Positions 1 through 64,000 of a stretch of DNA of 64,000 bases are shown here, piece after piece (position 1 is the stretch's first letter; each line of letters starts with the position of its first letter). The notes under the pieces are model-generated. The model was not told the DNA's origin. It ran no database searches and saw nothing but the letters and a program-made list of their open reading frames with translations. The position numbers and the translations under genes are program-made. Origin of the DNA: an uncultured Pseudomonadota bacterium (lineage in GTDB: Bacteria > Oederibacteriota > Muellerivitia > Muellerivitales > Muellerivitaceae). The stretch lies in the NCBI GenBank assembly GCA_963843375.1, contig CAWJKT010000009.1, positions 274,218-338,217 on the forward strand, given 5' to 3'.

Positions 1-278
1 AAAACCTTGAGGACGGCAAATCCATCGAGGTGGAATTAGGTCCCTTACCCCTTCTTCTGCATCGCCGGGGTGATCAAGTGTTTGCTACCGGGGTTTATTG
101 CGCCCATCAGGATGTGCGCTTAAACCCAGCCAATTGCGCGGGTGATACCATCCTTTGCACGGCCCATGGATATCGTATGAATATCCGAACAGGGGCCTGC
201 CTTAATGAAGACGACCTCTTTCTACCCACTTATCCAACCTCTATCGAGAATAACGATGTCTGGGTGAAGTTGAGATAA
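1..278 (+). CDS. Rieske (2Fe-2S) ferredoxin-like protein, 5' end probably outside the window
   Basis: CAH...CTAHG Rieske motifs; frame is open back to position 3. Confidence 0.85.
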   Translation, partial: NLEDGKSIEVELGPLPLLLHRRGDQVFATGVYCAHQDVRLNPANCAGDTILCTAHGYRMNIRTGACLNEDDLFLPTYPTSIENNDVWVKLR

Positions 279-282
279 AAGG

Positions 283-1969
283 GTGATAGAATCTCGCCCA
301 CTTGTCCTTAGAAAGGAATTCCGTGTGCTATTCTTCAAACCCTTTGAAAGTTTTTTAAATATCCGTAAGTTATTTTTTGTTTTCTGTTTCATTTTGGCAT
401 CCACCGCCTTGGCGAAGCCAAAGGCTTTTGAATTATATCCGGCAACCAATGATGCCACACCTTCTGCTTATACAAAGGCGGCGCCTGAATATCCAACCAA
501 CGGTAAAAAATGGAAATTTTCCAAGGGCGCACTGGTCAACGTCAAGGTGGATGCTTCCCAGGTATCCAAAGCCATCACACCCTATCAGTTGGGCGGGAAC
601 ATCGATTGGTGGGACGGCAAGGATTGGGCTCTTGATAAAGATCGGATCGAAAAGGTAAAGCAGGCGGGCATCAAGTTTTGGCGCTTCCCGGGGGGGAGCA
701 GTTCAGACAGCTACCATTGGGACGGAAATTACGGCAAACATCTGAAGGAAAGCAGCGGTGGTGACGCAACCCGCATGACCGGACCAGGCATGATTTTGAC
801 GGATGACTTCATCGAATTCTGCCGCCAAACCGGTTCGGAAGCCATTGTGACGGTCAATTATGCTGCCGCCCGCTACGCCAGTCCCCAATACGCGGCGGAT
901 ATGGCCGCCCGTTGGGTGAAATATTTCAACGTCGACAAGAAATTCAAGGTCCGTTATTGGGAAGTTGGGAACGAAGTTTATGGCCCATGGGAAGAGGGTA
1001 ACAAGATGCAGGGTGTTTCCCAACTGACGGGGGAGGTTTATGGCAAGGATTTCAAGGTGATCGCCGCGGCAATGAAAAAAATTGATCCGGATATTTATAT
1101 CGGCGCAGTCGCAGTGGACACGGATGATGGCGCCGATTGGACAGGATTTCACTGGTGGATGAAGGGCCTCCTGCCTCAGCTTCAGGGCAAGGCCGATTAC
1201 TTAATCCTTCATCAGTATTTTATGTGGCCGTTCAACGGCGATGCCTATACCAACCCGAAGAACGAAGTTCTTTTTGGAGACCTTCAAAAGTTGGAAAGCG
1301 CGAAGGAGGCCGAGGAAAAAATGGTCTACAATTACGCTCCCGGGGAAATGGACATTCCAGTAGCCTTGACCGAGTTCAATTTGGTCAACGCCTCTCCCCC
1401 CCAAAGCATTCAACTCATTAATGGTCTTTTCACGGCGGAAGTTTTAGGTGAAGCTGCTAAGACGGGATATGTAGCCACCAACTACTGGGACCTAAAAAAC
1501 GGGCTGGATGGAAAACTTAAGGGCGATATGGCTCTTTTGGCGTCGGGCGATTCTTCGGTGCCGGACAGCGACTCCCCGGCCTTCTTATTATTCTTTCGCC
1601 CTTTGTTCCCGTGCTTTTGGCGACCATTTGGTCGCATCAGAAAGTTCCGATTCACAAGTCAAAGTCTATGCCAGTAAGTTCGCGGGCGGGGAAATCGGCT
1701 TGGTCATCGTCAATGAAGACTCCAAGGCCCGAACCCTCGCTTTGGACCTAAAGGGATTCAGCCCCCAAGGCAAACTGATGGGGTGGATTTTGACGGGCAA
1801 AGACCTTAATGGCAATCAAGTTTCCTGGAACGGTGTGAATGGTCCCCAAGGCGGCGGCGGGCCATTTCCCATCGATTCAATACCGGCCTACCAATTGAAA
1901 TTTAATCCCCAAAAACCGGTTCGATTAAATATTCCGTCCGCATCAGCCTCTGGCGTTATTCTTTATTGA
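283..1969 (+). CDS. Secreted clan GH-A glycoside hydrolase (GH51/alpha-L-arabinofuranosidase-like); one frameshift near 1568
   Basis: RFPGGSSSD, YWEVGNE (acid/base) and TEFN (nucleophile) motifs. ORFs 283-1677 and 1508-1969 together align end to end with the intact paralog at 2034-3653. Start codon uncertain. Confidence 0.8.
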
Positions 1970-2033
1970 TTTCCGAGCTTTCTTCTGAAGGCCTTGGCGT
2001 TTCTGTTATTTTTTCCGTTCGAAAGGGATTGTA

Positions 2034-3653
2034 ATGTTATTGCCACTGATTATTTTGTTCCTGCTGTTGAGCCCATTGGTCCAGGCTGCCGGTCCCAAGC
2101 CTTTTGAGCTTTGGCCGGTCACCAATGATGCCGCCCCGACTACTTTTTCCAAAGTTGCGCCTTCTTTTCAGCCGATCGGAAAACAATGGAAGTTTGCCTA
2201 TGGCCCCAAGGGTTCCGAAATAGAAGTGAAAATCGACGCAACCCAAGTTCTTCACCCAATCACGCCCTATCAATTTGGAAACAACCTGGCTTGGTGGGAC
2301 GGCAAAGGCTGGCTATTGGATCCGGATCGCATTGAAAAAGCGAAAGAAGCCGGAATCCGGTTCTGGCGATGGCCGGGTGGAAGCTCTTCGGATGTATATC
2401 ATTGGGACAACAAATATGACCGGCCCCCCCAGAAGGAAACAAACCCCGCGCACATGAACGAACCTTGGGCTGTTTCTACGGACGATTTCATCGAGTTCTG
2501 TCGTCAGACGGGTTCGGAAGCCATTGTGACGGCCAATTACGCCTCGGCGCGCTACGCCGACGTGCAATATGCGGCGGACATGGCTGCCCGCTGGGTTAAA
2601 TATTTCAATATCGATAAGAAATTCAAAGTCCGTTATTGGGAAATCGGAAATGAGCTTTACGGAAATTGGGAGCAGGGAAACACAACGGATGGAAAACCCC
2701 AACTGACGGGGGATGCTTATGGAAAAGACTTTCAAGTCATCGCGGCGGCGATGAAAAAAGTCGATCCGGATATTTATATCGGGGCTGTAGCGTACGAGAA
2801 GGATGGAACAGGGGAGTGGGATGGACACCATTCTTGGACAAGGACCCTGATGCCTCAATTGCAGGGAAAGGCCGATTTTCTGATTTTGCACCAATATTTC
2901 CTGTGGCCCTTTGATTCCTCGGGTCAAAACTTTACCAGCCCGACCAACGATGTCCTTTTGGGCAATCTGCATGGGCTGGATGACGATAAGGCCTCTTTGG
3001 CCAAAATGGTTGAGGCCTCGGCTCCTTCGGAAAGCGGACTGCCTGTGGCTTTGACGGAGTTTAATTTGATGAACGCCAACGGCCCCCAGGATATCGAGCT
3101 GATAAATGGTATTTATGATGCGGAAGTATTGGGGGAGCATATCAAGGCGGGCTATGTAGCTTCCAATTATTGGGACTGGAAAAACGGTTTGGACAAAAAA
3201 CTTGGTGGTGACATGGCCATGTTGGCTTCGGACGATCCCTCGGAAGCTGATGGCACCCCGCATCCCTCCTATTACACTTACGCCCTTTATTCCCGGGCCT
3301 TCGGCGACAAGATGATCGCCGCGGACAGTTCCGATCCTAGCGTGAAGGTCTATGCCAGCCGATTTGCGGGCGGGGAAGTGGGACTCGTCATTGTGAATGA
3401 GAATGAGAAAAACCAAACCCTGGTTTTTAACTTCAATGGATTTACACCCCAGGGAAAACTCATGGGTTGGGTCCTGACCGGTCAAGATTTGAATGAAAAA
3501 CAGGTTTCATGGAACGGGGAAGCGGGGCCTTTGGGCGGGGGCGGACCCTTTCCCATCAACACGATTCCTCCTTATCGGGGCGCCTTCAAAACCGATAAGC
3601 CTCTTCAACTTCCAATTCAGGCCCGTTCAGTCACAGGAATTATTTTTTACTAA
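2034..3653 (+). CDS. Secreted clan GH-A glycoside hydrolase (GH51-like), tandem paralog
   Basis: Signal peptide; RWPGGSSSD, YWEIGNE, TEFN; beta-sandwich-like C-terminus. Confidence 0.85.
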   Translation: MLLPLIILFLLLSPLVQAAGPKPFELWPVTNDAAPTTFSKVAPSFQPIGKQWKFAYGPKGSEIEVKIDATQVLHPITPYQFGNNLAWWDGKGWLLDPDRIEKAKEAGIRFWRWPGGSSSDVYHWDNKYDRPPQKETNPAHMNEPWAVSTDDFIEFCRQTGSEAIVTANYASARYADVQYAADMAARWVKYFNIDKKFKVRYWEIGNELYGNWEQGNTTDGKPQLTGDAYGKDFQVIAAAMKKVDPDIYIGAVAYEKDGTGEWDGHHSWTRTLMPQLQGKADFLILHQYFLWPFDSSGQNFTSPTNDVLLGNLHGLDDDKASLAKMVEASAPSESGLPVALTEFNLMNANGPQDIELINGIYDAEVLGEHIKAGYVASNYWDWKNGLDKKLGGDMAMLASDDPSEADGTPHPSYYTYALYSRAFGDKMIAADSSDPSVKVYASRFAGGEVGLVIVNENEKNQTLVFNFNGFTPQGKLMGWVLTGQDLNEKQVSWNGEAGPLGGGGPFPINTIPPYRGAFKTDKPLQLPIQARSVTGIIFY

Positions 3654-3668
3654 TTGAGGGAGGGTATT

Positions 3669-5060
3669 GTGGATTCAATTCGTTTTGGAACCGACGGTTG
3701 GCGCGCCAAGATGTCCGAAACCTTTACTTTTCCCAATATCCGCAGGGTGGCTTGCGGTTTGGGCATCACCCTTCGTAAGAAAAAAAAGGCTTCGAGCGTT
3801 TTCATTGGTTATGACACGCGGTTAAATTCGGAGCGTTTTGCCAAGGCGGTTGCGGGTGTTTTGGCTTCCATGGGACACCGGGTCACCCTGGCCTCCCGCC
3901 TTTTGCCGACTCCCGCCCTTTCTTTGGCCGTGAAAGAGAAGAAAGCCGATGCCGGGATCATGATTACGGCCAGCCACAATTCAGGGGCCTATAATGGTTT
4001 CAAGATCAAACTGCCGCCGGGAGTTTCGGCCCCCTCGGAGTTCACTAAACGAGTCGAAAAAAACATTCCTGCCCAAGCACCCGAAGAGGGCCGCCAAAAG
4101 AAAATTAAAAGATCCGATTGGCTTTCCCTTTATTTAAAAGCCCTGAAATCCAAGGTTGACCTTCCCGCCCTTCGTCGTTCGGGACTCAAAGTAGTTGTGG
4201 ATTCCATGCATGGAGTCGGGGAAAAACATTTCGAAAAGCTTGTTTCGGGAGAAAAGACCAAAGTTTTGACCCTTGCTGATCAGAGAGATGACGATTTTGG
4301 GGGACGCCAACCTGAACCAATCGGGCCGAATTTAACCCCTCTTTCCACAGCCATCCGGCAAAACAAGGCGGATATGGGATTCGCCACGGATGGCGACGGC
4401 GATCGGGTTGGAATGATGGATGAAAAAGGCGGGTTTGTGGATGTTCATAAGCTACACGCCATTCTCCTTTATCACCTTTGGGTCTGCCGGGGTCAGAGGG
4501 GAGCGGTGGTGAGGACAGTTTCCGGGACTCTCATGGTGGAAAAGATGGCAAAACGATGGAAGATCCCTCTTTACGAAACTCCTATCGGTTTTAAAAATAT
4601 CGGGGCGGTCATGTTGAAAAAAGACGTCCTTTTGGGCTTAGAGGAAAGCGGTGGCATCGCAGTCAAGGGTCATATTCCTGAGAGGGATGGGCTTCTTTCC
4701 GCGCTTTTGCTGATGGAAGCGCTGGTAACGATGAAAAAATCGGTTACCGAGGCGGTCGCCTTTTTACAAGAGGAATTTGGACCCTTTTATTACAACCGGG
4801 TTGACATGGAAAACATTTCGTTTGATCGCCAACAAAGAATCCTAACCCGTTTGAAAAAAAAGACTCCTGCCCATGTGGCAGGCCACAAAGTTACCGGACT
4901 TCTGACTCTGGATGGCGTGAAACTTAAATTTGAAAATGGCTGGCTTTTGTTCCGGCCCTCCGGCACCGAACCCCTTCTTCGCCTTTATGCCGAAGCCCCT
5001 TCTGAGGAAGAAGTTCAGTCGCTGCTTGAAGCGGCTAAAAAAGAGGCGCTTAAAAGCTAA
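3669..5060 (+). CDS. Phosphoglucomutase/phosphomannomutase family protein
   Basis: FGTDGWR, TASHN, DGDGDR, GLEESG, RPSGTEP motifs. Confidence 0.95.
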   Translation: MDSIRFGTDGWRAKMSETFTFPNIRRVACGLGITLRKKKKASSVFIGYDTRLNSERFAKAVAGVLASMGHRVTLASRLLPTPALSLAVKEKKADAGIMITASHNSGAYNGFKIKLPPGVSAPSEFTKRVEKNIPAQAPEEGRQKKIKRSDWLSLYLKALKSKVDLPALRRSGLKVVVDSMHGVGEKHFEKLVSGEKTKVLTLADQRDDDFGGRQPEPIGPNLTPLSTAIRQNKADMGFATDGDGDRVGMMDEKGGFVDVHKLHAILLYHLWVCRGQRGAVVRTVSGTLMVEKMAKRWKIPLYETPIGFKNIGAVMLKKDVLLGLEESGGIAVKGHIPERDGLLSALLLMEALVTMKKSVTEAVAFLQEEFGPFYYNRVDMENISFDRQQRILTRLKKKTPAHVAGHKVTGLLTLDGVKLKFENGWLLFRPSGTEPLLRLYAEAPSEEEVQSLLEAAKKEALKS

Positions 5061-5129
5061 AGACGTTTCGCGATTGCCAAAGACCCTTTAAACAGCCGTA
5101 AAGACCAAACTATCAAATGTTTTTGCCCG

Positions 5130-5158
5130 TTGACGGGTCATACCCCCTCCCGTAAAAT
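5130..5158 (+). promoter_or_regulatory. Putative sigma70 promoter
   Basis: TTGACG-17 nt-TAAAAT upstream of ATG 5202. Confidence 0.55.
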
Positions 5159-5201
5159 CGATTCTCGCCTGTTATTGTTCCAGCCTTTTGAAGGAGCCGG
5201 A

Positions 5202-6476
5202 ATGTTTTTTTCCAAAGAGGTTTTCTTAAGCGCAGCCCTCTTTTCGTTTTTTACCTTAAACGCTCTTTGGGCGGATCAGGAACAAAGCCAGTATTTTTTT
5301 GATAAGGGCAATATTTATAAGAACGAAAAAAGGATGGAAACGGCCATCCAGTATTATAAAGAATCCCTCGAACAGAATCCCTATAACGCCCAAGCGCATA
5401 ACAATCTCGGGGAGCTTTATGCCCGGAAAAACATGATCGATGACGCCATGGTGCAATTCGACAAGGCGCTCGAACTCCAACCCGGGTATGTGGAGGCCCT
5501 TTCAAACATGTCCTTCGCTTATCTTCAAAAGAAGGGGTTTGTCCAGGCCGTCCTTTACGCCAAAAAAGCCTTGAAGATTGATCCTGAATTTGGCTCGGCC
5601 CATTACAACTTGGGAATGGCCTATTACTTTATGGGTCAATATTCCGCGGCTCTTCTCGAATTGAAACTAGCGGTTCGGTCTTTCCCGGATAACGCTGAAA
5701 TTTATGAGAGGTTGGGGGATGCCTACCGGGCACAAAGCCGTAATGAAGAAGCGGTCGCCTATTACCATCAGGCGATCCGGGTCGATCCCTTGGATGCCAG
5801 CTGCCGGTCCAAATTGGGGGATATTTACCTGGACGAGGACGAGGAGAAAAAAGCGGTTGAACAGTACAAAGCTTCAGAGGATTTGGAGCCTAACAACATT
5901 GAATCACGTTACAAGATGGCGGACTATTATGAAAGTATTCGGGATTGGGACAACGCCCGCAGGGAATATTTATTGATTCTCGCTACCGATGATTTACAGG
6001 CCCGTGCCCACAAACAAGTGGCTTTGATTTTTGAGAGAAATGAACAAGTTGGCTTGGCGCTTTACCACTGGGACAAGTACCTGGAAATCGTACCGAATGA
6101 TCCCGAGGCTAAACAGCATATTAGCGATATCCGAAAGCCCATGTTGACGAAAAAACAAGCTGAGGAAATGGCGAAATTCGATAACAAACTCGCCCAATCC
6201 CATATGCTTCCAACCCCGACGCAAGTTCCCCCTTCTCAAAGCGCAAAACCATCTGCTCCGGTAGTTCAAAGCCAGGACACCACCTCCACGAATACAAGTG
6301 CCACCGTTCCGGACGCGTCTTCGGCCCAAAACCAACAGGCTGGTGCGTCCGCGTCCAATTCGCCGGCGCCCCCGCCCGCTGGAACAGCGCCGACACCCAC
6401 CCCTTCCGCTCAATTAGTGCCGGTGCAAATTGTGATGCCCACTCCCACTTCCGAGATGGGCGTTCTTCCAAAATGA
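5202..6476 (+). CDS. Secreted tetratricopeptide-repeat protein with Pro/Thr/Ser-rich tail
   Basis: Signal peptide; repeated AHNNLG/AHYNLG TPR units; low-complexity C-terminus. Confidence 0.85.
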   Translation: MFFSKEVFLSAALFSFFTLNALWADQEQSQYFFDKGNIYKNEKRMETAIQYYKESLEQNPYNAQAHNNLGELYARKNMIDDAMVQFDKALELQPGYVEALSNMSFAYLQKKGFVQAVLYAKKALKIDPEFGSAHYNLGMAYYFMGQYSAALLELKLAVRSFPDNAEIYERLGDAYRAQSRNEEAVAYYHQAIRVDPLDASCRSKLGDIYLDEDEEKKAVEQYKASEDLEPNNIESRYKMADYYESIRDWDNARREYLLILATDDLQARAHKQVALIFERNEQVGLALYHWDKYLEIVPNDPEAKQHISDIRKPMLTKKQAEEMAKFDNKLAQSHMLPTPTQVPPSQSAKPSAPVVQSQDTTSTNTSATVPDASSAQNQQAGASASNSPAPPPAGTAPTPTPSAQLVPVQIVMPTPTSEMGVLPK

Positions 6477-6589
6477 CGATGGTTGGCGACACCCGACTAT
6501 CCGTTTTCAACAAATAATCGAAATTCATGGCTTGAAAAATTGGTCCGGGATTATGAAGATTGCAGATAATAAATAAAATTGGAGAATCG

Positions 6590-7315
6590 ATGAAATTCGC
6601 CGTTTTGCTTCCGGTTTATAATGAGGCGCCCACCTTGGAAAGGGTTGTGAAAAAGTTAGATTCCTTTAAAGAGGCGGATATCGTCATTGTCGATGATGGT
6701 TCCACGGATGCGACTCCTTCCATTCTGGAACGCCTGGCGGTGAAGGCCATTATCCGGCACCCAGAAAACGTGGGTTATGGAAAGTCCCTGATGGATGGGT
6801 TCGATTTCGCCAAAACAAATGACTACCGCTATTGCGTAACCATGGATGCCGACGAACAACATGAGCCGGGCTTCATTCCCTGCTTACTTGAGCAGCTGGA
6901 AAAATTCGATATTGTTTCCGGGAGCCGTTACCTGAATCCGTTGCTTTCCTCGGATGCGCCGCCGCCCGAGCGTTTGGAAGTCAACCGGGTGATCACCGAG
7001 AAACTGCGCAAGCTGACGGGTTATAACCTCACGGATAGTTTTTGCGGCTTCAAGGGTTATCGGGTTGATGGATTGAGGAAACTCCACTTGACCGAGACGA
7101 ATTATGGATTTCCCATTCAATTTTGGCTCCAGGCGGCTAAAGCCGGATTGAGGGTGACCGAATGCGCTGTTCCCCTGATTTACAAAGACCATAGCCGCAA
7201 CTTTAACAATCAATTTGCCAATCGAGATGAACGTTTAAACCACTATTTACAGGTCATGGAAAGTGAAGCCGAAAAATTAGGCCTTTCTTCTTCTCTTTCC
7301 GCCGTAAAAAAATAG
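6590..7315 (+). CDS. Glycosyltransferase family 2 (DPM1-like, no C-terminal TM)
   Basis: PVYNE, VDDGSTD, MDAD, GSRY, TDSFCGFKGYR motifs. Confidence 0.9.
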   Translation: MKFAVLLPVYNEAPTLERVVKKLDSFKEADIVIVDDGSTDATPSILERLAVKAIIRHPENVGYGKSLMDGFDFAKTNDYRYCVTMDADEQHEPGFIPCLLEQLEKFDIVSGSRYLNPLLSSDAPPPERLEVNRVITEKLRKLTGYNLTDSFCGFKGYRVDGLRKLHLTETNYGFPIQFWLQAAKAGLRVTECAVPLIYKDHSRNFNNQFANRDERLNHYLQVMESEAEKLGLSSSLSAVKK

Positions 7316-7362
7316 AATAAGTAAGCTTTCCATCAAATACCGCCTGTACTAAAGGGTCTCTC

Positions 7363-8952
7363 ATGACCGCACCAACCGATAGGATCCCGAAAGGTCATGG
7401 AGAACTTTATTTTGACCCGCCCCTGGACCAGTGGAAGGAAGAAGCGCTTCGTAACCGGGAAAGATTGGTAAAGGAGTCGTTTTGGGGACAATCGCCTCTC
7501 AAGGTCCGGGCCGCCATGAAACTTCCCACCGACCATCCCTTGATCTTCTCGGGCCACCAGCCGGTTTTTTTCCATCCCGGTCTTTGGGTGAAATGTCTTG
7601 CCGCCAGCACCTTGGCCGAGGCCGTCCAGGGCACGGCCATCCACAAGGTAACGGATACGGCCCTGGTACCGGAACACCTTCACTATATTCCGGAAGTGGA
7701 GGATAACGGCAAATCCCGGAAGAAAATTCTTGAGTTTTTCACCGGCAAGGACCTGAAACAACAGGAAAAAATAACCCCCTATTGTTTTCTTCCGGCTCCC
7801 GATCACACAGCTTTGGATAAGATTTTTTCGGACGCGCAGGTTTATTGTCCTTCCCCCGTCAAGGCCAACATCAAGGAATATGAGGAAAAAATATTAAAGG
7901 GCCTTCAAAAGAACGCCACCTGGAACACTTTCCATCTTTCGGCGTTGCGCATACTGGACCAGCTTTGCGGAACCCAGCGACTTTATTTGGAAGCGAGTAA
8001 AATCTGGACCTTTGAGCCTTTTTATTTTTTTGTGGCCCAATGGCTCAGAAATCTGCCCGAACTGAACGATTGTTACAACCAATCCCTGGATGAATACCGG
8101 AAAAAATACGGCATCACCCATGATTTGGAACCTATGCCAAATCTTAAATTCGAGAATTGGTGGTTTGAGATACCCTTCTGGGGCGCTACGAAATACCATC
8201 AGCGTCATTCCCTCTGGGCCAAGAACGACGGAAAACATATCATCCTGAAGATCAAGGGCGGGGAGGGCACCTATTCTTTATCTCTTGACGATCCCCAAAA
8301 GGACTTGAGCACCCTGAATATCTCAATCTGGCCCAAAGCGATCCCGCAAACCCTTTTTTGCCGCATGTATCTTTGCGACTTTTTTATCCATGGGACCGGG
8401 GGGGCCGTATACGAGGAAGTAGGCGACATGATGTTTTCCAGGTATTTCAAACTGAAGCCGCTTTCTTTCGGCGTGGCGACCGGCACTTACCTGGTGGATC
8501 CGAAGGAAAGTCGCGGAGTGGATATGGTTCTTGCTTACGAGGAAAAAATACTGGCTTGGGAAAGGGCGCTGGAAAAAAATCCAGAATACTTATTTTCCAA
8601 ACAAGAGGACTGGAAACGGGACTTGCCGGTTTTTATGCACCCGGCTTTTCAGGAATGCGCCAACAATCCCGCATTGCAGAAACTGGCCCTTGAAAAAGAC
8701 CGATTAATAGGATTGCTCAAAGACCCAGCCCACCGTGGTCAGGCTTCCGCTAAAATAAAGGATGTTAATTTTGCCCTGTATAACAACTATACGGAAGTGC
8801 TAAAGGTCCTGGAAAAGGGTCTTTTGGATGTTGGCAAAGTCAGAGACACGAAAGAAGTTCTCGCTTTCCGGGAATATCCTTTTTTCTGTTATCCCCCAGA
8901 AATCTTTACTGACATGAAGGAAAAGGTAAGGCTCGCCGCCCATCCAGCGTAA
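7363..8952 (+). CDS. Uncharacterised protein, possibly BshC-like (Rossmann/HUP fold plus coiled coil)
   Basis: SGHQP..FHPGLWVK, FIHGTGGAVY and C-terminal FREYPF fall in the same order as the BshC motifs; 529 aa. Confidence 0.5.
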   Translation: MTAPTDRIPKGHGELYFDPPLDQWKEEALRNRERLVKESFWGQSPLKVRAAMKLPTDHPLIFSGHQPVFFHPGLWVKCLAASTLAEAVQGTAIHKVTDTALVPEHLHYIPEVEDNGKSRKKILEFFTGKDLKQQEKITPYCFLPAPDHTALDKIFSDAQVYCPSPVKANIKEYEEKILKGLQKNATWNTFHLSALRILDQLCGTQRLYLEASKIWTFEPFYFFVAQWLRNLPELNDCYNQSLDEYRKKYGITHDLEPMPNLKFENWWFEIPFWGATKYHQRHSLWAKNDGKHIILKIKGGEGTYSLSLDDPQKDLSTLNISIWPKAIPQTLFCRMYLCDFFIHGTGGAVYEEVGDMMFSRYFKLKPLSFGVATGTYLVDPKESRGVDMVLAYEEKILAWERALEKNPEYLFSKQEDWKRDLPVFMHPAFQECANNPALQKLALEKDRLIGLLKDPAHRGQASAKIKDVNFALYNNYTEVLKVLEKGLLDVGKVRDTKEVLAFREYPFFCYPPEIFTDMKEKVRLAAHPA

Positions 8953-8973
8953 TCCCTCTTCAGGAAAGATCCC

Positions 8974-9426
8974 ATGGAAAAACCTGTTTTAAAAATCGAA
9001 GTATTGCCTGGCCAAGAAGATTTGGGCCTCCCCTCCTATGCCACCGAAGGCGCCGCGGGATTGGATTTAAAAGCGGCCTTGCCCGAACCGCTAACCTTGA
9101 AGCCGGGCGAAAGGGGAGTTGTTCCCACGGGACTTAAAATGGCCATACCCCAAGGGTTTGAAGGCTGTGTGCGGCCCCGCAGTGGACTGGCCATGAAGCA
9201 GGGATTGACCCTGACCAACGCGCCTGGAACCATTGATTCCGATTACCGGGGTGAGGTGAAAGTACTAGTCATCAATTTGGGCCAAGAGCCGGTGGTGTTG
9301 AAAAGGGGAGACCGAATCGCCCAGCTTCTCATTTCCCCCGTGGCCCAAGTCCAAGTGGTCAAGGTGGAACAGGTGAACGATACGGTCCGTGGGACGGGCG
9401 GATTCGGTCATACGGGTATTCAATAA
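8974..9426 (+). CDS. dut: dUTP diphosphatase
   Basis: AGLDL, RPRSGLA, GTIDSDYRGE, RGTGGFGHTG. Confidence 0.97.
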   Translation: MEKPVLKIEVLPGQEDLGLPSYATEGAAGLDLKAALPEPLTLKPGERGVVPTGLKMAIPQGFEGCVRPRSGLAMKQGLTLTNAPGTIDSDYRGEVKVLVINLGQEPVVLKRGDRIAQLLISPVAQVQVVKVEQVNDTVRGTGGFGHTGIQ

Positions 9427-9459
9427 AAATATCTTTAGCTGCGAAAGCGCGTCAAGACT

Positions 9460-10518
9460 ATGAAAAGCATGAACGATATCCGTCCCGTGGGATTTAACCT
9501 GGGAGGCTGGCTTTCCCAATCGACCCTTGAGGACAAACACACCAAAAGCTTTATCAAAAAAGAAGATTTCAAAATCATGGCGGACTGGGGTTTTAATTCC
9601 GTGCGCCTGCCGGTGGATGGCGCCTGGCTTTTTGAGGATGGGGGACTGGGGGCCCTTTCCAAAAAACGGCTCGCCGTGTTGAAAAAAATTTTAAATTGGT
9701 CCAAAGAAGCCGGATTACTCACCATTCTGGATCTGCACCAGATTCCTTGGCATTCCTTCGCGAAGCCCGAACTTGAAAATTTGTGGAAAAACGAGGAAGA
9801 TTTAGACACTTTTTGCCAAGCCTGGGTGGAGTTGGCCCACGCGCTAAAGAGGGTGGATACCCCGATCTGGTTTGATGTCTTGAACGAACCGACGGCCCGA
9901 AATTCCGATGATTGGAACCACGTAGCTTCCCGAATTTATCGTGCTCTTCGCATGGAAGACCCGAAAAGGGTTGTGATGATCGAGTCCGCTTTTTGGGGTT
10001 CCGCCCTCCGGTTGAAGGATTTAGCCGAATCGGTCCAGGGTCCGAACTTGGTTTATAGTTTTCATTTTTATTTGCCAATGCTGATCACGCATCAAAAGGC
10101 CCCCTGGTGGATGGACGGGAAGCCGTACCAAGAGGAAGTGTCTTACCCCGGGCCTATTCCGAAAGCCCAGGAATATCTGGCTGGTGATTTACCGCCGGGT
10201 ACTCGGGAGATTTTGGCTTTCGAGAGCGGTCAGCCCTGGAATAAGGAACGGCTGCGGGAAACGCTTAAGCAAGTGGCCCAGTTATCCAAGGAAGGAAACC
10301 GCCTTTATTGCGGGGAGTTCGGGGTCTTTGAAAAGGTGGCCCGGAAAACCCGGTTGAACTGGGTGAGTGATGTGGTAAGCCTGTTTTCCGAGATGAAAGT
10401 GGGTTGGGCCTATTGGAATTATAAGTGGCTGGATTTCGGGATTTGGCCCCCGGCAGGTGAGGGAAAAACGGGACCCTTGGACGAGGAAATGTTAAACCTA
10501 TTGAAAGCGGGCACCTAA
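9460..10518 (+). CDS. Glycoside hydrolase family 5 (CelC/cellodextrinase-like), no signal peptide
   Basis: GFNLGGWLSQ, VRLP, LNEP (acid/base), CGEFG (nucleophile), WNYK. Confidence 0.9.
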   Translation: MKSMNDIRPVGFNLGGWLSQSTLEDKHTKSFIKKEDFKIMADWGFNSVRLPVDGAWLFEDGGLGALSKKRLAVLKKILNWSKEAGLLTILDLHQIPWHSFAKPELENLWKNEEDLDTFCQAWVELAHALKRVDTPIWFDVLNEPTARNSDDWNHVASRIYRALRMEDPKRVVMIESAFWGSALRLKDLAESVQGPNLVYSFHFYLPMLITHQKAPWWMDGKPYQEEVSYPGPIPKAQEYLAGDLPPGTREILAFESGQPWNKERLRETLKQVAQLSKEGNRLYCGEFGVFEKVARKTRLNWVSDVVSLFSEMKVGWAYWNYKWLDFGIWPPAGEGKTGPLDEEMLNLLKAGT

Positions 10519-12837
10519 ATGAAATTTCGATTGGCTTTATTGGCAGCGGCCTTTTTGTTCGCGGGCTGCGGTGGACGGGAAATGGTAAAAACAGGGGGAA
10601 ATCCCCCGGCGGTGGCCACTCCCATTAGTTCGGGGACTCCCTTGGCTTCCGGGCCAACGGTGCCAACCTTGGTGGATTTAAAAACCCCCGTAACGGACGC
10701 CGATTACCAACAAGCGGTTGCCGCGGTCGGGGCTTCTGATGTCGACCGGCATAACATCAACCAATTTCTCACCATCGCCCAATACCAATACAATCACGGT
10801 AATTTGGCGGACGCATTGAAGATCTATCAAAAGACCCTTTTGGCTACTCAAGCCGCTACGCAAGGGGACAAAGCCCAATATATGGTCGGCCAAATTTATT
10901 ATGAAAAGCAGGATTTTTTGCCGGCCCTGGCTTCTTTTCAAAATGTATTGTCCAACTACCCCCAATCAACCTATGCCATCCAGAGCCGGCAAATGATGGA
11001 CTTCATGCTCAGTTATTCACTTAACTTGGAAGATTTGAAGCGTTACGTGGACAATTATCCCGATTCACCCCTGCAATGCTCGGCTCTTTTCCAACTGGGC
11101 AGTCACGAGGCTCAGGCGGGAATTCAAAACGATGCTATCGAACATTTAAACAAGTTCGTCCAGCAATGCCCCCAGCACCCCTCGGTGTCCGCCGCCCAGC
11201 TTATGCTCCAATCCATCCAAAGCCAGACGCAAGGAAAGACCTGGAAGATCGGCGTTATGATTCCCCGGACCGGACGTTTTCAGGGTTTTGGTGATTCGGT
11301 CCTGAATGGCATTACCTTAGCGGTAGAACAGGCCAACCAGTCCGGTGGTTCTAATAAACATATGGCAATTGTGGTAAAGGATACGGGAAGCGAAGGCATG
11401 AAGGCGGTGACCGAATTCCAGGATTTGGTCAAAGACGACAGTCTGGACGCCATCATCGGTCCGATTGCCCCATCGGATATCCAGGCGGTGGCAGCCTTGG
11501 CCAACGAGAGGAGGATCACCATGATATGTCCCGCGGCCAGCCGGGAAGGCTTGTCGACCTTGGGACCTTACATCTTCAGCAACAGCATGACCAATGAAAT
11601 GCAGGGAAAAGCCATTGCCCAATACGCGATACAACGCTTGGGTTTCAAGCGGTTCGCCATTCTGGCCCCCGACGATCTTTATGGGCAGACCCTTTCGGAA
11701 AGCTTTCAAAAAACGGTGGGTTCCATGGGTGCCACCGTGTTGGCCTCCGAGACCTACATCCCCGGTTCAACGGATTTCAAAAAGCAGTTAGTGGATATGG
11801 GGGGACAGGACCCCGAATCATCCAAAGAAAACGACCGGGAAAACGCGCGGCGTCTAGATGAATTGAAGTACAACATTTCCAAGGAAGTGGGAAAGATTTT
11901 CCTGAAGGTCAAGGATTTGTCCAATGCCTCCGGGGTCGCAGCTACTACTACGCCGGTGGCGGCTTTTGTTCCATTGGTGGAAAGCCTTTCCAATACGATT
12001 TGCCCCTCGATCGTTGGGGACATCAATGCCGCAGTGAAGGACTCCTTGAAAAGCCAGACAAGCTATATCTTCCGGACCGACGATATCATCAAACAATCCT
12101 TGCAACGGCTGCCGATAGAGCTGAAAGGGACAACCGTAACCGCTTCGGCGGACCAATGGGCTGAAGTGGCGCAGGACATGCAAGCCTCGTTGATCATTAC
12201 CGGCCATATTCTGGAACCCACGCCGGAAAACGACTGGGGTGCCTATCCCGCCTGGGACTACAACGTCCATTTTGAGGCTTTTTGGATGGATCCCAATAAG
12301 AACGCCATGGTGAAAATCTACCAGAGCAAAATCCCCTATAGCGTTTTCAAGCCGGCGTCCATGATTCGCGGCAACAACGGCTACCAGGCTCTTTATCTTC
12401 CGGCGCATTCAGCGGAAGTGCCCCTATTGGTTTCTCAAGTGCATTATTATGACTTAAGCCCGGTATTTTTGGGCGGCCACCTTTGGGACAATGACACGAT
12501 ATTGCAGGAGGGGGCCAAGGACATGGAAGGCTCCTATTTCGTGACGGGATTTTTCGTGGATAGCCAGCAGGGAACGGTCAAGAAGTTCGTGGACGATTAC
12601 ATGAACAAATTCGCTAAACGACCGGATTTGCTCGCGGCCCAGGCTTATGACGCGACCCGGTTGTTATTCCAAGCTGCAAACCTTTCCATGAACCGGGATG
12701 ACATCCACAATAATCTCTTGCAGATCAAGGACTTCGACGGGGTCAGTGGTAAGACCAACTTCGGAGGCCAGGGCGAAGCGGATAAACTGGTGCCAATACT
12801 GCAGATCAAAGACGGGAAGTACCAACAGGTTCAATAA
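10519..12837 (+). CDS. LpoA/LppC-like lipoprotein: TPR region plus type I periplasmic-binding fold with a large insert
   Basis: Lipobox LFAGC; TPR helices; KIGVMIPRTG, IIGP, AAQAYDA, FDGVSGKTNF. Confidence 0.75.
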   Translation: MKFRLALLAAAFLFAGCGGREMVKTGGNPPAVATPISSGTPLASGPTVPTLVDLKTPVTDADYQQAVAAVGASDVDRHNINQFLTIAQYQYNHGNLADALKIYQKTLLATQAATQGDKAQYMVGQIYYEKQDFLPALASFQNVLSNYPQSTYAIQSRQMMDFMLSYSLNLEDLKRYVDNYPDSPLQCSALFQLGSHEAQAGIQNDAIEHLNKFVQQCPQHPSVSAAQLMLQSIQSQTQGKTWKIGVMIPRTGRFQGFGDSVLNGITLAVEQANQSGGSNKHMAIVVKDTGSEGMKAVTEFQDLVKDDSLDAIIGPIAPSDIQAVAALANERRITMICPAASREGLSTLGPYIFSNSMTNEMQGKAIAQYAIQRLGFKRFAILAPDDLYGQTLSESFQKTVGSMGATVLASETYIPGSTDFKKQLVDMGGQDPESSKENDRENARRLDELKYNISKEVGKIFLKVKDLSNASGVAATTTPVAAFVPLVESLSNTICPSIVGDINAAVKDSLKSQTSYIFRTDDIIKQSLQRLPIELKGTTVTASADQWAEVAQDMQASLIITGHILEPTPENDWGAYPAWDYNVHFEAFWMDPNKNAMVKIYQSKIPYSVFKPASMIRGNNGYQALYLPAHSAEVPLLVSQVHYYDLSPVFLGGHLWDNDTILQEGAKDMEGSYFVTGFFVDSQQGTVKKFVDDYMNKFAKRPDLLAAQAYDATRLLFQAANLSMNRDDIHNNLLQIKDFDGVSGKTNFGGQGEADKLVPILQIKDGKYQQVQ

Positions 12838-12926
12838 AATTTAATCGCTATTATTGCATGTGCCATTTTATGCGGAGAAACAACCTCGGTTCATAGGTGG
12901 TTTTTTTAGTTTGGAATTGCTGTTGG

Positions 12927-12954
12927 TTGACGTTTTGATACGGTCTCTTATACT
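12927..12954 (+). promoter_or_regulatory. Putative sigma70 promoter
   Basis: TTGACG-16 nt-TATACT. Confidence 0.45.
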
Positions 12955-12992
12955 CAATTCAATAGAATGAGAAGCCAGATAAAGGTTTAGAA

Positions 12993-13163
12993 ATGCCAAA
13001 AATTTTAGTAGAAATACCAAGCAGGTATTTGAAACCCCTGGATAAAATAGCCCAGCAAAAAAAAACCACACGTCATGAATTGATTCTAAATGCTATCCGA
13101 ATCTGCTTTAGGCCCAAGAAGACTTCTGAGGGATTTTTAGGAAAACGAAAAGATGGCAGATAA
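12993..13163 (+). CDS. 56-aa ribbon-helix-helix (CopG/VapB-like) protein, not in the ORF track
   Basis: Manual translation MPKILVEIPSRYLKPLDKIAQQKKTTRHELILNAIRICFRPKKTSEGFLGKRKDGR fits the RHH pattern; overlaps the hisS start. Confidence 0.6.
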   Translation: MPKILVEIPSRYLKPLDKIAQQKKTTRHELILNAIRICFRPKKTSEGFLGKRKDGR

Positions 13164-14601
13164 CACCAAATTCGGCCCGCCCAAGGGCATGCGCGACTGG
13201 CTTCCACAGGAAACTCTCTTGCGCCAAAAGCTTATCCGACTAATCGAATCCCATTACCAGCTTTATGGATTCCAGCCGATTGATACGCCCGTTATGGAAA
13301 ACATTGAAGTTCTGCAGGGGAAGGGCGGGGGCGAGAATGAGAAGTTGATGTTTAAGATCGAAAAAAGGGGAGAAGAGCTTACTTCGGTTCTCCAAGCGTT
13401 CATGGAGAGTGCTGGAACCGAAAATGAAAAGCAAGCCGAAGCCCAGTTGAAATTGAAAAACGATATTACCGACATGGGTCTTCGCTTTGACCTCACGGTT
13501 CCCCTGGCCCGCTACTATGCCAACCACGCCAATGAGTTGCCCAAGCCGTTGCGTTGTTATCACATCGGCCCTGTCTGGCGGGCGGACAAACCCCAGAGGG
13601 GCAGGTATCGTGAGTTCTATCAGTGCGATATCGATATTATCGGGGGTTCCTCGGATGCCTATGAAGTGGAACTACTACTTGCTACCGATCGAGTCTTAAA
13701 AGAATTAAATATTGGAAAGTTCCGAATTCGTATAAGTAGTAAAGAACTTATGCCGTTTTGGCTTTGGTTAAATGGAGTTTATCCTGGGAGCAATGAGCGG
13801 GCTCAAGAGATTTGCTTGATTTTGGATAAAGTTGATAAGAAAGATATTGACGAAATATTTAATGAGCTGATGCCAATAATGCCAGAAGAACAACTTCGAG
13901 GGTTGAAAAAAATTATACTTGATTCGAAAAACGGACAAGTGATTTCAAAAGATAGAATGATGGAACGGTTCTACAATGGTGATAAAGATCTGGTTCTTGA
14001 GGAGAAGTTTTCTGAATTATTGAATCGGATTTTAGGGATCGTTTTGCGTGTTAAAGAAGTTAATCCTGATGCTAATGTTGTTTTTGATCCTATATTGATG
14101 CGTGGTTTTGACTATTACACTGGGCCAGTATTTGAGATCAACGTAGAAGACAAGGATTTTAACTTCTCCATTGGGGGCGGGGGCCGATACGATGGACTAA
14201 TTGAAAAGTTAGGAGGGCCCAAGAATACACCAGCGGTCGGGATTTCTCTGGGCTTCGAACGAATTTTGCTCGTTCTGGCAGAAAAGAGGAAGTCTGAAAC
14301 CCAAGCACGTTATTCAAGGGTATTTATCGTCAATAACGGTCAATCCGAAAAAGATATTCTGGCCCTTGGGGAGCAGTTGCGTTCGGAGGGTATTCAGGTG
14401 GAAACATCCCTGGAAAACAAGAAGATCGGTCAGCAGTTGGAAGCCGCACAAAAAAGCGGGATCGAGTATGCCATCATCGAATTCCAACCCGGCCACAAAT
14501 CCTTCAAAGTTCGCCAACTTTCCACAAGACAAGACCGGGAAATGCCATTAGCGGAGCTTTACGACATCATGAAACGTCTTTCCCAAGGCGTGGATGATTA
14601 A
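13153..14601 (+). CDS. hisS: Histidine--tRNA ligase
   Basis: PKGMRD, LRFDLTVPLARY, GRYREFYQCDID, RGFDYYTG, GGGRYD, GFERI. Confidence 0.97.
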   Translation: MADNTKFGPPKGMRDWLPQETLLRQKLIRLIESHYQLYGFQPIDTPVMENIEVLQGKGGGENEKLMFKIEKRGEELTSVLQAFMESAGTENEKQAEAQLKLKNDITDMGLRFDLTVPLARYYANHANELPKPLRCYHIGPVWRADKPQRGRYREFYQCDIDIIGGSSDAYEVELLLATDRVLKELNIGKFRIRISSKELMPFWLWLNGVYPGSNERAQEICLILDKVDKKDIDEIFNELMPIMPEEQLRGLKKIILDSKNGQVISKDRMMERFYNGDKDLVLEEKFSELLNRILGIVLRVKEVNPDANVVFDPILMRGFDYYTGPVFEINVEDKDFNFSIGGGGRYDGLIEKLGGPKNTPAVGISLGFERILLVLAEKRKSETQARYSRVFIVNNGQSEKDILALGEQLRSEGIQVETSLENKKIGQQLEAAQKSGIEYAIIEFQPGHKSFKVRQLSTRQDREMPLAELYDIMKRLSQGVDD

Positions 14602-14682
14602 ATCGATGTATTGAGCGGTTAAAAAGTTGTGTTATTATACGGCTCCTTTTAGGGGCCTTTTTCATTTACAGGAGTTACGAAC

Positions 14683-16473
14683 GTGGCGGAAATGCTTGGC
14701 GGTTGGAAAAGATCACATAAATGCGGCGACTTGCGGGCGTCGGATGTCGGTAAAACCGTCACTCTGATGGGCTGGGTACACCACCGCCGGGACCATGGCG
14801 GCTTGGTATTCGTGGATTTGCGCGACCGTTACGGCGTGACTCAAATCGTGTTTGACCCACAATTGGCCGATAGGGTTCATAAACAATCCCATCTCATTCG
14901 CAACGAATGGGTTTTAGCTGTCAAAGGCGAAGTGACCAAACGCCCCGAAGGCACTATCAATAACAAAATTGCCACCGGTGAGATTGAAATCCGGTGTACC
15001 GAAGTGAAGGTTCTGAACGAGTCTCAAACCCCGGTGTTTCCCATTGAGGACGACGTGGATGTTGCCGAAGAAACCCGCATGGAATATCGCTATCTCGATT
15101 TGCGCCGCGAGTCCATGAAGGGAAAATTGATTGCCCGCCATAAGATGTCAATGGCCGCGCGCAATTACATGAGCGATGAAGGTTTTCTTGAAATTGAGAC
15201 GCCGATCCTGATCAAGAATACCCCGGAAGGTTCCCGCGAATATGTGGTGCCGAGCCGTGTTAACCCGGGAAAGTTTTTCGTTCTTCCTCAGAGTCCCCAG
15301 CAATTAAAGCAGACCTGCATGATCGCGGGCTTGGACAAGTATTTCCAAGTCGCAAAGTGTTTTCGGGATGAGGACCTGCGCGCCGATCGCCAGCCCGAAT
15401 TTACCCAGATCGACTGGGAAATGTCCTTCATCGATGAGGAGGATATCTACCGGGTCGGGGAAGGTCTCATGAAGGCCATTTTTAAAGGCGCTTTGGGTGA
15501 GGACTTGAAAACCCCTTTTCCCCGTTTGACCTATGCCGAGGCGCTCGGGCGTTACGGAAACGACAAGCCGGACCTTCGTTTTGACCTTCCTTTGGTGGAT
15601 GTCACCGCCATCGCGGCCAAGTCCGATTTCAAGGTGTTTAAGGACGTTATATCCCGTGGCGATGTCGTCAAGGCCCTGAACGCCAAGGGCTGCGCGGATT
15701 TCTCCCGCAAGGATATGGACGACCTGACGGCTTTTGTCGGGAAATACGGGGCCAAGGGAATGGCCTGGTTTAAAGTCAAGGACGCAAAGCTGGATTCCAA
15801 TATCACCAAGTATTTTTCGCCCGAGGTTCAAACCGAATTGTTGAAAGAACTCAAGGGTGAGGAAGGCGATCTCTTCCTTTTTGGGGCGGATCAATTAGCT
15901 ACCGTGAACGAATCATTGGGAGCGCTTCGGGTGGAAATTGCCCGCCGAAAGGGTTTAATCGAAAAGGGTGCCAAGTGGGCCTTTACCTGGGTAACGGACT
16001 TCCCCATGTTCGGCAAGGACGAGAAGGGAAGGCTTTACTCTATGAACCATCCTTTCACCGCGCCCCGGGAAAAGGATGCGCCCCTCCTGGATACCGATCC
16101 GACCCAGGTGACGGCCCGGGCTTATGACATGGTTTTAAATGGTTTTGAATTGGGCAGCGGTACAATCCGCATCCATGATTCCGCCATGCAATCCAAGATA
16201 TTCAGCCTGCTGGATATCTCCCCGGAAAAAGCACAGGAGCGATTCGGCTTTTTACTCAAGGCCTTAACCTTTGGAGCCCCTCCCCACGGGGGGATGGCTG
16301 TTGGATTGGACCGCATCGCCATGCTTTTGACAGGCGCGCCAAACATCCGGGACGTCATTGCCTTCCCCAAAACAGCCAAGGCCACCGACCTTATGACCGG
16401 TTCACCTTCCGAAATTGATGAGGAGTTGATGAAGGAGCTCAAGATCAAGATCGAGCTGGAAGATCTTACCTAA
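14683..16473 (+). CDS. aspS: Aspartate--tRNA ligase, probably non-discriminating (Asp/Asn)
   Basis: RRDHGG, LPQSPQ, CFRDEDLRADRQPEF, PPHGG, GLDR; His in RRDHGG and Gly in RPEG are typical of ND-AspRS. Confidence 0.97.
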   Translation: MAEMLGGWKRSHKCGDLRASDVGKTVTLMGWVHHRRDHGGLVFVDLRDRYGVTQIVFDPQLADRVHKQSHLIRNEWVLAVKGEVTKRPEGTINNKIATGEIEIRCTEVKVLNESQTPVFPIEDDVDVAEETRMEYRYLDLRRESMKGKLIARHKMSMAARNYMSDEGFLEIETPILIKNTPEGSREYVVPSRVNPGKFFVLPQSPQQLKQTCMIAGLDKYFQVAKCFRDEDLRADRQPEFTQIDWEMSFIDEEDIYRVGEGLMKAIFKGALGEDLKTPFPRLTYAEALGRYGNDKPDLRFDLPLVDVTAIAAKSDFKVFKDVISRGDVVKALNAKGCADFSRKDMDDLTAFVGKYGAKGMAWFKVKDAKLDSNITKYFSPEVQTELLKELKGEEGDLFLFGADQLATVNESLGALRVEIARRKGLIEKGAKWAFTWVTDFPMFGKDEKGRLYSMNHPFTAPREKDAPLLDTDPTQVTARAYDMVLNGFELGSGTIRIHDSAMQSKIFSLLDISPEKAQERFGFLLKALTFGAPPHGGMAVGLDRIAMLLTGAPNIRDVIAFPKTAKATDLMTGSPSEIDEELMKELKIKIELEDLT

Positions 16474-18644
16474 ATCAGCTTGATTTGGAATGACTCGCAA
16501 TAAAAGGGCTTATTCACTGCTCGGAAGGATTTTGGCAACCAGCCTTCCCTCATCAGTTTCTTTCCTTTGAATTTCGATTTCTCGCCTTGAATTTCATATT
16601 TCTTCGTTGGATTTAACCCGCGTAAACGAATAGGTCTGGCCTTTACTCCTTTTTTAAAAGGCTTCACCTGGAACACAAAAAGCAGGGCCTCCGTTTGGGT
16701 ATCGTTGACGAACATCCAGGAAGCACGATTGGAATCGTAGGGGCTTTCCAGACGGTGAAAATCCCCGAATTGAACCAAGGGCCGGATTCTCTTGTATTGG
16801 ACGATATAACCGATCACCTCTTTTTTCTCCTTCGCTGTCCACTTTGTCACATCCAATTCCAAACCGAAGTTTCCGGACATCGCCATCAGAGCCCGCCATT
16901 TTAGGGGGGTCTCCCGCTTCGTAATGTGATTAGGGGAGGCCGCGATATGGGCACCTTGGGTAATGGGGGGATAGCAAAATCCGGTGCCATATTGGATGAA
17001 AAGCCGGTCCAGACCGTCGCTGTTATCCGAAGTCCAGATTTGGGGATGATAACTTAGTATTCCAAGGTCAAAACGGGCCCCGCCGCCCGCGCAACCCTCA
17101 AAAAGGATATGGGGAAACCTCTTGTTGAAGCGGTCCATCAGTTCGTAAACCCCGAACATGTAGCGATGGCAAAGCTCGGTTTGACGGTCGGGGGACAGGA
17201 CTTCGTTGCCCACCTCGGTGAGGGCGCGGTTCATGTCCCATTTCACATAGTCGACCTTAGCTTCCTCCAGCACCTTGCCGATCGTGTCGAAAAGATAATC
17301 CCTGATTTCCTTGCGACTCATGTCCAAGACTAATTGGGTTCGGAAAGTCAGGCGTTCCCGGCCCGGCACATGGAGGCACCAGTCGGGATGCTGTTCGTAA
17401 AGTTTGCTTTTCGGGGAGATCATTTCGGGTTCGATCCAAAGGCCGAACTTCATCCCCAGAGCCTGGATGTCTTCCGCCAGGGCCTTTATCCCCTTAGGCA
17501 GTTTCTTTCTGTCCTCAAACCAATCGCCCAGGGAACTGTCGTCCTTGTCCCTTTCCCCGAACCAGCCGTCATCCAAAACCATGAGTTCCACGCCCATTTC
17601 CCCGGCGGTTTTGGCGATGCGCAGGATGTCATCATGATTAAAGTTGAAATAAGTGGCTTCCCAATTGTTGATCAGGATGGGCCGGGGTTTGTCCCGCCAT
17701 TCGCCCCGGGTTACGCGTTTGCGGATGAAGGGATGGAAGTTGCGGCTTAACCCGCTAAAACCCGTTTTGGAATAGGTCATGACGCATTCGGGGGTGAAAA
17801 AGGATTTTCCCGGTTCCAGACGCCATTTAAAATCAAAGTCATTTAGGCCCATGCCTAACCGCAGCCATCCGTTGCGTTGAATTTCCGCTTCCAAAACCCA
17901 ATTTCCGCTATAAGCCAGGGCCAGGCCGTAAACTTCGCCTTTTTCCTCGTCCGCCCCGCCCCGGGCGACCATGACATAAGGGTTCATTTCGTGGGAGGAA
18001 ATACCGCGGCGGCTTTCCAGCCGAACGGTTCCTTGCAGGAGGGTCTGCTTTTGGAGGCGGCGTTCATGGGCCCAAGCGCCCGGAAAACTGATGAGTTGGT
18101 AATCACCCTCAGGTAGGTCGATTCCGGTGCTCATGAGTTTCAGGACATGGATGGTTTCAGATCCGTTATTTTGAAGAGCGGCCCGCTTGACCAAGATTCC
18201 CCATTCGGGATAGAGAGTGTAATAAAGGGTGAGATCGATGTTTTTGAATTCATCCCGCAAAATTATTCGAAGGGTTTCCGCTTCCAAGGAATTCTCCACG
18301 TAAGAACAAGGTCCCTCAAAGACGGGCTTTCCGGGAATGATTTCATGGGACAGGTAAGTGAAGTGGCTGATACGGGAACCATCCGAATGTTCCAGGCGAA
18401 AAGCCGGGTTCCGAAGGTCGTTGTGACCGAAATCGGGGAATTCGCGGCGTTGGTTTTCCATGATGACGGTTGATTCGGAGGTTCGGGTTCTCCATTCGGT
18501 TAGCAGCTTTATCAAGGCGTGCGGTGAAAGAGAAGGGCCCCAATGGAGGTGATGCAAATCGCCCTTGGGGGATATTCCAAGGACGTAATAAAAACTTCCG
18601 TCCTCGATGAGGAAATAGTTTTGGTCTTGGTTGAAAGTGATCAT
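16470..18644 (-). CDS. Alpha-galactosidase, GH36
   Basis: NNWEATYF, VLDDGWFG, FGLWIEPEM, YVKWDMNR, WTSDNSD. Confidence 0.95.
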   Translation of the reverse strand: MITFNQDQNYFLIEDGSFYYVLGISPKGDLHHLHWGPSLSPHALIKLLTEWRTRTSESTVIMENQRREFPDFGHNDLRNPAFRLEHSDGSRISHFTYLSHEIIPGKPVFEGPCSYVENSLEAETLRIILRDEFKNIDLTLYYTLYPEWGILVKRAALQNNGSETIHVLKLMSTGIDLPEGDYQLISFPGAWAHERRLQKQTLLQGTVRLESRRGISSHEMNPYVMVARGGADEEKGEVYGLALAYSGNWVLEAEIQRNGWLRLGMGLNDFDFKWRLEPGKSFFTPECVMTYSKTGFSGLSRNFHPFIRKRVTRGEWRDKPRPILINNWEATYFNFNHDDILRIAKTAGEMGVELMVLDDGWFGERDKDDSSLGDWFEDRKKLPKGIKALAEDIQALGMKFGLWIEPEMISPKSKLYEQHPDWCLHVPGRERLTFRTQLVLDMSRKEIRDYLFDTIGKVLEEAKVDYVKWDMNRALTEVGNEVLSPDRQTELCHRYMFGVYELMDRFNKRFPHILFEGCAGGGARFDLGILSYHPQIWTSDNSDGLDRLFIQYGTGFCYPPITQGAHIAASPNHITKRETPLKWRALMAMSGNFGLELDVTKWTAKEKKEVIGYIVQYKRIRPLVQFGDFHRLESPYDSNRASWMFVNDTQTEALLFVFQVKPFKKGVKARPIRLRGLNPTKKYEIQGEKSKFKGKKLMREGWLPKSFRAVNKPFYCESFQIKLI

Positions 18645-18760
18645 GATGTCCGGATGGTTTAGGTTGGAGGAATTTTAACCCATGAACGTTTCAAGTTAAA
18701 TAAACCCTTTTCCCTTTAAAGTGTTCTTTTCATGCCCTTTCACGATGCCTGCACTCGGCC

Positions 18761-18789
18761 TTGACGAGTTCTTTATTTGCTTCGATAAT
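18761..18789 (+). promoter_or_regulatory. Putative sigma70 promoter
   Basis: TTGACG-17 nt-GATAAT upstream of the LysM gene. Confidence 0.5.
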
Positions 18790-18830
18790 GATTCACGCGG
18801 TGGTTGAAACTACCCAAGGGGGCATAAGCA

Positions 18831-19376
18831 ATGAAATATTCGAAAATACTATTGGTTGCCGCGGTTATGGCCGGTTTTGTTGTGACCGGATGTACCGGAC
18901 AAAAAAGGGTTGAAGGAACCGAAGTACCCACCCAACCCCAAACCAATGACGTAACCATGCCGGCCCAAGCCATGCCGGAGGCTCCGCCCGCCCCCGAAGT
19001 GCCACCCGCGCCTGAGGCCCCGCCCGCCATGGCCGTTGCCACACCCGTCCCAACCGAAGCCCCGGCTCCTCCGCCGCCCCCGCCGGTTGCGACTGAGAAG
19101 GCTCTTGAGAAGTATATCGTGGTCAAGGGTGACACCCTTTGGGGCATCTCGGGCATGTCGATCATTTATAAGGATAATTTCCAATGGCCTTTGCTCTTCA
19201 AGGAGAACAGGGATCAAATCAAAGATCCGGATTTAATCTATCCCAAACAGGAATTCCTGATTCGAAGGGATTGGACCCAGGAAGACCTGGATAAAGCCCA
19301 CAAGGACGCGAATGACACTCCGAAGTATGTGCCTCACACCGCTCCGCGTGAAACCTTGCCGGTGGATTATTTCTGA
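18831..19376 (+). CDS. LysM-domain lipoprotein with Pro/Ala linker
   Basis: Lipobox VVTGC; YIVVKGDTLWGI...NRDQIKDPDLIYP. Confidence 0.9.
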   Translation: MKYSKILLVAAVMAGFVVTGCTGQKRVEGTEVPTQPQTNDVTMPAQAMPEAPPAPEVPPAPEAPPAMAVATPVPTEAPAPPPPPPVATEKALEKYIVVKGDTLWGISGMSIIYKDNFQWPLLFKENRDQIKDPDLIYPKQEFLIRRDWTQEDLDKAHKDANDTPKYVPHTAPRETLPVDYF

Positions 19377-19412
19377 GTTGGGCGGCATTCAAGAATTTTA
19401 AGTTTGAAATTT

Positions 19413-19458
19413 AAAGACTCCCTTTTCTTGTGATCTAAGGAAAGGGAGTTTTTGTTTA
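19413..19458 (+). terminator. Intrinsic terminator
   Basis: GACTCCCTTTTCTT/AAGGAAAGGGAGTT stem followed by a T tract. Confidence 0.75.
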
Positions 19459-19500
19459 TTTGGCATTTATCCGCTTTAGTTGAATTTAATGGAGGAAATC

Positions 19501-20484
19501 TTGGTCCAGGCCGTGAGCCGTCGAATTACTTTGGATGACCATCAGGAATGCGTGAGGTTGTTCGGGGAAAAAGACCATACCTTGAAGCTTCTTCAGGATT
19601 CCTTTGCCGTTACCTTGGTAGCCCGGGGCAACGAAATCATTCTTTCCGGCGAACCCCTGGAGGTTTCCCACGCCAGCCAAGTCATCGAAAAATTAAGACT
19701 CCATTTGAAAAAGGAAAACGAAGGTTACCTGCAAGTCGGCTCGGTGAGGAAAATGATCGCCGAAACCAAAGGGGACAAGCCGGAGGCGGAAGAAGAGGTT
19801 CATGAGACCATCCTTGTATCCTCCCACAAGAAACCGGTTTCCGCCCGTTCGGCCAACCAGCAAAAGTATGTGGATGCCATCAAGAAAAACGACATCGTAT
19901 TCGGCATCGGTCCCGCCGGAACCGGCAAGACCTATTTGGCGATGGCGATGGCGGTGGCGTCTTTGAGGGAGGCGGAAGTGGAAAGACTGATCCTCACCCG
20001 CCCCGCTGTGGAAGCGGGGGAAAAACTGGGGTTTCTGCCGGGGGACCTGCAGGACAAAGTCGACCCCTATTTGAGGCCCCTCTACGACGCCCTTTATGAC
20101 ATGGTGGAGTACGACAAACTACAAAGGCTATTTCATCAGCGAACGGTGGAAGTGGCGCCTTTGGCCTATATGCGGGGCCGCACCCTCTCGAACGCCTTCA
20201 TCATCCTTGACGAAGCCCAGAACACCAGTCCGGAACAGATGAAGATGTTCCTGACCCGCATGGGGAACGGTTCCAAGATGGTGGTCACCGGGGATGTCAC
20301 CCAGATCGACCTGCCCCAGGGTAAAAGTTCAGGCTTAATTGAAGTCCAACAGATTCTTTCCAAAGTGAAGGGAGTGGAATTTGTCTTTTTCAGCCCCAAA
20401 GATGTGGTGAGGCACTATCTGGTTCAACATATCCTTGAGGCTTACCACGTCCGCGACGAGCAAAAGAAGGATAAGTTGGTTTGA
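19501..20484 (+). CDS. phoH: PhoH-like ATPase (YbeZ)
   Basis: GPAGTGKT, RPAVEAGE, APLAYMRGRTL, DEAQN; GGAGG before TTG 19501. Confidence 0.95.
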   Translation: MVQAVSRRITLDDHQECVRLFGEKDHTLKLLQDSFAVTLVARGNEIILSGEPLEVSHASQVIEKLRLHLKKENEGYLQVGSVRKMIAETKGDKPEAEEEVHETILVSSHKKPVSARSANQQKYVDAIKKNDIVFGIGPAGTGKTYLAMAMAVASLREAEVERLILTRPAVEAGEKLGFLPGDLQDKVDPYLRPLYDALYDMVEYDKLQRLFHQRTVEVAPLAYMRGRTLSNAFIILDEAQNTSPEQMKMFLTRMGNGSKMVVTGDVTQIDLPQGKSSGLIEVQQILSKVKGVEFVFFSPKDVVRHYLVQHILEAYHVRDEQKKDKLV

Positions 20485-20506
20485 TGATGAGCCAGCGGCC
20501 CTATTG

Positions 20507-20962
20507 ATGAAACTCTTGGTCAGGCATAAGGGGATAAAACAGCCCCTGTCCGATGAAGTTCTTCGGAAATATTCCTCCCTTGTTTTAAAAACCGTGAAAG
20601 GCGGGGCTTTTGAAAAAAAAACCGAGCTTTCACTGGTGCTGACCAATGACAGGGAAATGAAGACGCTGAACAAAGCTTATCGAAACAAAGATGAAACCAC
20701 GGATGTCCTTTCCTTTCCCCTTTTGGAGGGGAAAAAAATGAAATCCGGGTTGAAGGAAGCCATTCCCTTGGGGGATGTGGTTATCAGCCTTCCTCAAACC
20801 CGTCGGCAGGCCGCTAATCAGGGCAAGAAATTTAACGAAGAATTGGCCCTTTTGCTCACCCATGGAATTCTCCACCTTTTAGGCTATGATCATGTGACAA
20901 AGGCCCAGGAGAAAAGGATGTTTGGGCTTCAAAAGCGTCTTTTGAAGAAGTGGAAAACCTAA
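20507..20962 (+). CDS. ybeY: rRNA maturation endoribonuclease YbeY
   Basis: TDVLSF, LGDVVIS, HGILHLLGYDH. Confidence 0.95.
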   Translation: MKLLVRHKGIKQPLSDEVLRKYSSLVLKTVKGGAFEKKTELSLVLTNDREMKTLNKAYRNKDETTDVLSFPLLEGKKMKSGLKEAIPLGDVVISLPQTRRQAANQGKKFNEELALLLTHGILHLLGYDHVTKAQEKRMFGLQKRLLKKWKT

Positions 20963-20969
20963 TCCTCGC

Positions 20970-22388
20970 ATGAATACCTACTTTTTATCGCATTTTATCG
21001 TCTTAGGGACGCTGGTCCTCGTTTCCATGTTTTTTTCAGCGGTGGAAACTAGTCTTTTGTCCTTTCCAAGACTTCTTCTGCAGCGAAAAGCCCAGGAACC
21101 GGGCCTATTAGGCAATGCCTTCAAGGAATGGCAGGACCATCCGAATCGCGTCTTGACCGCCATTCTTATCGGCAACAACACCGTTAATATCGCCGCCACG
21201 ACCCTCGTAGCCTATATGGCCATTGATTATGCGGATCTGCGCCATTTCAGCCGAGTGGCCGCCGGAACGGTGGCTTCCATAGCGGTGACTTTTGTCCTTG
21301 TCGTTTTCGGCGAAGCCATCCCCAAAATCACGGGCCGCAGCCATAGTTCCGCCATGGCCAACTGGCTGATCATTCCCATTTACCTTTTTGACCGCCTTTT
21401 AACCCCCGTGACCTGGGCTTTCGGCAAATTTGTGGGGTTGATCCTGCCCCGATTAGGCCAAGCCTCCCTTGTCCAGGTCACGGAAGAGGACGTCAAACAA
21501 TTAATCGAGATGGGCCATAAAGCCGGCACGATTCAGGAAGAAGAGCAAAAAATGATTCACTCCATCTTCAAGTTTTCCGATACCCAGGTGAAGGAAGTCA
21601 TGATTCCCCGAACCGACATGTTTTCGGTGGATATCGCAACGCCCTTGGAAAAACTTTTGGACCAGGTGGTCCAGAACGGTTATTCCCGGGTGCCGGTTTA
21701 TAAGGGGAACTTGGACAATATCGTTGGCATTATTAACACGAGGGATCTGCTTTCCATCTGGAAAAACCACGACCTCATCGTGCTCCAGGACCTGGTTCGC
21801 AAGCCCTATTTCGTTCCCGAATCCATGAGGGTGGACAGGCTGTTAAGAGAGTTCCGCAGGGGTCGCTTTCATTTGGCCATCGTGGTGGATGAATACGGCG
21901 GCACTGCGGGGCTAGTCACTTTAGAGGACTTGGTCGAAGAAATCGTGGGTGAAATTCGGGATGAACATGAAACAGACGAAGAGAAAGCCATCAACCGGAT
22001 AGACGACAGTTCCTGGGTTGTGGAGGCCGACGTGGCTCTTGACGAGGTGAATGAGTCCCTAGGACTCCATTTGACCCCCAAGGGCGAAGTGGCCAGCCTG
22101 GGCGGTTATTTAATGGAAACTCTGGGTAAGATGCCCAAGAAGGGCCGGGTGGTTGAAGACCGGGAGGCGATTTTTAAGATTTTGGAAGCTAGCGAGAAAA
22201 GCGTCGTGAAGGTCAAAGTCACAAAACGGAAAACACCTTTGGCACCGGTGGAAAGTGAAGTTGTGGTATCGGTGACGAAGCCAAAGCGCAAAAAGGCAAA
22301 AGCTCCGGTTCCTGAAAGCTCCATCGTGGAAACGTCTTCCATGGAAAGTCCACGGGAGACGATTGTACCCAATGTGGAGAAGCATTAA
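20970..22388 (+). CDS. CNNM/HlyC-CorC family membrane protein (DUF21, CBS pair, CorC)
   Basis: FFSAVE, FGEAIPK, MIPR, YSRVPVY, VVDEYGGTAGLVTLEDLVEEIVGEI. Confidence 0.93.
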   Translation: MNTYFLSHFIVLGTLVLVSMFFSAVETSLLSFPRLLLQRKAQEPGLLGNAFKEWQDHPNRVLTAILIGNNTVNIAATTLVAYMAIDYADLRHFSRVAAGTVASIAVTFVLVVFGEAIPKITGRSHSSAMANWLIIPIYLFDRLLTPVTWAFGKFVGLILPRLGQASLVQVTEEDVKQLIEMGHKAGTIQEEEQKMIHSIFKFSDTQVKEVMIPRTDMFSVDIATPLEKLLDQVVQNGYSRVPVYKGNLDNIVGIINTRDLLSIWKNHDLIVLQDLVRKPYFVPESMRVDRLLREFRRGRFHLAIVVDEYGGTAGLVTLEDLVEEIVGEIRDEHETDEEKAINRIDDSSWVVEADVALDEVNESLGLHLTPKGEVASLGGYLMETLGKMPKKGRVVEDREAIFKILEASEKSVVKVKVTKRKTPLAPVESEVVVSVTKPKRKKAKAPVPESSIVETSSMESPRETIVPNVEKH

Positions 22389-22685
22389 GGTTTTTTTTCA
22401 ACCGTAATCGGCTACCTTCCCGTTTAAAGGTAAAAAATGGGATTTTTTCCTTGGCCGGAAATTGTTTTTTGGGTTTGAGTAAAGTTATTCGTGAAACCTT
22501 GTGTTAAGGTATGGCAATTGACCTTGAGGGAAGAGAGGGGTTCGGGACTCTAGGAATGAATTCTCTCGACTTTTGAGGCGGTTGGAATAAAATTTTAAAA
22601 CACTTTAGGGTTATCCGGGATGTGAACGCGATTCTTTCGGTTCCCGTCCATAATTTTTAAATTTAATAAGTCCAAGGAGAAAGCC

Positions 22686-23288
22686 ATGATTCAGGATAAG
22701 AGGATTTTATTGTTATTTGCGGCCGGGCTGTTAGTGTCAACTGGAAGTTTATGGGCCGATGCGACCCCTGTTTCAACGACACCCACCGGTGTAGCGACGG
22801 TTGTTGCCGCGCCTGCCAAACATCAAAGCCCGGCTTATGCTGCTATGGTTGCGGCCAATGAATTGGCTGCGGCTGGCAAGACCGACGAGGCCATCGCGGC
22901 CTATGAAAAAATGGGCGTGTTGAAATCCAAGAGCATGGAGGGCTGGAGGCTCAATAACGAAGCCCATGCCTATCTGACCGCCGCCACGCCGGCCCCCGAC
23001 AAGGCCGTGCCATTGTTGGAAAAGGCCACCACCACCGACGACAGCAACTATGTGGCCTGGAATAACTTGGGCAGCGCCTATGAGCAGACTGGCGAACTGG
23101 AAAAGGCGAAGGATGCCTACCAGAAGTCCATTGATGCTGCCAAAGCGGCCAATGCCAGCTCAGCCAAGGCGGAAGGAAACCTGCAAGCCCTTCAGCCCCG
23201 TTTGGACAAGATGGACGCCAAGGATGGCGGATCCAAATCCGATGCGGATGCCGCCACTACTCCCGCTGCGGGAGACAGTAAGAAGTAA
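22686..23288 (+). CDS. Secreted TPR protein
   Basis: Signal peptide; AWNNLGSAY TPR; AAGGAG RBS. Confidence 0.8.
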   Translation: MIQDKRILLLFAAGLLVSTGSLWADATPVSTTPTGVATVVAAPAKHQSPAYAAMVAANELAAAGKTDEAIAAYEKMGVLKSKSMEGWRLNNEAHAYLTAATPAPDKAVPLLEKATTTDDSNYVAWNNLGSAYEQTGELEKAKDAYQKSIDAAKAANASSAKAEGNLQALQPRLDKMDAKDGGSKSDADAATTPAAGDSKK

Positions 23289-23310
23289 AAATTTAAATAT
23301 CAATTCAAAT

Positions 23311-23353
23311 AAAAAAGCCCCGCCAATGTTCGAAACGTGGGCGGGGCTTTTTT
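23311..23353. terminator. Bidirectional intrinsic terminator
   Basis: AAAAAAGCCCCGCC...GGCGGGGCTTTTTT between convergent genes. Confidence 0.85.
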
Positions 23354-24389
23354 ATTGTTTGGCCTGCCTTATGGAAAGGCGGCTGGCCTTTATTTTGGCG
23401 AATTCTCCGGTTGAGGCGTGGGTTTGGCCTTTGAATGTTTGGCCAGCTTTTGCGTCCGGAATGGAAATTCCCATCTGCGCCGCGGCGATACCCATGGTTC
23501 CTTTCATCGGGATGAAATAGACCGGGATATATTTTTTGGAGTGGACCCTGCCCCGCCGGTCCATGCGATAGACATAGAGCACCTGGTTATGCTTAAAGGG
23601 CTGGCCGATGGGAATGATGATGCGGCCGCCGGGTTTGAGCTGTTTGAAGAGAGGCTGGGGCACGAACTGGGCCACGCAGGTAAACATGATGATGTCGAAG
23701 GGCCCTGCCTCTTTCCAGCCGTAATAGCCGTCTCCCACACGGGTGTGGACGTTGTTATAACCCAAGGGTTTGAAAATATGGGACACAGCCTTGCCCAGAG
23801 GGTTGATGATCTCGATGGAATAGGCGTCCTTGGCCACGCGGGAAAGCAGGGAGATGTTGTAGCCGCTGCCGGTCCCGATTTCCAACACCTTGTCCTTGGG
23901 ACCGGGATGGGCCAATTGGGCCATGTAGGCCTGTCCTTCGTAGTCGCTCAAGGCCGAACCCCAGCCCAAGCCCCAGGTCCGGGGCGGGTATTCATAGGCG
24001 AACTTCGATAAATCGACCCCTCCCTGGTAATCGTAATGGAAGTATTCGCGCGGCAGGTCCTCGAAGGCTTTCAACAGCCGGGGATCGGCCCAGCCGAATT
24101 TGCGATATAGGTAGCGGCGGATATCCTTCAGCATCGCCAACTTGCGGTCCTGGAGCCGGTCAAATTCCTTGGCCGTCAGATCGGGTTGTCCGGCCGCTTT
24201 TTTTAAAGGCCTTGAGGAATTTTTTATAGGTCCAGCCCTGCGCGCCCTTTCCTTTCTCCGGGTGGCTTATCGTGGGATTTATCGTGGATGCGTCCGTGGG
24301 GTCTGAGATGGATGTCCTGCGCCACCAAAGGAGCCCGAAAAGCAAAAGAGCCAAACCCAGTAAGAAAAATCAGGGATCTTGAGGTTCAT
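23352..24389 (-). CDS. Protein-L-isoaspartate O-methyltransferase-like protein with hydrophobic N-terminus; frameshifted in the 5' part
   Basis: PREYF, VLEIGTGSGY, YSIEI, GDGYYGW, PFDII, QLKPGGRIIIPIG; N-terminal pieces lie in other frames (24160-24354). Confidence 0.8.
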
Positions 24390-26909
24390 GGGCGTTTCTC
24401 CCGGAATTCTCTGGTTTCGAAGGACCCGACGGAAAGGCTAAATAAGCCAGTCCATAGAGAGCGAAGCTCAGCAAAATCAGCGGGCGGTAACCTTCGGCAA
24501 TGGCCAGAAGGTTGGCCAGAGGCGTGGCCACGACGGAAAAGGCCCCGTTCAAGGCCCAGGCCCAGGGGATCAAACTGCTTTCCCGGGGGAGGCGGCTTAA
24601 TCCCAGCGGAAAGAAAAAGCCGAAGGGGAACGGACGCCAAGGCCGCCCAGACCCCCAGGAAAATACATTTGGCCGGGAAGCGGCCAGGAAAGAAGGCCTC
24701 CCAATGCCCAGTCCAGCAAGCCCAGGCTCAAGAGAAACCAGAGACCAAGGCTATGCCCGCGGGCCGCAGGCCATCCTTGGGCTGGCGCAGGAAAGACTCC
24801 GGAAAACCAGCTTCCCAAACCTGAAAAAACCAGCATGGCGCTGAAGGACCAGGGAAAAGGAGATCGTGCGGTCACCCAGGAAATAAGCTCCTTTTTCGAT
24901 CAAGCACGATTTCAATAAAAAGAAAGCCCAAGCCCCAAGCAGGAAAAATAAACCAAGGTCTTTCCCAGTTGCGGCAGGGGCACGGCGCTTCGGGCGCGCC
25001 CCAGCAAAGGCAGGGCCAAGACCAGCAGGGCCCAAAGCAGGGATTGGGCCAGAACGGCCAGGTTGATGAGATAGCCGATTTCCTCGCGGGGAATCTGGGA
25101 GAGGTTGTTGAGGATTTCCCGCAAGTGGGACGGCCGCAGGATGGAGAAAAAGAAAGGCCTGTCCGGGTGGAGGGCTCCAGGTTGAAGAAATGGGATTTCA
25201 GGAAGTCCTGGCCCTGGCCGGAGAGAAGTTTGAGGCTGTCATCCATCAGGGAATCGCTGGCTTCCTCGGGCGCGGCCACCTGGTCGTTCGTTCCAGCCCA
25301 GACGGTGGGGGGGAGATCGTTGAAAATTTCCAATTCCCCGGGTTTGATGCCGGGATAATAGGAGATATCGAAGGAACGGCTGTCGCAGAAGGATTTGAGC
25401 GAAGTCAGTTGATCCTGGGTCCAGGGGTCTTTGGATCACCAGAAGCCGGACATTCCAGGAGGAGCGGTAAAGGACTAGGTGGGAGGCGGGATCCTGGATG
25501 CCAAGGCTTTGAAGGGCTTCCCGGGCGGTTTCCAGGAGTTTGAGGGCATAGACCGTAAACTCACGGGTGCTGACCGGAAGGGAGACCAGCCCGCCTGGGT
25601 TCAAGGCTTTAAGTAGCTCTGCAAGGCTTCGCGGGTATAAGCGTATTTATTGGCATCGGCCTGACCCAGGAATTCGGAGGAGAGGTCAATGATGTCGAAA
25701 CCCTTTTTTGAACCCGCCAAATAGGATTCGGGAGCCTGGCGCAAAAGGGTGACGTTTGGGTTTTTGAGCCATGAGCCCTCGTTATGGGCCAGGGGTCCCC
25801 GCATGATTCCAGGATATTCGGGTCGCTTTCCAAGGCCACCAGTTCGGAGGCTTTGTAGGCCAGGGCCTCCCCCATCGCGGAAGCCGCCCCGGGTGCCGAT
25901 CAAGAGCGCGCGGCTATTGGGCTTGAGGATATAAGGAAAGATATCCAGGCTGCCCTTGACGTAGGAAAGATCGGTCTTGGAACTCTTGGGAAATGATCCG
26001 ATCCGGTTGCCGTCCAGGTACAGACCATAGGCCAGGGGCGGCCCATCCACCTTCAGTAGGACGTAGTTGTTGGAAAGGTCGATATCCAGGCGTTCGGTGA
26101 AATTATCCAAAAGCATGTAATAGCCCCAGGGGGAGAAAATCCGCTGTTTCACATGGGCATCGGACACGTTCAAGGCGGGGGTGATCATCTTGTATTGGCA
26201 GAAATGGGACTTGTTGAACTTCACGGCGGCCGACCTCGCTTAACAGGAACACCAAGACAACGACCGGCGGACCATTTCCAGGCCTTGGCTTGGAAGCGGG
26301 CGCGGTATTGGGCCGCCAGGGAGGCCAAGGCCCAGAAGGGAAGCAAGGCGCAGAGCAGGTAAAAGGGATTGATCCAGAACATGGCCACCAACAATGCTAG
26401 GGCCCCGAAGCCCGCGCCCACCAGGTCGGCGGCGTAGACCGCTCCGATCTTCTCGTTGGTCAGGGCCAGGAAACTGAGGCTGATATAGAGGCCCGACAGG
26501 AAGAAGACCGGGAAAAGGGCGGCGTAGTATTTGGCGATGTTTTGGAACTGGTCCATCCAAAGATTCGTGTCCTGCAGTTCCAGGGGATTGAAGGGGTTCA
26601 GGGTGACCAGGTAAAAGCCCAGGCAGGCGAGCGGGGGCAAAATAAGCGGAATGAAGAAAAAGAAAGCGGTGGGCCCTGTTGGAAAAAGAAGTTCTTGAAG
26701 AGGCTTAAGGCCACACCGCTGGCGGAATAACCGGCCATGGCGATGGAAATGACCCAGTAGCCATACTCGGACCAGCTGGCGATGGCGAAGTAACGGGTGA
26801 GCATGATCTCAAAACCGATACTGGCCGCGGAAACCGCGAAAAGGGCTACCAGCAATTGGGTGTTTGGCTTGGAAAGCTGGTAGCGGTTCTCAAGGCCTTG
26901 AGTTGACAT
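24370..26909 (-). CDS. Polytopic membrane protein with central spermidine-synthase-like SAM-binding domain; multiple frameshifts
   Basis: AAGGAAGG RBS then MSTQ...FEIMLTRYF; YAADLVGAG; ALLIGTRGG; FDIIDL; YFSCLGLG; PWAWALNGAFSVV fragments occur in order. Confidence 0.75.
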
Positions 26910-26923
26910 TTGTCTATCCTTCC

Positions 26924-29167
26924 TTAAGGACGAGCGGGCGAAGGGCCCGTGGCAGCCGATGTTGGTTGAGGGACTGGATGGAGTTGATCTGTTTTTCGGT
27001 GTTGAGGTGTCAGGCAGTCCTGCCGGGTAAATGGCGGATTGCCGAAGGAAATCCCGAATCACCTCATTGAAATGGTCCGATTCGTCCACGAACAAGGCGT
27101 GGCCTGAATTCTGGAAAAATTCCACCCGCGCCAGGGGATCCACCTGGGTCAAGTAATTGGCTTGAGATGTATATTTGAGAGTGACCGCATAAAGCAAGGG
27201 TACCTGGTTCATGATTTTGAGGCTGGGCTGCCACCTTTCGCCGGGGAAGGCGTTGTTCATCAAGGCCAGGGCGATATCGGTGGGAGGTTTGATGGCTTCG
27301 TCGCCGAGCTTCTTTAAAAAGTCCCCGGGAGGGGGTTTCTTGAACAGACCCCAGACAAAGCTGCGGATGGCCTTGGGCCGGTCGGTATTGAATTGTTCCA
27401 GGAAGCGCGCTTGCGAGGCCGTGGTGGCGGGGCTGGACGCGGCCCCCAGGGCCGAATCCACCAGAACCGCCGCGTAAAGGCGATCGGTTCCGAATTCCCC
27501 CATATAGGCCAGGACCTGGAAGCCTCCGTGGGACCAACCCACCAGGACCACCGAGGTCAATTGAAGGTGGTCCAGAAGCTCCTGGATGTCCCTAGCCTGG
27601 CGCAAAGGTTCATCTCCCTGGGGGGTAATGTCGGACTCGCCTTGGGAACGGGGATCCAAAGCAATGACATGAAAGTCCTGGGAAAGTCCCTCGAATTGGT
27701 ACTTCCAGATTTCGGCGGGCAAAAGCCAGCCGGGAATAAAGACAATGGCTTGGCCTTTGCCTGCCTCCAGGTAGTGGAGCTTTACTTGGTCGCTGGTGGT
27801 AAAAAAACCTTCCTGGACTGGATTTTCACCGGTTTCATTCAGGGTTGGAATGGCTCGGTGGGGCGTTGGAGAGGGTGTTTCGATCGAGGTGGGTTTGGCC
27901 GACCCGTGAATTATTGAGGCCCAAGTTTGCTCTAGTTTAGTAGCAAATGAAGTTGAAGGGGTGGGAGACGCCATCCCTGAAAGCAACGGAGTTTCAATAA
28001 TAGTCGGGGTCATTGGCTGGGTTGTGGGGATGATGAGACTTGGCGAAGCAGTTGCACTAATGCTTAGCTGCGGTGAAGTCAATGGAGCGACCGCGGCCAC
28101 ATGGGTTTCGGTGGAAGTAGCTGAAGCCGTTGGAGTCGGGGAAGCCGTTTCCGGAACCAAAGTCGGGGAAGGGGTAGCTACGGATAAAGGGGTGAAGGTG
28201 GAAAGAGGTGCCGTATTAGAAACGGGGATTGGGGTTAAAGCGGTTTTGAGCGAAGCCGCATGGGACTTGGTCGAGGGCAAGCCCGCCGGATAAAGGGTAG
28301 CCTGGTGCAGGAAATCCCTTATCACCGCGTTGAAATGTTCCGGTTCGTCGGCGAACAAGGCGTGGCCGGAGTGGTCAAAGGTTTCTACCCGCGCCTGGGG
28401 ATCCACCTGTTGGAGATAGGCGGCTTGCGTGGTGAACTTCGCAGTGATGGCGTAAAGAAGCGGTATTTGGCGCAGGGCCCGCAGGCTCGGCTGCCAATTA
28501 TCCCCGGGAATGGTGTTGTCCAATGCTGCCAAGGCGATATTGGTTGGAACATGGGCCGCGGCAAGGGTTAATCTTCTTATAAAAAGCCGTGTCGGGGTGT
28601 TTCTTGAAAAGACTCCAAACATAATTCCGGTTGGCGTTATCCCGGTCGGTTTGAAAACTTTGAAGGAATGGGCTTTGCTGGGTACTGGGGGCGGAAGGGG
28701 CTCCCAGGGGGCTGTCGACCAGGACCAGGGCGTTGAGCTTGTCGTTGCCGAACTGGGCCAGGTAGGCGAGGGTGTCGAAGGCCCCCAAAGCCCAGCCCAC
28801 CAGGACCACCGAGTCCAGATGCAGATAATCGAGAAGTTCGCGGATATCCTTGGAGCGCCTCAGCGGGTCGTTGCCAAGGGCCGTCATGTCGGATTGGCCC
28901 TGGGAACGAGGGTCTAAGGCCACCACGTGATAGTCTTTGGAAAGTTCATGGAATTGCCGTTCCCAGATATCCTCCGGCATCAGCCAACCGGGGATGAATA
29001 GAATGGCTTCCCCCTGGCCCGCATTCCTGAAAGTGAAGTTTCACGTTGTCGCAAGTGGTGAAAAAGCCCTGGCGGGAGTTGTTTTGGGCGAAAGCGGGAA
29101 TGGCCAGCAAGAGCATCAACATTGGAACCGTTTGGGCGATTTTTTTAAGCCGGGCGCCGGAATGCAT
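26924..29167 (-). CDS. Secreted tandem alpha/beta hydrolase (two non-heme haloperoxidase-like domains, Pro/Thr linker); frameshifted
   Basis: Two copies of F(I)PGWL, ALDPRSQG, VLVGWx(L/H)G and SGHALF. The apparent fusion to the next gene is a frameshift artefact; own stop at 26924. Confidence 0.8.
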
Positions 29168-29402
29168 CGAGCTTGTCCCTTTTCGATAGTGGAATGGTTT
29201 GGATGAACGAGATTGACGAAAAAGAGTCTACCATTCAGTATTTGGCATCAGAAAAACCTTTACACCCACAACCAAACAAGGCCTTATTATACTTGAGGCG
29301 TTATTTCATCCGTGAAATCCAACCTGAGACCTTCAGAACGACTGGACCCAATTGAGGTTCACGGGGTGAAATTTGGATGGGAAAAGGGGAAACGTCGAGG
29401 AA

Positions 29403-30158
29403 ATGAATTACTTAGACTGCCATAATCATACCGCTGAATGGTCCGATGGGCGTCAATCCATCGAGCAAATCCTTCAACGGGCAAAGGAAGAAGGCGTCCG
29501 GGTGGGGTTGTCGGACCATGCGGGGCTCGGGGACTATCTTAATTCCAACGACCGGCTTTTAGCCTATTGCGATTTTCTTTCCCAATACCCCGTCGCCCGG
29601 GGATTGGAAATGGACTTGGGCCGCAGTTTCATCGTCGCTGACGAAACCCGCGGGAAGTTCGACTACATGATCGGCAGCATTCATGGCATTACCCTGAATG
29701 GTCTTCGCGTCGGTTTTAGCCCCCTGATCAAATACCTCAAGGGCGGACTCCCGGATTACAATCCCGGCGCCCAAATCAAGGATTGGGACCAGTTTTTCAA
29801 AACCCACTTGGAAGTCCTAAAAAAAGAATTCAGCGAACAAAACTACAGCATTCTGGGCCATTGCACCATGCTGCCCCCGCTCGCCCTAGGCAAACCTGAA
29901 GAGGTTTTTCCAGAATGGTGGGAGGAGGAATTGATCAGCACTTTGATCATGTATAACGTCGCCATGGAAATTTCCAATCGTTGGCTGACGCCTTATGAGC
30001 GCCTCATGAAAAAGGCCGTGGACGCGGGAGTCAAATTTTCAGTGGGATCCGACGGGCACGAGACCCTCAAAACTTGCGTTCTGGATTTCCCTAAAAAAAT
30101 GATCGAGAAGTTCGGGGTGAAGCCCGAGAGGATTTTCGATATTCCCGCGCAAAATTGA
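29403..30158 (+). CDS. PHP-domain phosphoesterase (HisPPase/YcdX-like)
   Basis: DCHNHT, SDH, GSIH, ILGH, GSDGH. Confidence 0.88.
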   Translation: MNYLDCHNHTAEWSDGRQSIEQILQRAKEEGVRVGLSDHAGLGDYLNSNDRLLAYCDFLSQYPVARGLEMDLGRSFIVADETRGKFDYMIGSIHGITLNGLRVGFSPLIKYLKGGLPDYNPGAQIKDWDQFFKTHLEVLKKEFSEQNYSILGHCTMLPPLALGKPEEVFPEWWEEELISTLIMYNVAMEISNRWLTPYERLMKKAVDAGVKFSVGSDGHETLKTCVLDFPKKMIEKFGVKPERIFDIPAQN

Positions 30159-30168
30159 AGCCGCCTGA

Positions 30169-31085
30169 ATGAATTCCGATAAATTTGTTTGCGGCGCGGT
30201 GGCGATTCTGGGAAAGCCCAATGTGGGCAAGTCCACCTTCATGAATAAGGTCCTCGACCAGAAACTTGCGATTGTTTCTCCCGAAACCCCAGACGACCCG
30301 GGGTTCCATGGCGGGGATATTTCAGGATGGTGATTCCCAAATCGTTTTTTACGACACGCCCGGCATCCATCAGCCCCACAACAAACTTTCCCAATATATG
30401 CTGCGCGAGGTGGAGAATGTCCTGGACGGGGCGGACGCGGCCCTTTTTCTTATCGATGCCAAAGAGGGGTTGGGGGACGAGGATTATTTGGTGGCCGAAT
30501 GGTTGAAGAAATTCGAAAAGCCCGTTTTGTGCCTTCTCAATAAGATCGACCAGGTTCCCGAGGGGCAGGGTGCAGGAACTTACGGGAAAGATCAAAGCGG
30601 ATTTGGCGGGGGATTGGCTGCTTTTCCGCATGTCCGCTTTGTCCGGCAAAGGAGTGCCGGAAGTTATCCGTCAGCTTCAGACATTTCTGCCCCACCAACC
30701 AGCCCTTTTCCCTGAGGAGGATTTAACCAATAAGACTCTTCGGGAATTTCCGCTGAAATGATTCGTGAGCAGTGTTTTCTACAATTGCAGCAGGAACTAC
30801 CCTATGGCGTGGCGGTGATGATCGAGCAATTCGACGGAAAAAGCGCCGCCTGAGCCCGTCGTGATCAAGGCGACGATCTATGTTGAGAAAGACAGCCAAA
30901 AAGGAATCGTCATTGGGGCCGGGGGAAAACAGTTAAAGGCCCTGGGGACCGCTGCCCGGCAGGAGATTGAAAAATTGTTGGAACAAAAGGTTTTTTTGGA
31001 GCTTTGGGTGAAGGTCCTGAAGAATTGGCGTAAGGACGAAGATGTCCTCAAAAAATTGGGTTATGCGGTCGGGAATAAAAAATGA
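30169..31085 (+). CDS. era: GTPase Era; about 4 single-base frameshifts
   Basis: [44 protein letters not shown] spread across frames. Confidence 0.92.
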
Positions 31086-32126
31086 AAGCCGAACGCCTCA
31101 AAATCAAGATTGTATGCACCATCGGGCCGGCTTCACGGTCCGAACAAAAGCTTTCGGACCTGATGCGATCCGGAATGGGCATGGCTCGGCTTAACTTTGC
31201 TCATGGAACCTTATCCCAGCACGCCGTGGACATAAAACGCATCCGAAAAGTGGCGAAACGGCAGAAAACCCAATGTCCCATATTGGTGGACCTGCCGGGC
31301 CCCAAAATCCGTGTTGGCCATCTGAAACATGAACCCCTTCATTTGCGTAAAGGTCATGTGGTTCTTTTAACGAGCCGTTCAACAACCCGGTCTTTGGATG
31401 AAATCATTCCCGTGGATTATCCCCAACTCGCTCAGAGCGTCAAAGAGGGGGCGCTTGATTTATCTTAATGACGGCTTTATCCAACTGGCGGTGGAGGCGG
31501 TCGGAGCTTCCGGGGTGAAATGCAAGGTTTTGATCGGGGGAAGCCTGCTTTCCCACAAAGGCCTCAATATTCCAGAAGGTGAACTTTTCGTGGAACCCGT
31601 TACGGAGAAGGATCTCCATTACGTGGATTTTGGTCTGGCCCATGGTATCGACTTGTTTGGGGTTTCTTTCCTGGAAAAAGCCGAGGATATTTTAAAAGTC
31701 AAGGCCTATGCCAAAAAGAAAGGCCGTAAGATCCATACCATCGCCAAAATTGAGCGGGCCGAAGCGGTTCGAAATTTGGATGAAATCTTGAAGGTGACCG
31801 ATATGGTGATGGTAGCCCGGGGTGATTTAGGAGTTCAAATCCCGCTTGAAGAAGTTCCGCTGGTCCAAAAGCGCATTATCCAAAAGGCCCGTCACCGAAA
31901 CGTGCCCGTGATCACAGCCACTCAAATGCTTGAATCCATGGTGCATAACGTCCGTCCCACCCGGGCGGAAGTCAGCGACGTGGCCAACGCCATCCTGGAC
32001 GGAACTAACGCCGTCATGCTTTCGGAAGAGACGGCCATCGGGGAATATCCAGTGGAGACGGTGGAAATGATGGCGAAAATCGCGCGCGCGGTTGAGCGTG
32101 ATTTTTCGAAAACAAGGAGGAAATAA
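31082..32126 (+). CDS. pyk: Pyruvate kinase, short form lacking the C domain; one frameshift near 31447
   Basis: [52 protein letters not shown]. Confidence 0.92.
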
Positions 32127-32474
32127 ATGAGGATTATGGTTTATCAGAAACCCACTTGCACCACCTGCCGGCAGGTTTACCAGGCTTTGAAGGAAAGCGG
32201 GGTGGAAATGGAATCGGTTAATTATTACCTCGAACCTTTATCCGAGGCTAAGTTGAAGGAACTGGTGAAGAAGATGGGCATCAAAGCCTCTGAATTGTTC
32301 CGCAAAAAAGAGGAAATCTATAAAAAGCTGAAACTGGCCGAGAAGGAAGTGTCGGACGAGGAAGCCATCGAGTTGATGATAAAAAACCCGGATTTAATGC
32401 AGCGGCCGATTGTCGAGAAGGGAAACAAGGCCATTTTGGCCCGTCCCGCCGAAAGGTTGAAAGAAATCCTTTAA
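32127..32474 (+). CDS. ArsC/Spx/YffB family thioredoxin-fold protein
   Basis: PTCTTCR, LMQRPIV, ARP. Confidence 0.88.
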   Translation: MRIMVYQKPTCTTCRQVYQALKESGVEMESVNYYLEPLSEAKLKELVKKMGIKASELFRKKEEIYKKLKLAEKEVSDEEAIELMIKNPDLMQRPIVEKGNKAILARPAERLKEIL

Positions 32475-32486
32475 ACCAAGCGGGCT

Positions 32487-33760
32487 TTAAATCTGAGAGA
32501 CGTCTATGTCCGCGCAAAGGATGTGGGTTTTTCCGGTTTCTTTGTTGGTCAGAACCCCGGTATAGGTGATGCACAGGTTTCCGGAGGCCAGGGAGATGTA
32601 GGGCTCGGTTAAATAGCGGCTGAGGTTGTTATAGGTCATTCCGAAATAATATTCCTTCAAAGAATGGTCGGTTCCCCGGGGAGCGGGTTGGAAAAGGAAT
32701 TGTTTTCGCGCCGAGAATTTCTTGAGATTGCAAATGGTCTCGCTGATTTGAACGCCATCCTGGTTCAAAATGTAGAGGCATTCCAATTGGGGATATTTGG
32801 GAAAGAAGTTCGCCAAGCTTTTTTCGTGGTCGTCCCAGTCCACCTTGTCGAGTTCCTGGAAAATGGAATCGGCGATGGTCTGGCAACGGTTCCGGCAGTT
32901 CTTGTCCTTGTTCATACGTTCCGTCATGATTCGCCGGTAACGGGAAGCCATGAAAACGATGCGGGCTTTCAATCCCAGGGTCGCCGAGTCGTTTTTTTGG
33001 GGTTTTGAAAAATAATTACCCTGCAGCATATCAACCCCCAAATCCAAGGCGGCCAGGGCGTCTTCCTCGTTTTCGATCCCGTCGGCGACAACCAGGATTC
33101 CCAGTTTTTGGGACAGGTTCACCACGGTTCGAATCCCTCGCGTTTGTAGGGATCGTTGGCCATGCCCTGGACGAGAGAGCTTTCCAGTTTGACCACGTCC
33201 GGGTTCAAGTGGAGGACCTGGTTTAACTTATCCCGGCTGTTGTTGATGTCTTCCAGGGCGATCAAAAAATTATTCCCTCTTTGGTTTTCGATGAATCTTT
33301 GAACCGCCATTTTGTCGGCCCCTTCGGATTGGGAGATCTCAATCACGATCGTACTGGGGTCCAGATGATGTTCCTTGACTTTTTTAATTAAATAACCGGA
33401 TCCGACGATGTCAGGGGTCAGGATAGAGGACTCGATGTTGAGGAAAAGAAGCAACCCCGGAATTTTGGATCGGATAAGGGTATAGCTTTCCAGGCTCTTG
33501 TCCCGGAAGAGACGGTCCAAAGCCAGCCGGGGTTCTTTGTCCTCCAAATGCTTGTAAATGTCCTGGGGCTCGATGAGTTTTTGAGTTTCCGTATCCACGC
33601 CCCGGCCCAGCGCTTCCAAGCCGACGACTCCGATTTTTTTAATCGAAACGATGGGCTGAAAAAAGGAAGCGACGCTTTTTTGTTCGATAAGGTCTAAGGG
33701 TTGAATTAAGGGTAGTTCGGGACTTTCCAACGGTTTCTCCGGGAAGGTGAGGTTTTCCAT
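32487..33760 (-). CDS. EAL-domain protein with C-terminal YkuI-like PAS/Cache domain; frameshift near 33122
   Basis: FQPI, EALGR, LFLN, VKL, DGIE, QGNYFSKP; C-terminal TEPYISLASGNLCIT. Confidence 0.85.
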
Positions 33761-34049
33761 GAAATCCTTTCCTATGGGTTTGGCCTTTGAAGATGCAATG
33801 GACGTGCCATTAAAAGCCAAGGAATCTTTGGAATGATTGAAGGTAAACGGTACATCTTTGTTCGTTAAAAAGTTGTTCGTTCTTTTGAATGGTGGGAATT
33901 CCAAACAAATTTAGCGCCGACAAGGGATTTGTCCTCCCGGTTATTTTTAAAAAAGCCGTTGTGGAGGGATTTTGAATCTTTTTACGTGAAAAATAATCCG
34001 TTTAACGAAATTGTATGGTTCCACAAAAGAGAAATGAAAATTAAGAATT

Positions 34050-34730
34050 TTAATGTTTGTTTTTTTGGTCAAATTCGATTTCGCCGTCCTTGAGGCCTAT
34101 CTGCCGTCCGGCCCGAGCCGCGTAATCCGGTTCATGGGTCACCATGAGAACGGTTGTTTTTTGTTCCCGGTTGACCCGCTCAAACAATGAAATCACTTTA
34201 TCCCCGCTGACGGAATCCAGGTTGCCGGTGGGCTCGTCGGCCAAAAGGTATTTGGGGCGCATGATCAGGGCCCGGGCGATCGCCACCCTTTGGCGCTCGC
34301 CCCCGGAAATTTGCCCTGAAAGTTTTTTTCGGATATGTCCGATCTCGAAATCTTCCATCAACTGGACGGCGTATTTTCTGAGTTCCTCATGGCGGTTGGT
34401 TTTGCGGGCGGGGAAAAGGACGTTCTCCTCGCAGTCAAGCTCGGGCAAAAGGTAATGGAACTGGAAAACGAAGCCCATGTTCAGGTTTCGGAAGCGGTGA
34501 AGGGCCTTGGGGGAAAGGATCGTGCGTGTCCTGCCCGTCCAAAAGGAGGGTGCCGGAGGTCAGGGGGTCCAGGGTGCTGAGGGAATAAAGCAAGGTACTC
34601 TTGCCTGAGCCGGAGCGGCCCGGTGATGGCCACGAATTCAGCCGTCGGCGATCTCAAAAGAGAGGCTTTTCAACACCACGGTCGGGGGCTGGCCGAAGGA
34701 CTTGACGATATTTTTGGCGGTGAAGCCCAT
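34050..34730 (-). CDS. ABC transporter ATP-binding protein (LolD/MacB-like); frameshifted
   Basis: GRSGSGKS Walker A, GFVFQ, SGGERQRVAIARAL, ADEPTGNLD. Confidence 0.9.
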
Positions 34731-34731
34731 T

Positions 34732-35981
34732 TTAGCCCCCTTCGCTTCGAAGAATATCAATGGGCGCCATTCGGCTGGCGGCCCGGGCGGGGAGGAAGCC
34801 CGGCGAATAGCCCTGAAAGGAAAGCCAAAAGGAAACCGGACACATAAAAATAGTATGCCACGCGATCAGCATGTGATTGATTCGGGTGATGCTGACCCCG
34901 GCGGAAAAAGTGATGGTTTGGACATAAAGGCAAACCAGGGTACCCAAACCCAGACCTAGGATTCCGCCAATGAACCCAAGGATCAGCCCCTGGGAAAGGA
35001 ACAATTGGATGATGTCCGGGGCTCAAAACCCATCGACCTTAGGATGGCGATCTCTCCCCGTTTTTGCATGACCATCATGTTGAGGATGTTGTAAATGCCG
35101 AAAGCCGCGATCATCAGCACGACGAAACTCAAGATATAGCGGATCATGTCCTGCATCTTGAAAACCTGGAAAAAATTGGCGTTGGCCTCGTCCCAGCTTT
35201 GGACATTCTCCCGGCTCAGGGAAGCCCATTGATCGGCCACTTTTTTGGCCAGGGTGATGTCCTTCAATTTCACGATGATCTGGGAGACCTGGCCCGGGGT
35301 TTGGTTGGCCTGTTGCACATAATGGATGGGGGCGTAGGCGGTGACATCGTCAACCTGGGTCATTCCCGTACTGAAAAACCCGGCCACTTTCGCCGGGATC
35401 ACATCCCCCTTGATGTCGACGATATTCAAGGTGTCGTTGACATGGATCCCCAGTTTTTGGGCCAAGGACTCCCCGATGATGATTTGGAAACCGCCCTTGT
35501 CCAGATCCAGAAAATTCCCCACGGTCATATCGTCTTGGACGTCCGTGGCCTGAACCTGTTTTTCCGCTTCAACCCCGATGAGGGTAATGGTCCGGGTCAG
35601 CTTTCCCCGGTTGACCAAAACCTGGGCGGTGATTTGGGGGGCGTAGGCCAGAACCGTTTCGTCCGCATCCAGGCGGTCGAACCAGCCTTGGGGATATTCC
35701 AGATGGGGCGGCTCGTCGTGGCTAACCGGGGGAACCACCCATTTCACGAGGGTATCGGGGAAGAAATAGGGGTCCAGGGAGTGTTCCTCGATCACCGGTT
35801 CCTCGGCCTTGATGCTGATATGGGCGGTCGTGTTGATGAGCCGTTGGATGAAATATTCCCGAAAGCCCAGCATCATTCCGGAAAGGATAAGGAAGGCCGC
35901 GGTGCCGAAAGTGATTCCCAGCAAAGCCAGGAAGGTTCTGCCGGGTTTCGACAGCAACTGCTTGATGGCCAGGAAAAACAC
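34732..35981 (-). CDS. ABC transporter permease (LolC/E/FtsX-like); frameshifted near 3' end
   Basis: TM1, large periplasmic domain, QKRGEIAILRSMGF, PARAASRMAPIDILR. Confidence 0.88.
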
Positions 35982-35983
35982 GG

Positions 35984-36774
35984 CTATTTACCCGGCAGGA
36001 TAAGCGTATCGCCTGCTTGGATGCTGTTATCCGCCACCTCGGCCCAGGTTCCATCGGTGGCTCCGAGTTTGACGGGGATTTTCTTCGGAATTCCGCCCGC
36101 GCAGGACCGTCACGCTACCTTTATCCACCGCGACGATGGGGATTTGAAGGACATTGTCCTTCGCTGAAACTTGGATGGCCACATCGCAGGTCATTCCCAC
36201 TAAAATTCCTTCTGGCAACCCCGGAACCTCAATATTCACGTAGAATTCACCCTCTTTGGGATAAATGGCGGAAACCGTGCCCTCGAGTTTTTGCCCCCGG
36301 AGACTTTCGAAACTCAGGAAATGACTTTTGGCCGTCGCGTACCGGGATGGCGCCCGATTGCTCCAGCGAAACAACGACATAGGGATTTTTCAGGTCGGTC
36401 AAGGTCAGAACGGACAACTGGGGAAAGATGGTCTCGCCTTCCTTATAAGGAAGGGAGGTGACAACGCCGTCAAAGGGGGCGCGGATCAGGTGATTGTCCA
36501 CAAAAGAAACAAGGGGATCGTCTTTTTTAACCGCGGCCCCTTCATCGATATAAAGCTTTTTCAAGGTGTCCATGACCCCCAGTTTCAGGTCATAAGTGTG
36601 CCGGGCGGTGACGGTGCCGATTCCATAAACCGACTCCACCATGGGACCCAGTTTGGGATGGACTTCATTGGAGATGGATCGAAGCACGGTCACGGCGAAA
36701 CCGCCCCCGAATAAAACCAAAACAGCCAGAAGCGACCAGCCCCAATATTTTTTAATCCAGGTAAGCATTTTCAT
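35984..36774 (-). CDS. Periplasmic adaptor/membrane fusion subunit; frameshifted
   Basis: N-terminal TM, IRAPFDGVV, GMTCDV, IPIVAV. Confidence 0.8.
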
Positions 36775-36897
36775 ATCTCCAAGATTATGGAATCTAACCG
36801 AACGATGAGATGATATAAATCATAAAATAAAGAATATAGCCACCCCGCTTTTCGTCAGTGCTCCCGTTATAATAAGCCGAATTGAACGGAGGTTTTT

Positions 36898-37747
36898 TTG
36901 AATCCCTACTTTTTAATAGGCTTAACCCTGGCGGGTTTGGTGGTATGGACCTCCGGATCCTATTTCTTTTGGCGGATCAGCCGGACCAACAAAGCCCGGT
37001 TTGCCCACCGGGATGTCCAGCCCGCCTACCGCCTGGCGGAACAGTGGCTTTTGGAATCCCAGCGAAAGCTCGAAGACCTCTATAAGAAGTCAGAACAGCC
37101 GCTGGGGACCGCCCAAAATGAGCTTTTGGAATTGCGCCTGGAAGCGGGCCGGTTACCGCAAGGGGTCAAGGGATTGCGGTCGGTCAGGGAATCTATGGCG
37201 GGCGCCTATTAACCTTTGAATCACAAGAAAACCATCTTGGAATTAACCCGGCTTTACTTGGATGAAGGGGATTGCCGGGAGGGTGAAGGGTTCCTTGTTT
37301 TTTTGAAGACTCCCCTTGGGCGAAATGCCCTGCCTGGAGGCGGGGAAATCGGGTAGCCCACTGGGGGACGATGACATGAAAACGGCCTTGGGTTTTTTAA
37401 GCCGGGCTTTAAGCCAAAATCCAGCAACGGGCGGGTTTCTTTATCTGGGAGACGACGGCCAATACCAGTCTTACCTTCAAAAGTCCGAGTGGATGGAAGG
37501 ACTCAAGTCCCAGAGGATAATGGCTATGGATTTTAGGGGTTTTACGGCATTACTTCTTTCCCTTCGATTGGCCAAGGACGCGGAAAATGTCTGGAGGGCC
37601 TTTGAAGAGGGGGTGGAAGCCACTAAAATTTTGCTGGGACAATCCGAAAAAATGAGCGCCGAATTGTCCCGCTTGAGCGCCCACTCCCTGAAAGTTCGAT
37701 CCATTATAGAGGGCGGCATTCCAACCGAAATGACTGAAAAGGAGTAG
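36898..37747 (+). CDS. Membrane-anchored protein, degenerate RmuC-like; internal stop at 37210 and frameshift near 37316
   Basis: N-terminal TM plus coiled coil; GFLYL...RIMAM...FTALLLSLRL resembles the RmuC C-terminal half. Confidence 0.4.
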
Positions 37748-37750
37748 TTC

Positions 37751-38131
37751 GTGAGTTGGAAGGATTGGCTAACCAAGAATCTTTATGTGACGACCCCCCA
37801 GGACCCGGACCCTTTTTTCAGGCCCCGTAAATATTCAAAGGGGAGGGAAGAGGTCGTTAAGGCGGCGTTGGAAGTTATAGGGGGGTTGTCTCGGTGGAAA
37901 GTTGTGGAACACCGGGAAAACCAGGGCCGTATTCGGGCCCATTGCGCCGCCCGGTTCCTGCCTTTTGCGGACGACGTGGACATTTACATCGTCCAAGGTT
38001 TGGATGGCGTGACTAAGTTGGAAATTCTTTCCCGGGCTCAAGGGGGTAAAGGAGACTTCGGCCGGAACAAACGAAACATTCGGGAATTTCTTTCGGCCTT
38101 GGATTACAAGCTTCCACCAACTCCAACTTGA
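37751..38131 (+). CDS. DUF1499-like protein
   Basis: FADDVDI...SR...GKGDFGRNKRNIREFL. Confidence 0.75.
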   Translation: MSWKDWLTKNLYVTTPQDPDPFFRPRKYSKGREEVVKAALEVIGGLSRWKVVEHRENQGRIRAHCAARFLPFADDVDIYIVQGLDGVTKLEILSRAQGGKGDFGRNKRNIREFLSALDYKLPPTPT

Positions 38132-38155
38132 CATCCGGAATGAAACCCGTATAAT
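38128..38155 (+). promoter_or_regulatory. Sigma70 promoter of the pyr operon
   Basis: Exact TTGACA-16 nt-TATAAT. Confidence 0.85.
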
Positions 38156-38170
38156 CCTAAAAGTTGTCCA

Positions 38171-38286
38171 CCTTTAACAGGGCCCTGAGAGGCTCTCAAG
38201 GAATTGACGATGATGTACGCTTGCGCTCGAACTGAAAATCAAGACCCTTTCCTCCAACATTTGGAGCGAAAGGGTTTTTTGTTTTT
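38171..38286 (+). promoter_or_regulatory. PyrR-binding attenuator leader (binding loop plus terminator)
   Basis: CCTTTAA..GGCCCTGAGAGGCT..AAGG resembles the PyrR binding loop; ACCCTTTC..GAAAGGGT-T tract terminator at 38242-38286, directly before pyrR. Confidence 0.85.
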
Positions 38287-38295
38287 CGGGGGGGT

Positions 38296-38844
38296 ATGAG
38301 TCCCAAAATCAAAGCGCTCATCATGGAAGCCCGGGATATTGACCGGGCCCTGACCCGCATCGCTCACGAAATTCTCGAGAGAAACAAGGGGATCCAGGAC
38401 CTGGTTCTCATCGGCATCAAGAGCCGGGGGGAAGTGCTGGCCGAGAGGCTGGCGGCCAAGATCAAGTCCATTGAGGGTACGGCGGTGCCTTTTGGGGCCA
38501 TGGACATCACCTTTTACCGTGATGATGCGGGTACCCATAAACCTGAGAAAGCGCCTACTCCCACCGAGCTTCCTTTTGACGTGAACAAGAAAAAAGTCAT
38601 CCTGGTGGACGACGTGCTTTACACCGGTCGAAGCGCCCGGGCCGCCATCGACCAGATCATCGATTTCGGACGCCCCACATTCATTCAATACGCGGTCTTG
38701 GTGGACCGCGGCCACCGGGAATTCCCCATTCACGCTGATTATGTCGGGAAGAACATTCCGTCCTCCTCCAAAGAGCAGGTGCTGGTTCACGTGAAAGAAA
38801 ATGACGGCAAGGACGAAGTCGTCATCGCGGAGAGTGAATCATGA
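38296..38844 (+). CDS. pyrR: Pyrimidine operon regulator/UPRTase PyrR
   Basis: [32 protein letters not shown]. Confidence 0.97.
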
Positions 38845-39779
38845 GTTGGAGATCCAAGGATCTTTTAACCCTGGAAGAGCTTTCGGCCGAAGAAATTGTC
38901 CATATCCTGGATACCGCCTCTTCCTTCAAGGAAGTCTCAACCCGATCCGTCAAGAAGGTTCCGGCCTTAAGAGGCCGTACGGTAGTGCTTTTCTTTCACG
39001 AGCCATCCACCCGCACCCGCATCTCCTTCGAGTTGGCGGCCAAAAGATTAAGCGCCGATATTTTGAGCGTCCAAACCTCCTCCTCCTCGCTGGTCAAGGG
39101 CGAGACCCTGATTGACACTTTAAAAACCCTGGAATCCATGACCATCGACGCCCTTGTGGTGCGGCACAAATCCTCCGGGGTGCCCCAGATGCTGGCCAAT
39201 ATCACGAAAGCCACGGTCATCAACGCGGGGGATGGTTCACATGAGCATCCTACCCAGGGATTGCTGGACCTTTTCACCATCCGGGAACATAAAGGAAAGA
39301 TAGAAGGTCTGACGGTCACCATCGTGGGGGATATCACCCATAGCCGGGTGGCCCGATCCAACATCCGGGGGCTTTTGAAACTGGGCGCCAAGGTGCGGGT
39401 TTGCGCCCCGACGACCTTGCTTCCGATGGGCATCGAGAAGATGGGAGTTGAAGTTTTTCACGATCTGGACAAGGCACTGGACGGAAGCGACGTGGTGTAT
39501 GTCCTGAGACTTCAGTTGGAACGGCAAAAAAACAATCTCTTCCCAACGATAAGGGAATACAGCCTTCTTTTTGGGGTGAATAACGAAAGACTCAAGCGTG
39601 CCAAGAAGGATGCCATCGTGATGCATCCGGGCCCCATGAACCGAGGGGTTGAGATTTCATCCGGGGTTGCCGATGGTTCCCAATCGGTCATTGACGACCA
39701 GGTGACCAACGGGGTGGCGGTTCGCATGGCGGTACTTTACTTGCTCCAGGGCGAAAACAAGGAAGGGGTAAACCCATGA
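38841..39779 (+). CDS. pyrB: Aspartate carbamoyltransferase catalytic subunit
   Basis: [22 protein letters not shown]. Confidence 0.97.
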
Positions 39780-41056
39780 AAACAATCCTGATCCAGGGCG
39801 GCCACCTGGTGGACCCCGCCAACCAAATCGATGGCGAGGCGGATGTCTTCATCAAGGATGGCAAGATTGAAAAGGTGGGCAAGGGATTGAAGGTGAAGGC
39901 GGACCAAACCATCGATGCCAAAGGAAAAATCGTAACGCCTGGTTTGGTGGATATCCACGTTCATTTTCGCGAACCGGGGTTCGAGTATAAGGAAACCATC
40001 GCCACGGGTTCCCACTCGGCGGTGGCGGGCGGGGTTACTTCGGTGGCTTGCATGCCCAACACCAATCCTCCCATCGACGACCAAGCGATTGTCTACTTCA
40101 TCAAGTCAAAAGCCGAAAAGGAAGGCTATTGCCACGTCTATCCCATTGGATGCATATCCAAACGCCGGGAAGGCCAGGAAATGGCCGAGTTGGGTGAATT
40201 GAAAAAAGCCGGGGCGGTTGCCTTGTCCGATGACGGCGCGCCGATTATGAATGCCGAACTCATGCGCCGGGTCATGGAATACGCCAAAATGCTGGACTTG
40301 ACGGTTATCGATCACTGCGAGGATTCGCATCTTTCCAACGAAGGGGTCATGCACGAAGGGGAAGCCTCGACCGCGCTGGGCCTTCGGGGAATTCCTGCCG
40401 CTTCCGAGACGGTCATGGTGGCCCGCAACATCCTCTTGGCCGAGATGACGGGCGCCAAATTCCACGCCGCCCACGTTTCCACCGCCGGGTCGGTGGAGTT
40501 GATCCGTCAGGCCAAGAAAAAGGGTATCAACGTCACCGCCGAAACCTGCCCCCACTATTGGACCCTGTCGGACAAGTCGATCAAGAACTACAACGCCAAC
40601 TTCAAGATGAATCCTCCTTTGAGGGCCGAAGAAGACGTGGCGGCCATAAGAAAAGGCATCAAGGAAGGCGTTATTGACTGTATCTGTACGGATCACGCGC
40701 CCCATGCCTCCACGGAGAAACAATGCGAGTTCGACCAGGCCGCCTTCGGGATTGTGGGGTTGGAAACCCTGTTTCCCCTCACCTATAGCCACTTGGTGGA
40801 ACCGGGAGTTATCTCCTTGTCGAGGGCCGTGGAAATGCTCACGATTTCGGCGGCTAAGATCATTGGAATCCCCAAGGGGACGCTGTCCGAAGGAGCCCAG
40901 GCGGATGTCTCCATTTTCGACGTCAAGGCGGAGAAAAAAGTCGACGTCAAGCAGTTCAAAAGCAAAGGCAAGAACTCCCCCTTCAACGGCTGGAACCTGA
41001 AGGGGTGGGCCGTTACGACGATCGTGAGTGGAGAAGTGAAGTACCAGACGGAATAA
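39776..41056 (+). CDS. pyrC: Dihydroorotase
   Basis: [27 protein letters not shown]. Confidence 0.97.
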
Positions 41057-41071
41057 ATATTGGGACTTGGA

Positions 41072-42244
41072 ATGAAATCTAATAAATTGAAAAGGGCGAT
41101 CTTAGCCCTGGAAGATGGGACCTGGTTTGAGGGGCTTTCCTTCGGCGCCGAGGGAAAATCTTTTGGGGAAGTCTGCTTCAACACTTCTATGACGGGCTAT
41201 CAGGAAATTCTCACCGACCCCTCCTACCGGGGCCAGATCGTTACCATGACCTATCCCTTGATTGGCAATTACGGGGTAAATCCTATGGATGTGGAATCCC
41301 GCAAGCCCTTCCTTTCCGGTTTCGTGGTGAAAGAATACTGCAAGCATCCCTCCAACTATCGCATGACCCAGACCTTGTGCGATTACTTGAAGAAAAACAG
41401 CATTATCGGCATCGAAGGCATTGATACCAGGGCGCTGACGTCCCATTTGCGGATCCATGGGGCTAAGAACGGGGTGCTTTCGACCATTGAACTGGATCCC
41501 AAGAAACTCGTCAAACAGGCCAAGGACAGCCCGGGGTTGGTGGGGCGGGACTTGGTAAAGGAAGTCACCTGCGACAAGCCTTACCAATGGACGGAATTGC
41601 CGTACAACATGGACAGGCCGGTGGAAAAGTCTGATATTCAGATGGATTTGGCGGGTCTTGCGCCCCCGGAAAAGCGGATCAAGATCGCGGCGCTGGATTG
41701 CGGCATCAAATACAACATTCTTCGTCGCCTAACCGCCGAGAGTTTTGACGTGACGGTCTTTCCCGCGACTACTAAGGTCGATGCCTTGATGAACAAGGGC
41801 TTCAAAGGGGTTTTTCTTTCCAATGGTCCCGGCGACCCGGAGGCTGTGCCTTACGTGGCTAACACCGTTCGCGACTTGATTGAAAAAAATGTGCCGATTT
41901 TTGGTATCTGCCTTGGGCACCAAATCCTGGGCTTGGCACTCGGGGGGAAAACCTACAAGATGAAATTCGGGCACCGGGGCGGCAATCAGCCGGTGGTGAA
42001 TACCAAAAACTACAAAGTGGAAATCACCAGCCAAAACCACGGTTTCGCCGTGGATCCGAAAAGTCTGGACAAGAGTTTGGTCTACCAGAGCCATATCAAC
42101 TTAAGCGACGACACCAGCGAGGGTATGGCCATGAAACACAAACCGGTTTTCTCGGTGCAGTACCACCCGGAGGCTTCCCCTGGCCCGCATGATTCCAGGT
42201 ATTTGTTTAAGCAGTTCAGGGAAATGATCGAAAAAAATTCTTAG
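41072..42244 (+). CDS. carA: Carbamoyl-phosphate synthase small subunit
   Basis: [35 protein letters not shown]. Confidence 0.97.
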
Positions 42245-42258
42245 GGGTTCTGGGGAAA

Positions 42259-45555
<3,297 letters not shown>

Positions 45556-45784
45556 GGGAATTTCCATTCGTCTTCCCATTGGCTTCGAAAATTTGTTTAT
45601 TCAGGGTTGTGGTTTCCTTCGTCCCTTTTTTCTTGTAAAACCTTTGAAAACAGGCGTTTTTTCGATGAAAGCATTCCAGGCCGAGAGGGTATAATTCCTT
45701 TCATTTATCCGGGAATTTTGAAAAATTCCCATGAAACCTGTTTTGAACCTGCCGTCCTTTGACGAGGCGGCGTGATATTCAAAG

Positions 45785-48700
45785 GTGGTTGTGGTGCAAA
45801 AGTTTTGGCCTCTTTTAAGTTTAGCGCTTCTGTTATGGTGGCCTGATGCCTATGCCGGGGCGGCAGGTAGGCAACAGCTTCAAGGACATGTTCCAAAAGC
45901 CATCGCGACTGCCCCCCGAATCGGCCCTTTAGACCCTTCAGTCCAACTCAAACTGGTTTTAAGCCTTCCCTTGCGTAACCACGCAGAACTCCAGGAACTT
46001 TTAAAACAGCTTTATGATCCTCGAAGCCCCCAGTATCACCATTTTCTCACGCAAGGTCAGTTCGAGGAGAGGTTTGGACCTGCTGAAAAGGACTACCAGG
46101 CCCTTATTTCCTTCGCCCGATCAAACCACCTCAACATCATCGCAACCCGCCCCAGCCATTTGGTGCTGGAAATCCAGGGAAGGGTGGATGAAATCCAAAA
46201 GATATTTCAAGTTCGCTTAGGGCAGTATCAGAGGACGGATGGCAGCCTTTTTTTTGCGCCGGAAAACGAACCGTCCATAGACCTGGATGTTCCGGTTCTT
46301 CACATCAGCGGGTTGGACAATTATCAAAGGCCCCGACCCGCGGTTCATGTAAAAGGCATTCATTCTTGGGCTGCGGGGAATGTCTCTGGAAACGTTTTTC
46401 CATTGGCCCGCAGGACCGCCACTCCAACACCAACCTCCGGTACCGCTACTCCAACCCCAACTCCGGGTACCGGTTCCGCCCCGAGCGGACTTTTCTGGGG
46501 AAAAGACTTCCGAAATGCCTATGTTCCCGGCGTCTGCCTGACTGGAACGGGTCAGTCGGTCGCGTTGGTCGAATTTGAGGGGTACTATGCCAATGATATT
46601 CAAGGTTATGAAAACTTAGCCGGTTTACCCAATGTTACCCTGACGAACGTCCCGCTGAGCGGATTCACCCTGGATACGACCGATTCGGATGGGATCGTCG
46701 AGGTCTCCTTGGATATCGAAATGGCCATCTCCATGGCGCCGGGTTTATCCCAGGTAAGGGTTTATGAGTTGAGCGATACTTCGACAAACGCCGAAGCCGA
46801 CATGTTGCTGGATCAGATCTATTCGGACGGCGCAACTATTTCCATCAATCAGATCAGTTGCTCCTGGACCGGTTTCGGGGATGCGGCCACGTCTAATTAT
46901 TTCGAGGATTTCGCTTCGCGAGGGCAGGCTTTTTTCCAGGCGGCAGGGGATGATGGAGCCTATGTGGAGGGGGATCCGACCCCCACCGTACCCTCCCCCA
47001 TCAACTTAAACTCCAACATCCAGATGACGGTCGTGGGCGGAACAGAGTTGACGATGAACGGAGCGGGCCAATCCTATCTTTCGGAAACGACTTGGAACGC
47101 GCCCTTGAGCGGAGTCACTTACGCGAGCGGCGGGGGTATTTGTTCCGAAGTTTCCATACCCTCTTACCAGCAGACGGTCCCTATGACCGCTAATGGCGGC
47201 TCAACGGTATTGCGAAACATTCCGGATGTTTCCATGGTCGCTGACAATGTTTTTGTCATCGCGGACAATGATTATGTCAGCAATAACAATTACAGTTACT
47301 ACTCGGTTGTTGGCACCAGTTGTGCGGCGCCCCTATGGGCTGGTTTTTATTCCTTGGCTAGTCAGCAAGCGGCGGAAGGTGGCGTGACCCTGGGTTTCGC
47401 CAATCCATTAGTTTATCCCGTTGGACTAGGTGGAAACTACACGTCCGATTTCAACGATATCACGACCGGAAATAACAACCTTGATGGCAATTCCGAGCTC
47501 TATTCAGCCATGACCGGATATGATTTAGCCACCGGATGGGGCTCTCCCAAAGGGCAAAACCTGATTAATGCCCTGACAAATTCGACCCCGGTAGGTTGCA
47601 CAATCACGCCTACCATTACCTTGACACCCACGAACACCCCTAAAAATTCACCTACCCAAACCACGACAAATACGGCCACGAATTCGGCCACCCATAGCCC
47701 GACACCCACAACCACCACCACACCTACATTTACTCCCACCTTTACGGTTAGTGTCACACCTACCTTCACCCCTTCCGCCACTTCAACGGCCTCACCGACC
47801 AATACTCCAAGCAACACTTCGACTAAAACCCCCATTTCCACCCTGACCAACACGATCACGAATACCCCGAGCGGCACCCCTACCATTACTCAAACTAACA
47901 CGTCCTCCTCCACTCCTACGCTTTCCCCGACGGTTACGCCTTCCAATACAGCTACCAGTACGTCCAGCGGGACCCCAACGAACCTTCCTACGGGGACTTC
48001 CACGGATACCCCCACTGAATCCCCCAGCAACACTTTGACCGCCACCCCCATCTTTACGTCGACGAACACGATAACGAATACGCCGAGCGGCACTCTTACG
48101 AGTACTCAAACCAATACATCCACTTCCACACCGACGCTTTCGTCGACCAATACTCCTGTCAACACCCCTACTAATACAGCCAGCGGAACATCGACACCTC
48201 TTCCTACATCCACTTCAACGGTAACGCCCACCAATACTCCCAGCCAAACTTTGACGATCACTCCTATTTCCACGTCGACGAACACGATGACGAATACGCC
48301 GAGTGATACTGCTACAAGTACTCAAACCAACACAGTTTCCTTAACGCAGACCCCTTCACCCACCAATACGACTTCCTTTACGCCCACCAGTACCGCCAGC
48401 GGAACATCCACACCCCTGCCTACCGCCTCGCCGACCGACACTCCAAGCAATACTCTAACTGGTACTCCCATTCCCACGTCCACCGCCACGGTGACAAATA
48501 CACCGAGTAGTACTCCAACGAGCACTCAAACCAACATCGCTTCAGCCACACCAACCCTTTCATCGACGAATTCGCCTTCCAATACGGTTACCAGTACATC
48601 CAGCGGGACTCCCACCAACATTCCTACGCAGACTCCTACGGCCACACCTACTGATACCCCCAGCAGTACTTTGACCCCCACTCCCATTTCTACCTCGACG

Positions 48701-49498
48701 AACACGATGACGAATACGCCGAGTTATACCGTCACTAACACACAAACGGATACAGCCTCTTCTACCTCGAGTTCGACGGCCACGGCTACACCGATCAATA
48801 CAGCCACAAATACTTCAACTTCCACAGTTACAATTACACCCACCAGTATTCCGACTCAGACCGCTACGAATACCTTCTTCAATCCTTTTATCGAAACTCC
48901 CACCAATACCCCGACCAGCACGCCTGTGAGTTCAAGCACAAATACGCCAACCTCGACTGAGACGAACACCTTGACCGCGACTTTAACGGGGACATCTTCC
49001 GGCTCAACCGGTTTCGCCCTAACTGCGACTCAAACCAGCACGCCTACTCCAACACCCACTGATACTTCCACAAGCTCTTCCACCGCCACGATCACCTTAA
49101 CTGCGATTTCTTCATTTACCCAAACGGCCACGGTTTCCGGCACGCCGATGGCGACTGAAACCCCTACCCCGACTTCAACGCCCAATACCGTTCCCATTTT
49201 GGCCCGGCCTACTCCGGGTTGGTGGGTCGCCCCCAATTTTTCGCATGGAGGGGAGCCCATCAACTGGCAAGTGGTTTTAACCAGTCCTTCCGAAATCATT
49301 GTTGGTCTTTATGATGTGGCAGGGGAACTTGTCTTTAAAACGAGCGTTCAAGGCAATGTGGGGTTGAATACTATTTCCTGGAAACTACAAAACCAATCAG
49401 GGCAAAGGGTCTCCAATGGGCTTTATATTTATTACATCCAGATACCCCAAGGATTTTCACTTCGAAATCCCTATGGCAAAGTTATGGTCATTAATTGA
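45785..49498 (+). CDS. Secreted S53 (sedolisin/kumamolisin) protease: prodomain, catalytic domain, Thr/Pro/Ser stalk, C-terminal FlgD-Ig/T9SS-CTD-like domain
   Basis: EVSLD, AAGDDG, GTSCAAP, GYDLATGWGSP; C-terminal PN...YDVAGELV...W...GLYIY...KVMVIN. Confidence 0.9.
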   Translation: MVVVQKFWPLLSLALLLWWPDAYAGAAGRQQLQGHVPKAIATAPRIGPLDPSVQLKLVLSLPLRNHAELQELLKQLYDPRSPQYHHFLTQGQFEERFGPAEKDYQALISFARSNHLNIIATRPSHLVLEIQGRVDEIQKIFQVRLGQYQRTDGSLFFAPENEPSIDLDVPVLHISGLDNYQRPRPAVHVKGIHSWAAGNVSGNVFPLARRTATPTPTSGTATPTPTPGTGSAPSGLFWGKDFRNAYVPGVCLTGTGQSVALVEFEGYYANDIQGYENLAGLPNVTLTNVPLSGFTLDTTDSDGIVEVSLDIEMAISMAPGLSQVRVYELSDTSTNAEADMLLDQIYSDGATISINQISCSWTGFGDAATSNYFEDFASRGQAFFQAAGDDGAYVEGDPTPTVPSPINLNSNIQMTVVGGTELTMNGAGQSYLSETTWNAPLSGVTYASGGGICSEVSIPSYQQTVPMTANGGSTVLRNIPDVSMVADNVFVIADNDYVSNNNYSYYSVVGTSCAAPLWAGFYSLASQQAAEGGVTLGFANPLVYPVGLGGNYTSDFNDITTGNNNLDGNSELYSAMTGYDLATGWGSPKGQNLINALTNSTPVGCTITPTITLTPTNTPKNSPTQTTTNTATNSATHSPTPTTTTTPTFTPTFTVSVTPTFTPSATSTASPTNTPSNTSTKTPISTLTNTITNTPSGTPTITQTNTSSSTPTLSPTVTPSNTATSTSSGTPTNLPTGTSTDTPTESPSNTLTATPIFTSTNTITNTPSGTLTSTQTNTSTSTPTLSSTNTPVNTPTNTASGTSTPLPTSTSTVTPTNTPSQTLTITPISTSTNTMTNTPSDTATSTQTNTVSLTQTPSPTNTTSFTPTSTASGTSTPLPTASPTDTPSNTLTGTPIPTSTATVTNTPSSTPTSTQTNIASATPTLSSTNSPSNTVTSTSSGTPTNIPTQTPTATPTDTPSSTLTPTPISTSTNTMTNTPSYTVTNTQTDTASSTSSSTATATPINTATNTSTSTVTITPTSIPTQTATNTFFNPFIETPTNTPTSTPVSSSTNTPTSTETNTLTATLTGTSSGSTGFALTATQTSTPTPTPTDTSTSSSTATITLTAISSFTQTATVSGTPMATETPTPTSTPNTVPILARPTPGWWVAPNFSHGGEPINWQVVLTSPSEIIVGLYDVAGELVFKTSVQGNVGLNTISWKLQNQSGQRVSNGLYIYYIQIPQGFSLRNPYGKVMVIN
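47805..48860 (+). repeat. About 5 degenerate tandem repeats of 204-216 nt (68-72 aa) inside the S53 stalk
   Basis: Thr-Pro-Ile anchors at 47828, 48044, 48260, 48464 and 48680 (spacing 216, 216, 204, 216). Confidence 0.85.
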
Positions 49499-49622
49499 AG
49501 CGATTAATTTAAAAGAATAATTTTGACTTTAAACGGGCCTTTTTTTAGTGCTGAAACCTTCCGCCTTTTGGAACCGTCTTATTAACAAGATCCGTTTTCT
49601 AAGTGTTCCAAGGAGGTTGAAA

Positions 49623-49868
49623 ATGAAAAAGCTACTTTTTTCAGCGCTGTTTGTTTCTTTAGCCATGGCGGGCACAGCCAAGGCCGCAGTATTCGTGAAC
49701 GCGGACGTTTGTCCGGTGCCCGGAGTCCGTTTGGTTTTGCAAAACAGGCCGGTCGTGACGGAAGTCGTAGCAAACCCTTATAGGCGTGTGGTTTGGATGA
49801 GGGATTACTATCGTCACCGGATCATCCATCCATATTATGATCGATGGGACCGCTGCTATCGTTATTAA
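49623..49868 (+). CDS. Small secreted protein with Arg/Tyr-rich C-terminus
   Basis: AGGAGG RBS; MKKLLF...AKA signal peptide. Confidence 0.7.
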   Translation: MKKLLFSALFVSLAMAGTAKAAVFVNADVCPVPGVRLVLQNRPVVTEVVANPYRRVVWMRDYYRHRIIHPYYDRWDRCYRY

Positions 49869-49891
49869 GACGTTCGATTATTGATCCGAAA

Positions 49892-49935
49892 CCGTCATGC
49901 AAGGCGGGGCCCGTGCCCCGCCTTTTTTATGACGG
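49892..49935 (+). terminator. Intrinsic terminator
   Basis: AAGGCGGGGC/GCCCCGCCTT stem plus T tract. Confidence 0.8.
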
Positions 49936-50040
49936 GAGAACAATTCGAGAAATTTAAACCTTCAAATTAATCAGGTTTGACCTTTCTATGCTTCCGGCCG
50001 GACTACCCCTCGTTCAAGCTTTCACTTACAATTGACCGCT

Positions 50041-50589
50041 ATGGAAAACCGCCTCCACATTTACTATGGATATGGCAAAGGCAAAACCACCTCCGCCGTT
50101 GGTTTGGCGGTTCGGGCCCTCGGGGCCGGGAAAAAGGTCGCCTTGATCCAATTTGACAAGGGATATGATGGGGTTAACGAACATTATTCCGAGCGAAAGA
50201 TTTTGCGACAATTAAAGGGTCTGGAACTTTACCCCCACGGGAAAGAAAGGGTTTTAGGGCCCCATGCTTTTCGTTTTAAAAATGAATCGGGTGATTTCGA
50301 AGAAGCCCAAAAAGGATTGACCCAAGCGAAAGAATTGATCCTTTCGGGAAGCCAAGACCTGCTCATCCTGGACGAACTGCTGGCGTCGGTTATGACCCGA
50401 CTGGTTACCCAAGAGGAGGTCATGGAACTGGTGGCCCTTTATAACCAAGAACGCCGATGTGAATTGGTCTTCACGGGACATCAAGTTTGGCCTGAACTGG
50501 TTGAAAAAGCCGACTTGGTGACGGAAATGCGAAAAGAGAAGCATTACTTTGATCAGAAGGCGCCCTCAAAAGAGGGAATTGAGTACTAA
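50041..50589 (+). CDS. cobO: Cob(I)alamin adenosyltransferase, CobO/BtuR family
   Basis: YYGYGKGKTTSAVG, ILDE, ELVFTG, ADLVTEM, GIEY. Confidence 0.9.
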   Translation: MENRLHIYYGYGKGKTTSAVGLAVRALGAGKKVALIQFDKGYDGVNEHYSERKILRQLKGLELYPHGKERVLGPHAFRFKNESGDFEEAQKGLTQAKELILSGSQDLLILDELLASVMTRLVTQEEVMELVALYNQERRCELVFTGHQVWPELVEKADLVTEMRKEKHYFDQKAPSKEGIEY

Positions 50590-50610
50590 GTATAATTAGC
50601 GGTTGTCAGT

Positions 50611-51279
50611 ATGGCCAACAAAGGCGGAACATTGAAGACACATAAACTCCATTCAGCCATCCCCTATTTTATCTTGGTCGCTTTGCTTGGAATTGTTCCG
50701 GTTTTAAACAACAAATACCCCTCCGGATTTTTTCCCTCGATCTCCCCTTGGTGGGTGGAAGTTGGTTCGACTTTCTTGGGGATTGCCGCCGCTACCATGG
50801 GATTCATAAGGCTGTGGGCTTTCCTGGAAAAACGGGCGAGGGCCAAGGTTTTAGTGTCCGAAGCCATCGCATCCCGCCATGCTGTTGAAAATCCTTTGGA
50901 AAACGACCTGGCTACCGTTGGAAGGTTCATTTCCCGATTGGTGCGAAATGTAGATCAGGATTTGAAGGAAATTAACCCGGATTTTTCGATGAATTCGCTT
51001 GGGCGTCTCGGCGGGTTTTTACCCAATCTTTTGGAAGAAATTGAGTCTGAGGAAGACGCCCGCATCCGTTTGGGGGTGGTGGGGGTTTATTTAGGGGAAG
51101 TCGCCTGCCGAAATTTCCAATGGCAATGGCATTTCAAAGCCGACCCCGAACTGCATCAATTCAGTTATTTAGCCTCGAATGTCCAGAGAGGGGAGAAGAA
51201 ATTGGACCCTTACACTTGGGCGGCAAGTTTGATGGTCGGTAAAGGGCGCATACCCGAGTTTATGGAGGAAATAAAATAA
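50611..51279 (+). CDS. Hypothetical protein with two N-terminal TM segments
   Basis: 222-aa ORF co-oriented with neighbours; hydrophobic N-terminus. Confidence 0.65.
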   Translation: MANKGGTLKTHKLHSAIPYFILVALLGIVPVLNNKYPSGFFPSISPWWVEVGSTFLGIAAATMGFIRLWAFLEKRARAKVLVSEAIASRHAVENPLENDLATVGRFISRLVRNVDQDLKEINPDFSMNSLGRLGGFLPNLLEEIESEEDARIRLGVVGVYLGEVACRNFQWQWHFKADPELHQFSYLASNVQRGEKKLDPYTWAASLMVGKGRIPEFMEEIK

Positions 51280-51287
51280 GGCTTCTA

Positions 51288-52004
51288 ATGATTGGCGGAA
51301 AAAGAATCCTCGGGTTAAGGAAGTTTGACTTCCTCAAAGCGCTCCAAAATAGATTGTTTTTTTGCGTAATGGCGGTTCTGGTAATAGCGGCTGACCCAAT
51401 GGAATTGGCGGCGATGAGCGATTCCCAATTAATCCACGTTACCGGGAATCTCTTGAGGCCAACGTACCACCATGAGTACAGCACCGAACAAATCGAGGGC
51501 ATGAGCGGTCTGCAGGCTCCCAGCCGGGCGGCCCAGGAACCGGGGCTCACTTTATTCGAGTACGAGATATCTTCCCAATACGAAATGACGGAATCGGGGC
51601 CGAATCCCAATGGCCCGCTTCGGGTTTGGGCCAAATCAATCGACGTCAATTTTTCGATCACAAGGATGGAAGTTTACATTTCCAACAAATATCCCAGGGG
51701 GAGCTGCCAATATCAGACCATCTTGGGGCATGAGAATACCCATGTGGCCATCAACGAAAGGGTTTTCAAAAAGTATAAGGCGCTTTTAATACAGGCTTTG
51801 AGAAGAGATCGGGCCCTGCCGACTCGATCCCATCCTCTGCGAGTATCCTCCGAGCAGGAAGGAGAGGATATATTGGATCGAAACATCAAAGGGATTTTGA
51901 CGCCCCTTGAGAGGCGCTTTCAAGCGGAAGACCGCAGGGAAAACGCGAGAATCGACACGCCCGCCAATTATGCGCGCACGCAGGCCAGGTGCCGGGATTG
52001 GTAA
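51288..52004 (+). CDS. Secreted DUF922-like putative Zn-peptidase
   Basis: Hydrophobic leader; HENTH (HExxH) motif. Confidence 0.55.
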   Translation: MIGGKRILGLRKFDFLKALQNRLFFCVMAVLVIAADPMELAAMSDSQLIHVTGNLLRPTYHHEYSTEQIEGMSGLQAPSRAAQEPGLTLFEYEISSQYEMTESGPNPNGPLRVWAKSIDVNFSITRMEVYISNKYPRGSCQYQTILGHENTHVAINERVFKKYKALLIQALRRDRALPTRSHPLRVSSEQEGEDILDRNIKGILTPLERRFQAEDRRENARIDTPANYARTQARCRDW

Positions 52005-52032
52005 TGTGAAAGCTGCTAGCTTGGCTCAAAAT

Positions 52033-53040
52033 TTACCGTGAAGCGATTTGGGTTCCGGGAGTGAACTTCTCGACTGAATGGTTCACGGGTTTGACCTGTT
52101 CGTGCAGGAAATCATAAATAGCTCCCAAATCTTCGTCGGTCATGGCGCCATATTCACCCCAGGGCATGAAAGTGTTGAATTCTCCCGGTTTTACCGGGGT
52201 GTGGCGATCCGCCATTTGTTTTCCCAGCCGGAAACGCTTAATGAAGTATTCCTTTGTCCAGTCCCCGATGCCTGTTTTTTTATCAGGTGTGATATTAGCC
52301 GTCCGCAGGGTGGAACCGTCGGGAAAGTGGAATTCCATTCCGCCCGCGAAGTCCATTCCCGGCTGAGGATTACCGTGGGCATCCACGGGTGTGTGGCAAT
52401 CCAAACAAGCCGTGGCATTGACAACGTAACGTGCATAAGCGGCTTTGTTCTTCGGATTCGGAGCGGGGGCAAAGGGCCCGGCGTCCATCGGAATGGTTTT
52501 GACGATTAAATTCAGAGGGAAATCCAATTTTGTCGGGGGAGGATCATAAGCGATGGGTTTTAAAGTCCGGATATAGGCCACGATGGAATAGAGGTCTTCC
52601 TGGCATAACTGGCTTAAATGCTGGTAGGGCATCACGGGGAAGAGGGCTGTGCCTTGTTTGGTCACCCCGGTCCTCAGGACGCGGACGATTTCCCCGTCCG
52701 TCCAGTTCCCTAGGTTATAAGGGGTGATGTTCCTGGAATAGAGGGTTCCCGGAAGTCCCATAAGCTGGTGGTCGAATTTAAAGCCGCCCTGGCCCAAGGT
52801 CTCTTCCTTGAGGGGGAAATTAAATTGGTTCAGGCTCCGGTCCGAGTGGCAGCCGAAACAGCCGGTCACGTTTTCTACCAGGTACTTGCCCCGGATCAGC
52901 CGGGCTTGGTTGGATTCGATTTTAATGTTATCCGCTGGGCTTACTTTTGGAAAGGACGCGTTGAAATAAAGTATTCCGCCCGTTGTTGCCGCCACCAGAG
53001 CCAGCGCAAGACCGCCCAGAACTTTCAAGAATAGCTTCAT
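52033..53040 (-). CDS. Membrane-anchored diheme cytochrome c
   Basis: CFGCH and CLDCH; duplicated NITP...G.WT...MP...DL.AI. Confidence 0.92.
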   Translation of the reverse strand: MKLFLKVLGGLALALVAATTGGILYFNASFPKVSPADNIKIESNQARLIRGKYLVENVTGCFGCHSDRSLNQFNFPLKEETLGQGGFKFDHQLMGLPGTLYSRNITPYNLGNWTDGEIVRVLRTGVTKQGTALFPVMPYQHLSQLCQEDLYSIVAYIRTLKPIAYDPPPTKLDFPLNLIVKTIPMDAGPFAPAPNPKNKAAYARYVVNATACLDCHTPVDAHGNPQPGMDFAGGMEFHFPDGSTLRTANITPDKKTGIGDWTKEYFIKRFRLGKQMADRHTPVKPGEFNTFMPWGEYGAMTDEDLGAIYDFLHEQVKPVNHSVEKFTPGTQIASR

Positions 53041-53124
53041 TTTTTTCCCCAGATCACTGACGATTTTTGTCGGAGGAATAATATTATGGAAATCTTGAAT
53101 CGGGAAAGAAAAAACAGCGGAAAT

Positions 53125-53155
53125 AAAAAAGCCCCCGGGGTTGTCCCCGGAGGCT
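53125..53155 (-). terminator. Intrinsic terminator after the cold-shock gene
   Basis: Minus strand GCCTCCGGGG-ACAA-CCCCGGGGGC-TTTTTT. Confidence 0.8.
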
Positions 53156-53176
53156 CTTCATGGCGTCACAAAATCC

Positions 53177-53377
53177 TTAGATTTTGCGGACGTTCTCGGC
53201 CTTCAAACCCTTTTGGCCTTGGGTGACTTCGAACTCAACCCGGTCACCTTCGTTGAGGGTCTTAAATCCATCCGATTGAATCGAGGAGAAGTGGACGAAT
53301 ACGTCCTCGCCTCCATCTTGGGAAATGAAACCAAAACCCTTCTCGTTCTTAAACCACTTCACAGTACCTTGTGCCAT
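53177..53377 (-). CDS. Cold-shock protein (CspA family)
   Basis: GTVKWF, KGFGFI, DVFVHFS. Confidence 0.97.
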
Positions 53378-53538
53378 GCTGCAACTACCTTTCTACTAAT
53401 AAAAATTTTAATCATCCACGGGGGCCCCGAAGACGGTGCCATCATACAAGAATTCATTGGAAATGATAGAAAAAATCTAGGAATTGCCTTGAAAAAACCT
53501 GCCTACAACACAGTTTTACCATAAGGTTAAACATGAAG

Positions 53539-53730
53539 TTATTCAAGGCTGTCCCGGGTGCCTTCGTCCATCGACTCGTAAGATTCGACCGTCTCCTGAA
53601 GAGCGGGCAATTCCTCCTGCAGGATTTGCTCGCTTGAGGAGACATTATGAAAATCATCACCCGGTCCTGTTCCTCCAAGTACCCAATCGCTTCGCCCCCC
53701 CTTCTTGCGGTCCCCTTTCGCAGTATCCAT
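53539..53730 (-). CDS. Small acidic hypothetical protein
   Basis: 63-aa ORF only. Confidence 0.3.
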   Translation of the reverse strand: MDTAKGDRKKGGRSDWVLGGTGPGDDFHNVSSSEQILQEELPALQETVESYESMDEGTRDSLE

Positions 53731-53739
53731 CTATCATTA

Positions 53740-53845
53740 AAAAAGCCTCAAAATCGCCCTATCCTAAAAGCCTAATCACCTTAGGGGATCACATCCGAAT
53801 GCGCCGCCTTGACCTGGGTCTGAGACAGAAGGAGGTTATGATAGG
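53740..53845 (+). pseudogene. XRE/HTH_3 regulator N-terminal fragment
   Basis: PYPKSLITLGDHIRMRRLDLGLRQKEV, after which similarity stops. Confidence 0.6.
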
Positions 53846-54063
53846 TGGCCAGTGGCAACTGCCATCCGGTGAAAAGAAAGTAGACGTAGAAAAGCTTCAC
53901 GAAGACCCAAAGAGACATGCCCACTTCCGGTATCGGAGCGTCTTTTTTCCCAGCCATCTCCGCCAGCATATTGAATTTACTTACCTCCATCAGGGAAGTT
54001 ACGACAAAAATAAGGCTGAAATGGATTTTACCTATCTATCAAGAGTTCGGTATGAATAAACAT
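53845..54063 (-). pseudogene. DoxX-family membrane protein remnant
   Basis: AAGGAGG RBS and ATG 54063; LLIDR*/FSLIFVV...KF...MAGKKDAPIPE...FTGW resembles the DoxX N-terminus, with a stop and frameshift. Confidence 0.5.
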
Positions 54064-54198
54064 TAATCTCCTCCTTGGTTTTTCTACGGCTGGGTATAAG
54101 GTAAAGTCATGGATTTTTGGGATTAAGAAGGAACTTGAAGGTGCTCAACTTATCCTAGTTCGGGCCTATGGAGAGTGTTGTCAGGAAGCCACACCGGC

Positions 54199-54363
54199 AT
54201 GGATTACACTCCCGACGTCTTCAACAAAGACTGCCCTTCTCAAAATGTGTTGAACTGCGAGGCAGACCGCTGGGTCCCCCTGATCATCTGAAAACTGGGT
54301 AAGGGAAAAAAGGAATTGGGAACTCAAGCGGACCATAGGTAGCATCTCCCAAAAGATGCTCTG
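54199..54363 (+). pseudogene. HxlR-family winged-helix regulator remnant
   Basis: MDYTPDVFNKDCPSQNVL...DRWVPLII*KLGKG/ELKRTIGSISQKML with stop, frameshift and 3' truncation. Confidence 0.75.
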
Positions 54364-54622
54364 GGAGCGAATTTTCATAGGGTAGAAGCTGGCCTATAAA
54401 CGTTTTCGGTGGGAGTGATAAACGCTTCCATGTTTTTTAGGGCCTAAAAACATTTTTCTGGTGCCCGATAAAAGGGTTTTTAAAGAAACTTTAGACAATG
54501 TTCATTCGTCAAACTAATTAGGACGATTCTTTATTAATTTTATGGCTTTTTTCTCCTTGATTTTAACTGGCCAAGAATTCAATAATAAATTTGTCTTTAA
54601 AAGAAAAAGCAAGGTAGCGACG

Positions 54623-54949
54623 ATGCGTAAGAAGATCAAAATCTACTCCCAAATTCTAGCCATAGCCCTGTTACCTGCTTTTGTTATGAGGCCCGTTGTT
54701 GTGGCTGTCCATAACGGTTCAATCCATGCCGCTGACCAACAAGAAACCAAAGTTTTTCCAACTATTCCACAGGTACTTTCCGCGCCCCATTTGGCCCTTC
54801 GTAACATTGAAAGAGAAGCCCCAGATGTTACGGTTTTGGTCCCCCGGATTTCCAAAGTAAAGGCCACTTTGCTTTTGGAAAACCAATTAAGTTTTACTTC
54901 GGTCTCGGTCGTTACCTCTCCCAAGAGTTTCCTCGTACTTAGAATCTGA
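54623..54949 (+). CDS. 108-aa putative leader protein (N-terminal hydrophobic segment, C-terminal FLVLRI)
   Basis: AAGGT RBS-like sequence; MRKKIK followed by a hydrophobic stretch; first ORF of the cluster. Confidence 0.55.
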   Translation: MRKKIKIYSQILAIALLPAFVMRPVVVAVHNGSIHAADQQETKVFPTIPQVLSAPHLALRNIEREAPDVTVLVPRISKVKATLLLENQLSFTSVSVVTSPKSFLVLRI

Positions 54950-55054
54950 AAATTCCTTTCGTGTAATCCCCAGCCGGGTTTTTCTTTTACCCCGGTTGGT
55001 TATTCGCGCGTACTTTTAGCGCACGAAAATATCCTAACGAAAGGAAATTCAATG
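54947..55054 (+). promoter_or_regulatory. Putative SD-sequestering RNA structure
   Basis: TTCCTTTCGT (54953-62) is the exact reverse complement of ACGAAAGGAA (55037-46, the SD); TGAA (54947-50) pairs with TTCA (55048-51). Confidence 0.6.
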
Positions 55055-55483
55055 AAACGTGAAGAATTCTTATTAGGTGTCTCGATCTACACCTTGATCA
55101 TCTTGGCCGGTTTCTTCAGGCAAACCCTTCAAAAGCTTGAAAATAACCCCTTGGGCAAACCGTTTTATTCGCTTGCCCAGTATCATTTCCGGCCTTCGGT
55201 TCATCTATCCAACCAAAAGGATAAAAAACCTTTGCTGGATTCAAATTTTCGACAAATTTTTTCGTCTGACAGCGCTGTTTCTATCTCTGCCAAGACGCAA
55301 GATTCCATCCGGCATAACCTTGAGGAGAATTGGAAAAGGATGGCGTCCCATCCGGCGGGCTTGGGACAGGAAACCGAATCCAAAGTTGATATTCCTCCGC
55401 TTTTGGGTCGCAAGCCTGATCCGAAAGGGATGCCTGTTGTGGGTGGGAAGGCTTCCAATGGTGAAGAACCAACTAAAGGTTGA
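55052..55483 (+). CDS. Hypothetical protein with N-terminal TM anchor
   Basis: GAAAGGA RBS; single hydrophobic segment. Confidence 0.65.
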   Translation: MKREEFLLGVSIYTLIILAGFFRQTLQKLENNPLGKPFYSLAQYHFRPSVHLSNQKDKKPLLDSNFRQIFSSDSAVSISAKTQDSIRHNLEENWKRMASHPAGLGQETESKVDIPPLLGRKPDPKGMPVVGGKASNGEEPTKG

Positions 55484-55505
55484 TGAAAAGTCAAAAGGAG
55501 GGGTT

Positions 55506-55817
55506 ATGCAAATTGCTTTTGATAAGAAACTGGAAATCAATGAGCATCCCGATTGTTTGATATCCCTTTTGATCAAGGAAATCCTATGGAAAGAGGCGTT
55601 GGATTCTGACAGCCAGTTGAAAAGTTGGTTGAGGGCTGTTGGTAAAGTCGAAGTTAAGGATTGGGGAAATTGGTCCCGCTTAACCCATCAGGTTGTGTTG
55701 AACTCCATCACGAAAAATATCTGCGCCACCTTGGAAAGGCGCTTATCGGATTTGGAAAGGCATATCCTCATGGCGAACGTACATAAGTTTGTCGAAATTT
55801 ACGGCAAAAGATTTTAG
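55506..55817 (+). CDS. Hypothetical protein
   Basis: AAGGAGG RBS before ATG 55506. Confidence 0.6.
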   Translation: MQIAFDKKLEINEHPDCLISLLIKEILWKEALDSDSQLKSWLRAVGKVEVKDWGNWSRLTHQVVLNSITKNICATLERRLSDLERHILMANVHKFVEIYGKRF

Positions 55818-55853
55818 ATGTTTTTAGGTTTTAATTTTGAAAGGAGATAAGTC

Positions 55854-56285
55854 ATGTTAACACTAAAAAGAATTTTTTGGCCATTCGCCTTTTTAAGCAT
55901 GGGGCTGATGGCTTTTGGTTGTGGAAGCACCAAGCGGGTTCAAAGCGAGGAAATTCCGGGCAAGTTTATGTCGAATGAGCCGATTGCTACGCAAAAGGCG
56001 AACCTGATGGGGTCAGGGACCTACATTGTTCAAAAGCGGGATTGTTTATGGACAATTGCGGCCCAGCCCAGGGTTTTCGGAGATTCCTTCGAATGGCCCA
56101 TACTTTTCAAGGCCAATCGGGATCAGATCAAGGACCCGGATTTGATCTATCCTCGCCAAGATTTACGCGTGGAAAAGGGCCTCTCCATGGAAGAGATGGG
56201 CAATGCTAAACGGATGGCATCCGCTACCCCGAAATATGTGCCTCATTCCAAACCCAGGGAGACGCTGCCGGTTGATTATTTTTAA
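55854..56285 (+). CDS. LysM-domain lipoprotein, paralog of 18831-19376
   Basis: Lipobox AFGC; LysM; identical PRETLPVDYF ending. Confidence 0.9.
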   Translation: MLTLKRIFWPFAFLSMGLMAFGCGSTKRVQSEEIPGKFMSNEPIATQKANLMGSGTYIVQKRDCLWTIAAQPRVFGDSFEWPILFKANRDQIKDPDLIYPRQDLRVEKGLSMEEMGNAKRMASATPKYVPHSKPRETLPVDYF

Positions 56286-56470
56286 GATCTAATCTCCCAA
56301 CTTAGGCCCGGCCCGCAGCACCGGGTCCTAGCCCGGCTCCCAAGGCCGGGCGAATACTCCATGTCCGGCTTCAAACGCCTGGGCTGGAAATAGTTGTCGG
56401 GAAAGGGGTCCGGCCCGCCTGCCCATGGGCCGGTTCTCTTTTCGTTTATATTTTAATTAAAGGAGTGGGT

Positions 56471-56653
56471 ATGAAAAAGTTGATCGCATCACTGGTGACG
56501 GTTTTTTTCCTGGTGGCGGTGTCAGGACCTGTATTTGCCGATAGTTCATCGCCAGCCAAGACGCCGGTTGCGAAATCGATGAAGAAAAAGAAGAAAAAGA
56601 CAAAGAAAAAAAGTAAGGCCATGAAGCCCAGTTCCACACCTATGGCCAAATAA
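56471..56653 (+). CDS. Small secreted Lys-rich protein (Asr-like architecture)
   Basis: AAGGAG RBS; signal peptide ending VFA; poly-Lys disordered mature part. Confidence 0.75.
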   Translation: MKKLIASLVTVFFLVAVSGPVFADSSSPAKTPVAKSMKKKKKKTKKKSKAMKPSSTPMAK

Positions 56654-56812
56654 AAAAATTGTCCGGGCCCCGGGATTACCCGGGGAACCCGCAGGGGGGT
56701 TGAAGGAATCAATCTTCCGGTGGGTTCGGAATGTTTTTTCCAGAAACGGACCATAAGAAAACCCGTCTTATTGGGGTATTCCGGGTGAATAAAAAAATAC
56801 TGGAGGGTTTAA

Positions 56813-57322
56813 ATGAACGGATATTGGTTAGCATCATTTATAGGATTGGTTATTGTCTTAAATGGGTGTGCCACAACCGGCAATATGACCCAAAACCAGG
56901 GAGATTCCCAAGGCGCGGTTAATCCCCAGGTTCAATCATTTTCGGGATTGGGTGATGTATCTCAAACCCCAAAGGGTCTTACATTAGTCTTGAGTGGTGA
57001 TTCTTTATTTAAAGTTGGCTACACCCACTTAAATACAGATGGTATCCAAAAGGTCGATGAGATCGCCGCAGTGCTAATGAAGTATCCCGGGGACCTAGTG
57101 ACCATTTTGGAATACACGGATAACGGCGGGGCTGCCGCCAAGAACCTTAAGCTTTCGCAGCGCCGGGCTGATTCCATAAAGAAAGAATTGTTAAAGCAGG
57201 GTGTCTCTGGGGATAACGTAAGCGCTGTGGGAAAAGGGGAAGCGGATCCTGTGGCACCAAACGATTCATCCGAGAACCGAGCGAAAAATCGCAGGGCAGT
57301 GGTCGAAATCACCACATCTTGA
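56813..57322 (+). CDS. OmpA-family peptidoglycan-binding lipoprotein
   Basis: Lipobox LNGC; YTD, NLKLSQRRA, GKGE, NRR. Confidence 0.92.
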   Translation: MNGYWLASFIGLVIVLNGCATTGNMTQNQGDSQGAVNPQVQSFSGLGDVSQTPKGLTLVLSGDSLFKVGYTHLNTDGIQKVDEIAAVLMKYPGDLVTILEYTDNGGAAAKNLKLSQRRADSIKKELLKQGVSGDNVSAVGKGEADPVAPNDSSENRAKNRRAVVEITTS

Positions 57323-57531
57323 ACTGTTTTGGGAGATGGATGGAAAGAGTCAAATGGCGTTGGGGGACAAACCCGTTTGGGCCTGGAAAGGGGAAGGGAG
57401 TTTCCTCTTTCCAGCCTTGACCTTTTTTGGACATAGTTTTTGGGACTTGGGAATTTTTTCTTTGTTACTTAAAAACCAAAGCCCTTATAAAACAAAGGTT
57501 GAATTTCAAACTCATTTTACCGGATGTTGTT

Positions 57532-58062
57532 ATGCGATTTTTAACATTGTTTTTGTGCTTTTGGGCCTTTTCGATGGGGTATGGAAAGGATTTAAGGGTA
57601 GCCACCGTGGACTTGCAGACTCTTTTTAAGGAGTATCCTGGCACCCTCCAGGCCCAGAAAAAGTTTGACGAGATGGCCCAGGAGAAAAAACAGGATTTGG
57701 CCGATTCGGAGGAATCGTTAATGGACCTCCAAAAAGAGTTAAACAACACTAAAAAGGCGATGTCCAAAAAAGAAAGAAGTCGAAAGGAGAAAGAGTTCGA
57801 GGAAGAAACACAGGACTATCAAAACGAAAAAAACACGATCCAAACCGAATTGGACGATAGGAACCAGGAAATGACGAGGTTGTTGATGGGTCAAATCAAA
57901 GAAGTGGTTGCTGGTATTGCCCAAAAAGAGGGTGTGGATCTGGTTTTGGATACCAATGATGCGGTTGCCACCAAATATCAAATGGATCTGACCGGCGAGG
58001 TTTTAAGATCTTTTGTCGAGTTGAAACCAGACCAAACGGATTTGGATTCAGATACCCCTTAG
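57532..58062 (+). CDS. OmpH/Skp periplasmic chaperone
   Basis: VATVD...YP, coiled coil, IAQKEGVDLVLD, DLTGEVL. Confidence 0.88.
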   Translation: MRFLTLFLCFWAFSMGYGKDLRVATVDLQTLFKEYPGTLQAQKKFDEMAQEKKQDLADSEESLMDLQKELNNTKKAMSKKERSRKEKEFEEETQDYQNEKNTIQTELDDRNQEMTRLLMGQIKEVVAGIAQKEGVDLVLDTNDAVATKYQMDLTGEVLRSFVELKPDQTDLDSDTP

Positions 58063-58135
58063 CCGGAAAGGGAAATCAGGGTTAAAGACCTTGTTTAACA
58101 TGTGGCCGGGAATGGTTCCAGGGCGGTTTAAGAAG

Positions 58136-58618
58136 ATGAAAAACTTTAAATTGTTGGGAAATTTGATTTTTTTAATGGGGCCAGTATTTTTAATAACCTT
58201 ACTTGTATGGGATCATAAATTCAAAGCCTCTTCCCCGGCAGAAGCAAAAATTACCACACGTCATTTCAAAAAAAGCGAGATTTTGAGGCAATTGAAATTA
58301 ACGGAAAATCAAAAGGATCGAATCCGCCAAATTCGAAGAGTCTATCGTAAGGAAAAAGCCGAAACCGATGCCCAATTCATGTTGGAAATGGTTGATTTGG
58401 AAAATGAAATTGAGAAACCGAACCCCAATATGAGCCGATTGGACTATTTATGCAAAAAAATCGGTCGATTGAAGGGCCTGAAGTTGAAAGAACAAATCTC
58501 CACGGATTTGGAATTAAAAAATGAAATTCTCACACCGCAACAGGCTGACCAATTGATGAATTTTCAGGAGAGCGTCCAAGTTTGGGGAATGGAAAAAAAT
58601 CCAGGAAACCCAGGATAA
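58136..58618 (+). CDS. Spy/CpxP-like periplasmic protein
   Basis: Two LTxxQ motifs (LTENQ, LTPQQ); N-terminal hydrophobic segment. Confidence 0.8.
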   Translation: MKNFKLLGNLIFLMGPVFLITLLVWDHKFKASSPAEAKITTRHFKKSEILRQLKLTENQKDRIRQIRRVYRKEKAETDAQFMLEMVDLENEIEKPNPNMSRLDYLCKKIGRLKGLKLKEQISTDLELKNEILTPQQADQLMNFQESVQVWGMEKNPGNPG

Positions 58619-58707
58619 TGAAGGATGAAACGAAAAGATTGCTTATCGGCGCAGGATTATTGATTGTTTTTTATCTGTCCTTGTATATCTCAATGGTCAC
58701 GGACTAG
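58618..58707 (+). CDS. 29-aa single-TM peptide
   Basis: TAATG coupling; MKDETKRLLIGAGLLIVFYLSLYISMVTD. Confidence 0.4.
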   Translation: MKDETKRLLIGAGLLIVFYLSLYISMVTD

Positions 58708-59086
58708 GTTTCGTCTTGGGTTGCTTTAACCCCAAAAGATCCAAGCCCGCGGGAATTTCTGTATCGAACCTGCCAATAGTGCGACTTGATAGGCAACAGC
58801 GACATGGCGGAAGGAACCTACATTAGCGGGATTAAAAAACAAGCCTTAGCTTATTTGGGAATAATAATGAATCAATAATCAAGAGGAATGGCGGGCAAAA
58901 ACAAAACAATTATGAGGCGAAGTGAATAATGTTCATTAACCTATATTAAAGGAGGAAGTGAAGGTTACCCACTTAACCCAGTAAATTATTATTTTCGAGC
59001 GCATTTTTATTATTAATTTTTGGTCGGTTTCTTTTATAGTCTGGTTATGACTATGGCCACATCAAACATCAATAGACTGGACCCTG

Positions 59087-60448
59087 ATGGCACCGCCTAA
59101 GGGAAAAATGAAAAATATTAAAAACAACCAGAATCAACCTGTGATCGATCAAGCGAAAGACCTGGTTTCGCAAGCGGCTGAAAAGTGGAATCCTTTTCGC
59201 AATAGTACTTATACCCAGGCAACCCAATTAATAGCTGCAGTCATAGTGGGCATCGCCGCTTACCTTTTCTCCCTAGTTGTTTCACAAGCCCATGGGTTTT
59301 TTATCCGTCATTTTGTGGCTCATCCTTTTTGGGTTTCTTGTGTAACCCCCCTGCTGTTCGTAATAGCGACCTGGCTGGTAGTGTGGTTTGCCCCCGAAGC
59401 GAAAGGAAGCGGTATCCCCCAGGTTTTGGTTGCAATAGGCACTTCCACCCCTCAAAAAGCGGAGTCCTTTTTAAGCCCATTGGTATCAATGAAAACAGCG
59501 TCTTTTAAAGTTCTTTCCACGACGATAGGGATATTGGGGGGCGCTTCCGTCGGCCGGGAAGGACCCACGGTTCAAATAGCCTCCTCGGTTTTCGCCTGGG
59601 TCGCGGGGAAATCCAATAAGTATTTTGGAGAGGTGGATTTAAAATCCTTTCTGGTAGCCGGTGGAGCCGCAGGCATTGCCGCGGCCTTTAACACCCCATT
59701 GGCTGGAATTACTTTTGCTTTGGAGGAGATAGCCGAATCCACATTTTCCCAATTCAAGCGGGTGGTAATGCTCAGTGTGATCGTTGGTGGTATTACCGCT
59801 CAAGCCTTGGGGGGGAATTACCATTATTTTGGGCATCCTTTTATCACTGATCCTTCCCTTGCCATCATACCTTTCTCAATTTTCATCGGTTTAGCGGGTG
59901 GTTTATTGGGAGGATTATTTTCCCGGATACTGACCAGTCCTGTCGTAAATATTCTCCCTCAGCATTGGTTTTTTCGCGCCCTTGCTTGCGGTTTGATATG
60001 CGCCTTGTTTTCCTTTTTATCTTCTGGTGACACGGCTGGATCAGGCTATGAGGTAACACGGAAATTCATGGATAATCCGGGGGGGAGTCTGCCAATCCTT
60101 TTCTTTGGGGAAAAATTTCTGACGACGGTATTTTCCTATCTCTCGGGAATGGCTGGAGGGATTTTTTCCCCCAGCCTCTCGATTGGGGCCGGGATGGGAT
60201 TTTCCCTTGCGAAACTTTTTCACCTGGTGAATTTGAGGGCTTGCGCCTTGATCGGCATGGTGGCTTTTTTCTCCGGAGTAGTCCAAGCGCCCTTGACGGC
60301 GGTCATCATTATCATGGAGATGACGGATCAAAGCATGTTGATCGTCCCTTTCATGATCGCGGCATTTGTTGCTCATGGGATGGGCAAGGTCATTATGCCC
60401 ATACCGCTCTATCGGCGCCTAGCCTTGATGGAAAAAAAGAGCCGTTAA
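59087..60448 (+). CDS. ClC family H+/Cl- antiporter
   Basis: GSGIP, GREGP, FNTPLAG, FALEE, GIFSP, terminal LY. Confidence 0.95.
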   Translation: MAPPKGKMKNIKNNQNQPVIDQAKDLVSQAAEKWNPFRNSTYTQATQLIAAVIVGIAAYLFSLVVSQAHGFFIRHFVAHPFWVSCVTPLLFVIATWLVVWFAPEAKGSGIPQVLVAIGTSTPQKAESFLSPLVSMKTASFKVLSTTIGILGGASVGREGPTVQIASSVFAWVAGKSNKYFGEVDLKSFLVAGGAAGIAAAFNTPLAGITFALEEIAESTFSQFKRVVMLSVIVGGITAQALGGNYHYFGHPFITDPSLAIIPFSIFIGLAGGLLGGLFSRILTSPVVNILPQHWFFRALACGLICALFSFLSSGDTAGSGYEVTRKFMDNPGGSLPILFFGEKFLTTVFSYLSGMAGGIFSPSLSIGAGMGFSLAKLFHLVNLRACALIGMVAFFSGVVQAPLTAVIIIMEMTDQSMLIVPFMIAAFVAHGMGKVIMPIPLYRRLALMEKKSR

Positions 60449-60693
60449 TGAAACCAAATAATAAAAAATCAAATTGGATTTTAAGGACAACTATTGAGAT
60501 GGGCTTCATCATCTTCCTGTTTTATTCCAATCTTTTGATGGGGGAATTTACGAAGTCAAATAGTTCGCATGAAAAGAGTTTGGTTTTAGCAATTAAAGAT
60601 GTATTTACCGTAACTAATTTCACGATTGCCATAATTTCCTCATTTATTGGCCATGTAATTTTCGAGCATTTCAGGAAGAAACTCTATTATTAA
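60448..60693 (+). CDS. Small two-TM membrane protein
   Basis: TAATG coupling to ClC; IEMGFIIFLFYSNLLMGEF. Confidence 0.7.
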   Translation: MKPNNKKSNWILRTTIEMGFIIFLFYSNLLMGEFTKSNSSHEKSLVLAIKDVFTVTNFTIAIISSFIGHVIFEHFRKKLYY

Positions 60694-60702
60694 TTTATGT
60701 GA

Positions 60703-61222
60703 CTAAGCCTCATTTAAAGTAAAGGTTCCTTCTTCCAAATTGGTTCCGACCCAGAAGTCCAAGTGAGCGACCCCGGCGGCTTCCAAAGCGTTTTTTTCAG
60801 CCATGGAAGTCGTGAAATCTCTCACTTGGTTAATATCTGATAACTCGTACGACACAATCACCACCCCGGGATTGCTTGCCAAGCGGAACAGTCTGCAAGG
60901 GATGGCTTTTGTTATGCTCCCTGGAAGGCTTTGATTCCAAGCCTTTTCGTCGATCCAGGATTTTTTCCATAAACCATAATCCCTCACTTCAAAGCGGGCC
61001 AATACAAGGCCGCCCGGCGTTTGGGCGAAGTTCTGGCCGGAATGTCCCTCTTCCTCCATGCCAACCCACATCAGCGGCAAGTCCGTGCCTGCTCCTACAC
61101 AGGCTGTGATGAAATTGGAGGATTGGATGAATTCCACCGCCTTCTTCAGGTCAGCGCACTTGAAAGTCAGGATGTAAGATCCGGGGTCCCGGAAGTCGCG
61201 GTGAAAACTATAAGTATGGATT
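60703..61222 (-). pseudogene. 5'-truncated protein with tandem alpha/beta-barrel (ferredoxin-like) repeats
   Basis: YSFHRDFRDPGSYIL...DL repeats as CRLFRLASNPGVVIV...DI; the frame has no start before AT-rich DNA. Confidence 0.5.
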
Positions 61223-61440
61223 TATTACGAAGAATGGAGAATATAAATTAAGTAAAAATCAGGATGAAATCGCAAAGCGGGTATTTATTATTTACGCAAA
61301 TATAAACAATAATACTTACAACATAAATCCAGACTTTGCGGTGGAACAGTCTCTCGAGAAAAGTTCAACTACTTTTAGATGAGACTTTGAAAAAAATATG
61401 AGATAATAAAATAAATACTCCAATAAAGTGTGATAGTTAG

Positions 61441-61722
61441 ATGGCATTTAAAAATTGGATTTTCCCTATTTTATTAGGTTTCATATGCTTGTTGTATGGT
61501 TATTGGAAATTCAAAACTTATAAACCTTTTACCCGCGACATGGAAACACCTTCAAGACCTTCAGCCCGTTTAAGCCGATTTTCCTTTTGGCAATATGGGA
61601 ATCTTTCTTTTGAAAAAAAATCAAAAATTTGGGAAACTAACCACAAAGGACAAGCCTTAGTTGCAATTATCGTGGGAATTGTTCTAATCTTGGTAGGTAT
61701 TAACGATAGTATTGTTCGGTAA
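61441..61722 (+). CDS. Small two-TM membrane protein
   Basis: 93-aa ORF with hydrophobic ends. Confidence 0.6.
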   Translation: MAFKNWIFPILLGFICLLYGYWKFKTYKPFTRDMETPSRPSARLSRFSFWQYGNLSFEKKSKIWETNHKGQALVAIIVGIVLILVGINDSIVR

Positions 61723-61743
61723 CTGACCTAAAGAGGTTTATTA

Positions 61744-62310
61744 ATGTTGAAAGTGGCGAGCTCCTCCACGTCTATAAAGTATGCGGGATTTTGGAGACGA
61801 CTCCTTGCGATTTTTATTGATTCACTTTTAGTTTATCAGCCTTTGCTTTATGTTTTTAAAAAATGTCATTTGGATAAATCAGAAACGATAATTTCGGTAG
61901 TTTTATTGGGTTTCGTACCAAGTGTTTATAATATTTTACTTTTGGGTTTTAAATCTCAAACAATTGGAATGATGCTTGTTAGGTTTAAAATCTTTAAAGT
62001 TGATATGACATCAATAAATTGGAAAAATGCTTTTTTAAGATATGTTGTCAATGTTCTTTTAGCTTTAGTTTCTGTCTCTGTTGGCATTTATTTTCTAAAT
62101 CTCTTGCCTGCTGATAATTATTTAACACAAACCTACGTTCAAATTATTGATCAATTACGAAATTCTTTTAACTTTTATGATGTCTTTATAACTGTTTCGA
62201 TTGCTTTAACTTTCTCGTGGACTTTCAGTGAAGTTATTGTTTTGTTGTTTAATGAAAAGAAGCGAGCAATTCACGATTATATTGCCGGAACAGTAGTTAT
62301 CTGTATTTGA
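61744..62310 (+). CDS. RDD family membrane protein
   Basis: YAGFWRRLLAIFID, QTIG, RAIHDYIAGTVV. Confidence 0.92.
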   Translation: MLKVASSSTSIKYAGFWRRLLAIFIDSLLVYQPLLYVFKKCHLDKSETIISVVLLGFVPSVYNILLLGFKSQTIGMMLVRFKIFKVDMTSINWKNAFLRYVVNVLLALVSVSVGIYFLNLLPADNYLTQTYVQIIDQLRNSFNFYDVFITVSIALTFSWTFSEVIVLLFNEKKRAIHDYIAGTVVICI

Positions 62311-62365
62311 AGTTGGTTCGCACCCTGAAAAACTGATCCAATCGGCCTAAAATATTTTCAAATCA

Positions 62366-63148
62366 TCAATATCTTTTAATATCTTTTAATTGCCATTCCA
62401 TAAATACGTTTAATGTTTTAAACGCGTGTTCAACCAAAAATTGATCCCTTTGAACGCTTGGATCTTTGCCGGCATGAAAAAGGTTATTTCGTATTGAGTA
62501 CCAAAATTCAACCATATTTCCCCAATCTTTTAATGAGTGGACAATCCCTTTCTGCCTTTTTCCATTTTTCTTGATTTGTTTTTTTATTTTATCTTTCTCA
62601 AATTCCGTAACATTCCACCAATTACCAAATTCAGGATTATCAATATCTTTTGAGGAGTTTAATAAAGGCCGCCTTTTTAACTCGGCTATTAAGGTGCTCC
62701 AGGTCTTTTTCAATTCCTTGTCTTTAGCAACGACCAATAAGTATTGATTCTTTAATTTCGAATTCTTTTTAATACGTTGAATGATGCTTCTATCCTTATC
62801 TGTATCTAAAACAATTCTGCTCTTTATATACGCGTTAAAAGCAATGTATTCGAATATGTATCTGGAAAAATAATCCCCTTCATTGGCCTTTTCATGCCAC
62901 ATATAAATTAAACCATCATAATATTTTACTGTATCGGTCACTAAACCAATCTTTTTACCAAATTGTGGACAGCCTTCAGTACGACACTCATATTCAACTA
63001 CTCCGAAATCCCAATTATCAGTATCTCCAGACTCTTGGGCCGCAAGATAATCTGCGAATTGCCCTTCTGATTCTGTTCCGTTTAATTCATCAATGTCGAT
63101 ATATCTATCGACCTTTATTCTGGACTTTTGGCACTTATCGCAAATCAT
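62366..63148 (-). CDS. Zn-ribbon plus HEPN-like (RxxxxH) protein
   Basis: CDKC...CRTEGC; YIAFNAY; IRNNLFH. Confidence 0.7.
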   Translation of the reverse strand: MICDKCQKSRIKVDRYIDIDELNGTESEGQFADYLAAQESGDTDNWDFGVVEYECRTEGCPQFGKKIGLVTDTVKYYDGLIYMWHEKANEGDYFSRYIFEYIAFNAYIKSRIVLDTDKDRSIIQRIKKNSKLKNQYLLVVAKDKELKKTWSTLIAELKRRPLLNSSKDIDNPEFGNWWNVTEFEKDKIKKQIKKNGKRQKGIVHSLKDWGNMVEFWYSIRNNLFHAGKDPSVQRDQFLVEHAFKTLNVFMEWQLKDIKRY

Positions 63149-63354
63149 CTTTTATCCTCGTGGTCAGTTTTTCACCGAAAACCAAGAAAGAGAACTTTTC
63201 TATATGTTTCTTTGACTACCTCCCCTCGATCTAAATTGTATACCTGAACATCTTTTTGCCAAGGATTAGAAAGTTATCAAACTTGGCAACTTTTGTGGAC
63301 ACCTGTAATAAAATGATCACTCGTATTCAATGGGTGTAACGAAGGGAATAAGGA

Positions 63355-63648
63355 ATGAACTCATCAGTTAAGTATGATTTTCCAGGAAGGGATGAAATCA
63401 AAATACAAATAAGAGAGATACTTATTTCCATTGCTAAAGAGCGTAAACCTCCAATTTATTATTCTGCTTTGGCAGCTAAGTTCTCAAATGTTTTTATTGA
63501 TGGACATGATGCTCGGCTTCATCATGTTTTGGGTGATATCTCGATTGAAGAAAATGAGAATAAAAAAGGTTTATTAAGTGCCCTTGTAGTTACAAAAGAG
63601 TTTCCCAATATGCCCGGAGATGGAAAAACGAGCCCGTTATTACGCTGA
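63355..63648 (+). pseudogene. 3'-truncated winged-helix-like hypothetical protein
   Basis: YSALA...LGDIS...LLSALVV..K...PGDG, then runs into recombinase sequence. Confidence 0.5.
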
Positions 63649-64000
63649 GTCCAAGGGCTGGAATGTCAAAGAGGTCTATCATCTCGAAGCGGTAAGCGGG
63701 AAAGCTGTCATTGCTCATCCTGAAGCACAAAAGATGCTCTCTCATATCAAGTCCGGCCATATCACCGGTCTCATTTTCTCGAAACTTGCGAGGCTTGCCA
63801 GAAATACCAGAGAACTTCTTGAGTTTGCGGACAAATTTAACGAGTACGATGCCGATCTGATTTCCCTTCAAGAGTCCATTGATACCCGGTTTAAGTTTGA
63901 TTGGGACACCCAGAAATTGCTGCCGACAGCCAATCCGGAAAACTCAGACGAGTCCTTGAAATTCCTCCTCCATGAGGTGACTAAGACCGATCTCGAAATG
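63620..64000 (+). pseudogene. Serine recombinase fragment lacking the catalytic RxS N-terminus
   Basis: Manual translation EKRARYYAESKGW..VY...SGK...FSKLARLARN...LISLQESIDT; open to the window end. Confidence 0.8.

Follow-up and report, generated by a model that had tools for sequence, protein, structure and literature searches.

Organization of the locus

The locus described here lies in contig CAWJKT010000009.1 of assembly GCA_963843375.1, from an uncultured soil bacterium. We analyzed a 64,000-nt stretch, referred to as the window, and all positions follow its numbering. A small reading frame, ORF-A, is followed by a structured spacer and then by ORF-B, ORF-C and genes for several envelope-type proteins (Table 1). 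Pfam and NCBIfam searches with ORF-A returned no family match. The coordinates that the first-pass annotation had assigned to ORF-A, to the anti-Shine-Dalgarno (anti-SD) and Shine-Dalgarno (SD) strands, to a TGAA/TTCA extension of their helix and to an enclosed hairpin all held on recheck. A cold-shock protein gene lies near the locus on the minus strand (53177-53377).

Table 1 Features of the ORF-A locus, in window numbering.
Feature	Position	Strand	Basis or remark
ECF-sigma-type promoter-like motif: GAAACTTT (54485-92), 14-nt gap, CGTC (54507-10)	54485..54510	+	motif count
ORF-A, leader protein, 108 aa (ATG 54623, TGA 54947-49)	54623..54949 (stop codon included)	+	full-length homolog alignment from the same ATG
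Signal-peptide-like N-terminus, ~aa 1-28	54623..54706	+	read from the sequence by eye
Conserved C-terminal module SPKSFLVLRI + TGA	54917..54949	+	L106, R107 and I108 invariant
P1 5' strand: stop TGA(A) + anti-SD TTCCTTTCGT	54947..54962	+	complementarity and fold
P2 hairpin, 9 bp, 12-nt loop	54970..54999	+	arms 54970-78 / 54991-99
P3 hairpin (TTCG.CGCG ... CGCA.CGAA)	55003..55027	+	fold and core-group alignment
P1 3' strand: ACGAAAGGAA (ORF-B SD) + TTCA beside ATG	55037..55051	+	complementarity and fold
ORF-B, 143 aa, N-terminal membrane-like segment, no known family	55052..55483	+	first gene gated, by proposal
ORF-C, 103 aa, no known family, own SD AAAGGAGGGG	55506..55817	+	family searches negative
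LysM-like protein, 143 aa	55854..56285	+	PF01476, E 7e-4, 19.9 bits, below cut-off 20.9
OmpA-family protein, 169 aa	56813..57322	+	PF00691, E 1.1e-18
Skp/OmpH-like periplasmic chaperone	57427..58062	+	PF03938, E 2.2e-23
LTXXQ / Spy-CpxP-like protein, weak match	58091..58618	+	PF07813, E 1.1e-3, 20.1 bits, below cut-off 24.3

Upstream of ORF-A is a two-part motif that we liken to ECF-sigma promoters, with 17 nt between GAAAC and CGTC in the window. The pattern [ACG]AAC[CT]TT-N14-17-CGTC occurs at most 250 nt upstream of the leader in 15 of 24 loci of family A (ORF-A and its relatives), compared with 46 of 20000 random 250-nt genome windows and 0 of 22 loci of a second leader family, A', described below. 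Family-A cassettes head differing operons, and G012 has three of them within 10 kb. An OmpA-family gene recurs in related operons, LysM-like equivalents in related loci exceed the PF01476 cut-off, and a TPR protein of ~1000 aa is encoded in many family-A operons. Searching with ORF-B as the single query, we found relatives immediately behind those of ORF-A in G000:C28, G001, G010 and G021, together with weaker matches in L007 and L008.

A signal-like N-terminus and an invariant C-terminal tail

The N-terminus of ORF-A resembles a Sec signal, reading as a basic MRKKIK followed by 12 hydrophobic core residues and by RPVVVxA with a V-x-A-like site. AlphaFold2 places a helix at residues 2-21 and otherwise no secondary structure (mean pLDDT 61, pTM 0.20), and the tail is predicted to be unstructured. 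The window protein contains no Cys, and conserved Cys or His columns were sought in A1 and A6, where none were found. In family-A alignments R23 is nearly invariant, and full invariance is confined to columns M1, P24, L106, R107 and I108. Strong conservation is thus limited to the signal region and the tail of a protein for which no fold is predicted, and the divergent middle that the first-pass annotation had anticipated is borne out.

The same annotation had expected relatives to share a C-terminal LRI. All 24 distinct complete genomic copies of family A end in LRI-stop, as do 96 of 99 database relatives in ending LRI; the remaining three comprise one LKI, one truncated protein and one spurious 3833-aa match. 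No extension beyond LRI was seen among the 24 genomic copies and 99 database proteins. The near-total invariance of the tripeptide, Arg included, spans ~97 clusters with overall identities of 20-50%. Across the family, the tail uses four Leu codons, five Arg codons and two Ile codons, with each of the two codon boxes of Leu and of Arg represented, and TGA, TAA and TAG all serve as stops. Synonymous codons of LRI are therefore free to vary, which shows, on the evidence of codon usage, that selection on the tail acts at the peptide level. LRI is not among the stalling motifs known to us, and a literature search found no report in which arrest is ascribed to LRI-stop or FRI-stop.

The tail recurs on an unrelated leader family

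A second set of leaders from the same lineage, family A', is rich in Cys, His and Met and has a body unrelated to that of family A. Its members end in SPPxxxLxLRI-stop and have the same RNA layout as family A. Using hhalign, we found that the two families align over 18 columns (probability 87.6%, E 3.5e-6), and the alignable region is confined to the last 18 residues (21 family-A' sequences aligned). Family A' has an invariant Cys, and its neighbours downstream are heavy-metal RND efflux operons of the OEP / CusB-like / AcrB-like type. The PP of the family-A' tail sits 9 codons upstream of the stop, so a ribosome stalled there would be too distant for the helix. Taken together, these comparisons show that the tail and helix are reused as a module on what appears to be a second sensor body. 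A profile search with a 6-sequence family-A alignment recovered only five loci, all of them already in our set.

The spacer hides the ORF-B SD in a helix that begins at the stop codon

The minimum free energy (MFE) fold of 54930-55070 consists of a helix, P1, closing two hairpins, P2 and P3, at -39.0 kcal/mol. Shuffled sequences average -26.45 kcal/mol (sd 3.4, z -3.69), and none of 200 was as stable. This fold is the SD-covering helix that the first-pass annotation had described: TTCCTTTCGT (54953-62) is exactly complementary to ACGAAAGGAA (55037-46), and TGAA (54947-50) pairs with TTCA (55048-51), next to the ORF-B ATG at 55052. The two strands of P1 are separated by ~85 nt and two hairpins. 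The annotation had also proposed a mutually exclusive partner for the anti-SD, and TTTCGTGT (54957-64) and GCACGAAA (55021-28) can indeed pair in the window through seven Watson-Crick pairs and one G-U. We rejected this alternative as a conserved feature, as nothing is kept beyond CGAAA, and this core itself forms the base of hairpin P3.

P1 recurs across both families. In the MFE folds, sequence that lies at the stop or follows it pairs with the SD in 23/24 family-A and 19/22 family-A' loci; in the 23 family-A copies, RNA from the stop to ~16 nt beyond it is paired with the ORF-B SD through at least nine distinct helix sequences. Pairing of 'stop+20 nt' with the SD that follows gives -16.0 kcal/mol at the window locus, against a mean of -7.8 kcal/mol (sd 3.6) for a background of 769 same-strand spacers from this genome, and duplexes of -14 kcal/mol or better occur in 16/24 family-A and 14/22 family-A' loci but in only 44/769 background spacers. 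The strongest background duplexes were considered as further leaders and discarded as artefacts of crude ORF calling that picked wrong frames in GC-rich stretches. A looser measure, whether the MFE ends pair, was positive in 240/769 background spacers too and was dropped as unspecific. Cognate anti-SD/SD duplexes average -14.8 kcal/mol and non-cognate ones -11.7 kcal/mol, a difference matched in 0 of 20000 permutations, and several pair types occur across loci at SD-flanking positions; the pairing suggested by the first-pass annotation is thus kept amid sequence change. In all 41 loci with a duplex of -10 kcal/mol or better, the first P1 base pair lies -3 to +4 nt from where the stop codon ends, placing the sequestered SD within reach of a terminating ribosome.

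RNAalifold gave no consensus on 21 spacers, for which MAFFT lost the P1 register, and we used an 11-sequence core group and per-locus duplex folding in its place. Formal covariation within the core group is weak: both sides change in only 3/24 pairs, and the covariation score of 0.138 compares with 0.117 in shuffles, 19 of 500 of which score equally high. P1 in these 11 sequences is conserved rather than covarying. P2 shows compensatory changes in 2/7 core-group pairs, and 6/8 pairs of P3 never vary. By eye, a similar small GC hairpin precedes the SD strand in several family-A' spacers (uncounted). One further ORF, G000:C12:2007-2363, has a PLRI end and P2/P3-like hairpins, but an anti-SD match was not found and it was set aside as a possible degenerate copy.

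A junction this stable and well defined, with a nearly invariant P3 and a cold-shock protein gene nearby, raises the question of whether the RNA acts alone, without regard to ORF-A translation, as a riboswitch or thermosensor or as a leader bound by a protein. We consider this very unlikely. An Rfam 15 scan of 54300-55300 left the spacer without a match; the lone match in the scan was a sub-threshold gut-2 on the minus strand within ORF-A (26.4 bits vs 39.8). Moreover, when distant family-A copies are set beside family A', the interior hairpins differ both in how many there are and in their sequence, and P1, placed at the stop, is all that is kept. An RNA-only switch would also leave the invariant tail unexplained, along with the constant spacing of helix and stop.

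The untranslated spacer of ~100 nt behind a leader ORF could also be a site where a ribosome at the ORF-A stop governs Rho-dependent or intrinsic termination rather than SD access, and the CutF relative CruR is reported to work via Rho in the part of PMC9973294 drawn on here. For this locus such transcriptional control appears very improbable. P2 was rejected as an intrinsic terminator, as it has no T-run and a search of 54950-55050 scored no terminator-like site. The conserved pairing is SD-specific, and the spacer is almost fully structured; highly structured RNA is unfavourable to Rho loading.

Comparison with known leader systems

The anatomy of the cassette, its conservation and its gene contexts, as observed, can be compared with those of known sensor leaders, among which CutF-cutO is the closest, ahead of the SecM/VemP/MifM monitors and the motif-stop arrest peptides. 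The first-pass annotation had drawn the parallel to SecM, MifM and VemP; the export-like signal and SD-hiding helix support it, but the nearest published relative is CutF. CutF of Rhodobacter capsulatus is described, in the parts of PMC9973294 and bioRxiv 10.1101/2025.02.05.636593 drawn on here, as combining a Sec signal with a sensor motif, a stalling motif at the C-terminus and a stem-loop masking the SD of cutO, and CutF-like proteins were filtered by a PP among the last 15 residues (PMC9973294). ORF-A resembles CutF and the DUF2946 leaders (CruR, CzcI), as these are described there, in coding for a small protein that ends in a conserved motif and, putatively in ORF-A, begins with a Sec-type signal. 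It further shares with CutF-cutO a stem-loop behind the ORF that hides the next SD, present by folding at the window locus, and, as proposed here, gating of the next gene by translation or export of the leader.

Family A' is like the CutF-like leaders in its Cys/His motifs, tail PP and metal-efflux neighbours. In contrast, the window ORF-A lacks a Cys/His metal motif, its tail TSPKSFLVLRI has a single Pro and no PP, it ends in LRI-stop where CutF ends in PPPRL-stop, and the genes that it would gate encode envelope proteins rather than metal homeostasis functions. Membership of DUF2946 was rejected for both families: the Pfam model, at E up to 10, matched neither ORF-A nor two family-A' proteins of the same genome, and no match was found in the 21 aligned family-A' members. 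A protein-atlas feature search placed ORF-A near DUF2946/CzcI-named clusters (scores 0.92-0.93), which we treat as a lead only.

SecM, VemP and MifM, along with ApcA, ApdA and ApdP, are described in the parts of PMC7897499 and PMC10987492 drawn on here as combining an N-terminal signal for export or insertion with a spacer, a C-terminal motif that is conserved and a helix that sequesters the downstream SD, a layout like that of ORF-A, whose helix would likewise be opened by a stalled ribosome. ORF-A differs from them in that the genes behind it (ORF-B, ORF-C, LysM-like, OmpA, OmpH/Skp and LTXXQ-like) are not Sec or YidC components, it has no RAPP/RAGP-like motif, its putative stall falls on the stop codon, and ~85 nt with two hairpins divide the helix strands. 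The arrest peptides NSP-stop, NAP-stop and DGMK-stop carry a conserved motif directly before the stop codon, which their arrest in vitro needs, as described by Fujiwara 2024 (PMC10987492, in part). As in ORF-A, a motif of 3-4 residues abuts the stop of an upstream ORF that is exported (putatively so for ORF-A), whereas the motif (LRI), downstream genes and lineage differ, and arrest in ORF-A is putative.

In TnaC and SpeFL, the nascent chain holds the ribosome while a stop codon occupies the A site, as may happen in ORF-A. Each of the two is a short peptide of the cytoplasm that responds to a small molecule inside the tunnel and exerts its effect via Rho, whereas ORF-A is a 108-aa protein, signal-bearing by sequence, with an SD-masking helix.

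A model for gating of the envelope-protein operon

The reading that we consider somewhat more probable than its opposite is that ORF-A is an exported sensor-leader whose ribosome, on reaching the tail and stop, opens the SD-masking P1, the tail prolonging the time for which it stays open. ORF-A would be exported, and its mRNA would run on into a three-way RNA junction closed by P1, in which the stop and the ~16 nt behind it are paired with the ORF-B SD and start region. With P1 over this region, the operon (ORF-B, ORF-C and the LysM-like, OmpA-like, Skp-like and Spy-like genes) would not be translated from naked mRNA. A ribosome at the last codon or stop of ORF-A would melt and cover the 5' strand of P1, freeing the SD. 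The invariant ~SPxxxLxLRI-stop may act within the exit tunnel and peptidyl-transferase centre, slowing termination or the final elongation steps and so lengthening the open time, and the dwell time may be set by the exported N-terminal part through Sec pulling or an encounter with the envelope. Transcription probably starts from the ECF-type envelope-stress promoter, which would give two-layer control. In this scheme we infer the export, the ribosome pause, the nature of the stimulus and whether the response is positive or negative. When a ribosome was modelled as a mask on the last codon and stop of the window ORF-A, the predicted unpaired probability from SD to start rose from 0.20 to 0.48; the mean modelled SD accessibility rose only moderately, from 0.29 to 0.46.

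Since the helix starts at the stop, plain translational coupling would suffice without any arrest: terminating ribosomes would open P1 briefly, with no programmed pause, and LRI would be kept for the finished protein, whose free hydrophobic C-terminus could be a degron or a binding ligand, for instance of a PDZ-type protease or TPR protein. TPR domains can bind C-terminal peptides, and many family-A operons encode the TPR protein described above. LRI is also kept at 5/46 loci (L010, L071, L075, L077 and L081) where a clear anti-SD/SD duplex is missing, so that the tail can outlast the helix as modelled. CutF, in turn, is reported to be rapidly degraded once exported (PMC9973294, in part). Against coupling alone, all three LRI residues are near-invariant across the ~97 divergent clusters, the tail is the sole strongly conserved part of the protein outside the signal region, and an unrelated protein body carries the same tail and RNA layout. 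Such invariance is stricter than is usual in C-terminal ligands or degrons. We therefore regard coupling without a pause as rather unlikely, though it is the alternative to be taken most seriously.

Under the sensor-leader reading, the hidden SD and near-invariant tail probably represent a new variant of the CutF/SecM-type switch, placed before an envelope-protein operon. We tentatively suggest, with less than even confidence, a broader generalization: that (V/I)(L/F)RI-stop is a portable, proline-free, stop-dependent arrest module that comes with an anti-SD and is mounted both on a Cys/His/Met-rich metal-efflux body and on a Cys-free envelope/export-status body (with a chaperone/OmpA/LysM operon and an ECF-sigma promoter), forming a new class of trans-membrane translational sensors that may extend beyond FCPU426. 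Matches inspected in the literature naming FCPU426 were ecology or survey papers only.

Exported reporters that stall their own ribosome are, to our knowledge, established in few cases (SecM, VemP, MifM, CutF and some upstream ORFs of sec/yidC), and almost all those known to us use proline-containing motifs. ORF-A is distinct in its invariant non-proline tripeptide and stop, found on two unrelated sensor bodies, and in an RNA helix that sits exactly at the position of the terminating ribosome. If the pause is real, the tail would provide a new stalling sequence for structural work on the ribosome, such switches would be modular, and a general envelope-stress operon of an uncultured phylum would join secretion machinery and metal handling among their targets.

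The ORF-A stop codon pairs with the Shine-Dalgarno region of ORF-B

We re-read the locus from the sequence and found the 108-aa candidate leader protein, ORF-A, as the first-pass annotation had described it, from an ATG at 54623 to a TGA at 54947-49 with the end FLVLRI. The proposed pairing is likewise present: TTCCTTTCGT (54953-62) perfectly complements the Shine-Dalgarno (SD) strand of the next gene, ORF-B, and TGAA (54947-50) extends the helix onto TTCA (55048-51). The MFE structure of 54930-55070 is a three-way junction that includes this helix (P1) and has two hairpins inside (P2 and P3). Its energy is -39.0 kcal/mol vs -26.45 (sd 3.4) for shuffles (z -3.69), and 0/200 shuffles fold as well. 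By toeprint geometry, when Ile occupies the P site and the stop codon the A site, the ribosome covers ~10 nt beyond the stop, which is most of the anti-SD. In the window, masking this footprint raises the unpaired probability of the stretch between SD and start from 0.20 to 0.48; averaged over the relatives of ORF-A (family A), it rises from 0.29 to 0.46.

No terminator-like site was scored within the ORF-A/ORF-B spacer, and no Rfam family matches it. A gut-2 RNA match on the opposite strand in ORF-A (54776-54835, minus strand) is sub-threshold (26.4 bits vs a gathering score of 39.8, E 0.0027) and is probably due to chance.

Features of the ORF-A locus and of related leader loci (family A', Cys/His/Met-rich leaders with the same tail)
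Feature	Position or loci	Strand	Remark
SD strand, ACGAAAGGAA	55037-46	+	carries SD of ORF-B, whose ATG is 55052
P1			stop/anti-SD strand x SD strand; MFE fold of 54930-55070
P2 hairpin	54970-99		MFE fold of 54930-55070
P3 hairpin, TTCGCGCG...CGCNCGAA	55003-27		small, GC, just 5' of SD strand
Promoter-like motif, GAAACTTT, about 16 nt, CGTC	54485-54510		upstream of ORF-A in the window
Motif-bearing loci besides the window	L002, L016, L004, L003, L006, L008, L005, L009, L043, L033, L034, L036, L038, L040		
Family A' leader	G000:C7:24675-25043	-	ends LRI; perfect anti-SD/SD helix
Family A' leader	G000:C10:144816-145166	+	ends LRI; perfect anti-SD/SD helix
Family A' loci	L067-L097		leaders 112-122 aa

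The anti-SD/SD helix recurs across family A

In per-locus MFE folds, the stretch at or just 3' of the stop codon pairs with the SD region in 23/24 family-A spacers, the exception being locus L010. The same pairing is found in 240/769 ordinary same-strand spacers of the genome, so this measure is unspecific and we therefore used the duplex energy between the stop codon plus 20 nt and the 24 nt before the start plus the start codon. Background duplexes average -7.8 kcal/mol (sd 3.6) with 44/769 at or below -14, and family-A duplexes reach -14 or better in 16/24 and -12 or better in 20/24. Cognate strand pairs average -14.8 vs -11.7 for non-cognate pairs, a difference equalled by 0/20000 permutations, although its significance is overstated given the non-independence of related loci. 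Pairing begins -3 to +4 nt from the stop-codon end in all 41 loci that have a duplex of -10 or better.

By our own reading of the per-locus duplexes, there are at least nine distinct helix sequences, and pair types vary at positions flanking the SD core (16 C-G and 16 U-A pairs 4 nt upstream of the SD GG, 15 C-G and 11 A-U pairs 5 nt downstream), although these are pairs by construction because per-sequence energy optimisation yields them. The formal covariation test was limited to an 11-sequence core group, with 91.6% of cells paired, both sides changed in 3/24 pairs, and a score of 0.138 vs 0.117 in shuffles (19/500 as high). On the covarying anti-SD/SD pairs expected in the first-pass annotation, cognate duplexes beat non-cognate ones, and formal covariation in the core group is weak. 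The P3 sequence is nearly invariant in this group (6/8 pairs never vary), and P3-like hairpins are seen again, by eye, in family A'.

The ORF-A/ORF-B arrangement is real and far beyond chance, and the leader-switch reading held in every comparative test that we ran. We consider it likely that ORF-A translation controls ORF-B through SD unmasking.

ORF-A is conserved and ends in an LRI-stop tail

ORF-A is a real, conserved gene. Using a single-protein query, we found relatives in 11/61 related genomes, all of one taxonomic family, and with a profile query in 19/31 genomes of that family; a phylum-wide search recovers them in 20/30 other members of the family and in 0/68 genomes of 22 other families. 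The 27 family-A places comprise 24 distinct complete copies, 2 duplicates and 1 copy cut by a contig end. Three are in the window's own genome, two of them one sequence on two contigs, with a contig end involved (G000:C5:149-463 and G000:C28:32675-32989), which probably reflects duplication in the assembly or a recent repeat; genome G012 has four paralogs. Neither ORF-A nor ORF-B has a Pfam or NCBIfam match. AlphaFold2 (36 sequences) models ORF-A as a single helix at residues 2-21 and nothing further (mean pLDDT 61.3, pTM 0.20), as would fit a signal peptide with an unstructured chain after it, although models built from shallow alignments are often poor.

(V/I/P)LRI-stop ends 24/24 complete family-A copies, and LRI ends 96/99 database proteins pooled, so the predicted conservation of the C-terminus holds; the other three are one LKI protein, one truncated ahead of the tail, and one spurious 3833-aa match. 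Among 5.8 billion proteins, word-indexed searching yielded 22 matches (17/17 examined end in LRI), and a further search, exhaustive and profile-based, yielded 86 among 1.84 billion representatives. The middle is divergent, as foreseen: in a 13-sequence alignment invariance is confined to columns M1, P24, L106, R107 and I108, and in a 36-sequence alignment to P24, L106, R107 and I108.

Codons of the tail, counted over 46 loci of families A and A' together, vary for Leu (CTT 5, CTC 13, CTA 9, TTA 19), Arg (AGA 28, AGG 3, CGA 6, CGC 8, CGG 1), Ile (ATC 36, ATT 10) and the stop (TGA 34, TAA 11, TAG 1). This variation shows that the peptide and its immediately adjacent stop, not an RNA motif, are the target of selection. 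The main rival explanation, plain translational coupling in which the tail has a role in the mature protein, seems to us rather doubtful; we lean slightly towards the fuller reading, in which the LRI-stop tail programs a putative, regulated pause.

A second leader family carries the same tail and helix

In the window's own genome, 21/29348 ORFs of at least 40 aa end in LRI, and two of these are the signal-bearing, Cys/His/Met-rich leaders (116-122 aa) listed in the table. Family A' is found in 22/31 genomes of the taxonomic family, upstream of heavy-metal efflux operons with OEP/TolC-like, CusB/HlyD-like (plus a heavy-metal-binding domain) and AcrB/CusA-like genes. Its members have the signal 'ALTPCGxC', with invariant Cys and near-invariant Met in mid-protein. 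They end in the tail SPPRGxLxLRI-stop, beyond which lies an anti-SD to the gene that follows. LRI-stop ends all 22 places analysed (of 23, a 25-residue contig-end fragment being dropped), and 31/34 matches in a large protein database end in LRI, the other three spanning just 62-84% of the query. The stop pairs with the SD in 19/22 MFE folds, and 14/22 duplexes are -14 or better. Profile-profile alignment of the two families is confined to the last 18 residues (SPKSFLVLRI vs SPPRGLLALRI; probability 87.6%, E 3.5e-6). Present on the family-A' body as well, the tail and helix thus behave as a module borne by different sensor bodies.

A family-A' subgroup with the tail DTSPPKPLVLRI (L071, L074, L075, L077, L081) keeps LRI-stop and has long spacers of 119-165 nt. 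There and at L010, which also keeps LRI-stop, the direct anti-SD/SD duplex is weak or absent, and the control structure, if any, must differ from that of the helix loci. At G000:C12:2007-2363 (+), a 118-aa signal-bearing ORF ending PIPLRI-TGA is followed by P2/P3-like hairpins and HPr-like genes; an anti-SD match to the next SD was not found, and this cassette may have degenerated or be wired differently.

Operon context and a putative promoter

ORF-A is followed in the window by ORF-B, ORF-C (no family), LysM-like and OmpA-family genes, then by a Skp/OmpH-like chaperone, a weak LTXXQ/Spy-like protein and a CLC channel. The B-C-LysM-OmpA order is repeated in related loci, continuing with Skp/Spy-like genes, MarR or a ~1000-aa TPR protein, and other family-A cassettes head HPr-like plus AHSA1, AHSA1 plus GGDEF, or YdjC-like plus PMT_2 genes. 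A candidate 62-aa ORF (56465-56653, +), situated between the LysM-like and OmpA-like genes and overlapped by longer opposite-strand ORFs, begins with a signal-like segment and ends in a tail rich in lysine (K run). In G012, L048 (G012:C7:170500-189500) holds three tandem family-A cassettes within ~10 kb, each ahead of a different small operon (HPr-like and AHSA1/SRPBCC; AHSA1 and GGDEF; unknown genes, a zf-HC2 anti-sigma-like gene and AHSA1), and a near-identical fourth cassette lies on G012:C12.

Genes upstream of ORF-A (10 tested) are unrelated housekeeping genes, including 5 for ribosomal protein S1 and 2 for MutS, and ORF-A therefore heads its own unit. At L050, L056, L060, L062 and L064 the gene directly upstream is a same-strand S1 gene with six S1 domains. 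The motif [ACG]AAC[CT]TT-N14-17-CGTC, which we take to resemble an ECF-sigma promoter, lies upstream of 15/24 family-A copies vs 46/20000 (0.23%) random windows, and upstream of 0/22 family-A' copies. Genome-wide it has 84 matches, which may outline an ECF regulon.

Relation to known leader systems

Two reports describe CutF-like/DUF2946 proteins as widespread ahead of metal genes (PMC9973294; bioRxiv 10.1101/2025.02.05.636593), and Fujiwara et al. describe sec/yidC upstream ORFs in which a conserved motif directly before the stop codon is required for arrest (PMC10987492). Family A' matches the CutF rules by features, although the Pfam model (DUF2946) is matched by 0/21 members. Family A lacks three defining CutF features (metal motif, PP and Pfam match), and its downstream gene is not the Sec or YidC component that characterizes monitoring substrates. 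It is predicted to work as these systems do, without belonging to either. In a protein-atlas feature search, ORF-A adjoins unnamed ~100-aa clusters of Acidobacteriota and Bacteroidota (score 0.95) and lies near DUF2946/CzcI-named clusters (0.92-0.93); the recognition value was below the guide value, and we take this as a lead only. In our literature search, no paper described LRI-stop or FRI-stop as an arrest motif. Relative to known systems, family A is new in its non-proline, stop-adjacent tail and Cys-free sensor body, and in its envelope-protein operon with a putative ECF-type promoter.
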